DNA of 64,000 nt from an uncultured Chthonomonadaceae bacterium (lineage in GTDB: Bacteria > Armatimonadota > Chthonomonadetes > Chthonomonadales > Chthonomonadaceae): NCBI GenBank assembly GCA_963835065.1, contig CAWIEK010000044.1:192001-256000 (forward strand). Reading direction: 5' to 3'. A program made the translations under genes and the position numbers. The number at the start of each line of letters is the position of its first letter. Positions within the stretch are counted from its first letter, which is position 1. Below are positions 1 to 64,000 of this stretch, piece by piece. The notes below the pieces were generated by a model. That model did not search any database. It saw only the letters and a program-made list of their open reading frames with translations, and was not told the DNA's origin.

Positions 1-302
1 TCAACCAGAAGGCGCGCATGAAGATCATGACCACCCTGCTGGCGCTTGGCGAGGCGGATTTCAAACTGCTCAAGGAAGAACTGGCGCTTTCCGACGGCAA
101 CCTCAGCACGCATCTGGCCCTGCTGGAAGAGCGCGGCTATGTGGAAGCGCATAAAGAGTTCGTGCGCCGCAAGCCCCACTCGTCCTACAAGCCGACAGAA
201 GCCGGACGCGCGGCCTTTCAGCGTTACATAGATGCCCTGATGCGGATTGTGCGCGCGGCAGGCACAGTAGAATCCTCCACAGCAAAGGAAATCACAGAAT
301 GA
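1..302 (+). CDS. Winged-helix transcriptional regulator (HTH_34/MarR-like), probably 5'-truncated by the window edge
   Basis: DFKLLKEELALSDGNLSTHLALLEERGYV...YKPTEAGRAAF motif; frame is open upstream of the ATG at 18. Confidence 0.85.
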   Translation, partial: NQKARMKIMTTLLALGEADFKLLKEELALSDGNLSTHLALLEERGYVEAHKEFVRRKPHSSYKPTEAGRAAFQRYIDALMRIVRAAGTVESSTAKEITE

Positions 303-556
303 ACCAACGATATACGCCCTTGCAATCCTGGGAGCGCGCGGCTCTCGACTTTTATGCGCGGCAGAACCATTTTCCGACGCCTTTGGAAAGCGCGTTCTGG
401 CATACGTATGGCGCGCTGCTGCGCGGCGCGCTTGCTATTGAGGATTGCGCGCGGCTGTCATTTTTAAGCGTTGCGCCGGGACGAAGTTGCCATACGGTGT
501 CCGCCATTCCCGCCGTAAAGATTGAAAACCGGCTGTACAGCCTCTTTGCAGAGTAA
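299..556 (+). CDS. Small hypothetical protein
   Basis: ATGA overlap with the upstream regulator; no recognisable motif. Confidence 0.4.
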   Translation: MNQRYTPLQSWERAALDFYARQNHFPTPLESAFWHTYGALLRGALAIEDCARLSFLSVAPGRSCHTVSAIPAVKIENRLYSLFAE

Positions 557-619
557 AGGCTTTGAGGTCAAACGCAACCCTATTGTCGCAAATCGGTTGC
601 CTTTGTTATGGGCAGAACC

Positions 620-659
620 AAAAGGCGGGCATGAGACATCAATCTCATGCCCGCCTTTT
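620..659. terminator. Bidirectional rho-independent terminator
   Basis: Perfect 17-bp stem AAAAGGCGGGCATGAGA/TCTCATGCCCGCCTTTT between convergent genes. Confidence 0.85.
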
Positions 660-689
660 ATGCTGCTTTAGTTTACCAGCAATGAAGAG

Positions 690-2117
690 TTATCTGCCGC
701 CGAGCAGATCGCGCAGGCGACGCAGGACTGCGCCATTGCCCGCTTTCTGGCGATTGCCGAAGTCTGGCATTCCTTCCGCCGGTTTGCCCTGCGTGAGATG
801 TTCCGCGTCCACCGTGTAGCCGATAAAGGCAATGCACATTTCGTCCGTCGTTTGCTCGCCCCAATGCACCAGTTGTGGCGGGCTGTTGGGATTGCGCGGA
901 TTGCCCGTCGAGTTGTCGTAATGCGCCAGCAGGCTGACTTGGGAGCCTTTCGGCAGTGCAATCGGCTGCTTGAACTGATACGTCGTTTGCCAGTTGAAAT
1001 CCCAATCCGGCACGTTGACCAGCGTTTGCTTTGCGCCGTCCGGCAAGGTGGCGCGTACTTCCATGGAGCGGCCAACAAGGTGCATGTGCGGCATGACATC
1101 CAGAACGGTAATATCCTGTGGGATGTTGCGCTCCTTGCTGAGGGTATAATTGGCGTCGCCCGGCGGAATGAACAACCTCGCGTTGATAAGCGGCAGGACG
1201 CGCAGGCGCTTATCTACGGGCTTTTTGCAGAAATACAGGCCGATGCGCGTTTTGTCCTGCTCCGGCTTGCCGTCCCTGTGGTAGTGGACTTGCAGCACAA
1301 TGTCCGCGCCCTTTGGCAGCAGGGTTCCCACGCCATCGGGCAGGCGGTGCGGCATGTTGCCCGGCGCCCAACCGCCAAGCGACCCGGCGGGGAGGATGCC
1401 GATGCCGCCATGCGAGGTGTAGCCGGGGCCAGGGTCCTGGGCGTCAAGTTCGCGCGCTTTGCCGCTGGTGTCCAGATATGCGATCACGTGATGCACGATC
1501 TTGCTGTTGCCGGGACGCACTTCGATAGCGGACACATAGCGGTCTTCGCTGTAATTGGTGGGAAGCACGTAGCAGCGGTACACATCGCTGCCTTCCGCTC
1601 CAAGGGTATACGCTTCCTCCGGCTCCCGAATAAGATCGGGCTGTCCGAGAGTCCAGCCTGCCGTAAACTTCGGCGGCGCGGGCGCTTGCGCCAGATTGCC
1701 CGATTTCGCGCCCTCGTCCGCCCATTGCGTCAAAAGCCCGATCTGTTCGAGTGTTAGATGCCGCGCATCGTAAAAGGCGGCGGGCGCGGGTTCGCTGGCT
1801 TTCCAGGGCGGCATGTAATGCGACTGCGTCACCGTGGCAATCTGTTTGGCGCGCTTTTTCACGTCCTCGTAGGTGAGCAGCGAGAACGGGGCCACTTCGC
1901 CGGGGCGATGGCAGCTCGCGCAATTGGCGTTAATCAGGGGCGCGATGTCATGCGCAAACGTGAGCGCGCCTTTGGGACGGGGCACATACGCCGCTTCTTT
2001 CGGCGCGTCCGGGCTGATTCCCGCGCGAGCGGCAGGAACGCTATGCCTCCACAATCCGCCCGCCAGTCCGGCCAGGCTCAAAAGCGTCAACAGCAGCGCA
2101 GGTTTGTTCAGGGACAT
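690..2117 (-). CDS. Secreted cytochrome c / copper type II (PHM-like) monooxygenase-domain protein
   Basis: Signal peptide, CASCH heme motif, VHHV, HYH, PHMH and DEMC copper-ligand motifs. Confidence 0.85.
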   Translation of the reverse strand: MSLNKPALLLTLLSLAGLAGGLWRHSVPAARAGISPDAPKEAAYVPRPKGALTFAHDIAPLINANCASCHRPGEVAPFSLLTYEDVKKRAKQIATVTQSHYMPPWKASEPAPAAFYDARHLTLEQIGLLTQWADEGAKSGNLAQAPAPPKFTAGWTLGQPDLIREPEEAYTLGAEGSDVYRCYVLPTNYSEDRYVSAIEVRPGNSKIVHHVIAYLDTSGKARELDAQDPGPGYTSHGGIGILPAGSLGGWAPGNMPHRLPDGVGTLLPKGADIVLQVHYHRDGKPEQDKTRIGLYFCKKPVDKRLRVLPLINARLFIPPGDANYTLSKERNIPQDITVLDVMPHMHLVGRSMEVRATLPDGAKQTLVNVPDWDFNWQTTYQFKQPIALPKGSQVSLLAHYDNSTGNPRNPNSPPQLVHWGEQTTDEMCIAFIGYTVDAEHLTQGKPAEGMPDFGNRQKAGNGAVLRRLRDLLGGR

Positions 2118-2202
2118 GGGAAACTCCGAGTAAGGGAACAGGGAACAGAAAGACAGAAGGAGCGGATGTCCTATCAACTATCAACTAAAGATACCTTACC
2201 CC

Positions 2203-2841
2203 TTACTTCATCGGTGGCAGGAAACAGCCGATAGCGCGCCCGGCAGCCGGTGGCGCGGGCTTGCCGAGCGCAATGGCGTCAAGGGCGGCGCGCAGGTCAT
2301 GGGTGGTCGGCTGCGCGCGGGCTTTGCCGAAGTCTACGTAGCGGTCATCAATGCGGCCCCGGTACAGCACTTTGCCGCCCGCGCCGACAATCGCGGCTTC
2401 CGGCGTCACGGTTGCGCCTGTGTATTTTGCAAGCGCCTGCGCGTGATCCAGCAAGGCCGGGAAGGTATAGCCATAATCGCGGGCGTGTTGTTTTGCCGCC
2501 TTCAGGGTCAGCGCGGGGTCTACGTACACGAGGTAAAATGCGAATTTCGGGCCGGCATACGCTTTTTGAATACGCTGAATTTCGGGGGCGTAGCTGTTGG
2601 CAATCGGGCAGTCGTTGGTGATGAACAGCAGCACGGCAGCGCGGTTGCTGGTGGCGGCAAGGGGCGTTTGGTCACGCCCTTCCAGATCGCGCGCATGAAT
2701 CGCCTGCGGCACGACGCGGTTCACTTTCGACGTGGGTGCGCTCTTGTCCCGTTCGCCACTGCAAGGCAGCGCCAAACTGCAAATCAGCAACCCACACACG
2801 CCATTTAGCGCTATTTTGCTGCCGTTTCCAGGCAATGCCAT
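2203..2841 (-). CDS. Redoxin (AhpC/TSA-like) domain protein
   Basis: ITNDCPIANSY, ATVTPEA, YRGRIDD and AIGC motifs; RBS before the ATG at 2841. Confidence 0.85.
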   Translation of the reverse strand: MALPGNGSKIALNGVCGLLICSLALPCSGERDKSAPTSKVNRVVPQAIHARDLEGRDQTPLAATSNRAAVLLFITNDCPIANSYAPEIQRIQKAYAGPKFAFYLVYVDPALTLKAAKQHARDYGYTFPALLDHAQALAKYTGATVTPEAAIVGAGGKVLYRGRIDDRYVDFGKARAQPTTHDLRAALDAIALGKPAPPAAGRAIGCFLPPMK

Positions 2842-2893
2842 CTTTCTCTCCACGCCCACTATCGGGGTACATTTCAAATTCGGTGTGTCGCGC

Positions 2894-2922
2894 GTGGCCG
2901 GGGATTTTCCATCCCCGGCCAC
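2894..2922. repeat. REP-like palindrome (CCGGGGAT...CCCCGG family)
   Basis: GTGGCCGGGGA/TCCCCGGCCAC stem; related copies at 5062-5085 and 35693-35713. Confidence 0.6.
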
Positions 2923-2944
2923 CGTAAATTGCTTGGAATATGAG

Positions 2945-3496
2945 TTACGCGAACAGGTCAAGGCCGTCGAGTTCGTCGTCGTCTTCCGTTTTCGCGCCGG
3001 CAGTGGTGACGGTTCCATTGCCGGGAGGCGTCGCGGCTCCGGTTTTGGGCGCAGTGGTCGCGGGCGGCGTGACGACCGGCGTTCCGGGCGTGGCGGCTGT
3101 GCCGGTTCCGGTTTTCATGGCGCGGCGCTGCGCAATCAACTGCTTGAGTTGCTTTTTCTGAGCCGGCATCAGGATGGCGATGACCTGCTTGCGCGTTGCT
3201 TTGCTGAGCGCTTTCTCCTGCGTTTTCTTGTCTGCGGCAGACAGCGAGGCGTTCTGCATGATGCTCATGCGCTGCTGCTGTGCGCCCGCCGCGATAGTCG
3301 CAACCTGTTTCTTCTGATCGGGCGTGAGGTTCAATTGTGACAGCAGTTGCGCGAACTCGCCCTGCTTCTTTGTGGCTGTCTGACGTGCCGCTTTGCGCCG
3401 CCCCTGCGCGCCTGCATCCTGCGGGTGCATTGTGACAGCGCCCGTCAAAATTAATCCACACACCGCCGCCGCGAAACCGATTTTCGTCGTCTTCAT
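2945..3496 (-). CDS. Secreted Spy/CpxP-like (LTXXQ) helical protein with Thr/Pro-rich tail
   Basis: Signal peptide; LNLTPDQKKQ and LMPAQKKQ motifs. Confidence 0.6.
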   Translation of the reverse strand: MKTTKIGFAAAVCGLILTGAVTMHPQDAGAQGRRKAARQTATKKQGEFAQLLSQLNLTPDQKKQVATIAAGAQQQRMSIMQNASLSAADKKTQEKALSKATRKQVIAILMPAQKKQLKQLIAQRRAMKTGTGTAATPGTPVVTPPATTAPKTGAATPPGNGTVTTAGAKTEDDDELDGLDLFA

Positions 3497-3634
3497 TGTT
3501 ATTGCTCCTGGTCAAGTTGTTACGAAACACGCTGAAAGCGTTGTCGGTTTCTTGACGCAGGAACAAACCAATAGTTCACTTCGCCCGAATTTTGCGACCC
3601 CAAATTGTTGTTTTTATTTCGGCGGCGCAGGCTG

Positions 3635-4828
3635 TTACTTCTGGCCGCCCGGCTTTTTAGGATCGGCCTGCGGCTTGCTGCCATCGGCAGGTTTGTCCGC
3701 TGGTTTGTCCGCTGGCTTATCGGCAGGCTTATCCGCTGGTTTGTTTGCGCTGTCAGGCGCAGCCGCATCCCCGCCCTTGAGATGATTTGCCAGCCAGTCT
3801 ACGGCGCGGGCGCGGATGGCAGTGGGCACGTCATGGCCGCCGTTGTACCAGACGATTTCTTTGGGCTGCGGCGCGGCCACTTGCAGCAGTTTGGCGGCGG
3901 GCGGCACAACCACCACATCTGTCAGCCCGTTGAACATGATGATGGGCTTGCCGCTGATGTGGCCGATGTACAGACTGGGGCAGACCTGCAAAATAGCCTG
4001 CCGGGTTTTATCATCGGGCGTGGCGTGGGCAATCGGCAGAAACGGGTCGCCGCCCACGCACAGCGCAAACGCGCTGATCCGGTCATCTACCGCGCCTAAA
4101 ATGGAACCCGTAATGGAACCCATGCTGTAACCGAGCAGGCCGATATGCTGCATATCCACGTCGGTACGGGTGGCAAGATAGTCTAAGGCACGGCGATAAT
4201 TGCGCCCGCCCTCATGCACGGCAACGGTAATCACCTGTTCCGTCCAGTATTTCTTGTTAGGCGATTGGCCCTGCCCATGTTCCGGCGCGTCAAGCGCGAG
4301 AATTGCGATGCCTTTGGCGAGCAGCGCCTCCCCGAACATCTTAATGGCAATCTCTTTGTTGTTGGTCAGGCCGTGCGGCAGAAGGGCGCAGGGATACGTT
4401 CCGTCGGCTTTGGGACGCATAAACGTGCCGACAACCGGCTTGCCGCCCGGCCCGGTAAACGTCAATTTGATGAGCAGCGCGTCGGCCTTGTAAAACGTTT
4501 CTTCCTTTACATCGGGCGCGCTGGCGTCATAATCGTAGGCGGCGCGCAGGGGTTCCCATCCCGGCGTAGCAAGCATTTTACTCGCCGCCGCTGTCGTGAC
4601 GCGAGCCGCTCTGCCCGCCGTCGCCGTGACCTTGCGCGCGGTTCTGCGCCCCGCATTGCCGGCTTTGGCCGCCACTTTATTAATAGTTTTGGCGACGGTG
4701 TTGGCGGCTTTCTTCGCCTGCGTTTGCGCCGATTGCCCGCCCGCCAAAGACACATTCATGCACAGCAAACCGGCACAGATTCTCATGCCGCTGACAAAAG
4801 ACCGTTTCATCGTGGTTTGTTCCTTCAT
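3635..4828 (-). CDS. Secreted alpha/beta hydrolase with C-terminal (KPAD)n repeats
   Basis: GYSMG nucleophile elbow, NGLTD Asp and GGHD His; signal peptide. Confidence 0.85.
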   Translation of the reverse strand: MKEQTTMKRSFVSGMRICAGLLCMNVSLAGGQSAQTQAKKAANTVAKTINKVAAKAGNAGRRTARKVTATAGRAARVTTAAASKMLATPGWEPLRAAYDYDASAPDVKEETFYKADALLIKLTFTGPGGKPVVGTFMRPKADGTYPCALLPHGLTNNKEIAIKMFGEALLAKGIAILALDAPEHGQGQSPNKKYWTEQVITVAVHEGGRNYRRALDYLATRTDVDMQHIGLLGYSMGSITGSILGAVDDRISAFALCVGGDPFLPIAHATPDDKTRQAILQVCPSLYIGHISGKPIIMFNGLTDVVVVPPAAKLLQVAAPQPKEIVWYNGGHDVPTAIRARAVDWLANHLKGGDAAAPDSANKPADKPADKPADKPADKPADGSKPQADPKKPGGQK

Positions 4829-5004
4829 GTCGGCGGAACTGCTGCCGATGGCGCGTTGTAGATTGGTATTCTTTATTACATGGTCGGCGGTAGAGAAAGA
4901 CTGTCACTGAAGCGCTTTTGTTCCTTTACATGCTTTTCTCATGCCTTTCTCGGCTGCGGTAGAGGCGGGCGGGAATGTTCAAATTCCTGTCTGCACAAAA
5001 CAAA

Positions 5005-5085
5005 TGTCCTGTGGACGCGCCTCCCTATAGAAGAGCGCGTCCACAGGACACTTATATTTTCCTGCCGGGGATTGCAAAGCCCCGG
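5005..5085. repeat. Bipartite REP-like element (16-bp perfect stem plus CCGGGG hairpin)
   Basis: TGTCCTGTGGACGCGC/GCGCGTCCACAGGACA, then CTGCCGGGGATTGCAAAGCCCCGG; same layout at 35634-35713. Confidence 0.7.
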
Positions 5086-5091
5086 TAACTC

Positions 5092-5131
5092 CTGTAGAAT
5101 GTTGAGTACATCTGTATTCAACATTCTACAG
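5092..5131. repeat. Long hairpin downstream of gyrA (terminator or REP-like)
   Basis: CTGTAGAATGTTGA/TCAACATTCTACAG perfect 14-bp stem. Confidence 0.6.
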
Positions 5132-5154
5132 AATACAGCCGACTACAGTATCCG

Positions 5155-8100
5155 CTACTTCGCCTTCTTGCCGTTGCCCGAAGCGCCGTTGGAACCGTCT
5201 TTGCCATTGCCGTTGGCGCTGCCGTTGGTCGGCTCAATGAGGACGTTTTGGACGTCATTGCCCGTTTGCGCGGCGGCGTTGACTTCCTGCTCTACCTCAT
5301 CGGTATCCACGAGCCGCTCGATGGTGCAGACCGTGTCGCCCTCATCCAGATTGATGAGTTTGACGCCCTGTGTGCTGCGCCCCGCCGCGCGAATGGTTTC
5401 CACTTCCATGCGAATGGTGATGCCTTTTTGGGTCAGCACCATCAGTTTGTCCGTAGGTTCCACAACCACCGCGTCCACAATCGGGCCGGTCTTGGTCGTG
5501 ACATTCATGGTTGTCACGCCCTTGCCGCCGCGCGTTTGCGCCCGGTAGGAGGCCAGGTCGGTGCGCTTGCCGAAGCCGTTTTCGCTGGCGACAAGCAGTT
5601 GACTGGTCGCGCTGACCACATCCATGCCGACAACCAGATCAATCGGCTTCTTTGTTTTCGGGTCGCGCAGGTCAATGCCCCGAACCCCGCCCGCCTGACG
5701 GCTGCGCTCCGGCACGTCTTCTTCCTTGAAGCGGATGGACATGCCCTTTTGCGTCACAAGCATCACTTCCTGCTTGCCGTCCGTATGCCGCACCCATTTC
5801 AGGTTGTCGCCTTCTTCCAGATCGAAGCAGTTCAGGCCATTGGCGCGCAGGTTGGCGAAATCGCTCAGGCTGGTGCGCTTCACTTCGCCATACTCCGTCG
5901 CCATGAACAGGAAGCCTTCGCCCTGCATGTCCTTCATCGGCAGAATGGCCGTTACCTGGTCGCCGCCTTCCAACTGAATGAAGTTGTTGATGTGCTGCCC
6001 CCGCGCCTGTCGGCTGGTTTGCGGCACTTCGTAGGCTTTCAGGCGGTACACGCGCCCCCGGTTCGTGAAGAACAGTATGTAGTGGGTCGTGGTCGCCGTG
6101 AACAGATGCGCAAGGCTGTCTTCTTCCTTCAGGTTGGCAACCGCCACGCCACGCCCGCCCCGCTTTTGGGTTCGGTACGTGTCCATCGGGACGCGCTTGA
6201 TGTAGCCGTCACGGGAAATGGTGACAAGCGTTTTTTCTTCGGGAACCAAATCCTCTTCGGTGATCTCGTCCGCTTCGAGGGGCAGGATGCGCGTGCGGCG
6301 CTCGTCGCCGTACTTGTCGCGCAGCCCTTTGAGTTCGTCCTTGATGAGTTTGACCACGCGGGCGGGCGTGACGAGAATGTCTTCCAATCGCGCGATTTCT
6401 TTCAGCAGGCCCTTGTACTCTTCCTCAAGTTTCTGGCTTTCCAGCTGCGCGATCTGGCGCAATTGCATGTTCAGAATGGCTTCGGCCTGTATCTGCGTCA
6501 GTCCGAACCGCGCCACCATTTCGGTTCGCGCCACTTCGCTGTTGGACGCCCGCCGGATAAGGGCGATGATTTCGTCCAGGAAGTTGAGCGCGATCTGCAA
6601 GCCTTCGCGGATGTGCGCGGCCTGCTTTGCGCGCTGCAATTCGTAGCGCGTCCGCCGAACGATCACTTCCTTGCGGTGCGTGATGTGCAGATTGATCACT
6701 TGCGCCAGGTTCAGCATTTTGGGCTGGCCGTTGACAAGCGCGAGCATGATGATGCCGAACGTTTGGCGCAGGGCCGTATGCTTGAGCAGGTAGTTGACAA
6801 TGCGCTTGGGCAGCACGTCGCGGCGCAATTCAATGACCATCCGCATCCCGTGCTTGTCGGAAAAGTCGTTGACGTCTGTGATGCCGTCAATCTTCTTTTC
6901 TTTGGCAAGCATGGCGATGTTTTTAATCAACTGCGCCTTGTTGACCTGATACGGCAGTTCGGTGACGACAATCGCGTTCTTGCCGCCATCCATCGGCTCA
7001 ATCTGCAATTGCGCCTGCATAATGACGCGCCCGCGTCCCGTGCGGTACGCTTCCTTCGCGCCCTTCGTGCCTAAAATCAGGCCGGCAGTGGGGAAGTCGG
7101 GCGCGGGCACGAACTTCATCAGGTCTTCCGGCGTGGCGTCGGGATGATCCAGCATGTACAGGGTCGCGTCGGCCACTTCGCGCAGGTTATGCGGCGGCAT
7201 GCTCGTGGACATGCCCACCGCGATGCCTTCGCCGCCGTTGCACAGGAAGTTGGGGAATTTGCCCGGCACGACCATCGGCTCCCGCTTGGACTGATCGTAG
7301 TTGGGCATGAAGTCTACGGTGTCGCGCTCAATGTCTTCCAGCATCTCCACCGCAAGCGGCGTCATGCGGCACTCCGTGTATCGGTAGGCGGCCGGCGGAT
7401 CGCCATCCACAGAGTTGTGAACGAACACGCCGTCAGCAAGCAGAAAGTTGTGATGCTCGTCTACAGTAATGTCGTACACGTCCGCCACTTCTTGCAGCCA
7501 TTCGATACTGCGTATCCGGTGGTTATAGTTGTGCGCCGCGCTTACCACTTCATCAGCGTTGTCGAAGCGGTTGAAGTTATATTGCTGAACAGTCGAGTCG
7601 TGAAACGCAGGAGCGAGGCCATGCGCGGCGTTGTAAGCGTCAGCGATGTGGTGAACAAACTCGTACCGCCCCGTCGAAGGCTGTTTCACGCGCAGATATT
7701 CGTTCATTCCCGCTTTAACCGGAGCCGTATCGAAGTAACCCGGCATCAGGCTGTCGTGGGGCGTCAAAAACTGCGCTTCTTTGTACGAGCCATCGCGCAG
7801 CATGAAGCGGTGGTCGGGCGTACAGCGGATTTCCGCGCCGTTGTCCAGCGTCACTTTGACAAGACCGGCGGCCTGGCGCGTGATGCGCGAATTGCGGCCT
7901 TTGCCAACAACAATGTCGCCTTTGCTGTCAACCGAGTAGACGAAGAAGACTTCCTGTGGATCAAGCTGCGCCAGTTCCGCAAAACTTTTTTCGGTTCCGT
8001 CCAACAGTTTGATCTTGGTGTCGCCGGTGAAACAGCCCCAGTTTCCCTGCGGGTCAATGAGGGGATAGCGGAGGCTGAAATCCTGCGCCATGCGAACCAT

Positions 8101-8424
8101 CGTGCCGTAGATAGCGCTGTCGCCGTGCGGGTGATACGAGCCCATAGCGGTGCCGACGACCTGCGCGGACTTGACGCGGGCGCTTCCCGGTCCCAAACCT
8201 AAGTCGCGCATGGTAGTCAGGATGCGGCGCTGTACGGGCTTGAAGCCGTCGCGCACATCGGGCAGGGCGCGCGAAATCAGCGTGGAAACGGCGTAGCCCA
8301 GATACGAGCGGCGCAATTCCAGTTCGATGTCTATGAGCATCGAGCCGCCCGCGCCGTCGCTGCTGCCGTCGCCGGGGGCGCGGCCTGTGGTGGGCGGTTC
8401 GGGTGGAAGATTGGTATCTGCCAA
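5155..8424 (-). CDS. gyrA: DNA gyrase subunit A, intein-containing
   Basis: [29 protein letters not shown] catalytic Tyr, GyrA-box QKRGGRG and C-terminal pinwheel repeats; TTG start after AGGAG. Confidence 0.98.
7414..8034 (-). mobile_element. Mini-intein (207 aa) in GyrA
   Basis: [10 protein letters not shown]...CTPDH...[12 protein letters not shown]...FVHN|SVDGD; removing it restores the conserved GN(F/W)GS(V/I)DGD. Confidence 0.95.
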
Positions 8425-8775
8425 CGGTTTCTCCTAAAAATAAACGCGCGCAGGCCGCGAAAACCGCGCCGCCTGCCGGGTGAAGAACCATCCTCAAAAC
8501 CATAAGGAACGCTGCGAAAAAGGATGGCAAATGGGGTTGTTTTATCTCGCAATAACTGCTATATTGTACCATTTACGTACAATTTTGTCAACGTCTGCAA
8601 GCCTTGAAATGAGATTGAAACCGATGTTTCAAGCCTTTCCTTGATGCTACTACGGGCAGGGTACCCGAAGTCGGAAACGAACGCGCAAACATCGTTCGGC
8701 GTGGCGCGTAATGGGAACAGAGCCGTTGGCGGAAACATCGGCAAAAGTGAAAAATACGTTGTGCAGGAGAAGTGA

Positions 8776-9285
8776 ATGACAAAGATTGTGCGGAAGACGG
8801 GCGAGGAAAGCGACTTGAAAATTGTCGTTCGCGCCCTTGCGCTCGGCGGGGTGGCGGGACTGCGGACAATGCTTGCGCCCGCGTTGTTCAGCAGCAAAAT
8901 GGCGCAAAAGAACCCGGACAGCGCGGCGGGCAAAATCGCCGAAGCGCTTGCCGAGCCGAAAGTCGCCATGACGCTGAAAGTATTGTCGGCGGGCGAACTG
9001 ATTGCGGACAAACTGCCCAAAACGCCGGATCGCATCGCGCCCCTGCCTCTGCTTGCCCGCGCCGTATCGGGGGCGCTTGTCGGCGGAGCCGTGTTCGGAA
9101 CCGCCAAGCGCCCCACATGGATCGGCGCGGCCTTGGGCGCGGCGGCAGCCATCGGCACGGCGTATGGCGGCTATCACCTGCGCAAAATGCTGGACAAGAA
9201 ACTGAACCTGCCCGATCCCGTCGTCGCGCTCGTGGAAGACGCCCTCGCGGTAAGTATTGGCGCGAGTGTACTGTCAGCAGAGTGA
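8776..9285 (+). CDS. DUF4126-like membrane protein
   Basis: GLRTM, GELIADKLPKTPDR and VALVED motifs; hydrophobic helices. Confidence 0.75.
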   Translation: MTKIVRKTGEESDLKIVVRALALGGVAGLRTMLAPALFSSKMAQKNPDSAAGKIAEALAEPKVAMTLKVLSAGELIADKLPKTPDRIAPLPLLARAVSGALVGGAVFGTAKRPTWIGAALGAAAAIGTAYGGYHLRKMLDKKLNLPDPVVALVEDALAVSIGASVLSAE

Positions 9286-9310
9286 AGACAAAGAGAAAAC
9301 AAGGAGTTGG

Positions 9311-9490
9311 GAACCGCGAAACACACGAAATAAACGAAAAAGAAACGAAAGGCAAAGAGGAAAGCATAAATAATGCCTGGGAAGCGCCTTCCAAACGGTC
9401 TTCTTCTCTTTGCCCGCTTTGCCTCTTTGCGGTTTTTTTTGTTCGTTTTGTTTTTCCTTTTTTCGTCTTGGTTCGCGTGTTTCGCGGTTC
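9311..9490. repeat. Purine-rich/pyrimidine-rich palindromic intergenic element
   Basis: Terminal IR GAACCGCGAAACAC/GTGTTTCGCGGTTC; same left arm recurs at about 47330. Confidence 0.75.
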
Positions 9491-9504
9491 CATTTTGGAG
9501 CGGT

Positions 9505-10299
9505 ATGGATGAAGTACGGGTTGGCAGTTGGCAGGAATTGAACGAGCATTTGTACGCGGGAGCGTGGCAGGAAGAGATGCGGCGGTTTCGGTCGCCGTTC
9601 GCGTTTCGGGGTATGTCGCATGTAGAGCGCGACCTGACTTCGAGTTTGATACGGCTCGGCGTCAGCTATGAGAAGCAGGAAGGGCACATGCTGCGCAATT
9701 TTCGCAAGTACGCCCGGCCCGCCAACATGCCTTCGGACTCCATCTGGAACTGGCTGGCGCTCGGACAGCATCACGGCCTGCCGACGCGCCTGCTGGATTG
9801 GACGTACTCGCCGTTTGTCGCCATGCACTTCGCCACCGATGAACTTGTCAACGCGCAGGCCGACAGCGTGATCTGGCGCATTGACTTTGTGAGCGCGAAC
9901 CACCTGCTGCCGGACGGCCTGAAAGCCATTCTGGAGGAAGAAGGCGCGGACGTGTTCACGGCGGAAATGCTGGACAAGGCCGGGACAACGCTTGGCGAGT
10001 TCGATGGATTGGCGGAAGAGCCGTTTCTGGCGTTCTTTGAGCCGCCGTCTTTTGACGGGCGTATCGTCAATCAATTTTCGCTGTTTTCGCTGATGTCGTC
10101 GCCAACCGCCAACCTGACGGATTGGATCGGGGCGCACCCCGATTTGTGCGGCAAAATCATCCTTCCCGCCGAAGTGAAGTGGGAAGTGCGCGACAAATTG
10201 GATCAGGCCAACATCACGGAGCGGGTTTTGTTTCCGGGTTTGGACGGCCTGAGCCGATGGCTGAAACGCTATTACACGCCTATGGAGCGCCTGCCGTAG
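9505..10299 (+). CDS. FRG domain protein
   Basis: FRG motif, QHHGLPTRLLDWT, RIVNQ and LFPGLDG. Confidence 0.92.
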   Translation: MDEVRVGSWQELNEHLYAGAWQEEMRRFRSPFAFRGMSHVERDLTSSLIRLGVSYEKQEGHMLRNFRKYARPANMPSDSIWNWLALGQHHGLPTRLLDWTYSPFVAMHFATDELVNAQADSVIWRIDFVSANHLLPDGLKAILEEEGADVFTAEMLDKAGTTLGEFDGLAEEPFLAFFEPPSFDGRIVNQFSLFSLMSSPTANLTDWIGAHPDLCGKIILPAEVKWEVRDKLDQANITERVLFPGLDGLSRWLKRYYTPMERLP

Positions 10300-10479
10300 A
10301 ACCCGTAGATATATCGGGAACTAACAACGGCTTTGGGCGTCCTGTCAGGCGTTGAGTGGAAAATGGAGGCAACAGGCTGCCCACTCACCATGCCATCGCA
10401 ACTTTTGCTCGTTCTGACGCGGAAGCGAAACGAGCGGATTGAAACAGAACGAGCTATTTTGGAACAGAAGGAAACGATC

Positions 10480-11340
10480 ATGGGAATGACAGTGGTAGGA
10501 TTGTTTGAAACGCTTGCCGAAGCGCAGGCGGCGCGGCAGGAATTAAAAGACAGCGGGTTTGCCGCGCATGAGATTGATTTGCGCGAACCCTTCAGCGCGG
10601 AGCAGCGCGGGGGCGATATGAGCAGCCTGCTTGCGGAACTGCGCGACGATGGCGTTCCCGCAGAGGATGCGCGATTGTACGTTGCGGGCGTTCAGCAGGG
10701 CGACGCACTGGAATTTTTGCGTACGACGAACGACAAGGCGCAGCTTGCGCTTGACATTATGAACCGGCATGGCGCGCTGGACATTCACCACGCCCATGAG
10801 GTACGCGCGACCACAACAACGACAGCCACCGCCACAGGCGTAGGTACGGGAATGGCTGCCGCCGCTATGTCCACCGCCGCTGTTGCTGCCGCTCCCGTCA
10901 CGCAGACCATAAATACGGAAGGCGAAACGGTTTTGCCCGTCGTGGAAGAGGAAATCGTGCTGGGCAAGCGGGAAATCAACCGGGGCGGCGTTCGCGTGTA
11001 TACCCGCGTGACGGAAACGCCCGTGCAGGAAAGCATCAACCTGCGCGAAGAGCATGTCACAGTGGAGCGCCATGCCGTAGATCGCCCCGTAGACGCGGCC
11101 ACGATGAACAACCTGCGCAAAGGCGTGATCGAAGTGACGGAAACGGCGGAAGTGCCGGTTGTCGCCAAAGAAGCCCGCGTTGTCGAGGAAGTGGTTGTCG
11201 GCAAGCAGGCCACGGAGCGAACCGAAACTGTTCACGACACCGTTCGCCGCGCGGACGTGGAAGTGGAGCAGATCGCCGGACAGACCACAACAACGGGTAC
11301 GACGTTCGACACAATAACGACGACCGACCACAAAATTTAA
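10480..11340 (+). CDS. YsnF/AvaK (DUF2382) domain protein
   Basis: PVVEEEIVLGKR, LREEHVTVER, VVAKEARVVEEV and DTVRRADVEVE. Confidence 0.9.
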   Translation: MGMTVVGLFETLAEAQAARQELKDSGFAAHEIDLREPFSAEQRGGDMSSLLAELRDDGVPAEDARLYVAGVQQGDALEFLRTTNDKAQLALDIMNRHGALDIHHAHEVRATTTTTATATGVGTGMAAAAMSTAAVAAAPVTQTINTEGETVLPVVEEEIVLGKREINRGGVRVYTRVTETPVQESINLREEHVTVERHAVDRPVDAATMNNLRKGVIEVTETAEVPVVAKEARVVEEVVVGKQATERTETVHDTVRRADVEVEQIAGQTTTTGTTFDTITTTDHKI

Positions 11341-11400
11341 GCATGTTGTGTCCCTACGAATTTGAGCGGTATTGAAGATGAAAGAGTAGGAAAACTGAAG

Positions 11401-12261
11401 ATGGCGGATGAACGTAAACCGGAAACTAAGACCACCGTGACGGAAACCAGCGCGGTCAAGCCGAACGAGGATGGCGCGACCGCTTATCCCAACGGCAAAG
11501 GGAAATTCTCGCCCTGGTGGTTCCTGATATTGCTGGCCCCCTTGCTGTTGCTGCTGATGATAATGTACCGGAACAACAAAGCGAACAACACGGACACAAC
11601 CACAAACACGGTTGCGCCCGTTACGCGCAACGACAATAAACCGGTTGATAGAACGATAGCAACGCCCGGTATGGCGGCGGCAGATTCCACCGCCGCAATG
11701 CCCGGAAGCGGCGGCAGCATGGCCGGCGTTCCCGACAGCGCGGGAATGGTGGGGGATGGCACAGCGGACGCCGCGACAACCACCAGCCCGGACGCGGTTG
11801 CCGGAACGAGTGGGGCAGGCAGTGGCGCACCGGGCAAAGATACCAAAGTGTTCAGCGGCAAAGATATTGCCACTGGCGGAACCGCAACGGCCAGCAGCAA
11901 GGGTGAACCTTTGAGCGACGTTACGGATTTTACCAACGCTGCGGATCGCATGGCGCTGGTGGGGCGCAATGTGAAGCTGACGGATGTGAACGTACAGCGC
12001 GTCTTGACGGATCGCGCTTACTTCGTGGGCGCGGACGAGAACTCCAAGCTGCTTGTACTGCTGGACAAAGACATGAACGCCGGAGCCGGGCCACAGCGCG
12101 TGAAGATTATGCCCGGTCATAAGGTGTCGCTGACGGGCATTTTGCAGCCCGTCCCGACAGCGGAAATCGCCAACGAGCAGTACGGATTGGGAGCGCCCAA
12201 TTACAACGCGATTGCCAACGAGCAAGTCTATCTGCACGTCACGGTTGCGCAAAAGAAGTAG
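11401..12261 (+). CDS. Membrane-anchored hypothetical protein with low-complexity linker and OB-fold-like C-terminus
   Basis: PWWFLILL TM segment, Thr/Ala/Gly linker, LVGRNVKL domain. Confidence 0.7.
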   Translation: MADERKPETKTTVTETSAVKPNEDGATAYPNGKGKFSPWWFLILLAPLLLLLMIMYRNNKANNTDTTTNTVAPVTRNDNKPVDRTIATPGMAAADSTAAMPGSGGSMAGVPDSAGMVGDGTADAATTTSPDAVAGTSGAGSGAPGKDTKVFSGKDIATGGTATASSKGEPLSDVTDFTNAADRMALVGRNVKLTDVNVQRVLTDRAYFVGADENSKLLVLLDKDMNAGAGPQRVKIMPGHKVSLTGILQPVPTAEIANEQYGLGAPNYNAIANEQVYLHVTVAQKK

Positions 12262-12300
12262 GCGCGTTTCCCTCTGAGGTCAGGCGCTATTCTCCTCGCT

Positions 12301-12330
12301 TTGACGTATTGCCCCGCGCAATGGTAGAAT
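12301..12330 (+). promoter_or_regulatory. Sigma70-type promoter upstream of mtaB
   Basis: TTGACG-18 bp-TAGAAT with extended -10 TG. Confidence 0.55.
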
Positions 12331-12341
12331 AGCGGAAAGAT

Positions 12342-12462
12342 GGGTGTTCAGGTGTTCAGGTATTCAGGTATTCGGTTCACGACCTTACCGCGTCAAAATT
12401 ACCTTTGTACTTTTGTATTCCCGAACACCTGAATACCTGAACACCTGAACACCTGAACACCT
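12342..12462. repeat. Inverted 8-mer tandem arrays (GGTGTTCA)n...(GAACACCT)n
   Basis: Directly visible; the two arms are reverse complements. Confidence 0.85.
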
Positions 12463-12474
12463 GATCTGAGGAGT

Positions 12475-14077
12475 GTGCCCGTGCCGACCGCCGCTTTTAC
12501 TACCCTGGGCTGCAAGGTGAACCAGTACGAGACGCAGCGTATACTGGATGACTTTGAAGCGCGTGGGTTTACCATTACCGAATTCAACACGCCCGCCGAC
12601 GTGTACGTTATCAATACCTGCTCCGTAACGCAGGCGGCGGAGCGCAAATCCCGCCAGATGGTGCGCAAAGTAGCGCGTCAAAATCCCGAAGCGGTTGTGG
12701 TTATGACGGGCTGCTATGGCGAAATGGCGCAAATCAAGGGCGAAACCGTTGAAGAAGCCACGCTGCTTGTTCCCAACCACCAAAAGCTGGATACCTTAGC
12801 CCACGTCCTTCGCGCTTATCCACAATTGGAGCAGGACATCGCTTCCAATCCGCCCCTTGCCACCGCGCCGCCCGTTCACGCGCCGAACGCGCGCCACAAT
12901 CAAGGTTCAGGACGGCTGCAACGTGTTCTGCACCTTCTGCTCCATTCCCTACACCCGCAAAGTAATGCGTTCGCGTCCCGTCGGTGAAGTGGTTGCGGAA
13001 GTGGAGCGGCTGGCGAGGGACGGCAATAAAGAAGTGGTGATTACGGGCGTCCTTGTCGGCGCGTATGGGCAGGAAGCCGATTTCGCGGACCGCAACAGGA
13101 CTTATGAGCAGGGACTGTCGGCAACAACTTCGGACGCGCTTCACGTTACTACGCAATCGCAGCATTGGGCGATGGACAGGGAATATGCGCGTCCCGATTT
13201 GGCCGACCTGCTGCTGCGATTGGCGCAGGTGGAAGGCATCGAGCGCGTTCGCCTGTCGTCCATCGAGCCGACGCAGGTAACGGACAGGCTGCTGGACGCT
13301 TTCGCAAGCGAACCGAGGCTGTGCCGCCATCTGCATATCCCCCTGCAAAGCGGCGATACGGGCGTTCTCAACGCCATGAACCGCCCCTACGATCAGGAAT
13401 TCTATTTGGAACGCTGCCGGGCGGCGTATGCGCGTATTCCCGGCCTTGCCATCACCGCCGACATCATGGTAGGCTTTCCGGGTGAAGACCGCGCCGCCTT
13501 TGAAAACACGCTCCATGTTGTACGCGAAGTCGGTTATGCCCGCGCCCATTTATTCCGCTACTCACCCCGCCCCAACACGCCCGCCGCCGACTACGCGCAG
13601 GTGTCCGAGGAAGAAAAGGAAGCCCGCAGCAAAGAACTCGCCGCAGCCTGCCGCGTCACGCAGCAAGCCTTCATACAGCGCTATCTTGGCCGCGAATTGG
13701 ACGTGCTGGTAGAAGGGAAAGAGGGAAGGGAAGAAAAGGAGAAAAGGAGAAAAGGAGAAGAGGAGACAGAGGCGGAAACAGGGGAGAACGCTGATAAAGA
13801 CCGGGAATCTTTAACATTCAACCCTCAACCCGGGCGTCCACCCGCAGGGAAGGACACAACCCTCAACTCTCAACTCCTCAGTGGGTATACGAGCAACTAT
13901 ATTCGGGTGCAGTTTACAGGCGGGTCGCATTTGATCGGCACGATTGCGCGGGTTCGGCTGCTGGAGCCGACGGGGGAAGGCGCGATTGGCGAGGTTGGCG
14001 GCGCGCACTTCGGCCCGCAGGAAGCCCCGCCCGACGCCGATTTCATTCCCCTCGCTACGTTTGCGGCGACATTGTAG
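12475..14077 (+). CDS. mtaB: tRNA methylthiotransferase MtaB (frameshift near 12855)
   Basis: TLGCKVNQYET, INTCSVT, KVQDGCNVFCTFC radical SAM motif, HLHIPLQSG; the two frames join if one C is removed from a C4 run. Confidence 0.9.
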
Positions 14078-14182
14078 CGGCTCAAACATCGCTTCCGATT
14101 TACCGCCAAGACAAGTCGGCAACGCAACAAAATAGACCGTGTAAAAAGACTCTTCATAGAGGCTTTTGCCCTGACAGCCGGA

Positions 14183-16096
14183 ATGAAGTTTGTTAATATG
14201 GGATTTGCGATAAAATCAACCTTTTTTCCATCCAATGCCTTTTCCCACCTACAAAAACAGTTGCCTCTGTTCGTATTAGGCAACGTACTTTTGTTGCCCG
14301 TAGGTGTTTGCGTTGCGCAACAGACGCCAACCAACACGGCGAGTAAAATTTTATTTACACCTTCTGCTATGGACACGCTCACCCAAGATGCGCGGCTAAA
14401 CCGTCTTGTTACGTTTGAAAAAATTGGAACTCCACTTGGTGAATTGCTGCGCTCGTTGAACAACAAAGAATTAACCCTGAGTGTTAATCGGACGTGTGAT
14501 GGTCAGAAACTGCAAGTGCGCCTGAAGCAGCGTTCGCTGCGCACATTGATGCAGGCGCTTGCGGAACTCATGCCGGGAGAGTGGACCGCAAAGGAAGATG
14601 GGAGTGGATACCTCTTTCGCATGACCAATCAAGCCGTTACGCGGCGGCAAAGGTGGTGGGAGTTATTTCTATCCGAACGTGAGAAAGCGTTGGCGGCTCA
14701 ACGCGCCTGGGTGCTTCAAAATCTGCGCGGTGAGCGGCCTGCGGTTCAAGAGTTTGACATCAGCCCGGAACAACACGCCCAACGTCAGGCAGGGCAAGAG
14801 TTCTTCAAGCTGCTGTCGCCCGATTTGCAGGAGCGTCTTGCCAATCAAATGGACGAGACAACCTTTTACCGCAACAGCTTTGGCACGAGCAACACGGAAA
14901 GCGCTCTTGTGCTTCCCATGTCCGACTTGCCTCCGGCAGCAAGGGAGGCCGCGCGCAAGTACCTGCTTAAAATGCCCAATCTGCCCGCCGATTTCAACCC
15001 GGATGCGGCAATGGCGCGTCTTACCAATGGCGGCATCAACGTCATGGCAGGCTTTACGCTGCCGGATGGACGCGATACCGGAACCGCCTTTGACGGCAAC
15101 CTTCCGGGAGTTAGCGCTGCGATGCCATTGCTCACGCCGGATCAGTCTCGCTTGCCTGGTATTGTGCAGCGTCTTGGTAAAGAAGCGCCGGAAGGCTGGA
15201 AACAGCTTGCCGCCTATCAGCAAAGCAAAGTTTGGCGCAACACCCCACCAGACAAAGTTACCCTGCGGGAAAGGCAGCGCAGGCGTACGGAAACGCTTCA
15301 ATGGCTGGGAAATACAGCCAATGTGGAATACGTTGCCGATTACTACTCTCGAAGTGGGAGCGGCATGACAAGCGCGGAAAAGGCGGACACTCCCAAGCGG
15401 ACGCCACAAGCAGAATTTGATGCCCTGGCAGCCGCTCTTGACGTAAGCTGGAAACAAGTCGACTCTGTATACCTGGTGCGTGACAACCGCTGGTATCGTA
15501 ATGATTGGCTGGAAGTGCCTGCATCCACACTGCGGCGATGGCAGCCGTTCCTTGCTTTGCGACCGGAGAAACATGCGCCCTCAGACGCGACGCGCGCCTT
15601 GACGCAGCAGCGCTTGCGGAAGTTGTGCGATTGGCAAGCGGATGTTGTGAATGCCCTTTCTCCCTGGCAGATCGGATGGGGATTAAAATACGCGCAAATA
15701 GAATTGAGCGGCGAAACGACGGAAGCCTTTGTTAAACGCCAGCCCAAAAAGCAGCGCTTGACGCATGAGGATGGAACGGCAACAGAGTATACGCTTCCCT
15801 GGGAAGACTATCCTTTTTGGGAGCCCGTTGAGGCTTTGCTTAATCACTACAAACTGGCGCAATTCTACGCGGCGTTAGACACCGGAGCGCGTACAGCGTT
15901 GCTGCAAGACGGCCTTGATTTTGCTTCCCTGCCCGCTGACGCGCAGGCGCAGGCATTGTATTTGATTCCGAACTTGCGGATTTGGGGCAGTCAGCATCCG
16001 GGCAGGCCGGTTCGTCTGCGCCTGCGCCAATCCTTGCCGCCGGGGATTGTGCCGGTTGGCGCAATCATGGGAGCGCTGGAATTCACGCCTTTGTAA
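14183..16096 (+). CDS. Large secreted hypothetical protein
   Basis: 637-aa open frame, signal-like segment, DARL..LVT and YVADYY motifs; start uncertain. Confidence 0.7.
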   Translation: MKFVNMGFAIKSTFFPSNAFSHLQKQLPLFVLGNVLLLPVGVCVAQQTPTNTASKILFTPSAMDTLTQDARLNRLVTFEKIGTPLGELLRSLNNKELTLSVNRTCDGQKLQVRLKQRSLRTLMQALAELMPGEWTAKEDGSGYLFRMTNQAVTRRQRWWELFLSEREKALAAQRAWVLQNLRGERPAVQEFDISPEQHAQRQAGQEFFKLLSPDLQERLANQMDETTFYRNSFGTSNTESALVLPMSDLPPAAREAARKYLLKMPNLPADFNPDAAMARLTNGGINVMAGFTLPDGRDTGTAFDGNLPGVSAAMPLLTPDQSRLPGIVQRLGKEAPEGWKQLAAYQQSKVWRNTPPDKVTLRERQRRRTETLQWLGNTANVEYVADYYSRSGSGMTSAEKADTPKRTPQAEFDALAAALDVSWKQVDSVYLVRDNRWYRNDWLEVPASTLRRWQPFLALRPEKHAPSDATRALTQQRLRKLCDWQADVVNALSPWQIGWGLKYAQIELSGETTEAFVKRQPKKQRLTHEDGTATEYTLPWEDYPFWEPVEALLNHYKLAQFYAALDTGARTALLQDGLDFASLPADAQAQALYLIPNLRIWGSQHPGRPVRLRLRQSLPPGIVPVGAIMGALEFTPL

Positions 16097-16222
16097 CCCG
16101 ATGCATCCCAATATGAGCCGTCCAAACGGCGCGTTCAGCCTTGCGGCGTAACAGATTCCTGCTGTTGCGCCGCAGCGCGTTAATCAGGCGTTTTTTCCTG
16201 CCGCGAATTGAGGCGCAACTAT

Positions 16223-16251
16223 TTGACATGGCGCGTCTGTCATGCTATAAT
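16223..16251 (+). promoter_or_regulatory. Consensus sigma70 promoter of tRNA-Ser
   Basis: TTGACA-17 bp-TATAAT with extended -10 TG, 13 nt before the tRNA. Confidence 0.9.
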
Positions 16252-16264
16252 GAACAGACAGTCT

Positions 16265-16353
16265 GGAGTGATGTCCGAGTTGGTCTAAGGAGCACGACTG
16301 GAAATCGTGTATACGCCAAAAGCGTATCAAGGGTTCGAATCCCTTTCACTCCG
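16265..16353 (+). tRNA. tRNA-Ser(GGA)
   Basis: GGAGTGA/TCACTCC acceptor stem, CACGA-CTGGAAA-TCGTG anticodon arm, long variable arm, GGTTCGAATCC T-loop; CCA not encoded. Confidence 0.97.
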
Positions 16354-16592
16354 TTCCATTATCGGTGTTAGGTATTGGGTATTCGGTGTTTGGGAGTTTC
16401 GCTTGCAACAGGCGCTCTGCGATTGAATAGCGTATTGGGGGATGGGCGTGGCCTTTGCTATGCTGCATCCCCTGTTTTGTTCCTGTTCGCTTAACATCAT
16501 TGTGTTTCAAACATTCGCGCATGTTCGTGTTTCCACGCTTTGGCTGCCCTGCGCTCATTCTGTTGTGTTTGTGTCTGTTGAAGGAGAACCGC

Positions 16593-18191
16593 TTGCCCAC
16601 GCGCTTCCATTCGCGTTCATCCCTCCGCCTGCTTTGCCGCTATTCCTGGCTTGGCCTTGCCCTGCCGTGCGTCTATTTTGGCGCTGCCGGGCTTGCGTTT
16701 TCCGTTCGCCAGCATCAGGCCAATGCCGCCCGCGCCGGACTGCGCCTGCCGGTTTTACCCGCGCCCACCGCCGCCACCCGCCTGATGGTTTTTGCCCCCC
16801 ATTGCGACGATGAAACTTTGGGCTGCGCCGGATTGATGCAGCAGACCGTACAGGCCGGCGGCAAAGCGCAGGTCGTGATCTTGACCAACGGCGACGGTTT
16901 TCGCGCCGCTGTGGAGTGTCAGACGGGACGCCTGCGCGTGGAGCCGCAGGATTATGTTCGTTTCGCGGATTTGCGCCAGCAGGAGTCGTTGCGCGCCCTT
17001 GCCAACCTGGGCGTCACGGCGGACAACGTACATTTTTTAGGCTATCCTGATCAGGGATTGCTCGCCCTGTGGAACGACAACTGGACGCCCGACCATTTGT
17101 ACACCTCCCTGACCACGCGCTGCGATCACGCGCCGTATGCAAAGGTGTTTCGTTCGCAAACGGCATATTGCGGCCAGAATGTATTGGATGACATCAAAGC
17201 CGCCCTGCGCGCGTTCCGGCCCACGCTCGTCACGATCACGCACCCTTCCGAAGACCACGCCGACCACGCCGCTTCTGCCGCGTTCGTGGACCGCGCCTTG
17301 CAGGAATTGCGCGAAGACCCGCAGGATGCGGCGTGGGCAAAACAAACCCGGCTGGAACACTACCTGGTGCATCGGGGCGATTGGCCCCTGCCGCAAAAAT
17401 CTAATGCAGCTTCCCCGCTCCTGCCGCCTGTCGAATTGGCGCAGGCCGATACGCGCTGGACCGTTTTGCCGCTCACGCCCGCCCAAACCCAACGCAAAGC
17501 GCAAAGCATCAATTTGTATCCCAGTCAAACCGCCATGATGGGCCGCTTTTTGAACGCTTTTGCCGGCAGCACGGAACTGTACGGCGACCTGCCCGACACC
17601 CATTTAGCAACCGTGCCGGATGGCGCGATACATGGGGACGCGCGTGACGCGGACTGGCAAGCCTTGCCGCCCTGCCTGCTCGATCCCATCCGCGACAATG
17701 TGCTGCGCGATTTGCAGGGCAGTGGCGACATTCGCGCCCTGTATGCCTGCCATGACAGCCATTACTTATATGTTCGCCTGGATTGCCGCCAGCCCGTGAG
17801 CCGCCGCCTGTCCTACTCGCTGCATCTGCGCGCGTTCGGCACAAACGGCGCAACGGCTGCCCACGCCCTGCTTATCAACCTGCGCCCCGCCCGCGCCACA
17901 ACCACCCTTGCCAACGGCATCCGCCTGTCCTCCCACAACCGCCAACTCGAAGCCGCTATTCCGCTGGCCGTTTTGATGGAAGGCATTGGGGAAGAAGAGA
18001 AGAAGAGAAGACGAGAAGACGAGAAGACAGAAGACAGAAGACAGAAGGCAGAAGGGAGCCAACTATCAACTATCAACTATCAACTATCAACTCCTCCTTC
18101 ATCCTTGCGCACTATCGCCGTGAGCGCGGAAACGTGGGGGGGGATTGAGATAGATAAGACGGGGGTTCGGTTTTTGCAGGTTGACCGATGA
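16593..18191 (+). CDS. PIG-L family deacetylase with C-terminal beta-rich domain
   Basis: APHCDDE, LTNGDG, FLGYPD and DHADH; TTG start after AGGAG. Confidence 0.88.
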   Translation: MPTRFHSRSSLRLLCRYSWLGLALPCVYFGAAGLAFSVRQHQANAARAGLRLPVLPAPTAATRLMVFAPHCDDETLGCAGLMQQTVQAGGKAQVVILTNGDGFRAAVECQTGRLRVEPQDYVRFADLRQQESLRALANLGVTADNVHFLGYPDQGLLALWNDNWTPDHLYTSLTTRCDHAPYAKVFRSQTAYCGQNVLDDIKAALRAFRPTLVTITHPSEDHADHAASAAFVDRALQELREDPQDAAWAKQTRLEHYLVHRGDWPLPQKSNAASPLLPPVELAQADTRWTVLPLTPAQTQRKAQSINLYPSQTAMMGRFLNAFAGSTELYGDLPDTHLATVPDGAIHGDARDADWQALPPCLLDPIRDNVLRDLQGSGDIRALYACHDSHYLYVRLDCRQPVSRRLSYSLHLRAFGTNGATAAHALLINLRPARATTTLANGIRLSSHNRQLEAAIPLAVLMEGIGEEEKKRRREDEKTEDRRQKAEGSQLSTINYQLSTPPSSLRTIAVSAETWGGIEIDKTGVRFLQVDR

Positions 18192-18270
18192 TAGAAGTTA
18201 GATTGAGGCGAGTTGGCATAAAGCGGGTTGGAATTATGGGATTTGAATCAACAGGATTTGGAATGGCGTG

Positions 18271-18924
18271 ATGCGACTTGGAATTATGGGCGGCACATTC
18301 GATCCGATCCATTTCGGACATTTGTTTGTGGCGGAAGAAGCGCGCTGCCGCTTTGGGCTGGACAAGGTTTTGTTTGTGCCTAATGGTGTGCCGCCACACA
18401 AAAAAGGGTATGTGATTACCGCGCCTTCACACCGCTACAACATGGCGCTGCTTGCCACGCACCCGAACGGCGCGTTTGGCTGCTCGCCCGTTGAAGTCAC
18501 GCGCAACGGGCCTTCCTATACGGTAGACACGCTGACGCAACTGCGCCAACAGCACTCGGACGCGGAACTTTTTTACATCAGCGGCGTAGACGCGGTAGCC
18601 GATATTCTCAGTTGGAAGCGGCACGAGGAAGTGGTGCAGCTGGCGACGTTTATTGCCGCCACGCGCCCCGGCTTCGACCTGCGCAGCCTGAAGGAGCGTT
18701 TGCCTGGCGCGTACCTGACCCGTATTCTGCTGTTGGGTTCCACCGCGATAGGCATTTCTTCTTCAGATATGCGGCAGCGGATGGCGCAGGGCTTACCCAT
18801 TCGCTACATGACGCCGGATGTCGTGATTGATTACATTCGCAAGCACAATTTGTACGCCAACGCCGCCCCGCCCGCGCGCAGCAGCGAAGACACCAATACG
18901 CTTGCCGATACCACCGCTTCGTAA
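18271..18924 (+). CDS. nadD: Nicotinate-nucleotide adenylyltransferase
   Basis: GGTFDPIHFGH, PPHK, SYTVDT and ISSS. Confidence 0.96.
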   Translation: MRLGIMGGTFDPIHFGHLFVAEEARCRFGLDKVLFVPNGVPPHKKGYVITAPSHRYNMALLATHPNGAFGCSPVEVTRNGPSYTVDTLTQLRQQHSDAELFYISGVDAVADILSWKRHEEVVQLATFIAATRPGFDLRSLKERLPGAYLTRILLLGSTAIGISSSDMRQRMAQGLPIRYMTPDVVIDYIRKHNLYANAAPPARSSEDTNTLADTTAS

Positions 18925-18972
18925 AATGCAGTAAGGAACGTTATGACCGAGACACAGGAAAGGGGCGCAAGT

Positions 18973-19524
18973 ATGCCCGATCAACCAAGTACGCTGGATA
19001 CGCAGGACGCGGATTTTGAACTTCAAGAGGACGCCGAACAGGACGAGCAGGAATTCGAATCGCCCCTTACGGAAGTTATACCGCCCGCCCGCCCGGCTTC
19101 CAATCTGGATACGGAAGAAAGAATGCGCCTGATTGTCGGCGCTGCCGACGCGGTGCGCGCCGAGGACATTGAAGTTCTCGACCTGCGCGAATTGACCATC
19201 ATTGCCGACTTCTTTATGATCTGCACGGGCAAATCGAGCATCCAACTGCGCGCCATTGCCGACCGCATTGACGAGCGCATGCGCGAAGAAGGTATTCGCA
19301 AGCCCCGCATTGAAGGCTATCAGGAAGCGACGTGGATACTGCTGGATTACGGCGACGTGGTTTGTCACCTTATGGCTGCCGAACAGCGCGCCTTTTATCG
19401 GCTGGAAGAGTTCTGGGCCGCCGCGCCCCGTATGGAACTGGAACTGCTGCCGGAAGAAGCCCGCAACGTTCGCGGGGTTCCTACCCGCTTTGAAACGCTG
19501 ACAGAAGAGGTAGACGGTAGATAG
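18973..19524 (+). CDS. rsfS: Ribosome silencing factor with acidic N-terminal extension
   Basis: DFFMICTG, WILLDYGDVVCH and FYRLEEFW; follows nadD. Confidence 0.93.
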   Translation: MPDQPSTLDTQDADFELQEDAEQDEQEFESPLTEVIPPARPASNLDTEERMRLIVGAADAVRAEDIEVLDLRELTIIADFFMICTGKSSIQLRAIADRIDERMREEGIRKPRIEGYQEATWILLDYGDVVCHLMAAEQRAFYRLEEFWAAAPRMELELLPEEARNVRGVPTRFETLTEEVDGR

Positions 19525-19610
19525 GTAGATGGGTAGACGGCAGCGCAGCAGTTGAAAGAACAGGCAGAGGAACAAGACGGCAGAGGCAGGCAGAAGGCGG
19601 GACAGGGCAG

Positions 19611-20666
19611 ATGGACACAAAATCACAATCGGCAATCCCCAATCCACAACCCCCAATCGAAAATCGGCAATCGGCAACCGTCAATCCGCCCCCGCCAGTT
19701 GAGAACAATCCGCTTCCGGTGGGTGGCGATGCGGATAAGTTGCTGGCGGACGCGGCGAAACGGAAGAAGATCGAGGCGGACTTGCGCGGCATGGGCATGT
19801 CACCCTTCGAGATACAAAAACTGCTTAATGCCGATTCGCATACGTTTGATGCCGAGGCCGCGCCTGCGCTGTCCGCTCCCACGAATACCTCTGCTTTTCC
19901 CGCCCGTGCCGCTGTTTCCGCTCCGTCGTCCCTGCCGCCCCTGCCCCTGCCGCCCACGCCGGCAAAGTCCGCCAAACCCGCCCGCGCTTCCCTGGAATCC
20001 ATGCAGGCGTATGCGGCGGAATTGATGGCGCAAAAGGCCGCCGCGCAGGTGCAGACGGTGCGGGAAGTGTCCCTCGACCTGCCGCCGTTCCGCGAGTCCT
20101 CCCTGCAGGAAGTGCGGCAGGCGGAACCTCTCTTACGCGATGCGGCCATGCTGCGGCGCAAAGAGAAATTTCGAGACGCGGAAATCAAGGCCCGCGAGGC
20201 GCTGCAATTCGTGCCCAAAGACGCCGCCGCTTTGGAATTGCTCGGCGACATTGTGCAGGGCGTGGCCCGCATTGATGAAGCGCTTGCTCTTTACAAACGC
20301 GCTCTGGAAGCCGACCCCAAACGCTCGTCTGCGGAGCGCAAGTACGGCGAACTGCTGGTTTTACAGCAAAACTGGAACGCCGTTGACCCGGAAGCCGTTG
20401 ACCGCAACCCCTGGTTTGCCCGCCTGCTGTCCCTGCTCCTGCCCGGCCTGGGACAATTCCACAACGGCGAAATCGGCAAGGGCTTGTTTTTCCTCGGACT
20501 GGACGCGGTTTGCTTCTTTCTGCTGCGCTCCCCCTACGGCTTCGGCACCCACCACCCCATCGGCCTCAGCCAGGTCGCCTGCATCGTCCTGACCGTCGTA
20601 GTCTACATCGCAGCCCTCGCCGATACCAATGTCGTCGTCCAAACCGGCCCCCGGCAACGCGGATGA
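19611..20666 (+). CDS. TPR-containing membrane protein
   Basis: TPR helices; LSLLLPGLGQFHNG motif and TM segments. Confidence 0.75.
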   Translation: MDTKSQSAIPNPQPPIENRQSATVNPPPPVENNPLPVGGDADKLLADAAKRKKIEADLRGMGMSPFEIQKLLNADSHTFDAEAAPALSAPTNTSAFPARAAVSAPSSLPPLPLPPTPAKSAKPARASLESMQAYAAELMAQKAAAQVQTVREVSLDLPPFRESSLQEVRQAEPLLRDAAMLRRKEKFRDAEIKAREALQFVPKDAAALELLGDIVQGVARIDEALALYKRALEADPKRSSAERKYGELLVLQQNWNAVDPEAVDRNPWFARLLSLLLPGLGQFHNGEIGKGLFFLGLDAVCFFLLRSPYGFGTHHPIGLSQVACIVLTVVVYIAALADTNVVVQTGPRQRG

Positions 20667-20669
20667 AAT

Positions 20670-20803
20670 TGAACCACCAAGACACCAAGAACACCAAGAG
20701 AAGAAAAGAAGAAAACAGATGAATAAATTGTGGTTGAACTGATGTTCTTTTCTTTCGCTTTTCTTATTGTCTTTATTGGTGTTCTTGGTGTCTTGGTGGT
20801 TCA
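20670..20803. repeat. Palindromic element with perfect 28-bp terminal IR between convergent genes
   Basis: TGAACCACCAAGACACCAAGAACACCAA and its reverse complement; overlaps the tatD stop codon. Confidence 0.85.
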
Positions 20804-21578
20804 TTCCATGATGCGGGGGAAGACGCGGCGGGCGTTGGCGGTTGTCAGCGTGGCGAGTTCGGGCAGGGTCAAGCCGCGCAGTTCGGCCAGTTTTTCCGCG
20901 ACGAGACGGGTATAGGCGGGTTCGTTGGGTTTGCCGCGATGGGGCATGGGCGCAAGGTAGGGCGCGTCGGTTTCCACAAGCAGGCTTTCTACCGGGACGC
21001 GCTGCGCAGCCTGCCGCGTCGTTTCGGCGTTTTTGAACGTCAGCGTACCGCCAAAGCCGAGCGCAAGTCCGAGCGCGACGGTCTTGTCCGCGTCCTCCAC
21101 GCTTCCCGCCCAGCAGTGCATTACGCCGCCGGTTTCGTCCGCGCCTTCTTCGGACAGGATTTGCAGCGTGTCGCCATACGCTTCGCGGCAGTGAATGACA
21201 ACGGGTAAGCCGACCTCCCGCGCGATTTTCATTTGGGCGCGAAACGCCTGTTCCTGCGCGTCACGGGGCGAAAAGTCGTAGTGGTAGTCCAAGCCGATTT
21301 CGCCAATCGCCACCACATGCGGATGGTCGCTCAGTTCGCGCAATCGCGCTTCCGCTTCCCCATTCCAATCTTTGGCGTCGTGCGGATGGACGCCCACAAC
21401 GGCGAACAATACGCCCGGATACGCTTCCGACAACTGAACCGCTTGTTCGCTGCTCGGCATATCGAAGCCGACGACAATCATCTGCCGCACCTCCGCCGTT
21501 CGCGCCCTTGCAATGAACGCGGGTAAATCGTCCGCAAACTGTTTGTGGTTGAAAGTGGCAATGCGTGTCAATCAGCAT
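20801..21578 (-). CDS. tatD: TatD family DNase (frameshift near 21553)
   Basis: MLIDTHCH in one frame; GVHPH, GEIGLD and VETDAPYLAP in the next. Confidence 0.92.
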
Positions 21579-21722
21579 AAATCTTTTTTCTTTCTGAATT
21601 GGAAAAGGAGGTTATAGAAGCGGTTCTGATAAATAACGAAACCGGAACTTTCCCATCTCCTTGTGAATGGAAAGGTTCCTCCTATTTTTCACAGGTTATC
21701 AACTTTTGATTCGGGAGGTATT

Positions 21723-22391
21723 ATGTTTGGAATTCGTTCATCACGCACGATTCTCGTCACTTTATCGCTTCCTATAGCGGTTTCCACTCTGCTGCTGACG
21801 CCCAACGTGGCGCGGGCGGAACAGTTTGTCCTGTTCGATGTCACCTTTACGTTTACGAAAATGGATGCGGATAATTCGACGCCGAGCAAGTCGCATTACT
21901 ATGTCAAGGGAGCGGCGATCAATGCCAAGAGGCCGAAAGACTGGACAAGCCCAATTAACTACCGCAACGGCACGGTTCATATCCGAACCGAGGTTCTGGA
22001 CCGGCCTGCCGACGGCGAACCTGTGCAATGGAGCCTGTGCTACATTCCCAATCGTGGGCAGGGCAACGGATACGGATGCACGGGAACCAATACCTACAAT
22101 GCGAAGGGCGTCTTTGATAAGGACGTTTCCATGAAGTCGTTTTGGGAGAACGACGCGATTGTCTGGACGGAAGGCATCAAGCAGATGGACCTGGTGATGA
22201 AGGACAAGGACGGCAACAAAGCCCACACCCGCGCCGATCCCGAAAAGTTCTTCCCGACCCGTGTTCGCATTATCATGGTTCAGGTTTCTGAGGGCGCAAA
22301 GTACGACCCCAATCTCGTGCCCAACATCCCCCATCCCAAACCCGCCGACAAGCCGAAAGAGGGCGCGGCTTCCACATCGGGGGCGAAATAG
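21723..22391 (+). CDS. Secreted hypothetical protein
   Basis: GGGAGG RBS, signal peptide ending ARA, open frame. Confidence 0.7.
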   Translation: MFGIRSSRTILVTLSLPIAVSTLLLTPNVARAEQFVLFDVTFTFTKMDADNSTPSKSHYYVKGAAINAKRPKDWTSPINYRNGTVHIRTEVLDRPADGEPVQWSLCYIPNRGQGNGYGCTGTNTYNAKGVFDKDVSMKSFWENDAIVWTEGIKQMDLVMKDKDGNKAHTRADPEKFFPTRVRIIMVQVSEGAKYDPNLVPNIPHPKPADKPKEGAASTSGAK

Positions 22392-22456
22392 CGCCCACAT
22401 CCTCTGCGGATAACACAATCATTGGCCGCGATGTCGCGCCGATAAGGAACAAGTCT

Positions 22457-23458
22457 ATGTTTTTCTCTTTCCATTCTCTGATATGCGGCGGCTGCAAGTT
22501 TGTTCGTACGGTTCAGCGCGAAAACCTGCTTCGCAGCGCGCGGGCCGGCCTGCTCGGTTCTGCGCTGGCGTTCCTGATGGCCGGTAGCTGCCCTGTAACA
22601 GCGGGGGCGCAACTGACGATTGATAATCCAAACGGCGTGGGAAGCACAGCCTTTGGGGGCATTGATGGCAGCCGCGTCGTCGGCGGGTATGTAGACAGCA
22701 TGATGCATGATCATGGCTTTATCTACGATGGTCACGCTTTCACGCCGCTGGACGACCCGAATGGTGTTTCAACCGATCCCTTCGCAATCTCCGGGAACAA
22801 TATCGTAGGCGAATACACCGATGGCGTGGGGCAGACTCACGGATTCTTGTATAATGGAACCGCGTTCAGCACGCTCGACGTTCCCCTGAGCCTGGAAACC
22901 GTCGCGTACGGCATTTCGGGCGGCAATATCGTCGGCGAATATCTGGATAGTTCCTTTCATGTTCTGGGTTTTCTGTACGACGGCCACACCTTCACGACGC
23001 TGAACGGCCCGGTGGGCGCGACGCAAACGGTGGCCTACGGCATTGCGGGCAACATGATCGTCGGAACCTACGCGGACGCCACAGGCACGGATCACGGCTT
23101 TCTGTATGACGGCGCGACTTATACGACGTTCACTGATCCCAATGCGGGAACCGGTTTTGACGTCGGCACGTATGCCAGCGCAATTCAGGGCAATACAATC
23201 TTAGGCTCCTATACGGACGCGAGCCACACCAATCACGGCTTCCTGTATGATGGCGCGAACTTTACCGCGATAGACAACCCGCTTGCCGGGCCGGGAGGGA
23301 CATTCGCGTTCGGCCTTTCCGACGGCAGGATTTCGGGCACTTACTACGACGCGCAGGGCAATACGCATGGCTACGTCGTTCCCGAACCCGGCTGTATTGC
23401 TCTGCTCGGCGGATTTGCCCTGTCGCTGCTTCCCCTCGTCCGCCGCCGACACAAGTAA
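22457..23458 (+). CDS. PEP-CTERM surface protein with HGFLYDG beta-propeller-like repeats
   Basis: About six repeats of GISG.NIVG.Y.D....HGFLYDG; C-terminal VPEP-TM-RRRHK. Confidence 0.9.
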   Translation: MFFSFHSLICGGCKFVRTVQRENLLRSARAGLLGSALAFLMAGSCPVTAGAQLTIDNPNGVGSTAFGGIDGSRVVGGYVDSMMHDHGFIYDGHAFTPLDDPNGVSTDPFAISGNNIVGEYTDGVGQTHGFLYNGTAFSTLDVPLSLETVAYGISGGNIVGEYLDSSFHVLGFLYDGHTFTTLNGPVGATQTVAYGIAGNMIVGTYADATGTDHGFLYDGATYTTFTDPNAGTGFDVGTYASAIQGNTILGSYTDASHTNHGFLYDGANFTAIDNPLAGPGGTFAFGLSDGRISGTYYDAQGNTHGYVVPEPGCIALLGGFALSLLPLVRRRHK

Positions 23459-23483
23459 CATGCGTATGCGGATGGTCTTACTT

Positions 23484-24422
23484 TTATCTGGTGTCTCCAT
23501 CAGGACAGCGGCCTCCTTTAGGGTGGCGCAGGGTCAGGTAGAGGTCATTATGGGCAATGTCGAAGATGATATTGAACCGCATTAGGATTTCGCTGCCGAT
23601 GATGCTCATTTTCTGTGTGCCAATGGCGCCCGCAAAGAAGCCTACCGGCACATCCGAGATGTTAGAACTGCCAAGCGCAAATAGGGGCAGCAAGCCTTTT
23701 TTCACTTTGATCGTGTGTCCAAACGAGTCCTTCAAGCTGGATTCGGCGGTGATCTTGATTTTCCCGTCTATGCCGGATTGCGCTGCGAAGGCATCGTCTA
23801 AAAGGAGGCCCCCGGAATAGCCGGAATGAAGGAGAAACTTGCGCGTATAGGTTTTCCCTTCCATCAGGCAACTGCCCTCAACCAGAAGCTGTCCGTTTTG
23901 GTTTTCAATTTTGAGGCGCTCGTACTTTTCCACTTTGCGAGGGAGGTTTTCATGAAGCACGATGCGGCGATGATCGAAATCTATTTCCACAATCCGCTTC
24001 TGAAAGAAATTAAGGCCAAACTTACCGTCGGTGTTGTTACCGGAGAGTTTGTCCTCCCAAATGTCCATGTTACCGCGCTGTAGAGGACCAAGCTGAACCC
24101 GGTTCCCTTTGCTGAAGCGCGAGTCTGTGTTGCCTCCCCAGGCCTTCACCTTATTCCTGCCGGTAAATTTGACGCTCTTTGATTTTCGCGCCGCGTCCTC
24201 AGTTAAGGTCACATCGCTGGCTGCCGTATGCAGCATAAGATGCAATGTGTCCTTGTTGTTGAGTACGGCGCTTACGACGATGTTGTTAGAAGCGGTAAGC
24301 GTAAAAGGGATGGTGACCTCACCCTGCTCCTCTTGTGAGGCGCGAAGAGTTTGATTCGTGAAGGCGGTTAACACCAGGCCGGCTAACGCGACAACGGCGA
24401 TCCATTGGTATAATCGCTGCAT
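23484..24422 (-). CDS. Secreted two-lobed retropepsin/aspartyl-protease-like protein (Asp replaced by His)
   Basis: LMLHTAA...DGKFGLNF and FLLHSGY...SIIGSEIL lobes. Confidence 0.75.
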   Translation of the reverse strand: MQRLYQWIAVVALAGLVLTAFTNQTLRASQEEQGEVTIPFTLTASNNIVVSAVLNNKDTLHLMLHTAASDVTLTEDAARKSKSVKFTGRNKVKAWGGNTDSRFSKGNRVQLGPLQRGNMDIWEDKLSGNNTDGKFGLNFFQKRIVEIDFDHRRIVLHENLPRKVEKYERLKIENQNGQLLVEGSCLMEGKTYTRKFLLHSGYSGGLLLDDAFAAQSGIDGKIKITAESSLKDSFGHTIKVKKGLLPLFALGSSNISDVPVGFFAGAIGTQKMSIIGSEILMRFNIIFDIAHNDLYLTLRHPKGGRCPDGDTR

Positions 24423-24451
24423 GAAAGTTTTCCTTTGGAATTATTCAGCGC

Positions 24452-25009
24452 TCATTCGATCCCTAATGGGGGAGTATGAAAATACGCCGTCGTTTCCTCC
24501 TGTGCTTTGCCGTCCGATAGTTTCGTCAGGCCGGCGTGGAAAGCGGCGACCAGCAGGCTGCCCGCCATTATCAGACCCCGCCGAAAGGCGGCCTTCGGAG
24601 TTCGGAGTTCGGCATCGGGGAGGTGCTGCTCCACCTACGCCACATCGAACACCTGATGGTAGATGCGGTTGCGCGCGGTGAGCAAGCCCGACGCCACCTT
24701 GCATACCCCCGACATCTTCAAGATGGCCGCACAGTGGATTGGTTTCGTCGTCCCGAACGCGCCTGCCCCGCCGCATCTGCCGGTACAGGTCCAGCAAAGC
24801 GGTAAGATCGGCTTCGCTCTTGAGCAGGCGGTTGCGCACAAAAGCCAGGTTGTCGTCGCTCTCCTTCGCGCTGTGCGACAAAAACAGGTCATGGCATAGC
24901 CGGTCTACATCTCGATTTTCGATTTTCGATTTTCGATTTTCGACTCGGCAATGGCGCGGCAAAGGCGCTGCGTCAGGTACGGATGCCCGCCCGTCCAGTA
25001 CATAATTCG
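24452..25009 (-). pseudogene. Fragment of an AAA-like (AAA_35-type) ATPase gene
   Basis: [45 protein letters not shown]; frameshifts and a TAG at the expected Trp. Confidence 0.7.
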
Positions 25010-25093
25010 CTTGAGGGTTGAGAGGGAGGATAGTGATGAGTGATGAGTGATGAGTGTGCATCCAATTCATCCTTCATCCTTCCGCCTTCATCC

Positions 25094-25200
25094 TTAGCCG
25101 CAACGGGCCGTGTCAGGGCGGAAATCAGCGACTCGGCTTCCTGCGCCGAGATTTTGCCGTCTTGCAGCAGTTGCAGCACTCGCATTACGTTATCGTCCAT
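25094..25200 (-). pseudogene. 5' fragment of a SHOCT-like-domain gene
   Basis: MDDNVMRVLQLLQDGKISAQEAESLISAL runs into heptamer repeats. Confidence 0.6.
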
Positions 25201-25383
25201 GGGTTCGAGTCCTCTGTGTGAAAATTGAAACGATTCGAACGTATACGACGAATCCGCCATGGGGTTCAAAACTCCTGTGTATTCTTTAGCCGGTCGGCCC
25301 TTGACTGCCCACCGAGCCGCGAATGTAAGGTCAGGGACGCGGGCAAAGTCCTGGCTCCCACCAAATACTTTACAGACAACCAC

Positions 25384-25413
25384 TTGACACAACCGGACAG
25401 GGGATTGTACGAT
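25384..25413 (+). promoter_or_regulatory. Sigma70-type promoter upstream of the nucleotidyltransferase operon
   Basis: TTGACA-18 bp-TACGAT. Confidence 0.5.
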
Positions 25414-25565
25414 AAACATATTATGGGTGGGCATCATCCCTCCAATGCCGCATATCTCTTAGAACTCAGGCGGGACGCGGGGCTGCTTTCCCCGGAAAAG
25501 CCTCTTGTGCTGAACAAAGCCTCTTGATAGAAGCAGACGCCATGCAAAGTCAGCAAGGAACAACC

Positions 25566-25796
25566 ATGAACGAAGCCGCGCAGGAAGTCGAAGCAGAAGA
25601 ACCGGAAGATCATCTCGGTATGACGCCGGAGCAGTGGGCGCAGTTCAAAGCGTTCACCAGCGGGTTCGGCGACCAGGATGAAAACGGAATTGACCTTTCC
25701 CTGTTACGTGAAAACCTGAAATTAACGCCTACGGAGCGAATTGAAAGAATGAGACGCGCGATGCCGTTGATTATGGAGATGCGCCGTGCCCGATAA
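25566..25796 (+). CDS. Small protein partnered with a nucleotidyltransferase
   Basis: DENGIDLSLLRENLKLTPTERI motif; overlaps the next gene. Confidence 0.7.
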   Translation: MNEAAQEVEAEEPEDHLGMTPEQWAQFKAFTSGFGDQDENGIDLSLLRENLKLTPTERIERMRRAMPLIMEMRRAR

Positions 25797-26298
25797 TCCA
25801 CCTGATTTCCGCCCGGTTCTCGAAACGCTGATTGCCAATAATGTTCGCTTTGTTGTCATCGGCGGTTTGGCAATGGCGGCGCTTGGCAGCGCCTACGTCA
25901 CATTCGACATTGATGTTGGCTATGCGCGTGACAGGCAGAACATTACCGCGATGCGAGTAGCATTGTCGGGTTTGAACCCGCGCTTGCGAGGATTTCCCGA
26001 AGGGCTTCCTTTTGTATGGGATGATCAGACACTGCGAGGCGCGGCCAATATGACGCTCGAAACCAGCGTCAGCCCGGTTGATATATTGAGCAATATACCC
26101 GGCATAGACTCGTTTGAGGGTTTGTGGGAGCGAAGCGTTATACGGCCTCTTTACGGATTGGCAGTTCACGTCGCTTCCATAGAAGACTTAATTTCCATGA
26201 AGCGCGCCGCCAACCGCCCCAAAGACCAGAACCACATTCTGGAGTTGCTGGCGTTGAAGAAGTTGCTTGCGGCGGAAAACAACGAGAGAAATTTGTAA
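25786..26298 (+). CDS. Nucleotidyltransferase (DUF6036-like)
   Basis: FVVIGGLA...TFDIDV and LISMKRAANRPKD. Confidence 0.85.
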   Translation: MPDNPPDFRPVLETLIANNVRFVVIGGLAMAALGSAYVTFDIDVGYARDRQNITAMRVALSGLNPRLRGFPEGLPFVWDDQTLRGAANMTLETSVSPVDILSNIPGIDSFEGLWERSVIRPLYGLAVHVASIEDLISMKRAANRPKDQNHILELLALKKLLAAENNERNL

Positions 26299-26978
26299 TG
26301 AGAACAATGCCTTTTGTTGCTTTACCTATTCGAGCCGTTCTGTGGAGCGGGGCGGTTTTATACGGAATAGTATGTGGCGGGATAGCCGCTTCGGCTGCTT
26401 CGCCACAACAAAAACAGGCTGTTGCCAATTCAGACCTTTTAACCGGCGCGATTTTGGACAGAAGCGCAACAGTTCAGCAAGCCTTGGTTCGTGGAGCCGA
26501 TCCTAATCAATATGACGCTCATGGCAATACTCCGCTGGGTTATGCAGCCGAGGGAACAAATACCCATATTGTGAAAATGCTGCTTGCGCATGGCGCTGAT
26601 CCTACATTACGCCAGTATGCCGGTGTCACTCCCCTTATTGAAGCCGCCAATCACCCTTATCGCAACGCTTCCGACACGAAAAACGCTTTGAGCATTATTC
26701 GACTTTTACTGTCATACGACGCACAGGTGAATGCCCAGGATAATCGGGGCATGACAGCGTTGATTGATGCATCGTACCAGGGCAATGCTGCCGCCGTTCG
26801 ACTTTTGTTACAGAATGGGGCGAAGGCTTCCCTTCAGAACAACCGGGGAAATACAGCGTTGAAAATGGCGCAAGAACGTTTGAAGAGAGAGCAAAGCAAT
26901 GCAAAGCGGCAACAACTTCAGGCCGTTGTTAAATTTCTCAGGCACAGTTTCAGCAGGAAAGAACTTGACGCGCAGTGA
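26298..26978 (+). CDS. Secreted ankyrin repeat protein
   Basis: GNTPL, GVTPL, GMTAL and GNTAL repeats; signal peptide; TAATG coupling. Confidence 0.92.
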   Translation: MRTMPFVALPIRAVLWSGAVLYGIVCGGIAASAASPQQKQAVANSDLLTGAILDRSATVQQALVRGADPNQYDAHGNTPLGYAAEGTNTHIVKMLLAHGADPTLRQYAGVTPLIEAANHPYRNASDTKNALSIIRLLLSYDAQVNAQDNRGMTALIDASYQGNAAAVRLLLQNGAKASLQNNRGNTALKMAQERLKREQSNAKRQQLQAVVKFLRHSFSRKELDAQ

Positions 26979-27056
26979 AATTTCAAGCCATGTCCAATCA
27001 GCGCCTCGGTAATTTGCTGCAAGTTCCACCAGGGGATATGGAACCTCTGGTACGTC

Positions 27057-27392
27057 GTGTTCTGGATAGGATCGAACGCCATTCATGATGTTTCCGGTTT
27101 GCCGCAAATGCCTATCGTTTACACGAACGATCCACTGCGTTTTGGCGGGTACATGCCGGAGCGAGCAGAGTACCAACGACAGTTTGCGCTTTCCCGTTCC
27201 GGGCCGTATCCTGAGTTGACATTGACGCATGAAATCGGTCATTTGCTGGACCATGCTCTGGGCGATTTTCATACTGAGCGGACGCCATCCCAGCACTGCT
27301 GCAGAAACATTGGAGTTGATGCGCGACGCAGGGTTGCTTTCACCGGAAAAGTCTCTCGTCTTGAACAAAGCATCCTGACTTTATTGCCGTAG
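27057..27392 (+). pseudogene. Fragment of an HEXXH metallopeptidase-like gene
   Basis: LTHEIGHLLDH; no convincing start, degenerate ends. Confidence 0.45.
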
Positions 27393-27410
27393 AGCGTTGT
27401 CAGTCACCTG

Positions 27411-27484
27411 AAACATCAGAACCCTATAGGAACTTATTGGCGTTGAAGAAGTTGTTGGCGGCGGAGTATAACGATCCGGTCTAA
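27411..27484 (+). repeat. Diverged copy of the nucleotidyltransferase 3' end
   Basis: KHQNPI..LLALKKLLAAEYNDPV* versus KDQNHILELLALKKLLAAENNERNL* (26221-26298). Confidence 0.85.
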
Positions 27485-27507
27485 AGCCGGTAAGTAGAGC
27501 GAACCCA

Positions 27508-28089
27508 ATGAAAGTTGTCTTGCACCTCCTTAAAAGGCCGTTTGTTTACCTGTTCGCTTTCGTCATGGCAACGTTAGATGCTATGCAGAAGGAGCAAAAG
27601 TATTCCTTCATTATTGATGGGCTTGACATAGACATCCGCTTTTTCAGCATGGCTGATGTACCAGTGCTGATGTTCTGTGATAAAAATAGACCACTTCCCA
27701 ATTTCCTTGTGGGCTGCGAGATTGATAAAGATGCGATGAGATCGCTTTTGGACACCTGCTGGAAGCAATATCGTGAGGAACAATTAGACAATGAGGAACA
27801 TAACTATTCGTGTACGGTAAAACCTGATTTCCTCAGAACCTTTCGCTATATTGTACATCAGGAGCGTTTAGAGCAGGAAGAAGTTCAACGAATACAACAG
27901 GAAGCCAGAAACCGCGCCGAGGAGGTGAGGAAATGGCTGGATGCTGGCGCGGATATTAATGCGACGGTACAACAGGTGAACGACAGGCGTTTTAATTGTC
28001 AGGTTGGCTGTACCGCGTTGAAGTTGGCGCAACTCTACCACGAACAATGGATTGTCCGTCTGCTCGTTATTAGAGGATCGAAGCATTAG
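27508..28089 (+). CDS. Hypothetical protein with a degenerate C-terminal ankyrin repeat
   Basis: WLDAGADINA...GCTALKLA...IVRLL; more AT-rich than its flanks. Confidence 0.6.
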   Translation: MKVVLHLLKRPFVYLFAFVMATLDAMQKEQKYSFIIDGLDIDIRFFSMADVPVLMFCDKNRPLPNFLVGCEIDKDAMRSLLDTCWKQYREEQLDNEEHNYSCTVKPDFLRTFRYIVHQERLEQEEVQRIQQEARNRAEEVRKWLDAGADINATVQQVNDRRFNCQVGCTALKLAQLYHEQWIVRLLVIRGSKH

Positions 28090-28114
28090 CATCTGTGGCA
28101 GGTTCAAGAGTAGG

Positions 28115-28153
28115 CTCGTGCAATTCTCCTAATTCGCGCAGTTGCGGCCAGAT
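28115..28153 (-). repeat. Diverged copy of the MFS transporter 3' end
   Basis: IWPQLRELGELHE versus VWPQLRELGELHE (28282-28320), with mostly synonymous differences. Confidence 0.85.
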
Positions 28154-28157
28154 GTGG

Positions 28158-28235
28158 CGGCAAGAACTTCAGGCTGTTGTCAAAGTTCTCAGGCAGGCTG
28201 AAGACAAAAACAGCCTTAAAAGTCAAAACAGATAG
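28158..28235 (+). repeat. Diverged copy of the ankyrin gene 3' end
   Basis: RQELQAVVKVLRQ...* versus RQQLQAVVKFLRH (26907-26945). Confidence 0.85.
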
Positions 28236-28263
28236 AACGGCAGAAATATAATCCGCTGCAAAT

Positions 28264-29538
28264 TTACCCTTCGGCAACGGTTTCGTGTAGTTCGCCGAGT
28301 TCGCGGAGTTGCGGCCAGACGCAGGCGACACCCAGGACGACGAGCAGCGTGCCGATGCCGCCGCTGACAACCGCGAAGACCGGACCGAGCCAACCCGCTA
28401 CCGTGCCCGACTCGAATGCGCCCAATTCATTGGAAGTGCTGACGAAAATGCTGTTTACGGCGGAAACGCGCCCGCGCATTTCGTCCGGGGCGCGTAATAA
28501 GAGCAGGGCGCTGCGCACGACCACGCTGATGTTGTCCAATGCCCCAAGTACGAACAGCATTATAAGCGACAGCCAGAACCAATGCGACACGCCGAACACG
28601 ATTGTCGCGATACCGAAGCCCGCCACCGCCCACAAGAACGCTTTGCCCGCCCGCTTGAATGGCGGGCGGTGCGCCACAAACAAGGCCATGCTGACCGCGC
28701 CGATAGACGGCATCGCCCGCAGCCAGCCCAATCCCGTCGGCCCGACATGCAGAATGTCTTTGGCATACACAGGCAGCAGCGCCGTCGCGCCGCCGAACAA
28801 AACCGCGAACAAGTCCAGCGTAATCGCCGCCATCAGAACGGGAGTGCGGCGCAAAAACTCGATGCCTGCCACGAGGGATTGCAGCGAGGGCGTTTCTCGC
28901 TTCTGCGCTTCCTGCCGCGCCACGCCGGGATTGCCCCGAATGGACGCGACCAAAACGGCATACGTCAATGCGCCCATCATCGCGGCCATATACGCGGGCG
29001 TGGCGCTATTCGTCAGGGCGATTGTCAGGCCACCCAATGCGGGGCCGATGGCCGACGCAAGCTGCCAGGCGTTGCTGCCCCACGTTACGGCATTCGTGAA
29101 CACTTCTCCGGGCACGACCTGGGGCATCAGCGTGGACGACGCGGGACCGGAAAACGCCCGCGCCACGCCGATAAAGAACAGGCATACGTACAGCCAGCCT
29201 ACGGGCGCGTTCTGCCGCGATACCAGCGCCATGCCGCCAAAGCATAGCGCCAGCACGAAGCGCATCCCAACGGCGATGTTCTTGCGATTGCCCCGATCCG
29301 CCACATAGCCGCCCGGCAGCGACAGCAGTATCACGGGCAGCACTTCCACCAACCCCACCAGCCCAAGCGAAAACGGCGTATGCGTCCGCTCGTAAAGCTG
29401 CCAGCCCACCGCCACGCTCGCCATCTGGTCGCCCAATGTGGACAGAAAACTGCTCGCCAACAGCCGCCGGAAATCCGGGAATTGCAGCGCGGCATACGGG
29501 TCGTGCCGAACCGGGCCGGCTTCCTCGCTTTGCGTCAT
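28264..29538 (-). CDS. MFS transporter (EntS/DUF894-like)
   Basis: GGYVADRGNRK motif A, LDLFAVLFGG, PDEMRGRV. Confidence 0.92.
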   Translation of the reverse strand: MTQSEEAGPVRHDPYAALQFPDFRRLLASSFLSTLGDQMASVAVGWQLYERTHTPFSLGLVGLVEVLPVILLSLPGGYVADRGNRKNIAVGMRFVLALCFGGMALVSRQNAPVGWLYVCLFFIGVARAFSGPASSTLMPQVVPGEVFTNAVTWGSNAWQLASAIGPALGGLTIALTNSATPAYMAAMMGALTYAVLVASIRGNPGVARQEAQKRETPSLQSLVAGIEFLRRTPVLMAAITLDLFAVLFGGATALLPVYAKDILHVGPTGLGWLRAMPSIGAVSMALFVAHRPPFKRAGKAFLWAVAGFGIATIVFGVSHWFWLSLIMLFVLGALDNISVVVRSALLLLRAPDEMRGRVSAVNSIFVSTSNELGAFESGTVAGWLGPVFAVVSGGIGTLLVVLGVACVWPQLRELGELHETVAEG

Positions 29539-29551
29539 TCAAGTTCCTTGA

Positions 29552-29640
29552 AGGCATCAGGCATCAGGCATTAGGCATTAGGCCAATGCACAAGTTGAAC
29601 AAGGCTTTTCCTAATGCCTAATGCCTGATGCCTGATGCCT
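29552..29640. repeat. Inverted heptamer arrays (AGGCATY)n...(RATGCCT)n
   Basis: Directly visible between the ABC binding-protein gene and the MFS gene. Confidence 0.85.
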
Positions 29641-30653
29641 CACAGAGTTTCCCCGCCCTTATCCACAGTGTCTTTCGTGTACAATTTGGTTCCGAGCGTG
29701 ATCTTCTTTTCGACGGGTTCTTTATGCAGAATTTTCAGGGCGGTTTCTATGGCTTCCGGGCCGCCGGTGGGGTACTGGAACGTGGCGGCCAAGATGCCGT
29801 CTTTCACGTAGCGCTGGCCTTCGTTGGGCAGGCCGTCAATGCCGACGAACTTGATGGTTTTTTCCCGGCCTTTGCCTTCCTGTCTGGCCGCCATATACGC
29901 GCCGTGCGCGCTGGGGTCGTTGGCTCCGTACACGGCGTCAATATCGGGGTGCGTAGACAGGGCGGAAGTCATTTCGCGCTGCGCGTTGGGTTCCATCCAC
30001 TGGCAGTCGGCGTCGAAAACGATTTTGATTTCCGTGCCCTTGATGCCTTCCATAAAGCCGTTGTGCCGGTCATGCGAGGGGATAGTGGTTTCCAGCCCCT
30101 TCAACTCCACGACATTGCCCTTGCCGCCAAGCGCTTTCGCCATGAACTTGCCCGCCTCGCGCCCGATTTTCACATTGTCGCTGCCGATGAAGCATGTGTA
30201 CTTGTCGCCCTCGACAGCGCGATCCAGCACGATGACGGGAATACCCGCGTCCATCGCTTCTTCAACCGGGCGCGTCAGGGGGCGCGACTCTTTGGGGCTG
30301 ATGATAATCAAGTCCACTTTCTGCTGCACGAATTCGCGCAGTTGTGCCTGCTGCGTTTCGCTCTTGTTCTGCGCGTCACGCTCGATCAGTTTTATTTCCG
30401 GGTGCTTGCCTGCCGCTTCTTCAATCTCTTTGTTCATCTGCACACGCCAGGGTTCGCCCAGATTGCACTGCGACATGCCGATAGTGTAAGTTTGCCCGGC
30501 AGAAGTGGAGGCGCTCGTTCCCGCCCCTTTGGTTCCACTGTCCGCGCTCCCGGCAGAACCCCCGGAACCGCCGCTTTGATTGTTGTTACATCCGGCGAAC
30601 GCCAGGCAGGTAAATGCCAGCGCCAGCGGTTTAATATTGGTTTTCAGTTTCAT
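29640..30653 (-). CDS. Sugar ABC transporter substrate-binding lipoprotein (RbsB-like)
   Basis: Lipobox FAGC, IPVIVLDR, IGSDN and VGIDG. Confidence 0.92.
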   Translation of the reverse strand: MKLKTNIKPLALAFTCLAFAGCNNNQSGGSGGSAGSADSGTKGAGTSASTSAGQTYTIGMSQCNLGEPWRVQMNKEIEEAAGKHPEIKLIERDAQNKSETQQAQLREFVQQKVDLIIISPKESRPLTRPVEEAMDAGIPVIVLDRAVEGDKYTCFIGSDNVKIGREAGKFMAKALGGKGNVVELKGLETTIPSHDRHNGFMEGIKGTEIKIVFDADCQWMEPNAQREMTSALSTHPDIDAVYGANDPSAHGAYMAARQEGKGREKTIKFVGIDGLPNEGQRYVKDGILAATFQYPTGGPEAIETALKILHKEPVEKKITLGTKLYTKDTVDKGGETL

Positions 30654-30685
30654 GCGTGTCGAACTCCTTTGGTAAACGACATTAT

Positions 30686-31742
30686 CTAACTTCGGTTTTG
30701 ACGTTGAATCAGCACGGCCACGAGGATAATGCCCGCTTGAACGATCATGCGGGGCGCGATGGGAACGGCGTTCAGGCTGAGAATTTTGTTGATATAAGCG
30801 ATAATCAAGACGCCAAGCAGGGTGAACCCCATGCCGCCCTTGCCGCCCGACAAACTGGTTCCTCCGATTACGACGGCGGCAATGGCGTCCAATTCAAAGG
30901 AAACGCCCGCTTCCGGGTCGCCGATGTCCTGTCGGCAGGCGTTCACGATGCCCGCAATGGCCGCAAAGCACGAACACAGGGCATACGTCAGCAGTTTTAC
31001 GCGCGCCACATTGATGCCGCTCAAGCGCGCCGCGCCCTCGTTGCCGCCAATCGCGTACAATTTGCGCCCATACGAGGTACGGCTGACCACAACCGCCATA
31101 ATCGCCAGCAGGATAAGAAACAGCAACGCGGCGGGCTTGATGCCGATACCCGGCCAGGCCTGACTCAGCCAGCGAAAAAAAGGCGGCGTATCCTGCGTAA
31201 GTTTGTACCAGGGCTGCGCGGCGGGCTGCACCTTGATGCCGCCCGAAATCAGCTTGGCAAGCCCGCGCGCTCCGGTCATCATGGCAAGCGTGGCGATAAA
31301 CGGCTGCATCCGAAAGCGCGAAATCAACAGCCCGTTGACCGCGCCCGCCGCCAGTCCGAACAGAGACCGTCAGGGCAACGGCGGGCGCAATGCTCCAGCC
31401 GTAGCCAATCGTCAGCAGCGCGAACAGCGTTGCCGCGCAGCCTAAGACGGAGCCGACCGACAAATCAATGCCGCCGGTCAAAATCACCAGCGTCATGCCG
31501 GTTGCCAGCAGGCCGTATTCGCAATACTCGTAGAGAATATCCAGTTGTGTGCGTGGCAGCAGGAAAATGGATGTATTGGAGCCGCGAACATGCGGCGTGA
31601 AGATGCACCCCAGGATGAAAACAAACACAAACGCGAACAATCCGCGATACTGGTCTAATCCCTGCCAACGGCTGCGCCTGCCTTGTTCCGCGCTTTGCGC
31701 CAAGCCCTGCGCCGTATTTGGTTCCGTGCCTTCTGCGGCCAA
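30686..31742 (-). CDS. Sugar ABC transporter permease (RbsC-like; frameshift near 31365)
   Basis: GGIDLSVGS in one frame; PFIATL, AIGGN and ELDAIAAVVIGG in the next. Confidence 0.9.
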
Positions 31743-31912
31743 GATGCGTTCTCCTAAAATGACTTTTGCAGGATGGTCATGCTGACCGATACGCCGCCGA
31801 ATGGCGCGCATGAGGATTGTTCGCCAAAACGCCTGCCAATTCCTCCTGATTGTCATAATTCAGCAGAAGGATAGCGGCACAAAGCGGCGAAAAACAAACC
31901 GGAGGGAAGTGA

Positions 31913-32299
31913 TTACCAGAGGCGAATGACATTGTAGCGGTCAAACATGACATCGGCGCTGACGATGGGCATCGGTTCTACCAGGCCTTGCGCAATAAGG
32001 AGGCGATCAAACGGGTCTCGATGATGAAACGGCAATGTCGCCACATGCAGCGCGTGAGGCAGGCGCACAGGCAGCAGTTGTATGCCGTTGCGCTGAAGTT
32101 GGTCGGGAATGAACACGTCTAATGGCTGTGGAAAAGACAGTTTGCCGATGCTGACTTTAATTGCCATTTCCCATACGCTGACAATGCTCAAGTAGCTTTG
32201 GTTATCCACATCTTCAATAGTATCGGCGGCAGTGGAACTCAATTGTGGATTGTCCAGAACAAACCACAAAAAGCTATGCGTATCCAGGAGGAGATTCAA
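31913..32299 (-). CDS. VapC/PIN toxin
   Basis: LLLDTH, SVWE.AIK and HRDPFDRLLIAQ. Confidence 0.93.
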   Translation of the reverse strand: MNLLLDTHSFLWFVLDNPQLSSTAADTIEDVDNQSYLSIVSVWEMAIKVSIGKLSFPQPLDVFIPDQLQRNGIQLLPVRLPHALHVATLPFHHRDPFDRLLIAQGLVEPMPIVSADVMFDRYNVIRLW

Positions 32300-32526
32300 G
32301 GCATGTACTCCTTGAAATCGTCCAATGGCGCATCGAAATCATCGGCAATATAAACGTTCATGCCCTTTGCGCTGCCGCGTTTTGGATGTATCGGCATCTG
32401 CGGCAACATAACCAGCCGGGCAACCGGCTGACAATCGCGCGTGATAACGACTTCTTCGCCCGCTTCGTGTTCGGCAATCAGTTGCGGCAGGCGTAAAGCC
32501 GCTTCCTCCAATGTGATCTGCTGCAT
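32296..32526 (-). CDS. Phd/YefM-DUF2281-like antitoxin
   Basis: GEEVVITR and GSAKG..DDFDAPLDDFKEY; overlaps the toxin. Confidence 0.88.
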   Translation of the reverse strand: MQQITLEEAALRLPQLIAEHEAGEEVVITRDCQPVARLVMLPQMPIHPKRGSAKGMNVYIADDFDAPLDDFKEYMP

Positions 32527-32564
32527 GATACTTATCCTTATGATGAAACGTTATGATGAAACGT

Positions 32565-32708
32565 TTACATCACGTAGCCTTGTTGCCTGCCCCAATCCAG
32601 CCAGGCTTTTTGCGCCCGTTCAAAATTGTCGAGCGGACCCGTTGGAGTTTCCCCGGTAATGTCGGCAAGCGCTCGGAACCAGTAACCGGGCCGGAGTTCC
32701 AGTTCGCG
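32565..32708 (-). pseudogene. Stranded 3' half of a paralog of the 32841-33173 gene
   Basis: RELE.RPGYWFRALADITGETP...AWLDWGRQQGYVM* versus RELQ..DHWFWALNAITGEDP...AWLQWGKARGYLT*. Confidence 0.8.
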
Positions 32709-32840
32709 TTCCCACCATTGTTCGGCATCTCCTGCCGCCTATGCAATACAGTTGTACGCTCGGGTCCGGGGGCTTGTTACGTGGTAGTCGTCTGTCGCAA
32801 GGTTCGGGAACAAACTTTCGAGAAAAGGGTCGGTTGCCAT
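32709..32840 (-). pseudogene. 5' fragment of a YNCIAWA-motif partner gene
   Basis: FPNLATDDYHVTSPRTRAYNCIA*AAGD...WW, with a frameshift and a TAG at the expected Trp. Confidence 0.65.
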
Positions 32841-33173
32841 CTACGTAAGGTATCCCCGCGCCTTTCCCCACTGTAACCATGCTTCACGCGCAGCCGCCAT
32901 GTTGTCATCCGGTTTCGCAGGGTCTTCACCTGTAATCGCGTTCAATGCCCAAAACCAATGATCGAGACTATTTTGCAGTTCGCGCAATATCAAGGGGAGT
33001 GCCGGTTTGCCCATGCCGATAATTCGCTGATAAGCAGGATGCATTGCCATCTTATGAACAGAAGACAGCATGATTGTCTCTCGCCGCCACCAATCCACAA
33101 GCGCGGCAAAGTCGTGTTCCAGGTTCTCATGCGATGAAATAGTTGGGGAAAGCGGGGCTTGCAGTGTTGTCAT
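32841..33173 (-). CDS. Conserved hypothetical helical protein (HPAYQRIIGMG family)
   Basis: MAMHPAYQRIIGMGKPALPLILREL..WFWAL..ITGEDP. Confidence 0.8.
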   Translation of the reverse strand: MTTLQAPLSPTISSHENLEHDFAALVDWWRRETIMLSSVHKMAMHPAYQRIIGMGKPALPLILRELQNSLDHWFWALNAITGEDPAKPDDNMAAAREAWLQWGKARGYLT

Positions 33174-33240
33174 GGCTATAGTCCTGTGTAGACCTGAAAT
33201 ATAAAACCTGAACCGACTGATTGGCAGCGGCTCAGGCTTT

Positions 33241-33269
33241 ATTATAACAAAAGATAATGGGCGCGTCAA
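33241..33269 (-). promoter_or_regulatory. Sigma70 promoter
   Basis: TTGACG-17 bp-TATAAT on the minus strand. Confidence 0.7.
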
Positions 33270-33300
33270 TGACGCTATTGGCGCTCGCTTGTGGCGGAAC

Positions 33301-33366
33301 TTACGCCAATGCCTTTTTGATGAGTGTGCCGCCGTTCGCGGTCAGGCGTTGGCAGCGGCCACTGTA
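33301..33366 (-). repeat. Direct-repeat copy of the DUF1501 3' end
   Basis: 61/66 nt identical to 34108-34173 by manual alignment, including the stop codon. Confidence 0.92.
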
Positions 33367-33454
33367 AGGAACTATGCTATACTATCACAGGATTTTGGAG
33401 GAAAGACGTGATTGCACAACACGAAAACTTTATCAAGGATAAGGAGGAAAAGCA

Positions 33455-33691
33455 TTGAAGACGATGCCTGCGTCGGAAGACATTATCGCTATGCTGGCGA
33501 GCGCACCAAAGGTTCTGGAGTTCACCCCCTCAGACGAGGCTAAAGCGCGCGTCTGGGATTTGGTAGCTCGTGAAAAGGCCGGTTTGCTGACGGAAGACGA
33601 GCGCAGTGAACTGGACCACTACGCGCAACTGGAACATATCATGCGACTGGTAAAGGCAAAGGCGCGGCAGAAACAGGCGACGGCAGAATGA
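33455..33691 (+). CDS. Small antitoxin-like protein
   Basis: AGGAGG RBS with TTG start; LLTEDERSELDHY..LEHIMRLVK; ATGA overlap with the HNH gene. Confidence 0.75.
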   Translation: MKTMPASEDIIAMLASAPKVLEFTPSDEAKARVWDLVAREKAGLLTEDERSELDHYAQLEHIMRLVKAKARQKQATAE

Positions 33692-34095
33692 GCGTGACGT
33701 ACATTCCGCAGGCGTTGCGTCGCGCTGTTCGGGAACGCGCGGCGAATCGTTGCGAGTATTGCGGCATCCATGAAGACGACACGGAATTTGGATGTGAAGT
33801 GGATCACATCATCAGCGAAAAGCACATGGGCAGGACGGAACTGGACAATCTTGCTTTTTCCTGTTTCTTTTGTAATCGCAATAAGGGCAGCGACATTGGT
33901 TCGGTGCGCTCGTCCGAGGATTCGGAGATTATTCGCTTTTTCAATCCACGCGCGGATGTCTGGTCAGAACACTTCGCTTTCGATGCGCGGCGGCACATAG
34001 TCCCCGCAACAGATATTGGGCGCGTGACCGCGCGGATTTTTGGTTTCAATGCGGAAAATCGTCTTTTAGAGCGTCAGGCGCTTGAGGAAGAATAA
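33688..34095 (+). CDS. HNH endonuclease (TA-like module)
   Basis: CEYC, VDHIISEKH, NLAFSCFFCNRNKG and FNPR. Confidence 0.92.
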   Translation: MSVTYIPQALRRAVRERAANRCEYCGIHEDDTEFGCEVDHIISEKHMGRTELDNLAFSCFFCNRNKGSDIGSVRSSEDSEIIRFFNPRADVWSEHFAFDARRHIVPATDIGRVTARIFGFNAENRLLERQALEEE

Positions 34096-34107
34096 AGGCG
34101 CGGGGAA

Positions 34108-35599
<1,492 letters not shown>

Positions 35600-35633
35600 A
35601 AATGGCTCCCAAAAAGCGGTCATTGGCAATGGT

Positions 35634-35713
35634 AAGCGTCCTGCGGACGCAAACAAACAGCAGCATCGCGTCTGTAGGACGCTTGTTTTGTGCTGCCGGG
35701 GATTTTATCCCGG
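35634..35713. repeat. Bipartite REP-like element, second copy
   Basis: AAGCGTCCTGCGGACGC/GCGTCTGTAGGACGCTT plus CTGCCGGGGATTTTATCCCGG. Confidence 0.65.
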
Positions 35714-35726
35714 AAAAATTTTTAAT

Positions 35727-36092
35727 TTAGACATGGGGTTGGCGTGGATGTTGCAGGGGAATCAGAGCGCGGGAGATTTTATGCGGATGCTGGAGTATCA
35801 GCGCTTTGGCATGAGCCTGCCGCGCGAGCATGGTATAAATGCTGACATGGCCGCGCGTTTCTGCCGATTGTGACGAGTGTTCATACGCGGGCACATTGGC
35901 GTCAATCCAGGCGAGTTGTTCCGTCGCTATGTGTTCCACTTGCGATACGCGCCCCACATCGCCCGCGTCCCCCGCGCAATGCAGCGCGGCGGCCAGCGCA
36001 TGGTAGGCCGCGCTATAATACGCGCCGTCAAAAGCCGCCCGGTGCAGGCTCATCAACTGTTCGTACATCCCGGTCAGGGTGCTGTCAGACAT
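35727..36092 (-). CDS. Small His-rich hypothetical protein coupled to cheR
   Basis: AAYHALAAALHCA...EHSSQSA..RGH; 8-nt overlap with cheR, GGAG RBS. Confidence 0.7.
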   Translation of the reverse strand: MSDSTLTGMYEQLMSLHRAAFDGAYYSAAYHALAAALHCAGDAGDVGRVSQVEHIATEQLAWIDANVPAYEHSSQSAETRGHVSIYTMLARQAHAKALILQHPHKISRALIPLQHPRQPHV

Positions 36093-38163
36093 TGTTACTC
36101 CTCGCGCCGCGAACAGGTTTGGCCTTGCCTGCTGGCGTTGCTGTCGGTGCGTTGCGTATGTCGCCTGCGTGATGCCCGTCACCGTCTGCCTGATGGTCGT
36201 TTCCGTCCGCATAATGCGCGTCACTATTTGCGTATTGACCGTCATGCCCGTCTGCCCCGTGAACAGCGCCATCCGTCCGGCCATCCTGGTCCGGCATGGC
36301 GGGCATTGCGCCGCTTTCCACGTCTTGCATAATTAAAATCACGCCGCGAATGTTTTGGCTGCGATCTATAAGCGGCGTGGTGTTTACCTTGCATCGGATC
36401 GCGCGGCCCCGGCGGTTGTTGGCATCCAGCGTGACGGTTTCACCGCGCGAGATGCCCGACAGACACGCGCGTATTTGGGGAATCAGCATTTCCACCGGCA
36501 GCCCGATGTCCAGGCCCATGAAATTTTTGCCTTCCACTTCAGCGTTGCGTAATCCCCACATCTCTTCGGCCTGAATGTTCCATTTTTGGACGCGCATGTC
36601 CGCGTCAATCACGGCCACGCCGCCCCACAGGCTGCTGAGAATGGCTTCGGTAAACTCGCTGATTTCGGTGAGTTCCATGCTGCGCTGCCGCAGTTCCTCG
36701 TTCATGGTCTGCAATTCCTCGTTGGCGGATTGCAGCTCCTCGTTCATCGTCTCCATCTCTTCATTGGTGGACTGGAGTTCTTCATTGGTGGTTTCCAGTT
36801 CTTCCGCGCTGGCCTGCAATTCTTCGTTGGTGGTTTCCAGTTCTTCCGCCGCCGACTGCGCTTCCTCATACGCGGCGGACAGTTCGCGGTTGGAGGCTTC
36901 CAGTTCTTCCTGCAGGCGCTTGTAGCGCGTCACGTCCTGAAAAGTTATACTCACGCCCTGCGCATCCGCCTGAACGGACGCAAGCGGCACGAGCTGCACG
37001 TCGTAAAAGGTGATCTCGCCTTCACTGCCGCGAAACAGGATTTCCTTGAGCATAACCGGGTAGCGCTCCGCGTTTACCTTGTCAATAAAGGCGCGCAGTT
37101 CCACAGGCCGGTAGGAGAGTTCCAGTTCATAAAAAGGGCGCTGCATGTCGCGGGGCGTCAGGCGAAACAACGAACGCGCCCGCTCGTTTGCCAGCGCCAG
37201 CAATCCCTGATTATCCACGACCACCTGCGCGACAGGCGACGTGTCCAGCGCGAGTTCCGGCAGGCGCGGCGGCAATCCCGTGTGGGAAACGCCCTCTTCC
37301 CCGTTGGCAGGGCTGGCATACGCCATGCGCCCGCGCCCGCCGTTGCCATTGGGCACTTTGGAAAACACGCGCCGCTTCAAATCCACCTGCGCAAACAGAT
37401 GGCTGTTGATAAGCAGGGTTTCGGCCTTGCCCAGAATGAGAAAACCACCGTCGTTGAGCGCGAAATGGAACCGCGCCAGGATACGCGATTGCAATTCGGC
37501 GTTAAAGTACATCAGGGTGTTGCGGCAGACGAGAATATCCAGGCGCGAAATGGGCACGTCATGCACCAGGTTATGCCGTCCGAAGATCACGGCCCGGCGC
37601 AGGTCTTTATGGAGGGCGTAGCGATCCCCCGACTGGTCAAAGTATTTGCTCAGCAGGGCGGGGGGAACCTCGGCAACCTGCGGGGGGGTAAACACGGCCT
37701 GCCGCGCCTGGTTGAGCGCGTCCTCGTCAATGTCCGTCGCGTAAATTTTCACGCGATTGCGAAACTCGTCCATACCCAGCGCTTCGGCCAGCAGAATGGC
37801 GAGCGTGAACGCTTCCTCGCCCGTCGCCCCACCCGCGCTCCAGACGCGAAGGGGCTGTTCCGGCGGGCGGGAAGCCAGGATTTGCGGAATAATGTCGGAC
37901 TGCATCAACTCCCACACGGGCGCGTCCCGAAAGAAGTTGGTGACATTAATGAGCAGGGTGGACAACAGGCGCGTGATTTCTTCCGGGTTGGCTTCCAGCA
38001 CATTCACGTAATCGGCGTAACTTTCCACGCCCGCCGCCTGCATCTGCTTGTCCACGCGCCGCACCAGGCTGGCGCGCTTGTAGCCGGTAAAGTCAAACCC
38101 CCGGCTCCGTTTCAGATAATCCAGCAGGGCTTCAAATTCGGCGTTTACGTTCGGAAGGGTCAA
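36085..38163 (-). CDS. CheR-type methyltransferase with PAS and coiled-coil domains
   Basis: INVTNFFRD, RVWSAG.ATGEE, YATDID, CRNTLMY; (EELxxxN)n heptads; PAS domains. Confidence 0.92.
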   Translation of the reverse strand: MTLPNVNAEFEALLDYLKRSRGFDFTGYKRASLVRRVDKQMQAAGVESYADYVNVLEANPEEITRLLSTLLINVTNFFRDAPVWELMQSDIIPQILASRPPEQPLRVWSAGGATGEEAFTLAILLAEALGMDEFRNRVKIYATDIDEDALNQARQAVFTPPQVAEVPPALLSKYFDQSGDRYALHKDLRRAVIFGRHNLVHDVPISRLDILVCRNTLMYFNAELQSRILARFHFALNDGGFLILGKAETLLINSHLFAQVDLKRRVFSKVPNGNGGRGRMAYASPANGEEGVSHTGLPPRLPELALDTSPVAQVVVDNQGLLALANERARSLFRLTPRDMQRPFYELELSYRPVELRAFIDKVNAERYPVMLKEILFRGSEGEITFYDVQLVPLASVQADAQGVSITFQDVTRYKRLQEELEASNRELSAAYEEAQSAAEELETTNEELQASAEELETTNEELQSTNEEMETMNEELQSANEELQTMNEELRQRSMELTEISEFTEAILSSLWGGVAVIDADMRVQKWNIQAEEMWGLRNAEVEGKNFMGLDIGLPVEMLIPQIRACLSGISRGETVTLDANNRRGRAIRCKVNTTPLIDRSQNIRGVILIMQDVESGAMPAMPDQDGRTDGAVHGADGHDGQYANSDAHYADGNDHQADGDGHHAGDIRNAPTATPAGKAKPVRGARSNNV

Positions 38164-38175
38164 GGAAGTCTCCAG

Positions 38176-38278
38176 TGGTGGTTGGTGGTTGGTGGTTGGT
38201 TGAGAAACTGTCTGCTTTATATCTGCCACAAGCATACAATTCAAGTAAATCACCAGTCACCAGCCACCAACCACCAAT
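38176..38278. repeat. Inverted heptamer arrays (GTGGTTG)n...(CACCARY)n
   Basis: Directly visible between cheB and cheR. Confidence 0.75.
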
Positions 38279-38280
38279 CC

Positions 38281-39411
38281 CTACAGCATGGGAACCGGCG
38301 TTTCGGAGGGTTCCAGGTTTTTGCTGGTTGCGCCGCTTTCGATGAGGTCGCGGATCACGCCCGCGTGTTGGGCGGCAATGCGCGCCTGCTCCTCGAAATG
38401 GCGCGAAGCCTGACCGTGTCCGCGCTCCTGCGCGCGCTCGGCCATCTGGCGCGACAATTTGGATTTGTCAATCAGGGTGCGAACGGCGTACCACATGGAT
38501 TCTTCCAGGGCTTCGGACTGCTGATGCAGCAGGGACTCGGCGCTGAACGCATGGCCGACGTGACAGCGAAACCGGATAAAGCCGTCGTCGTTCATCTGCC
38601 ACAACACGCCGCCGCAATCGGGACACGAGTAAATGCTGGTAACAGCATCGCGCTCCCCGCTGATTTGCGCTTCAGTGTCCCGAAGCACAATGGCGTTGGC
38701 CTGCTGTTCGTCCATTTTGCCAGAATCTTCCGCGCTAAGTTTGTTGGACAAATCATCGGAAGCGGGTGACTGCCCCTCGGTGGACGCGCCATTGCCGGCA
38801 TCAGGAATGGGATGAGACATAAGTGTTTCCTCTTTCTGAGGGCGCGTTTCCAGCGTCAGTTGAACCAGTTGTGAAGCAATCTGCGCAGCCGGCAGCACAA
38901 AATCTGCCGCCACATTGTTGAGGGCGCTGCGGGGCATGTCGCCGAACAGCGCGTCTTCGAGCGACTGCACGATGGCAAGGCCGCCACAACGCTTCACTTC
39001 GATCATTCCCGCCGTGCCGTCATTGAGCATCCCCGACAGCACGACAGCCACCACGCGCTTGCCATACGCCTGCGCCGCCGTCCGAAACAGCGGGTCAATG
39101 GCGGGGCGCGTGTGGTTTTCGCGCGGCCCGCGCAGCAGGCGCATGCGCCCCGGTTCCAGCAACAAATGAAAATCGGGCGGAGCCACATAGATGTGCCCCG
39201 GCACGATCCTCGCGCCGTCTGTGGGCGGCGTGACGGCCAGCGGCCCCCAGCGACTGAGCAGTTCGGGCAGTATGCTGACGCTCGTAGCGGGAATGTGAAC
39301 CACGATGAAAACAGCGGCTGCAAGATCGGCGGGAAATTTGCTGACCAGATGCTTCAGCGCTTCCACGCCGCCCGCCGAGGCTCCAATCGCAATAATGTCA
39401 TGTTCAGGCAT
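38281..39411 (-). CDS. CheB-type methylesterase without receiver domain; C-terminal CPxCGG...RCHVGH extension
   Basis: GASAGG, VVHI, RPAIDPLF and SGMLNDG. Confidence 0.92.
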   Translation of the reverse strand: MPEHDIIAIGASAGGVEALKHLVSKFPADLAAAVFIVVHIPATSVSILPELLSRWGPLAVTPPTDGARIVPGHIYVAPPDFHLLLEPGRMRLLRGPRENHTRPAIDPLFRTAAQAYGKRVVAVVLSGMLNDGTAGMIEVKRCGGLAIVQSLEDALFGDMPRSALNNVAADFVLPAAQIASQLVQLTLETRPQKEETLMSHPIPDAGNGASTEGQSPASDDLSNKLSAEDSGKMDEQQANAIVLRDTEAQISGERDAVTSIYSCPDCGGVLWQMNDDGFIRFRCHVGHAFSAESLLHQQSEALEESMWYAVRTLIDKSKLSRQMAERAQERGHGQASRHFEEQARIAAQHAGVIRDLIESGATSKNLEPSETPVPML

Positions 39412-39513
39412 GAAACGTCCTCTTACTCCATCAACGTCTATCTGATATTCACACAATGTGTAAGTTTTGACGAATTAACGATTAACATTTGTATTGATTA
39501 ACATATATTTATT

Positions 39514-41133
39514 CTACGCAAAAACCCCGGGGGAGGGCGGAACCGTCACGACAATTTTTGTGCCTTTGCCGCTTGCCGTTTCGATTTCCAAATGCCCGTT
39601 GATCCGCTGCGCGCGTTCGCGCATCCCCATGAGTCCGAAGCCCGCTTCCGGCTTTGTGGCCTCCGCGCGAAACCCCTGCCCGTCATCGGCAATGCGCAAT
39701 TGTACCTGCTCTTTTCCATATTCCAGGCACAGGTGGATTTCACCGGCATGGCTGTGCTTGATCGCGTTCGTGATGGCTTCCTGCCCGATGCGCAGCAGAT
39801 CACTCGTTACCTGCGGCGGCAGGGCGCGCGGAGCGCCTTTTATCTCAAACCGGGCGCGCAGGCCGGAAGTGGTCGTAGTTTGGTCTATCAGCGCGGCAAA
39901 CGCGGCGGGCAGATTGTCGTCTTCGAGCAGGGGGGAGCGCATGGCGCGAATGGCCTGCCGCGCTTCCTGAATGCTCTGGGTCGCCACCTGCCGGGCGCGC
40001 TCGATTTGCGCCTTAGCCTGCTCCGGCGAAGCGGGCAGGGCGCTTGCGGCAGTCGAAAGCAGAAACGAGATGCCCGTAAAGCCCTGCGCAAGGGTGTCGT
40101 GAAATTCCTGCGCGATGCGGGCGCGCTCTTCCTGCACCCCCACGCGGTGTTCCTGTTCCAGCAGGCGCTGCTGATCCGCCTGCCTTGCTCGCTCCAAATC
40201 GCGGCGCTGCGTGATGTCGCGCATCAGCCAGCGCAGTTCTGTAACATGATGGGTTTGCGGGTCTCGCGCGGCGGCAACCGTCAACTGCACGTCGTGTCGG
40301 CTATTCTTGCGCGGAAGCAGGCCACCCTCCCAGTCCACGCGCCCCGGCTCATGTCCCATCCGGTTCAGCAGGGCGCGAAAGCCGGCGCGATCTTCCATGC
40401 TGATGTAGTTGGCGAGAATTTTGCCCTTGATATACCCGGTGGAAAGGTTCAGCCGCTTGCAGGCTTCGGTATTGGCCTCGCGGATAATACCGTTCGTGTC
40501 CGTGACCAGATAGCCATCCGTAGCAAACTCGAACAACTCCTGATAGCGCTGCCGCTCCAGTTCCAGTTCCGTCCGCATGATGAGCAGGTCTTCCTGCGTG
40601 ACCTGCAGGGCTTCCATGCTGTCCAGCAGGTCCTCATAGCGCCGACGCAAGTTCTGTTCGCTTTGCCGACGGGCGGAAATGTTGTCGAGGGTGGCAATGG
40701 CGGCGACAATCTCGCCCTGCCCATTGCGCAGGGGCGCGGCGCTGATGCTGACGTAGGAAAGCAGGGCATCCTCGTGCCGATACCGCATCTCCTGCTGATG
40801 TGTTTCGCTTCCCTGCCGCAGGGCGCGCATGACAGGATGCTCTTCCGGCCTGCAAGGCTGTCCATTTTCGCCGAGAAAATGCTGCCATACATACGCTTCG
40901 GCAGGCGCCTGGCGGCCCTCCCCAATCGTCAGACGCAGCAGCCGCGCGCAAGCCGGGTTGCAGTAAGCGACTTTCCCGGAGGGGGCAAGGGCGATGAGCA
41001 GCGCGGAAGGGATGCGCGTGACGATCTCGCGCCAGCCTGCCACAGCGAGTTCCGCTTCGTCACAGGAAACCGGAGCGAACAGCGCGGGCAGAAGCGCATC
41101 AGGCAGCGGCGATAAATTTTCGGTTCCGTTCAC
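39514..41133 (-). CDS. Soluble PAS-PAS HisKA_3 sensor histidine kinase
   Basis: ERARIAQEFHDTLAQ, QEAITNAIKH, DDGQGF and GFGLMGMRER. Confidence 0.92.
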   Translation of the reverse strand: MNGTENLSPLPDALLPALFAPVSCDEAELAVAGWREIVTRIPSALLIALAPSGKVAYCNPACARLLRLTIGEGRQAPAEAYVWQHFLGENGQPCRPEEHPVMRALRQGSETHQQEMRYRHEDALLSYVSISAAPLRNGQGEIVAAIATLDNISARRQSEQNLRRRYEDLLDSMEALQVTQEDLLIMRTELELERQRYQELFEFATDGYLVTDTNGIIREANTEACKRLNLSTGYIKGKILANYISMEDRAGFRALLNRMGHEPGRVDWEGGLLPRKNSRHDVQLTVAAARDPQTHHVTELRWLMRDITQRRDLERARQADQQRLLEQEHRVGVQEERARIAQEFHDTLAQGFTGISFLLSTAASALPASPEQAKAQIERARQVATQSIQEARQAIRAMRSPLLEDDNLPAAFAALIDQTTTTSGLRARFEIKGAPRALPPQVTSDLLRIGQEAITNAIKHSHAGEIHLCLEYGKEQVQLRIADDGQGFRAEATKPEAGFGLMGMRERAQRINGHLEIETASGKGTKIVVTVPPSPGVFA

Positions 41134-41452
41134 GGTGGTAACATCCTCCCGGCACGAAAACCGCCTGGGTAAACGGAAGAGGGCGCGTAAGAAGCAAGCG
41201 TGTCAACAGGATAACAAATAATCCTATATGCGTATACTACCACAATCTGACGGGGGCGTCCGGCTTGATTTCGGTTGATAGTTCCTCATCATCAGCAAAT
41301 CAGGTATGCTATCACTGCAAGCGCAACTTGCAATGGCTAAACAGTTGACAGTTGATAGTTCGTAGTTGATAGGAATGCAGAAACTACGAACTTTCAGTCC
41401 TTCGCCGTTTAGTTCACCCGAATTGAATTGATGTGGCAGAGGAGCGGCCCGT

Positions 41453-42220
41453 ATGACGACACACGAACGGCACGACACCCACGAGGAAACAAACAGCGCG
41501 GTTATGTTTGGCACGGTGCGCCTGCTGGAACGATTGGACAACTGGGCGCACGTTATTGTAGCCGCCTTTTTCATCCTGATGGCGTCCACCGTGATTATCC
41601 ACATGGGCTTTATTTTCCTGCGCCAGCTTCCTTTAATTGCGCCCGCGTCCACGAATACGGAAGCCCGAACGCAGATGGAAACGGTGGTCGCGCCCCATTC
41701 CGCCGAAGCCGTCAAGAGCAGCTCCGGTTCGGAAATCACGGCGGAACATCCGGCGGAAACCGGTACGGAACATCCGGCGGCAAGTGGGACAACCCGGGCG
41801 TCCGCGCATGGCGAAACCATGCCTACCAGGTCCGGCGGCGAGTCTATGAGCGCGGCGGGCGAACATGCGGTGGAAACGGCAGACCCGTTCGTCAAGAACA
41901 GCCTGGAACTGCTGAGTAACATCCTCTTCGTGGTCATTCTGCTGGAACTGCTGCGCACCATCATCACGTACCTGCAAACACACGATATTCAGGCCATCAT
42001 GCAGGAGTTCCTCGTGGTCGGCATTATCTCCAGCGTCCGCAAAATCCTGCTCGTCGGCGCGGAAGCCTCCCTGAGCAGCAACAAAAGCGTGATGGAATTC
42101 ATTCAGGAGTCTACGGGTGTCGTGATAGACATACTGGGCATCCTGCTGCTGATTCTCGGCCTTGTCCTGCTCAAACGCGCCTTCGGCAACAAAGTGAAGA
42201 AGGAACTGGAAGACGTCTAA
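41453..42220 (+). CDS. PsiE-family membrane protein with a His/Glu/Ala-rich insertion
   Basis: ILLELLRTI...FLVVGIISSVRKIL. Confidence 0.75.
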   Translation: MTTHERHDTHEETNSAVMFGTVRLLERLDNWAHVIVAAFFILMASTVIIHMGFIFLRQLPLIAPASTNTEARTQMETVVAPHSAEAVKSSSGSEITAEHPAETGTEHPAASGTTRASAHGETMPTRSGGESMSAAGEHAVETADPFVKNSLELLSNILFVVILLELLRTIITYLQTHDIQAIMQEFLVVGIISSVRKILLVGAEASLSSNKSVMEFIQESTGVVIDILGILLLILGLVLLKRAFGNKVKKELEDV

Positions 42221-42234
42221 ATCTGTTTGGGACG

Positions 42235-42249
42235 CGGCACAAAAATTGC
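42235..42249 (+). promoter_or_regulatory. Putative sigma54 -24/-12 promoter
   Basis: CGGCAC-AAAAA-TTGC with exact GG-N10-GC spacing. Confidence 0.55.
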
Positions 42250-42259
42250 CGCGCAGTAA

Positions 42260-42425
42260 GCCTTGCAGGGAGAAGGTTGCCCCGACGGATGAGGGTCTCC
42301 TCCCGGCTGAACAGAGGATTGAAATACGACTTGCAGGGACAAGGTGGCCGGATAAGGATAGAAGCCTCCCGGCTGAACAACATAAAAACGGCGAGGCTAT
42401 CCGGTTGGAATAGCCGCGCCGTTTT
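42260..42425 (+). ncRNA. Candidate two-repeat GGA-rich small RNA
   Basis: Two ~50-nt imperfect repeats, six GGA motifs, promoter upstream and terminator downstream, no credible ORF. Confidence 0.45.
42385..42425. terminator. Bidirectional rho-independent terminator
   Basis: AAAACGGCGAGGCTAT...ATAGCCGCGCCGTTTT. Confidence 0.75.
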
Positions 42426-42445
42426 AGCGGAAAGTAAGAAAGCCG

Positions 42446-43373
42446 TCAGGCGGCGCGCAGCGCGCCGGCGCGGAGATGCTGCTGCGCGACGGGGTTGTCC
42501 GTTTCGATTTTCAGCACTTCTGTAAACAGGCGATGCGCTTCCGTTTTTTGTCCCTGCTCCGCATACGTCAGGGCGAGGTTGAGCATGGCTTCCACGTAGC
42601 GCGGGTTAATGGCAAGGGCGTACTGGAACTCCGTGATGGCTTCCGTCGCCAGTCCCTGCGCGCTGTAGGCTATGCCTAAGTGGTTGCGTATATCGGCGTA
42701 ATTCGGGTTCAGGGTCAGCGCCTTCTGGTACTCGCTGACGGCATCCGCGTACAGGCCGCGCTTGTGGAAATCATCGCCAAGCCGGAAGTGGAACAGAATA
42801 TCGTCCACGTCGGTATGCGACACCTGCTCGAACGCCTGCAGCGCCACCCGGTATTTCCCGGCCTCATGGTACTTCAAGCCGGACAGAAACGTTTCCGTGC
42901 AAAAGCCGGGGTCGCAATCCAATGCCTGCCGGACACACGCAATGCCGCGCTCGTAATCGCCATGTTCGTAACGGAGCAGTCCTTCGAGAAAATGCGCTTT
43001 GGCAAAACCGGGATTGATTTCCAGCGCATGGCGCAAGGCGCTCAAGTGCCGCTTCCCGATCCGCCAGCGCTTTGCAGGCGACGGCGAGATGGTAATGCAG
43101 ATCGGCGTAGTGCGGATGGATGTCAAGGGCGCGCGCGAAACACTCCTGCGCCCGCGCCCAATTCCCCCGTTTCAACGCCGCATGTCCCAGATGGGCATAC
43201 GCTTCGCCGATATAAAAGGAAGCCAGTTTCGCATTGAGCGGGTCCTGCCGTATGGCCTGCGCCCGCTCAAACGCGGCAATCGCGTCCGCGTACTGCCCCT
43301 GATCGAACAGGCGTATGCCCCGGTCATAATCTTCATTGCGCGCCGTTCTGCGCATTTTCTCCAGCAAGGACAT
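42446..43373 (-). CDS. TPR repeat protein (frameshift near 43040)
   Basis: TPR repeats (ALDIHPHYAD, ALEINPGFA, ALTLNPNYAD) continue across two frames. Confidence 0.85.
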
Positions 43374-43387
43374 GGGAACCTCCAGGA

Positions 43388-43510
43388 AGTAGTCAGTAGT
43401 CAGTAGTCAGTAGTCAGTAGAACCTCGTATTTGCAAGCTGTTGCCGCTGAAAGCGCTGAGTTACGAAAGCATTGTCTACTGACTACTGACTACTGACTAC
43501 TGACTACTAC
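43388..43510. repeat. Inverted heptamer arrays (GTAGTCA)4...(CTACTGA)4
   Basis: Perfect reverse-complement arms; the right arm overlaps the ugd stop codon. Confidence 0.92.
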
Positions 43511-44817
43511 TTCAACACCGCCGTCGTGCGGCCAATGCAGTGATATTCAAAGCCCAGGCGGCGCAGCTTGAGCGGGTCGTAGATGTTGCGGCCATCGAAA
43601 AGGAGCGGGGTCTTCATCGCGGTCTTGATGCGCTCCATGTTGAGCAGCTTGAACTCGTTCCATTCCGTCACGATGACCAGCGCGTCGGCGTCTTCGGCCA
43701 CTTCGTAGGCGTTGTTGGCGTAGCAGATTTGCGGGAAGATGCGCTTGGTGTTGTCAATGGCAATCGGGTCATACGCCTGCACTTCCGCGCCTTCGGCCAG
43801 CAATGCGCCGATGATTTCGACGGATTTGGCGTCGCGCATATCGTCGGTATTGGGCTTGAAGGCCAGTCCCAAAATGCCGACGGTTTTGCCGTCAAAGCTG
43901 CCGCCCATCGCAACGCGCAGCCGGTCTATGAACCGAACGGCCTGCTCCTTGTTCACGTCAATCACGGATTGCAGCAGCTTGAACTCCACGCCCGCTTTTT
44001 CCGCCGTGCGGACAAGGGCGCTGCTGTCTTTGGGGAAGCAGGAGCCGCCGTAACCCAGCCCCGGATTGAGGAACGCGCTGCCGATGCGGCTGTCCATGCC
44101 CATGCCCTTGACCACTTGCAGCACGTCCGCGCCCACCGCGTCGCAGATGTTGGCGATGGAGTTGGCGAAGCTGATTTTGGTGGCAAGGAAGCCATTGCTG
44201 GCGTATTTAATCATTTCGGCGCTTGCCACGTCGGTAATGATCATGGGGCGCTCCAGGGGGGCGTACAATTCCAGTATCTTCATCGCCACCACTTGATTGG
44301 GAGCGCCGATCACGATGCGGTCAGGTTCCAGCGTGTCTTTGATGGCGCTGCCTTCGCGCAAAAATTCCGGGTTGCTGACCACATCGAAGTCTACGTTGCG
44401 GCGACGGTTGTTTTCGATGATCTCGCGCACCATGTTGCCCGTGCCGACGGGAACGGTGCTTTTGTTGACAATCACTTTGTAGCGGTTCAGCGAACGCGCG
44501 ACGCCCTTGGCCGCTTCCTGCACGTAGCTCATGTCGGGGTCGCCGTTCGCCATGGGCGGCGTGCCCACGCAGATAAACACCACGTCGGAGCGCTCCACGC
44601 CTTCGGCCAGATCGCCCGTGAAGAACAAGCGCTTGTCATCCACGTTGCGCTTGACCATTTCTTCCAGGCCCGGCTCATAAATGGGCATCTCGCCCCGCTC
44701 CAGCATGGCGACTTTGGCGGGATTGTTGTCCACGCACACCACTTCGTTGCCCAGGTCGGCAAACACGCAGCCCGTCACCAGGCCGACATAGCCTGTTCCA
44801 ATAACACAGATATTCAT
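43507..44817 (-). CDS. ugd: UDP-glucose 6-dehydrogenase
   Basis: GTGYVG, KSTVPVGT, SNPEFLREG, GYGGSCFPKD and AFKPNTDD. Confidence 0.96.
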   Translation of the reverse strand: MNICVIGTGYVGLVTGCVFADLGNEVVCVDNNPAKVAMLERGEMPIYEPGLEEMVKRNVDDKRLFFTGDLAEGVERSDVVFICVGTPPMANGDPDMSYVQEAAKGVARSLNRYKVIVNKSTVPVGTGNMVREIIENNRRRNVDFDVVSNPEFLREGSAIKDTLEPDRIVIGAPNQVVAMKILELYAPLERPMIITDVASAEMIKYASNGFLATKISFANSIANICDAVGADVLQVVKGMGMDSRIGSAFLNPGLGYGGSCFPKDSSALVRTAEKAGVEFKLLQSVIDVNKEQAVRFIDRLRVAMGGSFDGKTVGILGLAFKPNTDDMRDAKSVEIIGALLAEGAEVQAYDPIAIDNTKRIFPQICYANNAYEVAEDADALVIVTEWNEFKLLNMERIKTAMKTPLLFDGRNIYDPLKLRRLGFEYHCIGRTTAVLK

Positions 44818-45433
44818 AATCGCAAAATCCTCCAGGTTCTTTCACACAAGTTCTTTCACACAAGAATGGGCGCTGCAATTTTTATTGCGCCGGCAATTCC
44901 TATTGCCTCAACAGTTCTATTGCACCGGCAAAAGTCATTGCGCCTGCAAGAAGCGTCGCCCTTGCCTCAAACATTGCGGCGGAAAAATTGGCCGGACGGT
45001 CAAAACCGCGTGAAAGAAGCGCCTGATGCTGCATTATCGGCACAACTTGAAAAGGGGTTTAGACCGATTCCGGCGGGGAAAGCACATTCAAAGCACATTC
45101 ATGGAAATGCAGGAAACGTTCTCAGCATTGGAGCGGCGCGGCAGAGCAGTGGACAGAGGGCGAACCGCTGTTTGTAGATTCTACCTATTATCATTGCATA
45201 ATTCATGCCAAACCGCGTTTTCTGTGGCAATCCGGCTAATTCTAACTGATTCTACATTAGAGAACCCCGTTTTTCGGCAGTCACAGCACGTATCCGAAGG
45301 CAAAACAGGCAAACTGCGCATTGTCAAGAAGGGGAACGCGAATGTCTCGTCTGCAAATTGCCCGCGCCCTGCCCTGACGAAAACACCGGCAACAGCCTAC
45401 AATCCACAGGCAGAAGGGATAAGGAGTAAAAGC

Positions 45434-46315
45434 ATGTTCATCATTATCGGCCTTGTGGTGGTGTTTGGAAGTATTTTGCTGGGCTTTGTTATGGAAGGCG
45501 GCAAAGTGGGCGCGCTGATCCAGATAACGGAGTTTATTATCATCGGCGGGGCGGGACTGGGGAGTGTACTGATCGCCAATCCATTGTCTGCGGTCATCGG
45601 AACCCTGAAAGCCGTCATCGGGCTGCTGAAAGGCAATCCGTTTACCAAAGCGCGGTATTCGGAACTGCTGAAAATGCTGTACGACCTGTTCATGCTGGCG
45701 CGGCGGGAAGGGCTGGTGTCGCTGGATCAGCACGTGGAAAACCCGCATGAGAGTTCCTTTTTCAGCAACTATCCGCAGTTTTCCGGGCATCATCACGCGC
45801 TGAGTTTTCTCGCGGACACGATGAAAGTGATTATTACCGGGTCGGTGCAGCCGTTCGACTTGAACGACATGATGGACATTGATCTGGAAACCACGCACGA
45901 GGAAGTGATGCACCCCGCTCACATCGTCACCAGTCTGGGCGACTCTATGCCCGGCTTTGGGATCGTCGCGGCGGTGCTGGGCGTGGTTATCACGATGGGC
46001 GCGATTGGCGGGCCACCGCAGGAGATCGGGCATAAAGTCGGAGCCGCGCTTGTCGGAACCTTTATCGGGATTTTGGTGGCGTATGGCGTGTTCGCCCCGA
46101 TTGCCGCCGCGCTGACCCTGCAGGCCAACGCGGAAAAGCAGTACATGGCGTCCATCAAGTGCGCCCTGCTGTCCTTTGCGCGGGGCGACGCGCCCATGAC
46201 GGCGGTGGAATTCGCCCGCCGCAACATTGACCCGCACGTTCGCCCCACCTTCGCCGAAATGGAAGCGACCTGCAAGAACACGGGCGGCGGCAGCGCGGAG
46301 GCGAAAGCGGCTTAG
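45434..46315 (+). CDS. motA: Flagellar stator protein MotA
   Basis: EFIIIGG, ARREG, PGFGIVAAVLGVV, AALVGTF and AVEFAR. Confidence 0.93.
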   Translation: MFIIIGLVVVFGSILLGFVMEGGKVGALIQITEFIIIGGAGLGSVLIANPLSAVIGTLKAVIGLLKGNPFTKARYSELLKMLYDLFMLARREGLVSLDQHVENPHESSFFSNYPQFSGHHHALSFLADTMKVIITGSVQPFDLNDMMDIDLETTHEEVMHPAHIVTSLGDSMPGFGIVAAVLGVVITMGAIGGPPQEIGHKVGAALVGTFIGILVAYGVFAPIAAALTLQANAEKQYMASIKCALLSFARGDAPMTAVEFARRNIDPHVRPTFAEMEATCKNTGGGSAEAKAA

Positions 46316-46319
46316 AGAG

Positions 46320-46425
46320 GTTGATAGTTGATAGTTGATAGTTGATAGGGCAACACTCTGTTGTTATCTCTTTTAGAAGAGGCGAGAAGTAACGAATAAT
46401 GACTATCAACTATCAACTATCAACT
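46320..46425. repeat. Inverted heptamer arrays (GTTGATA)4...(CTATCAA)3
   Basis: Directly visible between motA and motB. Confidence 0.9.
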
Positions 46426-46443
46426 TCTCCGAAGGAGAAACCA

Positions 46444-47247
46444 ATGGCAGACGTGCCGGGATCGGATGCGCCGATCATACGCATTGTGAAGAAATCGGGC
46501 GGGGGCGGGCATCATGGCGGGGCGTGGAAAGTGGCGTATGCCGACTTTGTGACCGCGATGATGGCGTTCTTTCTGGTAATGTGGATTGTCGGGCTGGACA
46601 AGCCGATCAAGCAGGCGATTGCGGCGTATTTCCGCGACCCGTATGGCTTTATGAAAACCTCACATGGCGGCAAAAATCCCCTGAGTGGCGGCGAAGGCTT
46701 GAAGATGGAAGCGGGGAAGCCCGCGCCCGTTATACCGGGAGATGGCGGCAAGGGCGCGAACGGGACGCAGGCGGCGTTCAAGCAGACGGAAGCGGCCATT
46801 ATGAAGCAGATCGAGCAGGACCCGGAACTGCGCGGCCTCAAAGACAGCGTACAGGTGCGCCTGACGGATGAGGGACTGCGCATCGAACTGCTGGAGCGTA
46901 CCTCGTCCCTGTTCTTCGATACGGGCAGCGCGGCCTTGAAAGGGCGCAGCATCCGCCTGTTGGATGTGGTGGCGCATGAATTGGCGCGCTTGAAGAACCC
47001 GGTTGTCATCGAAGGGCATACGGACAGCCGCCCCCTGAACGGCAAAAACGGCTATTCCAACTGGGAATTATCTACCGATAGGGCAAATGCCGCCCGTCAC
47101 GCGATGGAAGAACACGGGCTTCCCGGCTCACAGGTAATTGCCGTGCGCGGGTATGCGGATCGCAAACTGCTGCACCCGGAAGACCCCACGCACTTTTCCA
47201 ACCGCCGCGTGAGCATTCTGGTGGCGTACACGAAACAGGGGCAGTGA
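46444..47247 (+). CDS. motB: Flagellar stator protein MotB
   Basis: WKVAYADFVTAMMAFF, EGHTD, NWELSTDRAN and NRRV. Confidence 0.95.
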   Translation: MADVPGSDAPIIRIVKKSGGGGHHGGAWKVAYADFVTAMMAFFLVMWIVGLDKPIKQAIAAYFRDPYGFMKTSHGGKNPLSGGEGLKMEAGKPAPVIPGDGGKGANGTQAAFKQTEAAIMKQIEQDPELRGLKDSVQVRLTDEGLRIELLERTSSLFFDTGSAALKGRSIRLLDVVAHELARLKNPVVIEGHTDSRPLNGKNGYSNWELSTDRANAARHAMEEHGLPGSQVIAVRGYADRKLLHPEDPTHFSNRRVSILVAYTKQGQ

Positions 47248-47438
47248 CCGCAAGCCAAAGCCTTTGCGCGGCGACGGCAAGAACAATAACCACGAAGAAC
47301 ACGGAGAACACGGAGGAAAAGAGAGTAGAAACCGCGAAACACACGAACTAAACGAAAGAAAGACGAAAAAGACTGCATAAGAAATGAAGGCTGCCGGAAG
47401 CAGTCAGTGTCGGTAGGTGTTCCCTGCGCGCCTCAAAG

Positions 47439-47744
47439 ATTTTCTTGCTGTCCAAAATGCGTTGATGGGGTAAATTATGTGCATCACCCTTTCAGGAGTT
47501 ATGCCCCGCATCCGCTTGATGTTAGAAGATGACAACGGCACTCCGTTGCCCGAAACCACCGAGCAAATCTATGTTCTGCAAGGTCACTGCGACACCCTCA
47601 ACAGCATTGAAGCCGCTGTGGAAACCTTTAAGAACGCTGCTTTGCCCCACGTCGAGCAGACGCTTCTGACCTAAGCGCAACAACGCTTTGTGCAAGAGCC
47701 AGTCGCGGCCTAAAACGTCAATTCTTTTTGGACAGCAAGAAAAT
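47439..47744 (+). mobile_element. Internally deleted IS / MITE-like element
   Basis: Perfect 19-bp IR ATTTTCTTGCTGTCCAAAA/TTTTGGACAGCAAGAAAAT enclosing a truncated ORF at 47501-47674. Confidence 0.65.
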
Positions 47745-48126
47745 TTTCGGCTTCATGTTGCGTGGGCGTGGCGTGATAGGAGCAACTACCCCTGCCCGGC
47801 AGCGATTGCATGCGTTCGCGGGGAGCAAGTTTTGGTAAGGACGGCTGCGCCCGAAATGCCATACTGACCGGCCATGCCAGCGTCAGCACAATCATTGCCA
47901 TCAAGCCGACGATCATTTTGTCCAGCAGCGCCGCAAGGCGCGCGGGAGACACCGACACTGGCAGTTTTTCAATCGCGCTGAAATGCGCCTGCGAACAGTT
48001 AAAAACTAATTTGTTTTCAAAATTACTTGCGGGCATGGACAACACCTTTCTATCTGTGTTGTTCCGCAAATCCCCTCGTTATCCCGCTCGTGCTATCACC
48101 GGCTTATTCATCAAGCCCCCTATTCG

Positions 48127-49068
48127 TTATTTCGTCAGGCTCCAGTGGGTGACGAAGACGCGGGAAGCGTTGGGCTTGAGCGGCAGCATCGGACCAAGCA
48201 GTTCCAGCTCCACGTACTTGTTCGGGTCGGGGTTGGTATAAATCTGCTGCGCGCAGCCGGAATCCGGGTAGGTCGCGCCCATTTCGTAATGCGCCGTAAA
48301 GGTGAACGTGCCGCCCATCGTCACGGCCTGCAATTGGCCCGTCGGGGAGTCCACGCCGATCTTGGCGCTCCGGGTCGCATGTCGTTTCAGCATTACGGCG
48401 GTATCCGTTTCGGTCAGCGATTCCGTGTCCACATCCATGCCGCTGAACGTGAAAAAGCCGTTCGGGAAACGTCCCTGCGGATTGCGCATCAAACGCGCTT
48501 CGCTGGGATTGTCAATCTGCGCCACCTGCCAGATAGACCAATCCACGTCCGCCGTTCCCGTGTTGACCAGCGTATTCGTGATGGACACGCCGCTTCCGGT
48601 TTCGTCCAGCGCGATTTCGCGGCGGAATTGAATCCCCAGCGCTTTCACGACAGGGCCGGTCAGCAGCAGATGGTGGTTGGGCAGAACCTTGATGGTTTGC
48701 GCCCCGCTGTCCAACAGGCGATCCGGCGGCCAGCCCCAGCGCTCCTGCGGCGCGGGCCACAACTTGTCGCCGCCATAGTTGATCCAATCCTTGCCGGGCG
48801 CGTTCAAATCGGTGGTTTTGCCATTGAGCGCGGTATTGTTCCACAGCGCGTTCGCGCCGCCCGCAAACCCGTAGCGCATGATACGCCCGATTTGCGGCAC
48901 GACCACAATCTCTACCGTGCCGTTGGAAAGCTGCTGCGCGCCCTTCCAGCCATTATAAACAACGGTTTTTACCGTCACCGCCGCCTGCGCCCCGCCTGGA
49001 TTTTGCATCAGCAATCCTCCCGACAACGCCCCGGTAAGCAGGAGGAAGCCCGCTCGACATGTTCCCAT
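48127..49068 (-). CDS. Secreted DUF4380/aldose-epimerase-like protein
   Basis: GRIMRY, WINYGGDKLWPAPQ and YVELELLGP. Confidence 0.75.
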   Translation of the reverse strand: MGTCRAGFLLLTGALSGGLLMQNPGGAQAAVTVKTVVYNGWKGAQQLSNGTVEIVVVPQIGRIMRYGFAGGANALWNNTALNGKTTDLNAPGKDWINYGGDKLWPAPQERWGWPPDRLLDSGAQTIKVLPNHHLLLTGPVVKALGIQFRREIALDETGSGVSITNTLVNTGTADVDWSIWQVAQIDNPSEARLMRNPQGRFPNGFFTFSGMDVDTESLTETDTAVMLKRHATRSAKIGVDSPTGQLQAVTMGGTFTFTAHYEMGATYPDSGCAQQIYTNPDPNKYVELELLGPMLPLKPNASRVFVTHWSLTK

Positions 49069-49189
49069 AGATCGCCTGTCGGCCTTTCTTATCAAAGTCT
49101 TGTCCTCTCCCGCAACAACCATTTTCATCATAGTTCGCAACGCGGTAAACATATTCCTGTATACGTCCCGGCGCAGCCGTTTTTATCCC

Positions 49190-49885
49190 TTAAACGCCCT
49201 GGCCTTTTTTCAGCGGCGACTCGGCCAGGCGTTTGTCCAGCAGGCCGGGAAAGCGTTCCAGCCACATTTGGTTGAGCGGGGAAGGGTGCGGCAAGGGGGC
49301 GAGCGTGACCGTTTTTTCCACAATCTGCCCGCCACATTCGGCTTTCAAGGTACACACAAACTCCGACTCGAACTTGTCCGGCTGTTTCCAAAAAGCATCG
49401 AACTCCTTACGATCCGCATACGGCTTGAACCAATCGAACGCTTCGGTTCCCATCGTAATAATGTAATTGCCCTTGAAATGGCAGACAAGCAACTGCGCGA
49501 TATAGGGGCGCAGGCGTTCCTTGACGCTTGTGGGATAGGCTTTGTTGCCGACGGGCTTGTAAGGAACCGTGTTCGTCAGCAGAACGTGTTCCACCGCAGC
49601 CGCAAGGCGGGCATCTTGGGCGGGCGGAGCCGTCTCGAACAAATACCGGTACACAGCCTTGCGAACGCGCTGCCCCGCATCCCCAATCAGCGGTTCGCCC
49701 TGTAAAACCTCGTGCCGTCCTAAATCACGGGCAAAAAACGCCAACTGCGCATCCAACTGTCCGCCGAACAAAATAGGCTTATGCGGGTCTTTCTTCGCTT
49801 CCGCGTACACGTCCGTATCCAGCGAAATCTCGCCCTTACGCGCTTCCGCCTCAATTAAAGCGGTCAGTTCCTCCAGCGTTGCCAT
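49190..49885 (-). CDS. Uracil-DNA glycosylase superfamily protein
   Basis: EPLIGDAG, LTNTVPYKP, ITMG and LPHPSPLN. Confidence 0.8.
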   Translation of the reverse strand: MATLEELTALIEAEARKGEISLDTDVYAEAKKDPHKPILFGGQLDAQLAFFARDLGRHEVLQGEPLIGDAGQRVRKAVYRYLFETAPPAQDARLAAAVEHVLLTNTVPYKPVGNKAYPTSVKERLRPYIAQLLVCHFKGNYIITMGTEAFDWFKPYADRKEFDAFWKQPDKFESEFVCTLKAECGGQIVEKTVTLAPLPHPSPLNQMWLERFPGLLDKRLAESPLKKGQGV

Positions 49886-50257
49886 GCCAATCTCCTTTGG
49901 GTTAGGGTTTTAAGGTTTTAGGGTTCTATGGTTCTATAGTTTTAGGGGTTATGGTAGTTGAGCGTTCGGGAATACAGCGTTGAACTCGTTGCTGTGTATA
50001 CACCCATTACGCATGTCGCACAGGATTGATACTCCTGCTGCGGGGTGAAAAGGGGAAACATGCGCCTGCTTGTATCCGTCCGACTGCAAACGCGCGCATT
50101 TAACGCCTTCAGTCCGCGCAGGCAGGATACAATGCGCAGGCAGGACATAACGAGCAGTCAGGACATAACAAGTTATGTCCCTACGTTACCACAGCCGCGA
50201 GTTTCAACTCACGGGCTTTGACGGCTTTACAGCGTATACGGATTTTCAAGAAAAGTA

Positions 50258-50617
50258 ATGGAGCGAACCATGAGAACAACGCAGCAGATGCAGGATGAGG
50301 ATATTAGCGGCGACAATCCGATGGGGCTGGAAGTCTATTCGTCGGATGGGCAGTTGATCGGGCGCATACATGGCTATGTGGATGAAGTGGCGGACGACCA
50401 GGAGGATTTTGAAGAGGGAGCCATTGACCTGACGGATCGCGCCGGGCATTTGTTGGGCGCGCGGCGCGTGGTCATAGATGGGCAGGGCTACGTCACACAG
50501 GCCGAAATCGCCGTGCCCCTAACCCAACTCACCCTCGATTACAAAGGCCGCCGCGCCACCCTGCCCCTGACGCTCGCCCAAATAGAGCAAATCCCGCACC
50601 ATCTGCCGGAGCGCTGA
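50258..50617 (+). CDS. PRC-barrel-like protein
   Basis: GLEVYSSDGQLIGRI motif. Confidence 0.65.
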   Translation: MERTMRTTQQMQDEDISGDNPMGLEVYSSDGQLIGRIHGYVDEVADDQEDFEEGAIDLTDRAGHLLGARRVVIDGQGYVTQAEIAVPLTQLTLDYKGRRATLPLTLAQIEQIPHHLPER

Positions 50618-50625
50618 CAGACGAT

Positions 50626-50878
50626 TAAACCACGGAGAACACGGAGGACACGGAGAAAGACAAGGGAGGAGAGGGAATCGCAAAGAGGCAAAGAACGCAG
50701 AGAAACAAAGAACAAGAGCAATGTATCGGAAGAACTGCGACAGGGGCTTTGCCCTGCTTTTACCACTTTGCTGCTTTGGAGGCTTTTCGTATTTCTTTTT
50801 CGTTTATTTCGCTTCTTTCGCGGTTTCCTTCTCCTCGCTTTTCCTCCTCTCCGTGCCCTCCGTGTTCTCCGTGGTTTA
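50626..50878. repeat. Purine/pyrimidine palindromic element with 22-bp perfect terminal IR
   Basis: TAAACCACGGAGAACACGGAGG and its reverse complement; overlaps the ruvC stop codon. Confidence 0.85.
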
Positions 50879-51373
50879 CTTCTGTAGTTTGGTGAGGTTG
50901 AGCATGGTGGCGGAGTGGGCATGGCAGACGGCGATGGCGAGAGCGTCCGCCGCGTCGTCGGGTTTGGGCGTTTTGTCCAGCGAAAGCAGCTGCGTAATCA
51001 TGTACTGCACCTGCTTTTTGTCCGCCGCGCCGTAGCCCACGACCGCCATTTTCACTTCCATCGGGCGATATTCCACCCAGGGCAGGCCGCGTTGCGCGGC
51101 GGCAAGCAACAGGACGCCGATTGTTCCGCCAACCGAAAGCGCCGTGTTGACATTGTTGCTGAAAAACAGTTTTTCCGTCACCAGAACGTCCGGCTCGTGA
51201 ACATCGAGCAGGCGGTTGAACTGCGTGGAAATGGCAAGATAACGATCCGGCATCGCCATTTCTTTGGCGGTCAAAATCGCCCCATGCGCAATGTAGGTGA
51301 TTTTACTGCCCTGCTTTTCCACCAGCCCGAAGCCGGTTGTCGCCGTTCCAGGGTCCATACCAAGAATAATCAT
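50876..51373 (-). CDS. ruvC: Holliday junction resolvase RuvC
   Basis: ILGMDPG, EKLFF, GYGAADKKQV and DDAADALAIA. Confidence 0.96.
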   Translation of the reverse strand: MIILGMDPGTATTGFGLVEKQGSKITYIAHGAILTAKEMAMPDRYLAISTQFNRLLDVHEPDVLVTEKLFFSNNVNTALSVGGTIGVLLLAAAQRGLPWVEYRPMEVKMAVVGYGAADKKQVQYMITQLLSLDKTPKPDDAADALAIAVCHAHSATMLNLTKLQK

Positions 51374-51520
51374 AGTAACCTTCACCACAGAGGCAAGAGA
51401 CACAGAGGGGCCACAGAGAAAAACCAAAAGAAGAGCAAACGCGCGGAGTTGGCTACGCTTTTAGATTGTATTTGCGTTTATTCGCGTTTATTCGCGGCTA
51501 ATCCTTCTCTGCTCTTCATT

Positions 51521-53162
51521 TTAGTGCGCGTCGGCTGCCGGAGCCGCGCCTTTTGGCTTGCGCAGCAGCAGGATGGCCGGGGCCGCGCAGACGAATACGA
51601 TCAAAATCAGCAGCCACGAGTCATTATACGCCAGCATGGACGCCTGCCGCATCAGAGCTGCGTTCGATGGTGGCATAGGCGACATGCTGGGCGGCATCCG
51701 CCGACATGCCGCGCATCATGAATGTATTGGTCAGACCTTGCAGGCGCGACTGCAAGGCCGGATTACCGGCGTAGATGTTGCCGATGAGATCAACGCGGTG
51801 GAATTGCGTGTGGTTGGTCAGGTACGTGCCCAGAATGGCGATGCCGAACGAGCCGCCCAACTGCCGCGCCAGGTTTATCAGCCCGGACGCCTGCTGCGCA
51901 ATTTTGGGATCAATGTTGCCATACGCGACGTTGTTGATAGGCGCGAACAGAAAGCCCAGGCCGAAGCCGCGCAAGAGCAGGGCAAGGCGCACGTCGCTTT
52001 CCCCCGCCGCTGTGGTCAGGTGCGCCATGCGCCACATGGACGCCACGAAAATGGACACGCCGAGGAAAATCAGCATGCGCGGGTCCAGTTTGGATTTGGG
52101 ATTGCTCAAAAGCCGCCCGCAGATTAATGCGCTTGCCGCCGTTCCCAATCCTCCCGGCAGCAGTTCCAGTCCCGTTGTCGTGGGGGTAAAACCGAGCAGG
52201 TTTTGCGCGAACAAGGGAAACAGATAGGTTCCCCCGTACAGGCCGAAACCAAGCGAGATAAATAGAAACAGGGAAACGGACAGGTCGCGGTTTCTCAATA
52301 CGCGGAAATCTACGACGGGCGTTTTGTTGCGCGGCGACAGTTCCCACCAGAGCATGGTTGTCAGGCAAATGGCCGAAATGATGGACAGGCGCAAAATCAA
52401 TACATCGTTGAACCAGTCGTCCTGCTGCCCTTCTTCCAGCACGTATTGCAGGCAGGCCAGCCCGATTCCCAACAGCACAATGCCAAAGAAGTCAACCGCC
52501 CCGGTGCGGCGCACGTTCCCCGGCGGATCGTGCAAAAACGTGTAGACCAGGAACGCCGACATAAGCCCGATGGGAATGTTGATGAAAAAACACCAGTTCC
52601 AGGTATAGTTGTCCGTGATCCAGCCGCCGAGCGTCGGGCCAAGCGTGGGAGCGACGATAACGCCCATGAGAAAGATGGCTTGTACCAGCGCCTGCTGCTC
52701 GCGGGGAAATATCTGTCGGAGGGTCGCCTGCGCGGTAGACAGCAGCGCGGCTCCGCCCGCTCCCTGCACCACGCGCCACAACACGATTTCGCCCAGAGTG
52801 TGCGACGCGCCGCACAAAAACGAGGCGACGATGAACACAAAAATGGAAAACGTCAGGTAATTGCGCCGTCCGAAGGTGGCCGTCAGAAAGGCGGTCAGGG
52901 GCAAAACGACGACGTTGGACAGGATATAGCCCGTAGAAATCCATGCCACTTCCTGGAACGTCGCGCCTAAATTCCCCGCCATTTGCGGCAGCGCGACATT
53001 GATAATGGTGGTATCCAGAACCTCCATAATCGCTGCGGTAATCAGGCCAAGCAGGATCAGCCACCGATATTCGCTGATGTCGGAATGTTGTCCCCCGCCC
53101 GCCTGCGCCGCCGCTTTCGGAGCCGCCCCCGTATTTTTCGCTTCTGCAATCGCCGTAGCCAT
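51521..53162 (-). CDS. DHA2 (EmrB/QacA) MFS efflux permease (frameshift near 51657)
   Basis: LDTTIINVALP, PTLGPTLGG, FFINIPIG and RQLGGS; last helix LMRQASMLAYND is in the next frame. Confidence 0.93.
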
Positions 53163-53262
53163 ATTTCTCTTCTTCTCTTCTTCTTTAACTTCTTTTCTCT
53201 AACTTCTTTTCTCTGTGAAACCTCTGTGTCTCTGTGCCTCTGTGGTGAGATCGTATTCGCAG

Positions 53263-55218
53263 TTACCGCGCTGCGCCGCGCACGGCTGGTGACGGCGGGG
53301 CAGGATAGCCGGGCGCGGCGGCGGTAAAGGAGAAGCGCCCTGCCGCCCGGTCTACCTGCGCGCGGGCGTTGTTGTAGTCGTACAGGGCGTTGATCTGGTT
53401 GGATTGCGCCTGCGCAAGCGTGGTTTGGGCGTTGCTGAGTTCCAGCTGCGGGGAAACGCCGGTTGACTGCGACACGCCCGCATTGTAGCGAACCCGCGCC
53501 AATCGGTACGCTTCCCGCGCCTGCGACAATCCCACGTTGGCAACGGCCACGCGGTTACGCGCCTGCACGAGCGCAATATATGCCTGCTGCACGTCAACCT
53601 GTACCTGGTCTACGGACGCGCGGCGATTTACTTCCGCGCCGGCCGCCACGCCCCGCGCTTCCCGCACCCGCGCCCGCGCCAATCCGCCGTCGAAAATAGG
53701 CATTGTTACACCCAGTGTCACCGAACCCTCATTCTGGCGGGCAAAGGCGGCGGGAGTGGGCTGGTAGGAGTCATTCAACGATAGGTTCACGGAGGGCAAC
53801 TGGCTGCGCCGCGCATACTGCACCCCGCGCTGCGCGGCGGCGATCTGCGCGTCCCCTTCCAAAATCTCCGGGCGCGTCCGCAAGGCTTCCTGCAATAAAC
53901 TGTCGAATTCCGGCCCGAACGTAAACGTGTCCTCCACGTCGCTTGTACCCGGTGTGGTCAAGGGAACGATGGCGCTGCCGTTTATGGTTGGCGCAGGTTG
54001 TGGCTGCGGCGTATCTATGGGATTGGGCGGCGCGGCAGGCACAATCTTGTTAGGCGTATCCGGGGCGTTGGTTCCGGGCGCGGCGGGCGTCCCGATGGGC
54101 TGGCCGTTGGGTCCAATGGGCGGCACGGTCGGCGGCAGGATACCGGGCGGATAATCTACCGCGTTTTGATCCGTGATGCGCAGGCGGGTCGTCAGCGCAA
54201 GGCCAATGGTATTTTTTAAGGCGGCGAGATTGACGCTGAGTTGGGCGCGGGCGTTAATCAAGTCCTGCTGCGCGTTTGCCACATCGCGCTGCGCCGAAAT
54301 CACGTCGAAGCGGGGAGCCGTGCCCGCCGCATAGTTTTTGTTGGCGTCGTTCAGGCGGCTCAGGGCGTTGTTCAGGCTATCGGTTGCCACCGCGATCTGC
54401 GCCTGCGCCCGCAGCACATTGTAAAAGGCGTTTTTGACGTTGTACACCACGTCGTTGCGGACGCGGTTGATGTCAATACGAGCCGCCACTTCCTGAAACT
54501 GCGTCTGGCTGATCGCCGCGCGCAGGGTTCCCGACACATCCAGCGGCAGAGCGAGCGTAGCCGTCAGCACCGGGAAGAACTGCGGCGTGATGGTCACGGG
54601 CGGCGGCGCGGCGGCCCCCGGCTGCCCACTGCTGAAAAGGGCGCCGAAGTTAGCGACCGTAGGCGCGTCGTAGCCGGTCAGGTTGGCGTTGGCGCTGACA
54701 ACCGGGTTTAAGGCGCTCCGCGCCTGACTCGTTCGGCCCTGCGCCTGCTCCAATGCGGCTGCCGCCCGGGCAAATTCCCGGTTTGTGTACAGCGCAATTG
54801 CAACCGCATCCTGCAAGGTCAGGGCGCGATCCTGCGCGTAACCGTTGATACCACTTAAATTGGGCGACATGCGCAGGGGCTTATCGCCATTGGGCAGCGG
54901 CTGCGCGGGTGAGGGAACCGTGCCTTGCGGCGTGGTCGGCGGCGGGCCTTGCGGCAACGGGATTACGCCCGTTGGCACAGGCAACGGCTTGATGGGCAGC
55001 GTGTCGGTTTGCTGCGCGGGCATTGTCGGCGCAGGGGTTTGCGGCGTTGCCGGTACGGGCGTTTGCGCCGTTGTCGGCGCAGGCGTCTGCGCTTTACCGG
55101 TATGCAGGGACAACACGGATAATCCTGTCACCAGTAGGCCGATGGTGGCGGGCACTCTGTTCCGAACACCGAACACCTGAATACCGAACACCGGGAACTT
55201 GTATTTAGATGCAGACAT
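53263..55218 (-). CDS. TolC family outer-membrane efflux protein with Pro-rich inserts
   Basis: LTLQDAVAIAL, VKNAFYNVL, RPE, PIFDGG and RYNAG. Confidence 0.9.
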   Translation of the reverse strand: MSASKYKFPVFGIQVFGVRNRVPATIGLLVTGLSVLSLHTGKAQTPAPTTAQTPVPATPQTPAPTMPAQQTDTLPIKPLPVPTGVIPLPQGPPPTTPQGTVPSPAQPLPNGDKPLRMSPNLSGINGYAQDRALTLQDAVAIALYTNREFARAAAALEQAQGRTSQARSALNPVVSANANLTGYDAPTVANFGALFSSGQPGAAAPPPVTITPQFFPVLTATLALPLDVSGTLRAAISQTQFQEVAARIDINRVRNDVVYNVKNAFYNVLRAQAQIAVATDSLNNALSRLNDANKNYAAGTAPRFDVISAQRDVANAQQDLINARAQLSVNLAALKNTIGLALTTRLRITDQNAVDYPPGILPPTVPPIGPNGQPIGTPAAPGTNAPDTPNKIVPAAPPNPIDTPQPQPAPTINGSAIVPLTTPGTSDVEDTFTFGPEFDSLLQEALRTRPEILEGDAQIAAAQRGVQYARRSQLPSVNLSLNDSYQPTPAAFARQNEGSVTLGVTMPIFDGGLARARVREARGVAAGAEVNRRASVDQVQVDVQQAYIALVQARNRVAVANVGLSQAREAYRLARVRYNAGVSQSTGVSPQLELSNAQTTLAQAQSNQINALYDYNNARAQVDRAAGRFSFTAAAPGYPAPPSPAVRGAAR

Positions 55219-57875
55219 TAGCGGCCCCCTCCCGCGCTGCCGGTTCCTGAACCTGCGCCCGCGCCTGAGCCTGTTCCCGCGCCTGCTCCTGTCGCGTTAC
55301 CGTTTCCGGCTGCGCCGTCGGCTCCGTTCCCGACGCCCGGAGATGATGTATTGGAACCGCCTGGCCCCGTGCCCTGACTGGTTCCCGTTCCCGTTCCGTT
55401 GATGCCGTTCGGCCCGGTTCCGGCTCCGGGAATGTTGCTGCCGTTCCCTGTGCCGCCGTTATTTCCGTTGCCGTTTTGCGGCCCCAATCCGCCGTTGTTG
55501 TTGCCGTTAAAACCCGGTGATTGTCCGTTATTGCCGCCGCCATTATTTCCGTTGCCGTTATTGTTGCCGTTACTGCCGTTTCCATTCAGGCCGGGGCCGT
55601 TGTTCTGGCCGTTCCCCATGCCATTGCCCTGTCCATTGTTCTGTCCATTACCGTTGAACTGGCCTGCGCCTGGGTTGGCAAGGTTCCCGGCGTTGTTCGT
55701 ACCTGATGCGCCATTGGATTGTCCGCTGCCGCCCACGCCGTTTTGCATGCCATTACTCATGCCATTGCCCATTTGCCCGCCGTTGTTCATGCCAAAACCG
55801 CTTCCGTTGGAAGTTCCGCCATTGCCGCCTGAGTTGCCGTTGCCGTTGGAATTGTCCATCATGCCGCCATTGCCGCCGCTTCCTGACCCGGAAGAGCCAC
55901 TGCCATTGCCGCCGGATGATCCCATGCCGCCCTGACCATTTCCATTGTGGTTATCGGAACCATCGGACTGACGGTTGCCGCTCCCCTTTGAATCATTGTC
56001 GCCGCCTGTGGTAATGATGGCGTTGACCGACATGCCCTGCCGCAGACTGTGAATGTCTTTTTCGCGGGCGTACTTGGCATCATCCCCGTCGCTTGCAGCC
56101 ACAAGTTCGATACGCACCGGGATGCGCTGCACCACTTTGGTAAAGTTGCCTGTGGAGTTGTCCGGCGGCAGCAGGGATGTGGCCGCGCCCGTCGCTTCGT
56201 TGATGCTGCGGACGCGCCCCTTGAACACCTTGCCCGGAAAGGCGTCCACTTCGATTTCGGCGTCCTGTCCCGGTCGCACGTCCGTTAATTGCGTTTCCTT
56301 GAAGTTGGCCTGCACCCACACGTAATCGCCCTGCGTCATGGTGAAAATAGACTGTCCGGGCGACAGGGACGCGCCGACGTTCGTGTTTTTCTTGACCACA
56401 ATGCCGTCGTTGGGCGCGAAGATAGCCGCATCGCCAAGCGTGATTTGCGCGTTGGCAAGCGCGGCCTGCGCCTGCTGCGCCTGCGCCCGGTAGGTTTCGA
56501 TCTGCCTGCGCCGAACCTCAACCTGCTCCTGGCCGGCGCGGGCGGTTTCCACATCCGCCTGATTTTCGCCGCTTTGCTGCGCGACCGAAGCCAGATTCGA
56601 TACCTGTATGCCGACCTGGGCGCCATTGGCCCTTGCCAGTCCCAGCCCGGCCCGCGCCACGTCTACCTGTTGGCGGGCAACTGCAACCTGCTGCTCGGCG
56701 GCATCGGCGGCGCGCTGCGCGGCTTTTTGCTGCGCCTGCGCCTGGCTGACGCTTTTACGCGCCTGCTCGACCTGCGATTGCGCCTGACGGACGCCCGCCC
56801 TTGCCTGCTCCACCTGCGACTGCGCTTCCTCGGCCTGGGATTGACTGGCCTGCAAATTGGCTGCCGCGTTACGCGCCTGCGCCCGCGCGTTATCATACAC
56901 CTGGGCGGAAACCGCGTCCTGCGCGTACAGGGTGCGATACCGCGCCTCGTCCTTGCTTGCGCGGTCCGCCTCGGACTGCGCCGCCGTAACGCGCGCCTGT
57001 GCCGCCTGGACCGCTTTTTGCGCGGTCAGCACCTGCTGCTGGTAGTTTTGCAGCGCGGCAAGGGAAGTCTGCACGGCCTGCTGGAAGTTTTCCACGTTCG
57101 CCTGGGATGCGCTTGCCTGCGCCTGCGCCTGCGCCGCGCTCGCCTGCGCCGCCTGGGTCTGCGCCTGCGCCGTGCTTACCTGGCTTTGCGCCTGCCGCAC
57201 CTGATTGCTCGTCGTGCCTTCCGCCAATCCGACCTGCTGGCGCGCGCCCGTTGTTTTGGCTTTTTGCGCGTTTAGCCCGGCCTGCGCGCGGCGGATGGCG
57301 GCCTGCGTCGCAAGCTGCTGATAGCGCAGATTGCGCTCGGCCTGCGGTATCTGGCTCAGGGCGGCGGTGTAGTTAGCCTGCGCCTGCCGCAAACTGGCCT
57401 GCGGCCCGGCGGGGTCAAGGCGGGCAACCAACTGCCCCCGATGCACCACATTGCCTTCATCCACAAGCAATTGCTGCAGGGTTCCGCTGACGATAGGGCT
57501 GACGCTGACAAGATTGCCGACAATGTTGGCGTCATCCGTAGACACATGCGTATGCGAGTAATTCCAGTAGCGAATAGCCCACGGAACGCCGAAAATCAGC
57601 GCCACAATCCCGATGGCGGCAAGCAGGGGCTTGACCCACGCGGGACGCTTCTTTTCCGGTTCTTTTGCTCCTGCCGGTGAAGCCTCCGGTTTGGCGGCAT
57701 CGTTCGGCGCGGCATTGTTGGGCGCGGCGGCGGTTTGCGTACCGGCTTCCTGCGCGGTGTCGGAGTTTTGCGAAGCGTCCGTATTTGCAGCCTGAGCGTC
57801 GGCATTGGCCGGCGCGGTTTGCGCGCTCTGCGGCGATCCGGCAGGAGCAGAATTTTTGAGGGTAGTATCCGACAT
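55218..57875 (-). CDS. EmrA/HlyD membrane fusion protein with long coiled coil and Gly/Asn-rich tail
   Basis: STDDA, WVQANFKETQL, LLPPDNSTGNFTKVVQRIPV and GMSV; TAATG coupling to tolC. Confidence 0.92.
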   Translation of the reverse strand: MSDTTLKNSAPAGSPQSAQTAPANADAQAANTDASQNSDTAQEAGTQTAAAPNNAAPNDAAKPEASPAGAKEPEKKRPAWVKPLLAAIGIVALIFGVPWAIRYWNYSHTHVSTDDANIVGNLVSVSPIVSGTLQQLLVDEGNVVHRGQLVARLDPAGPQASLRQAQANYTAALSQIPQAERNLRYQQLATQAAIRRAQAGLNAQKAKTTGARQQVGLAEGTTSNQVRQAQSQVSTAQAQTQAAQASAAQAQAQASASQANVENFQQAVQTSLAALQNYQQQVLTAQKAVQAAQARVTAAQSEADRASKDEARYRTLYAQDAVSAQVYDNARAQARNAAANLQASQSQAEEAQSQVEQARAGVRQAQSQVEQARKSVSQAQAQQKAAQRAADAAEQQVAVARQQVDVARAGLGLARANGAQVGIQVSNLASVAQQSGENQADVETARAGQEQVEVRRRQIETYRAQAQQAQAALANAQITLGDAAIFAPNDGIVVKKNTNVGASLSPGQSIFTMTQGDYVWVQANFKETQLTDVRPGQDAEIEVDAFPGKVFKGRVRSINEATGAATSLLPPDNSTGNFTKVVQRIPVRIELVAASDGDDAKYAREKDIHSLRQGMSVNAIITTGGDNDSKGSGNRQSDGSDNHNGNGQGGMGSSGGNGSGSSGSGSGGNGGMMDNSNGNGNSGGNGGTSNGSGFGMNNGGQMGNGMSNGMQNGVGGSGQSNGASGTNNAGNLANPGAGQFNGNGQNNGQGNGMGNGQNNGPGLNGNGSNGNNNGNGNNGGGNNGQSPGFNGNNNGGLGPQNGNGNNGGTGNGSNIPGAGTGPNGINGTGTGTSQGTGPGGSNTSSPGVGNGADGAAGNGNATGAGAGTGSGAGAGSGTGSAGGGR

Positions 57876-57997
57876 AATGCGTATCCTTGCGAAACGTGGT
57901 TACGGGTTTTTGTAACGGTTCTTTTAGTGTTGTAAAATCAGTATTTAGACAAGTTGATTGTACGAAAAGCGAATTCTCTAAAGCTAGATAATTGGGT

Positions 57998-58603
57998 TCA
58001 CGGGCGCGTTCTCAATCCTATGAGAACGAGATCAATCACCTGATGCGCGCGGGCTGCGATTTCTTCGCGGGAGCCGAGTTCGCGCGGCGACAGATTGGTG
58101 GGACTCAGGCCATTTATGCACGTAATCAGCGTTCGCGCCGTTGCCTGCACATCCATGCTGGCGAAAATGCCCTGGTCGCAGCCTTCCTGCAGCACGGCGG
58201 CAACGGGCTGCGCGAGTTCTTCATTCCAGGCATCGCGGCGCGACAGCACGACGGAGCGCAACGACGCCAGGGTTTCGTCCAGGCTCTGCCGATAGCGAGA
58301 CGCCGAATCAAAACTGCACACGACGATACCGGCGATCATATGCCGCAGGCGCGCGTCGGGGGGCGCGTCGGTTGCCAGGGTTGCGCGGCATTGCTCCAGC
58401 ACGGCCTTGCGCTTGCGGTCAATGACAGACAACGCGACATCTTCCTTGTTGTTGAAATAGCCGTAAATGGTGGCCTTGCCGATTTGCGCTTCCTGCGCAA
58501 TGTCTTCCATCGTCATTTTACGGTAGCCGTGCCATTCCATCAGGCGCATAGCGGCGTCCAAAATGGCTTCGCGCACATCTGAGGGCGCAGCAACGCGAGG
58601 CAT
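57998..58603 (-). CDS. TetR family regulator
   Basis: ILDAA...TMEDIAQEAQIGKATIYGYF..KE. Confidence 0.93.
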   Translation of the reverse strand: MPRVAAPSDVREAILDAAMRLMEWHGYRKMTMEDIAQEAQIGKATIYGYFNNKEDVALSVIDRKRKAVLEQCRATLATDAPPDARLRHMIAGIVVCSFDSASRYRQSLDETLASLRSVVLSRRDAWNEELAQPVAAVLQEGCDQGIFASMDVQATARTLITCINGLSPTNLSPRELGSREEIAARAHQVIDLVLIGLRTRP

Positions 58604-58885
58604 ACTTTCTCCTTCTCCTAACGGCCTATTCGACTAAATTCGTATTTTGTTCGTAATAAGACATACGAACCTCTAGAAAGGGAAGTTTCCCGCACACGCG
58701 TTTTATTTTGCGGCCATACTTTTTGAACCTGACGTCTCCACGTTCACCCGGTATATAAAATACCGGCTGTTAGACCCGCGGCCCATTGTTCTCCAAACGT
58801 GGGGTTGTACAATATTCAAGTTGAAAATACCGGTGAACGCGGCAGTACCAGATTTAAGTGGCTTGTCTATTATAGTGTATCATGT

Positions 58886-59779
58886 TCACCGGATTATTAA
58901 AATGGGGCAGGCGGCATGGTGGGCAACCCGGTCGGACACGCTGCCTAACAACAGCGATTGAAACCCGCCGAAACCGCGACTGCCCATCACAATCAAATCG
59001 GCTTTGATGGCGTCGGCGACGCGCAAAATTTGTTCGGACGCATGGCCTTCTTCCTGCCGCAGCGTACAGACAATCCCTTCGTGCCGTGCAATATCCACCA
59101 CGCTCGTTTGTAAGACGCTGTGAACGCGCTTTGCGACTTCAGCCGGATACAACTCCCCATAAGCGTCGGCCACTTCCGCCAGCATGTTGGGTTTTTCGCA
59201 GACGTTTACAACTGTCAGCGAACCGCCAAATTGTTTTGCCAACGCGCGGGCGGCTTCTCCCGCCTGATGCGCGGATGGAGAAGCGTCCGAAGCCAGCAGA
59301 ATGTTTTGGAACCAATCGGTTCCCGGCGGCATCCCTTCCCCGCGCATGAGCAGAACGGGGCAGTGGGCATGGTGCAGAACGCCACCGGAGACGCTGCCCA
59401 TGACGACGGATTGCAGTTCGTTCAGGCCCCTGCTGCCAATTACAATCAAATCGGAACCGGCCCGTTTCGCAAAGTCCGCAATCGCGCCAACGGGATGCCC
59501 AAGCTCCTGCATGACCGTAAAGGGAATACCGGCGGCTTCAAAAACGGATGCGGCCTGCGCCGCAATCGCCTTATGCTGCGATGTGGCGGCAGCCGCAATC
59601 GTGTTTTCGCCCACCGTCATGCCCCATACTCCCACGCTTTCGGCATCTATGTACACCGGATTGAACACATCCAATATCTGCGTTTCGGAACCAAAATGTT
59701 TGGCAAGCGCCGCTCCCGCCCGCATTGCGAACAGAGCGCTGTCCGAGCCGTCCGAACAAACAAGCAGTTTGGAAAACAT
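58886..59779 (-). CDS. Tandem universal stress protein
   Basis: Two USP domains with DLIV.GSRG...GSVS. Confidence 0.93.
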   Translation of the reverse strand: MFSKLLVCSDGSDSALFAMRAGAALAKHFGSETQILDVFNPVYIDAESVGVWGMTVGENTIAAAATSQHKAIAAQAASVFEAAGIPFTVMQELGHPVGAIADFAKRAGSDLIVIGSRGLNELQSVVMGSVSGGVLHHAHCPVLLMRGEGMPPGTDWFQNILLASDASPSAHQAGEAARALAKQFGGSLTVVNVCEKPNMLAEVADAYGELYPAEVAKRVHSVLQTSVVDIARHEGIVCTLRQEEGHASEQILRVADAIKADLIVMGSRGFGGFQSLLLGSVSDRVAHHAACPILIIR

Positions 59780-60072
59780 ATTTCGCCTCTTTCGTTCAGG
59801 TGTTCGGTGTTCGGGTGTTCAGAATTTGCGTAATCCGCTATGTGCTGAAGGTTCAGTCTCAAAGGTGAACGCATTTTAACGGCGGCTATTCTGCGCGTGT
59901 CGCAATCCTCTTAGTACGTCTATCAGCGTACCTTATTTGCATACTATCCGTATACTTTCAAAGGTGACGGTGGAACACAAGCGTCGCTACTGAACCTTGA
60001 TTGGGCCTGAGTTGCGGTATAATAAATGGGTAAACAATCGCCGTATGCAAGATTGTGGAGGAGCCGGAACTT

Positions 60073-60775
60073 ATGTCTGCGGAAACCATACCCGTCCTGC
60101 CCGCATACGCCGAAGCGCCGGATTGCAAGCCGCTTGTGTCTTTCCCGCGCCCCTTATATGCCGCCTGGCGCGATTGTGATGTCGGTTGAGAAATATCTGG
60201 AATGGGAGCGCGACTCGGAAATTCGCTATGAGTATGTAGACTTTTATGCCATCCCCAAAGACGGCGTGGAAATACTGGCAAATGGCGATATACGCGCCAT
60301 GTCCGGCGAGTCGCCTGAGCATAATCAAATTGCCGGCAATGTTTATGTCAAATTTGATCGTGAAATAGACGAACGGTCCTGCAATGTTTACTTTGAATGC
60401 ATCCGGCTGCGCGTTTCTGAAGCGAAGTACCGCTATCCCGATGTTGCCGCGCTGTGCGGCCCTCCACAATTCGACACCGCCAACCCGCCCTGCCTGCTCA
60501 ACCCCTCCGTTGTCGTGGAAGTGCTGTCGCCCTCCACGCAGCGCGAAGACAGGGGAGAAAAGTTCGACGAGTACAAGCAGCTTCCCACGCTGACGGACTA
60601 TGTGTTAATCGCGCAGGACCGCATGTTCGTCAGCCATTATGTCCGCCAAAACGCGACGCAGTGGATGATTTCAGATTATCAGCAGCCGACGGATGTTCTG
60701 ACATTCGCCGCGCTCGGCGTTTCCATCTCCCTTGCCGACATGTACCGCAAAATCGTGTTCGCGCCGCTCGCATAA
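60073..60775 (+). CDS. Uma2 family endonuclease (probable frameshift near 60152, otherwise starts at 60158)
   Basis: YRYPDV, VVEVLSPST..DRGEKF..Y and YVLIAQD; GGAGG RBS before the ATG at 60073. Confidence 0.88.
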
Positions 60776-60787
60776 AGTAAATAGCGC

Positions 60788-62107
60788 TCAGAGGCTGCGC
60801 GCCAGAATGTCGGCGTAAGGACGCATCTTGGTGATTTCATAGGTATCAATGGTGGCGTAGGCGCGACGCAGCCACGCATCGGCGTCCGTATGGTCCCCGG
60901 CTTCCAGCAGGGCCTCCGTCCAGCGCATTTCCTGGCAGGCGGCATGGATATAAAAGGGAGACGTGGCGGCAGGGAGCAGGGCAAGCGCCTTCCGAGGCTG
61001 CCCCGCCCGCAGTAAAACGCCTGCATGGATATGCCGGCAGAGGTGCTGACATTCGGCATCCCCGGAACTTTCCGCCGCTTCCTCGGCACAGCGCGCAAAG
61101 TCCAGCGCGCTCGCATGCTGCCTGCCTCCGCTGGCAAAATCCGCCATATCCCGATATATCCAGGCGCGTTCCTCGGGGTGTTTCAGATACGGAAGCCACG
61201 CGCGCAGAAACTCAATTCCCTGCCCGTAGCGATTCCGATGGCCGATACCGGTCGCATAGTCGGCGGACACAAACACCGCCCACATGAAGTGTGGCTGCGC
61301 GCAATAGCGCCGCTCCATCAGGTCCAGCGCCTGTTCTGCCAGCGGCCCGGCTTCCGCCAGCCGCCCCTGGCACGCCAGCCATCTTGCATGGCAGGCATAT
61401 CCCTCGGCCAGCAGCAGGCGCGCGGACGGTCGTTTGCGCGCCTGCTTCCATAGGTTGGCCTCCAGCGACAGGAACTCCAGATCCAGCAGCGCGTAATGCC
61501 CGTCCTGAACCTGCCCGCGCAAGATTTCCAGCTTTACTTCCAGCGCCTCCCCCCCACATTCCGCTTCCGGCGCGGCAAACAGCCCGTAATGCCGCTGCGC
61601 CAGCGCCTGCAGTTCCGCATCGGTCGCTCCCAATGCCGCGCACAGCGCCCGCAATCGCTCTGGAGCCGGCCAACTCTCCCCGCGCTCCCACCGCGACAGC
61701 GTCCCATGATGGATACCGATAGCGGCGGCGACCTGTTGGAGCGGCCAACCCCGCCTCAGACGCAGCGCGCGCAGCAGATGACTGCCTGACGGAGCCATGC
61801 CTGCGGTTTCCAGCCATGACGGCGTTGTTTCCCGATCCGCCTCGCGCAAACGGCGGATTGTCCGGGCCGCAGGGATGAGGGACAGAGCCTCTCGATGCTG
61901 ATCGGGGGTGACTTCCAGAACCTGCAGTACCACCTCCAGTTCCGGGAGACGCGGCTGATGCGCGCCCGTTTCCCAGTAGCTGAGTGTGCCTTTAGCAAGC
62001 TGCGCCCGCTGCGCCAATCCCGTCAGTGTCCATCCGCGCTCCTGCCGAAGCGCCTTCAAAAACTCTCCGAGCCGCCCGGCTTCCAACTCCGCTGTCGCTT
62101 GCAACAT
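60788..62107 (-). CDS. Double XRE-HTH regulator with TPR-like C-terminus
   Basis: LRQERGWTL...LSYWETG and LRLRRGWPL...LSRWERG, followed by helical repeats. Confidence 0.85.
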   Translation of the reverse strand: MLQATAELEAGRLGEFLKALRQERGWTLTGLAQRAQLAKGTLSYWETGAHQPRLPELEVVLQVLEVTPDQHREALSLIPAARTIRRLREADRETTPSWLETAGMAPSGSHLLRALRLRRGWPLQQVAAAIGIHHGTLSRWERGESWPAPERLRALCAALGATDAELQALAQRHYGLFAAPEAECGGEALEVKLEILRGQVQDGHYALLDLEFLSLEANLWKQARKRPSARLLLAEGYACHARWLACQGRLAEAGPLAEQALDLMERRYCAQPHFMWAVFVSADYATGIGHRNRYGQGIEFLRAWLPYLKHPEERAWIYRDMADFASGGRQHASALDFARCAEEAAESSGDAECQHLCRHIHAGVLLRAGQPRKALALLPAATSPFYIHAACQEMRWTEALLEAGDHTDADAWLRRAYATIDTYEITKMRPYADILARSL

Positions 62108-62297
62108 GAATGTTACGGCCTCCTGGTCTCTATGAAGGAAACATCCCCAACCGGCTGTTCCCTGTTCAACTTTTCCGCACAATGCAGGCCATACCGCCAA
62201 AACAGGTTATATTTGTTTAATTCACGTTGTTTCTGCCCGTTCGTTAGACGCAATGAGAAGTAGAGGCGTTGCAATTTTTCGCAAAGAGGAATCTCTC

Positions 62298-64000
62298 ATG
62301 TTACAACCATTCTCTCATCGCTGCACCCAGACACGATCCGTCGCGCAAATGCCCTTGATTGCGAACGGCAGGCCCGCCATTGTCCGGCTGCTGGGCTTGT
62401 TGTGCCTGCTGTGCCTGCTCCTGCCGGGACTGCCCGCGCCAACTCAGGCGCAGAAGGTGACGGGTTCCGGCGACAATTCCTATGGGCAATCCCATCCCCC
62501 CACCAATCTCGGCCCGGTGAAAACGCTTGCGGCAGGGACCTACCACAGCCTGGCCCTCAAACCCGATGGAACCGTTACAGGCTGGGGTTCCAACACCAAC
62601 GGGCAACTCAATGTGCCCGCTTCCATTCAGGGACATGTGGTGGCGATTTCGGCGGGGGCTTTCACAGTCTGGCCCTCAAAGACGACGGAACTATTGTGGG
62701 TTGGGGCTTAAACGGCAATGGGCAGACCAGCGTTCCCGCTTCGGCTCAGGGCCATTTCGCGGCGATTGCGGCGGGCGGCGCGCACAGCCTGGCGCTCGTG
62801 GAGAACGCCGCGCCCCGCTTGACCACGCCCTTGCAGGCTGCCGGCTATGTGGGCGTTCCCGTCGTCTTCACCGCTGCCGCTGAGGACGCCGACCTGCCCA
62901 ACGACACGCTCACCTATAGCCTTGTCAACCCGCCCGCCGGCATGACCATCAATTCCGCCACCGGCCAACTCGCTTTCACTCCCGCCGCTGCCGGGGCTTA
63001 CCTCGCCTGCATCCGCGTCACCGACAAACTCGGCGCAACCGACACCGCTATCACCGCCATTGAAGCCGCCACCAGCACGCCCACCGCCAACGCCGGAGCG
63101 GATCAGAGCGTGACCGTGCCCCATGACGGCAACCCTGCTACGAATACTGTCACCTTTACCCTCAACGGCTCCGCTTCCTCCGACTCCGGCAACGCGCCAC
63201 TCACCTACCAGTGGAAGGACCAGAACAATACCGTTGTCGGCACAACGGCGCAGGTGACACTTTCCCGCGCCGCAGGAACCTACACCTTCACCCTCACCGT
63301 CACCAATCCGGGGCATGTGTCCAGCGCCGCTCAGACGAAGGTAACGGTCAACCCGGAACCCAACCAGACGCCCGCTGCCGTCGCCGGAGCGAACCAGAAC
63401 GTGTTCACACCCGGCACGAGTGCGACTGTCACCCTCGACGGCTCCGCTTCCTTAGACCCGGATGGCGACCCCATCACGTACCAGTGGAGCGAAGGTAACA
63501 TCGTTCTCGCCAACACCGTTCAGCCAACGCTCACCTTGCCTGTCGGCATGCATGTCCTGACGCTGACCGTCACCGATTCCTACGGCGCGTCCGGCTCGGC
63601 TGCCGTCACGGTCACGGTCACGCGCACAAACATCGCGCCCATTCTCAACGCCATTCCCGATCAGAGCGTCCTCGCAGGCCAGACACTTACCTTCACGCCC
63701 ACGCTCGCGCAGCAGGGCAACAACCCGCCGCTGACGTACTCGCTCGTCAACGCCCCTTCGGGTGTCGCCATTGACAACGGCACGGGCAAGGTCAGTTGGA
63801 CGCCTACGACTGCCGGAACTTATACGTTCAGCGTGAAAGTGACGGATGCCGTAGGACTAAGTGACACCAAGCCGGTGAACGTAACAGTCACTTCCGATCC
63901 GAACGGAACCGCGCGGCTGCTCGTCATGGACATCGCGGCGCAGCGGGTGAGCGCCAATAAAGTAACGGTCACGTTCACGCTTGCCAATGCGGGAACGGCG
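62298..64000 (+). CDS. Secreted RCC1-repeat / He_PIG / PKD surface protein (frameshift near 62655; runs off the window)
   Basis: AAGTYHSLALKPDGTV.GWG repeats, LTYSLVNPPAGMTI, PTANAGADQ and DPDGDPITYQW. Confidence 0.85.

Follow-up and report, generated by a model that had tools for sequence, protein, structure and literature searches.

How did several severed gene ends come to be stacked between an intact nucleotidyltransferase (NTase) gene and an intact MFS transporter gene? We addressed this question in the window, the whole 64,000-nucleotide stretch of DNA analysed, for which a preliminary description had given the order NTase, ankyrin gene, HEXXH fragment, NTase tail, ankyrin-like ORF, MFS tail, ankyrin tail, MFS. 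This order was confirmed in the sequence. The three stranded tails that it named (NTase, MFS and ankyrin) are real, but a fourth, from a small gene X, had been overlooked, and the layered stack starts further left than described, at position 25424 (Table 1).

Table 1. Features of the layered locus and of a second case in the window
Feature	Position	Strand	Remark
X0, stranded 3' end of small gene X, older layer	25424..25527	+	directly 5' of the AT-NTase pair
AT, small 76-aa gene	25566..25796	+	
NT1, intact nucleotidyltransferase (DUF2204/DUF6036)	25786..26298	+	Pfam E=2.4e-6 and 2.2e-5
ANK1, intact ankyrin gene	26298..26978	+	Pfam Ank_2 E=9.6e-22
Gene Y (HEXXH, LPD1-like), first 93 codons, truncated	26990..27269	+	frameshift near 27075
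X1 tail, 3' end of gene X	27270..27378	+	fused to truncated Y via an internal deletion
NT2, stranded decayed NTase 3' end, older layer	27376..27484	+	
ANK2, 193-aa ORF, one weak ankyrin-like C-terminal repeat	27508..28089	+	
MFS_B end, cut 3' end of donor-lineage MFS allele	28091..28155	-	
Out-of-register join, donor MFS end / resident ankyrin end	28155..28159	.	
ANK' tail, displaced 3' end of resident ankyrin allele	28156..28235	+	
Intact resident MFS transporter, type A end	28264..29538	-	Pfam MFS_1 and MFS_3
Second case: gene end 34103-34173 repeated at 33296-33366	33296..34173	-	repeat D5

The left-hand part of the locus combines intact genes with remnants. The outermost remnant, X0 (repeat D4), matches the intact X of the congener G002, which is 89 aa long, at 41% over residues 43-81, and record 5 of run X1 (25461-25864, 2 differences) bridges it to the following genes. 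AT is likely the antitoxin-like partner of the NTase, a putative role; AT relatives lie directly 5' of NTase relatives in 13 family loci, the window's own not counted, and searches of NCBIfam and PADLOC returned no match for AT. Across the locus, PADLOC gave only ankyrin-domain matches, for ANK1, and none for AT, NTase, Y, X or ANK2, and promoter and terminator scans stayed at chance level. What had been called a HEXXH fragment really consists of the first 93 codons of Y, a gene of 210 aa, fused to the 3' end of X, a separate gene of about 89 aa. The truncated Y matches P0001 at 97-98% over residues 1-29 and 29-93, the neighbours of Y in the Atlas include LPD1 clusters, and the join from ANK1 to Y is bridged by record 1 of run X1. 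An intact Y>X pair is present in G002 and in two of 29 metagenome loci with Y relatives; since matches to AT, NTase, ankyrin or MFS are absent from all 29, there is no support for conservation of a Y-X-AT-NTase operon beyond the window locus.

Further right, the NTase remnant NT2 shows small deletions when aligned to NT1 and to G002, and its region occurs in record 4 of run X1 (27383-27795), gap-free and with 3 differences. ANK2, previously labelled an ankyrin-like ORF, has no Pfam ankyrin match as a whole protein; its last 73 aa match Ank_2 at E=0.047, and the Atlas contains ankyrin look-alikes of it, at a low recognition score. The MFS_B end resembles the MFS end of G002, and P0007, from another assembly, has an MFS end of the same type as the window's intact MFS.

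The tails are diverged copies. Direct repeats pair them at 86% for the NTase (26249-26285 vs 27438-27474, with decayed similarity extending back to about 27376), 84% for the MFS (28283-28319 vs 28116-28152) and 90% for the ankyrin gene (26906-26944 vs 28157-28195), and the two gene X ends are 72% alike (25424-25527 vs 27275-27378). In the MFS tail WPQLRELGELHE is retained, its 7 base changes falling in exactly 5 codons, each of them altered synonymously, in agreement with the conserved peptide and at least five synonymous codon changes described before, and 0 of 100,000 random trials equalled this bias. The X tail has 14 synonymous vs 6 non-synonymous codons and the NTase tail 2 vs 2 (P=0.03), while the ankyrin tail, with 2 vs 3 (P=0.46), has no synonymous bias. 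Clear synonymous bias is limited to the MFS and X remnants. Probably none of the tails has an activity of its own.

Both parental arrangements of the locus exist in independent contigs, and identity to the window switches between the inserted block and its flanks. The contig figures for runs X1 to X3 come from the matches listed and from unphased contigs, and each parental joint is one contig of depth 2 to 3.6. The first arrangement is found in record 14 of run X3, where 26904 is joined to 28156, skipping 26905-28155 (1,251 bases); the ankyrin body runs straight into the "stranded" ankyrin tail and then into the intact MFS end. To the left of the joint (26800-26904) this contig departs from the window at 10 of 105 bases, to the right (28156-28292) at 0 of 137, and the joint is therefore no pop-out of the window's repeat. 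The flanks of run X3 are near-clonal to the window: six listed contigs spread across 22061-29959, 1,408 bases together, show no difference from it, with identity over 26116-26333, 28393-28570 and 29265-29581; the exceptions are one contig with 4/245 differences and another with 23/145. Run X3 has no cover over most of 26914-28110, but with 9 of 30 bins empty it has gaps in other places as well, and we therefore relied on the joining contig alone. Run X3 could be the sample behind the genome.

The second arrangement is found in record 10 of run X2, where 28139 is joined to 28307, skipping 28140-28306, and continues into a whole MFS gene whose body has 9 differences in 122 bases. ANK2 is cargo of this donor lineage, linked in the same contig to the whole type B MFS. 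Runs X1 and X2 each have 2 listed differences from ANK1 at 26800-26904. Inside 25461-28139 they differ from the window mostly by about 1% (2/404, 3/470, 3/413, 1/170; 6/553, 2/194, 1/123), with the exception of one listed contig at 12/368, and in the listed flank contigs by 3.5-10% (12/342, 24/558, 26/348, 38/410; 19/289, 22/256). Run X4 holds next to no window sequence words, and a scan of metagenome contigs for the MFS tail pattern gave 0 matches. The host is a soil bacterium, and the parental forms come from soil runs.

These contigs bear on two readings of the stack. The preliminary description had taken the MFS tail to come from another allele and not from a fresh local duplication, which run X2 bears out, since there the tail sits on a whole MFS gene. 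A local tandem duplication in one lineage, followed by decay, would suit the X>AT>NTase>ankyrin order occurring twice, and duplication plus deletions could yield the older layer. For the young layer this is already largely refuted: the changes in the MFS tail are purely synonymous and the tail forms the end of a whole gene in run X2, and the ankyrin tail forms the end of a different allele in run X3. As an account of the locus, tandem duplication has next to no probability. The broader idea, that versions of one interval from related strains are stacked here, is supported by the contigs of runs X3 and X2 and by the congener G002. There the interval exists in a third form: its slot contains SUKH-3 and no integrase-like ORF, and its MFS end resembles the stranded tail. 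The tails do not share one origin, however: the ankyrin tail is the resident's, and the MFS tail is the donor's cut end.

Alternatively, the right-hand stack could be an assembly chimera of two co-occurring strains, or a chimeric long read. No independent contig spanning the join 28155/28156 was found, both parents are present in the soil runs, and the genome holds strain-duplicate haplotype contigs that are 92-99.6% alike. Yet a path switch via shared sequence would return in register within the MFS gene and leave no duplicate. Moreover, the window's Y/X segment differs from runs X1 and X2, which both depart at 27163, the left-hand layers occur in independent contigs, a like pattern is present in G002, in G023 and in both haplotypes C20 and C8, and many tails are decayed. 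We consider a chimera very unlikely.

We propose that the locus is probably a recombination scar, formed when a block from a second lineage was anchored by homology at its left end in the ankyrin gene and joined out of register on the right. The resident chromosome would have started with an ankyrin gene facing the MFS gene, and a linear block from the second lineage would have been taken up by natural transformation. On the left, homologous recombination within the ankyrin gene, with a crossover between about 26333 and about 26834, would have made ANK1 a hybrid of a resident 5' part and a donor 3' part. The donor block would have carried, in order, the ankyrin end, Y/X, the old NTase tail, ANK2 and then about 50 bases of the donor MFS, and would have been joined non-homologously at 28155/28156. 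The resident strand would have resumed within the anchor, 39 bases before the end of the ankyrin similarity, so that the resident ankyrin end was pushed downstream and not deleted; because the genes converge, one join would have stranded two tails. The NTase and X tails may go back to older events of the same kind, or to deletions after such events, already in the donor lineage. The sequences at the join are unrelated; with G002 as a stand-in for the donor, a 4-base GGCG microhomology is suggested, the window lacking one G002 base. The direction, the single step, the microhomology and the uptake by natural transformation are what we infer from the analysis. ComEC is present in all five genomes, and DprA was found in all four relatives and not in G000, which is 92% complete.

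A two-step route deserves comparison. A donor circle closed by end-joining could have entered by a Campbell-type single crossover in the ankyrin gene, with later deletion down to the 39-base duplicate. In E. coli conjugation such duplications arose in 56 of 60 clones, were commoner than true homology-facilitated illegitimate recombination (HFIR) and measured 109-950 bp in the 14 sequenced (PMC3240628), and for the displacement of rhs tips a circular intermediate has been proposed (PMC2935791). The tails here measure 32-339 bases genome-wide, and further internal deletions are present at this locus (Y/X; NTase in G002). A one-step circle, however, predicts a resident-type upstream gene, whereas ANK1 differs from run X3 at 10 of 105 upstream bases, and a donor-type start of the stranded copy, whereas this copy equals run X3 from its first base. 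Both predictions fail, so that a second step is needed, and no Ku, and with it no Ku-type end joining, was found in any of the five genomes. We regard the circle as unlikely and keep the linear, homology-anchored join as the preferred reading.

Several known systems resemble such a scar. In rhs C-terminal displacement (PMC2935791) and the Vibrio cholerae T6SS effector-immunity arrays (PMC5361080), an incoming allele replaces the 3' end and the old end is pushed downstream; there, as at our locus, repeated events stack layers, stranded pieces vary and decay, and immunity-type genes (ankyrin, SUKH-3) accumulate. The corresponding arrangement, an intact gene followed by stranded allelic 3' pieces, is seen here with four tails. 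In those systems, though, the anchor is a toxin gene with a variable tip, whereas the anchors here are many and unrelated and include core genes (NTase, ankyrin, DnaA, PyrH, RpsJ, LctP), the tails are mostly synonymous variants, and the swapped end encodes nearly the same peptide with the new content behind the stop codon.

HFIR, in the account of PMC3240628, is alike in having one homologous anchor, one non-homologous join, an insert of about 1 kb, no mobile-element gene and possible microhomology (mostly 3-10 bp there, 4 bases here), and is RecA-dependent and occurs during natural transformation. An anchor of this kind is visible in ANK1, which is identical to run X3 at 26116-26333 and closer to runs X1 and X2 at 26800-26904, and in the 620-base diverged tract of haplotype C14. 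By the same account HFIR usually deletes recipient DNA of similar size, whereas the join at our locus falls within the anchor and leaves a 39-base duplication, and record 14 of run X3 shows nothing lost beyond the replaced anchor. Restriction-modification inserts with long target duplications (PMC2853133), reported mostly from naturally competent species, likewise measure less than 20 kb and have variable direct repeats above 30 bp and no other mobile element, which compares with the 1,251-base spacing, 39-base repeat and absence of integrase or transposase matches here. They carry restriction and modification genes, whereas the cargo here is mostly of other kinds, with none of these at the focal locus, and their repeats are mostly 93-100% alike among the cases listed, whereas the repeats here are diverged alleles, 68-98% alike genome-wide, ending near stop codons. 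The scar is C-terminal displacement- or HFIR-like, but with a duplication left in place of a deletion.

The pattern extends across the genome. Among 468 repeat pairs, 34 rows have a gene 3' end repeated downstream outside called genes, against 8, 8 and 3 in the other end classes; removal of two duplicates and two doubtful rows left 30 curated cases, which include dnaA, pyrH and rpsJ, and LctP is also among the anchors. A broader rescan counted 315 synonymous changes among 602 substitutions (24% expected) and indels in 14 of 43 tails. Comparison with a congener ortholog in 10 cases placed the flank that follows the stranded tail next to the gene in 6 of them, and the flank that follows the intact end in 1. 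The second case in the window fits this: a small ORF and an HNH nuclease gene (E=1.3e-12) lie between the copies, and in G002 the flank adjoining this gene is the one found behind the stranded copy in the window. Cargo is of toxin-antitoxin type, with one N6-methylase match among 73 ORFs. Our search of the open-access literature found no paper fitting the genome-wide tail pattern.

Relatives sampled in depth were two congeners and one more family genome. That the pattern is special to G000 was suggested by a first congener sample (1 case in 1.24 Mb) and overturned by a second for G002 (6 cases in 1.22 Mb, a density similar to G000), not for G001 (0 cases in 0.82 Mb); it also occurs in G023. 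DNA searches of G001 and G002 for the dnaA locus were dominated by dispersed repeats. A strictly 3'-directed machine is weakened by 5' cases in G001 and G023 and by upstream intergenic repeats, which as mirror class restore symmetry and remove the 3' excess (44 vs 35, p=0.37). We also rejected the idea that tails are kept because they contain start signals of the next gene: a gene follows at 100 bases or less in 36% of 28 events, while the background is 37%.

Could the layers be decayed, tandem CIME-like islets, brought by integrases that replaced 3' gene ends? CIMEs and 3'-end integrase elements (PMC7563491) share the restored gene end, cargo, displaced end and tandem stacking; elements with a tyrosine integrase often insert into housekeeping genes at the 3' end, and in CIMEs the genes for recombination are lost. 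Some hosts here are essential genes (rpsJ, pyrH, dnaA), and in one case the host is itself a tyrosine recombinase gene. Against this, there are about 30 unrelated targets for 6 tyrosine recombinases, none of them on the window's contig, and 0 of 73 cargo ORFs match an integrase or transposase family. The 30 junctions have no shared motif (the best 5-mer occurs in 10 of 30, with a null mode of 9, and none exceeds the null). Allele divergence also extends beyond the duplicate on its upstream side, both at the focal join, where the sequence there is donor-type, and in haplotype C14, which fixed-core att sites and site-specific integration do not predict: C14 differs from C63 and C13 by 17, 14 and 8-12 bases per 200 over the host gene's last 620 bases, the 16 preceding bins have 0-7 differences, and the diverged tract far exceeds the 57-base tail. 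We judge integrase-borne islets highly improbable.

Under the homology-anchored reading, the locus is a recombination outcome and no new functional system. As a likely result, conserved genes gather small accessory genes behind them (ankyrin, SUKH-3, toxin-antitoxin pairs) without an integrase. Homology-anchored capture has so far been rare in laboratory measurements and, for toxin arrays, proposed from comparisons; with both parental alleles in environmental contigs, linear-anchor, circle and integrase models become separable at base level. The scars behind about 30 genes are a countable record of the entry of defence-type genes without mobile-element machinery, and a gene tail with synonymous bias, lying a few kb downstream, is a simple signature for scans across taxa. 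More tentatively, this lineage might gain genes genome-wide without integrases by anchoring in any conserved gene and routinely rejoining 30-170 bases inside it, with duplication rather than deletion as a normal result. If so, about four events per Mb would make this a main route by which toxin-antitoxin, immunity and defence islets settle behind dnaA, pyrH and rpsJ, and the focal locus would be an event with both parents readable from wild populations.

Repeat searches recovered the three stranded gene tails (NTase, MFS and ankyrin; allelic 3' gene ends repeated downstream of an intact gene) of the preliminary description, and added a fourth repeat pair (Table). The synonymous divergence claimed for the MFS tail was confirmed: its 7 base changes fall in 5 of 12 codons and all are synonymous, as in 0 of 100,000 random trials. 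The tails of the small gene X differ in 14 synonymous vs 6 non-synonymous codons. The NTase tail, decayed further upstream, is weakly biased (2 synonymous, 2 non-synonymous, P=0.03), and the ankyrin tail shows no synonymous bias (2 synonymous, 3 non-synonymous, P=0.46).

By domain searches, the first NTase is a DUF2204/DUF6036 nucleotidyltransferase, ANK1 is clearly an ankyrin protein and the final gene encodes an MFS transporter. The second ORF, ANK2, does resemble ankyrins as described, but weakly. The HEXXH fragment is present and can be defined more closely: it comprises codons 1-93 of Y, an LPD1-like gene of 210 aa (protein P0001), and is fused to the X end. Unbroken, Y>X was seen in the congener G002 and at 2 of the 29 metagenome loci; it is a two-gene module of an LPD1-like HEXXH protein and an 89-aa protein, the latter matchless in NCBIfam and PADLOC. 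In G002 it lies behind a gene that we take, from its sequence, to be RNA 2'-phosphotransferase-like. At the matching site of the source genome, G000, X is kept and a match to Y was not found.

Table. Coordinates of features in the window (unprefixed) and at related sites
Feature	Coordinates	Strand	Remarks
Fourth repeat pair	25424-25527 and 27275-27378		
Second stranded-tail case	33296-34173	minus	End of 366-aa gene repeated; small ORF and HNH nuclease gene between
Decayed fragment	24441-25016	minus	About 70% alike to places in C44, C53, C54, C60 and C7
Copy of SHOCT-domain gene start and upstream region	25079-25367		95% copy; first part only, running into decayed AAA-type fragment
Whole copy of SHOCT-domain gene	G000:C54 near 66007-66300		
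Short 7-base tandem/inverted intergenic repeats	19612-19705, 20670-20803, 24911-24943, 25026-25098, 29552-29640		Very many genome copies
pyrH locus	L077 (G000:C34:44886-49433)		Two cargo genes precede stranded tail
970-base element	G000:C8:10102-11080		Lactate-permease islet, haplotype C8; absent from C20
G002 NTase	L031:14679-15557		Two ends only remain; internal deletion at TTT overlap
G002 Y>X	L068:1471-2357 (G002:C3)		
G000 site matching G002 Y>X	G000:C27:9086-9349		

At the place of our locus, G002 has AT (the small gene before the NTase), an NTase that has lost about 340 internal bases, a SUKH-3 immunity gene and then MFS. Its MFS end is like the stranded tail and unlike the intact end, while protein P0007 of another assembly has an end of the intact type; whole MFS genes thus occur with either kind of end. 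Together with the parental arrangements in contigs of the environmental short-read runs X3 and X2 (names unrelated to gene X), this bears out the proposal that versions from related strains are stacked here, and the stacked feature is with high probability genuine.

Record 14 of run X3 runs from position 26904 straight on to 28156, without the 1,251 bases between; it shows 10 differences over the 105 bases to the left of this joint and 0 over the 137 to its right. The flanks show 0 differences in six listed contigs (1,408 bases total), 4/245 in a seventh and 23/145 in an eighth. Run X3 stands for a near-clonal strain with another ankyrin body and without the insert, and record 14 is best read as the pre-insertion state, because mere excision between the 39-base repeats would leave the ANK1 body unchanged. 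In record 10 of run X2, 28139 is joined to 28307, so that the ANK2 end and the "MFS tail" run into an MFS body (9 differences in 122 bases vs the window). The divergence of runs X1 and X2 from the window is 3.5-10% in the listed flank contigs and mostly about 1% inside 25461-28139; all flank figures refer to the listed contigs, beyond which there are 452 further pieces. Contigs of run X1 bridge X0 (the first stranded X end) to AT to NTase, NTase to ANK1, ANK1 to Y, and NT2 (the NTase tail) to ANK2; where X meets NT2, two contigs lie end to end, one passing the X stop by just 5 bases. Both runs diverge from the window at 27163 and X1 rejoins at 27317, so their Y/X differs again. Each parental joint is carried by one unphased contig of depth 2-3.6, X1 and X2 coming from one study, and none of the listed independent environmental contigs spans 28155/28156.

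The simplest account is one event, in which an X1/X2-type donor block would have entered an X3-type chromosome. A homologous crossover would lie in the ankyrin gene (about 26333 to 26834), and the block's far end, about 50 bases into the donor MFS, would have met the resident ankyrin gene at a point 39 bases short of where similarity stops. The ankyrin tail would then be a displaced resident piece and the MFS tail the donor's cut end. With G002 as donor stand-in, we infer that GGCG, less one base, is common to both sides of the join. Had the donor fragment instead been circularised and then integrated in one step, the gene upstream of the repeat should be of resident type and the stranded copy should begin as donor type; both predictions fail. 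The older layer (NTase and X tails) may reflect either an NTase-anchored event like the young one or deletions that trimmed a tandem X-AT-NTase-ankyrin unit.

G000 (8.0 Mb, 71 contigs, 92% complete), in which the window occupies C44:192001-256000, likely belongs to an Armatimonadota soil bacterium, judging by the Atlas cluster of gene Y and by one run labelled soil metagenome. It encodes six tyrosine recombinases, none on the contig of the locus (C44), and ComEC. DprA was found in 4/4 relatives and was not found in this 92% complete genome; the match is split in two pieces in G001:C2 and G002:C1 (at distant positions in G001) and whole in G005 and G023. Ku was not found in any of 5 genomes, and the junctions share no motif.

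We then compared G000 with itself, using our own gene calls and 468 repeat pairs, each 30-400 bases long and no more than 8 kb apart, with the 7-base intergenic repeats left out as simple or high-copy. A 3' gene end recurred downstream outside called genes in 34 rows, vs 8 (3' upstream), 8 (5' downstream) and 3 (5' upstream). Removal of a both-strand double count, a haplotype duplicate, an internal repeat and a simple repeat left 30 cases, several with accessory, not core, hosts. Annotation covered 19 of the 34 rows, picked for housekeeping-looking hosts, which include DnaA, PyrH, RpsJ, GalT-like, lactate permease, KdpD-like, RND permease, helicase and one tyrosine recombinase. The genes between, or cargo, were 73 ORFs (71 of 76 from annotated rows, five short ones omitted, and 2 from the window). 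The majority are unmatched, matches include HNH, PIN, ParD/ParE, HEPN, AAA_21 with DUF4276 and N6-methylase, and 0/73 matched an integrase or transposase. In ungapped rows, 381 codons were identical, 96 differed synonymously and 48 non-synonymously.

When only low-copy pairs were rescanned (n=373), coding 3'-downstream cases numbered 44, vs 13, 12 and 7 in the other classes; with upstream intergenic repeats as the mirror class the count was 44 vs 35 (p=0.37), a result that does not require a directional process. Where a congener ortholog was to hand (10 cases), the gene borders on the flank seen behind the stranded tail in 6/10 and on that behind the intact end in 1/10. For the second case within the window, the gene in G002 is joined to the flank found behind the stranded copy. 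Haplotype C14 has a 620-base diverged tract before its cargo, which may be incoming or resident sequence. Applied to 1.22 Mb of G002, 0.82 Mb of G001 and 0.40 Mb of G023, the scan found 6, 0 and 1 cases, respectively; the comparison spans these three relatives and G000.

Homologs of the pyrH-locus cargo genes lie in G001 after the gene following pyrH, the order being permuted between congeners. The 970-base element is present genome-wide in at least six copies of 99% identity and is probably an insertion sequence, and the decayed fragment at 24441-25016 is probably a remnant of a multi-copy AAA-domain family.

In published work, homology-facilitated illegitimate recombination (HFIR) is proposed for stacked effector-immunity arrays, with the 3' end shifted back (PMC5361080), and usually deletes recipient DNA, with microhomology of 3-10 bp, recircularised donors giving 109-950 bp duplications (PMC3240628). 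C-terminal displacement at rhs loci is ascribed to a proposed circle (PMC2935791), insertion with long target duplication is defined for restriction-modification genes (PMC2853133), and CIMEs are defined in PMC7563491. The open-access literature searched yielded no account of such scars occurring genome-wide behind core genes. The mechanism works like HFIR or C-terminal displacement, yet does not have all the defining features of either; the value of the locus lies in the two captured parents and in the genome-wide frequency.
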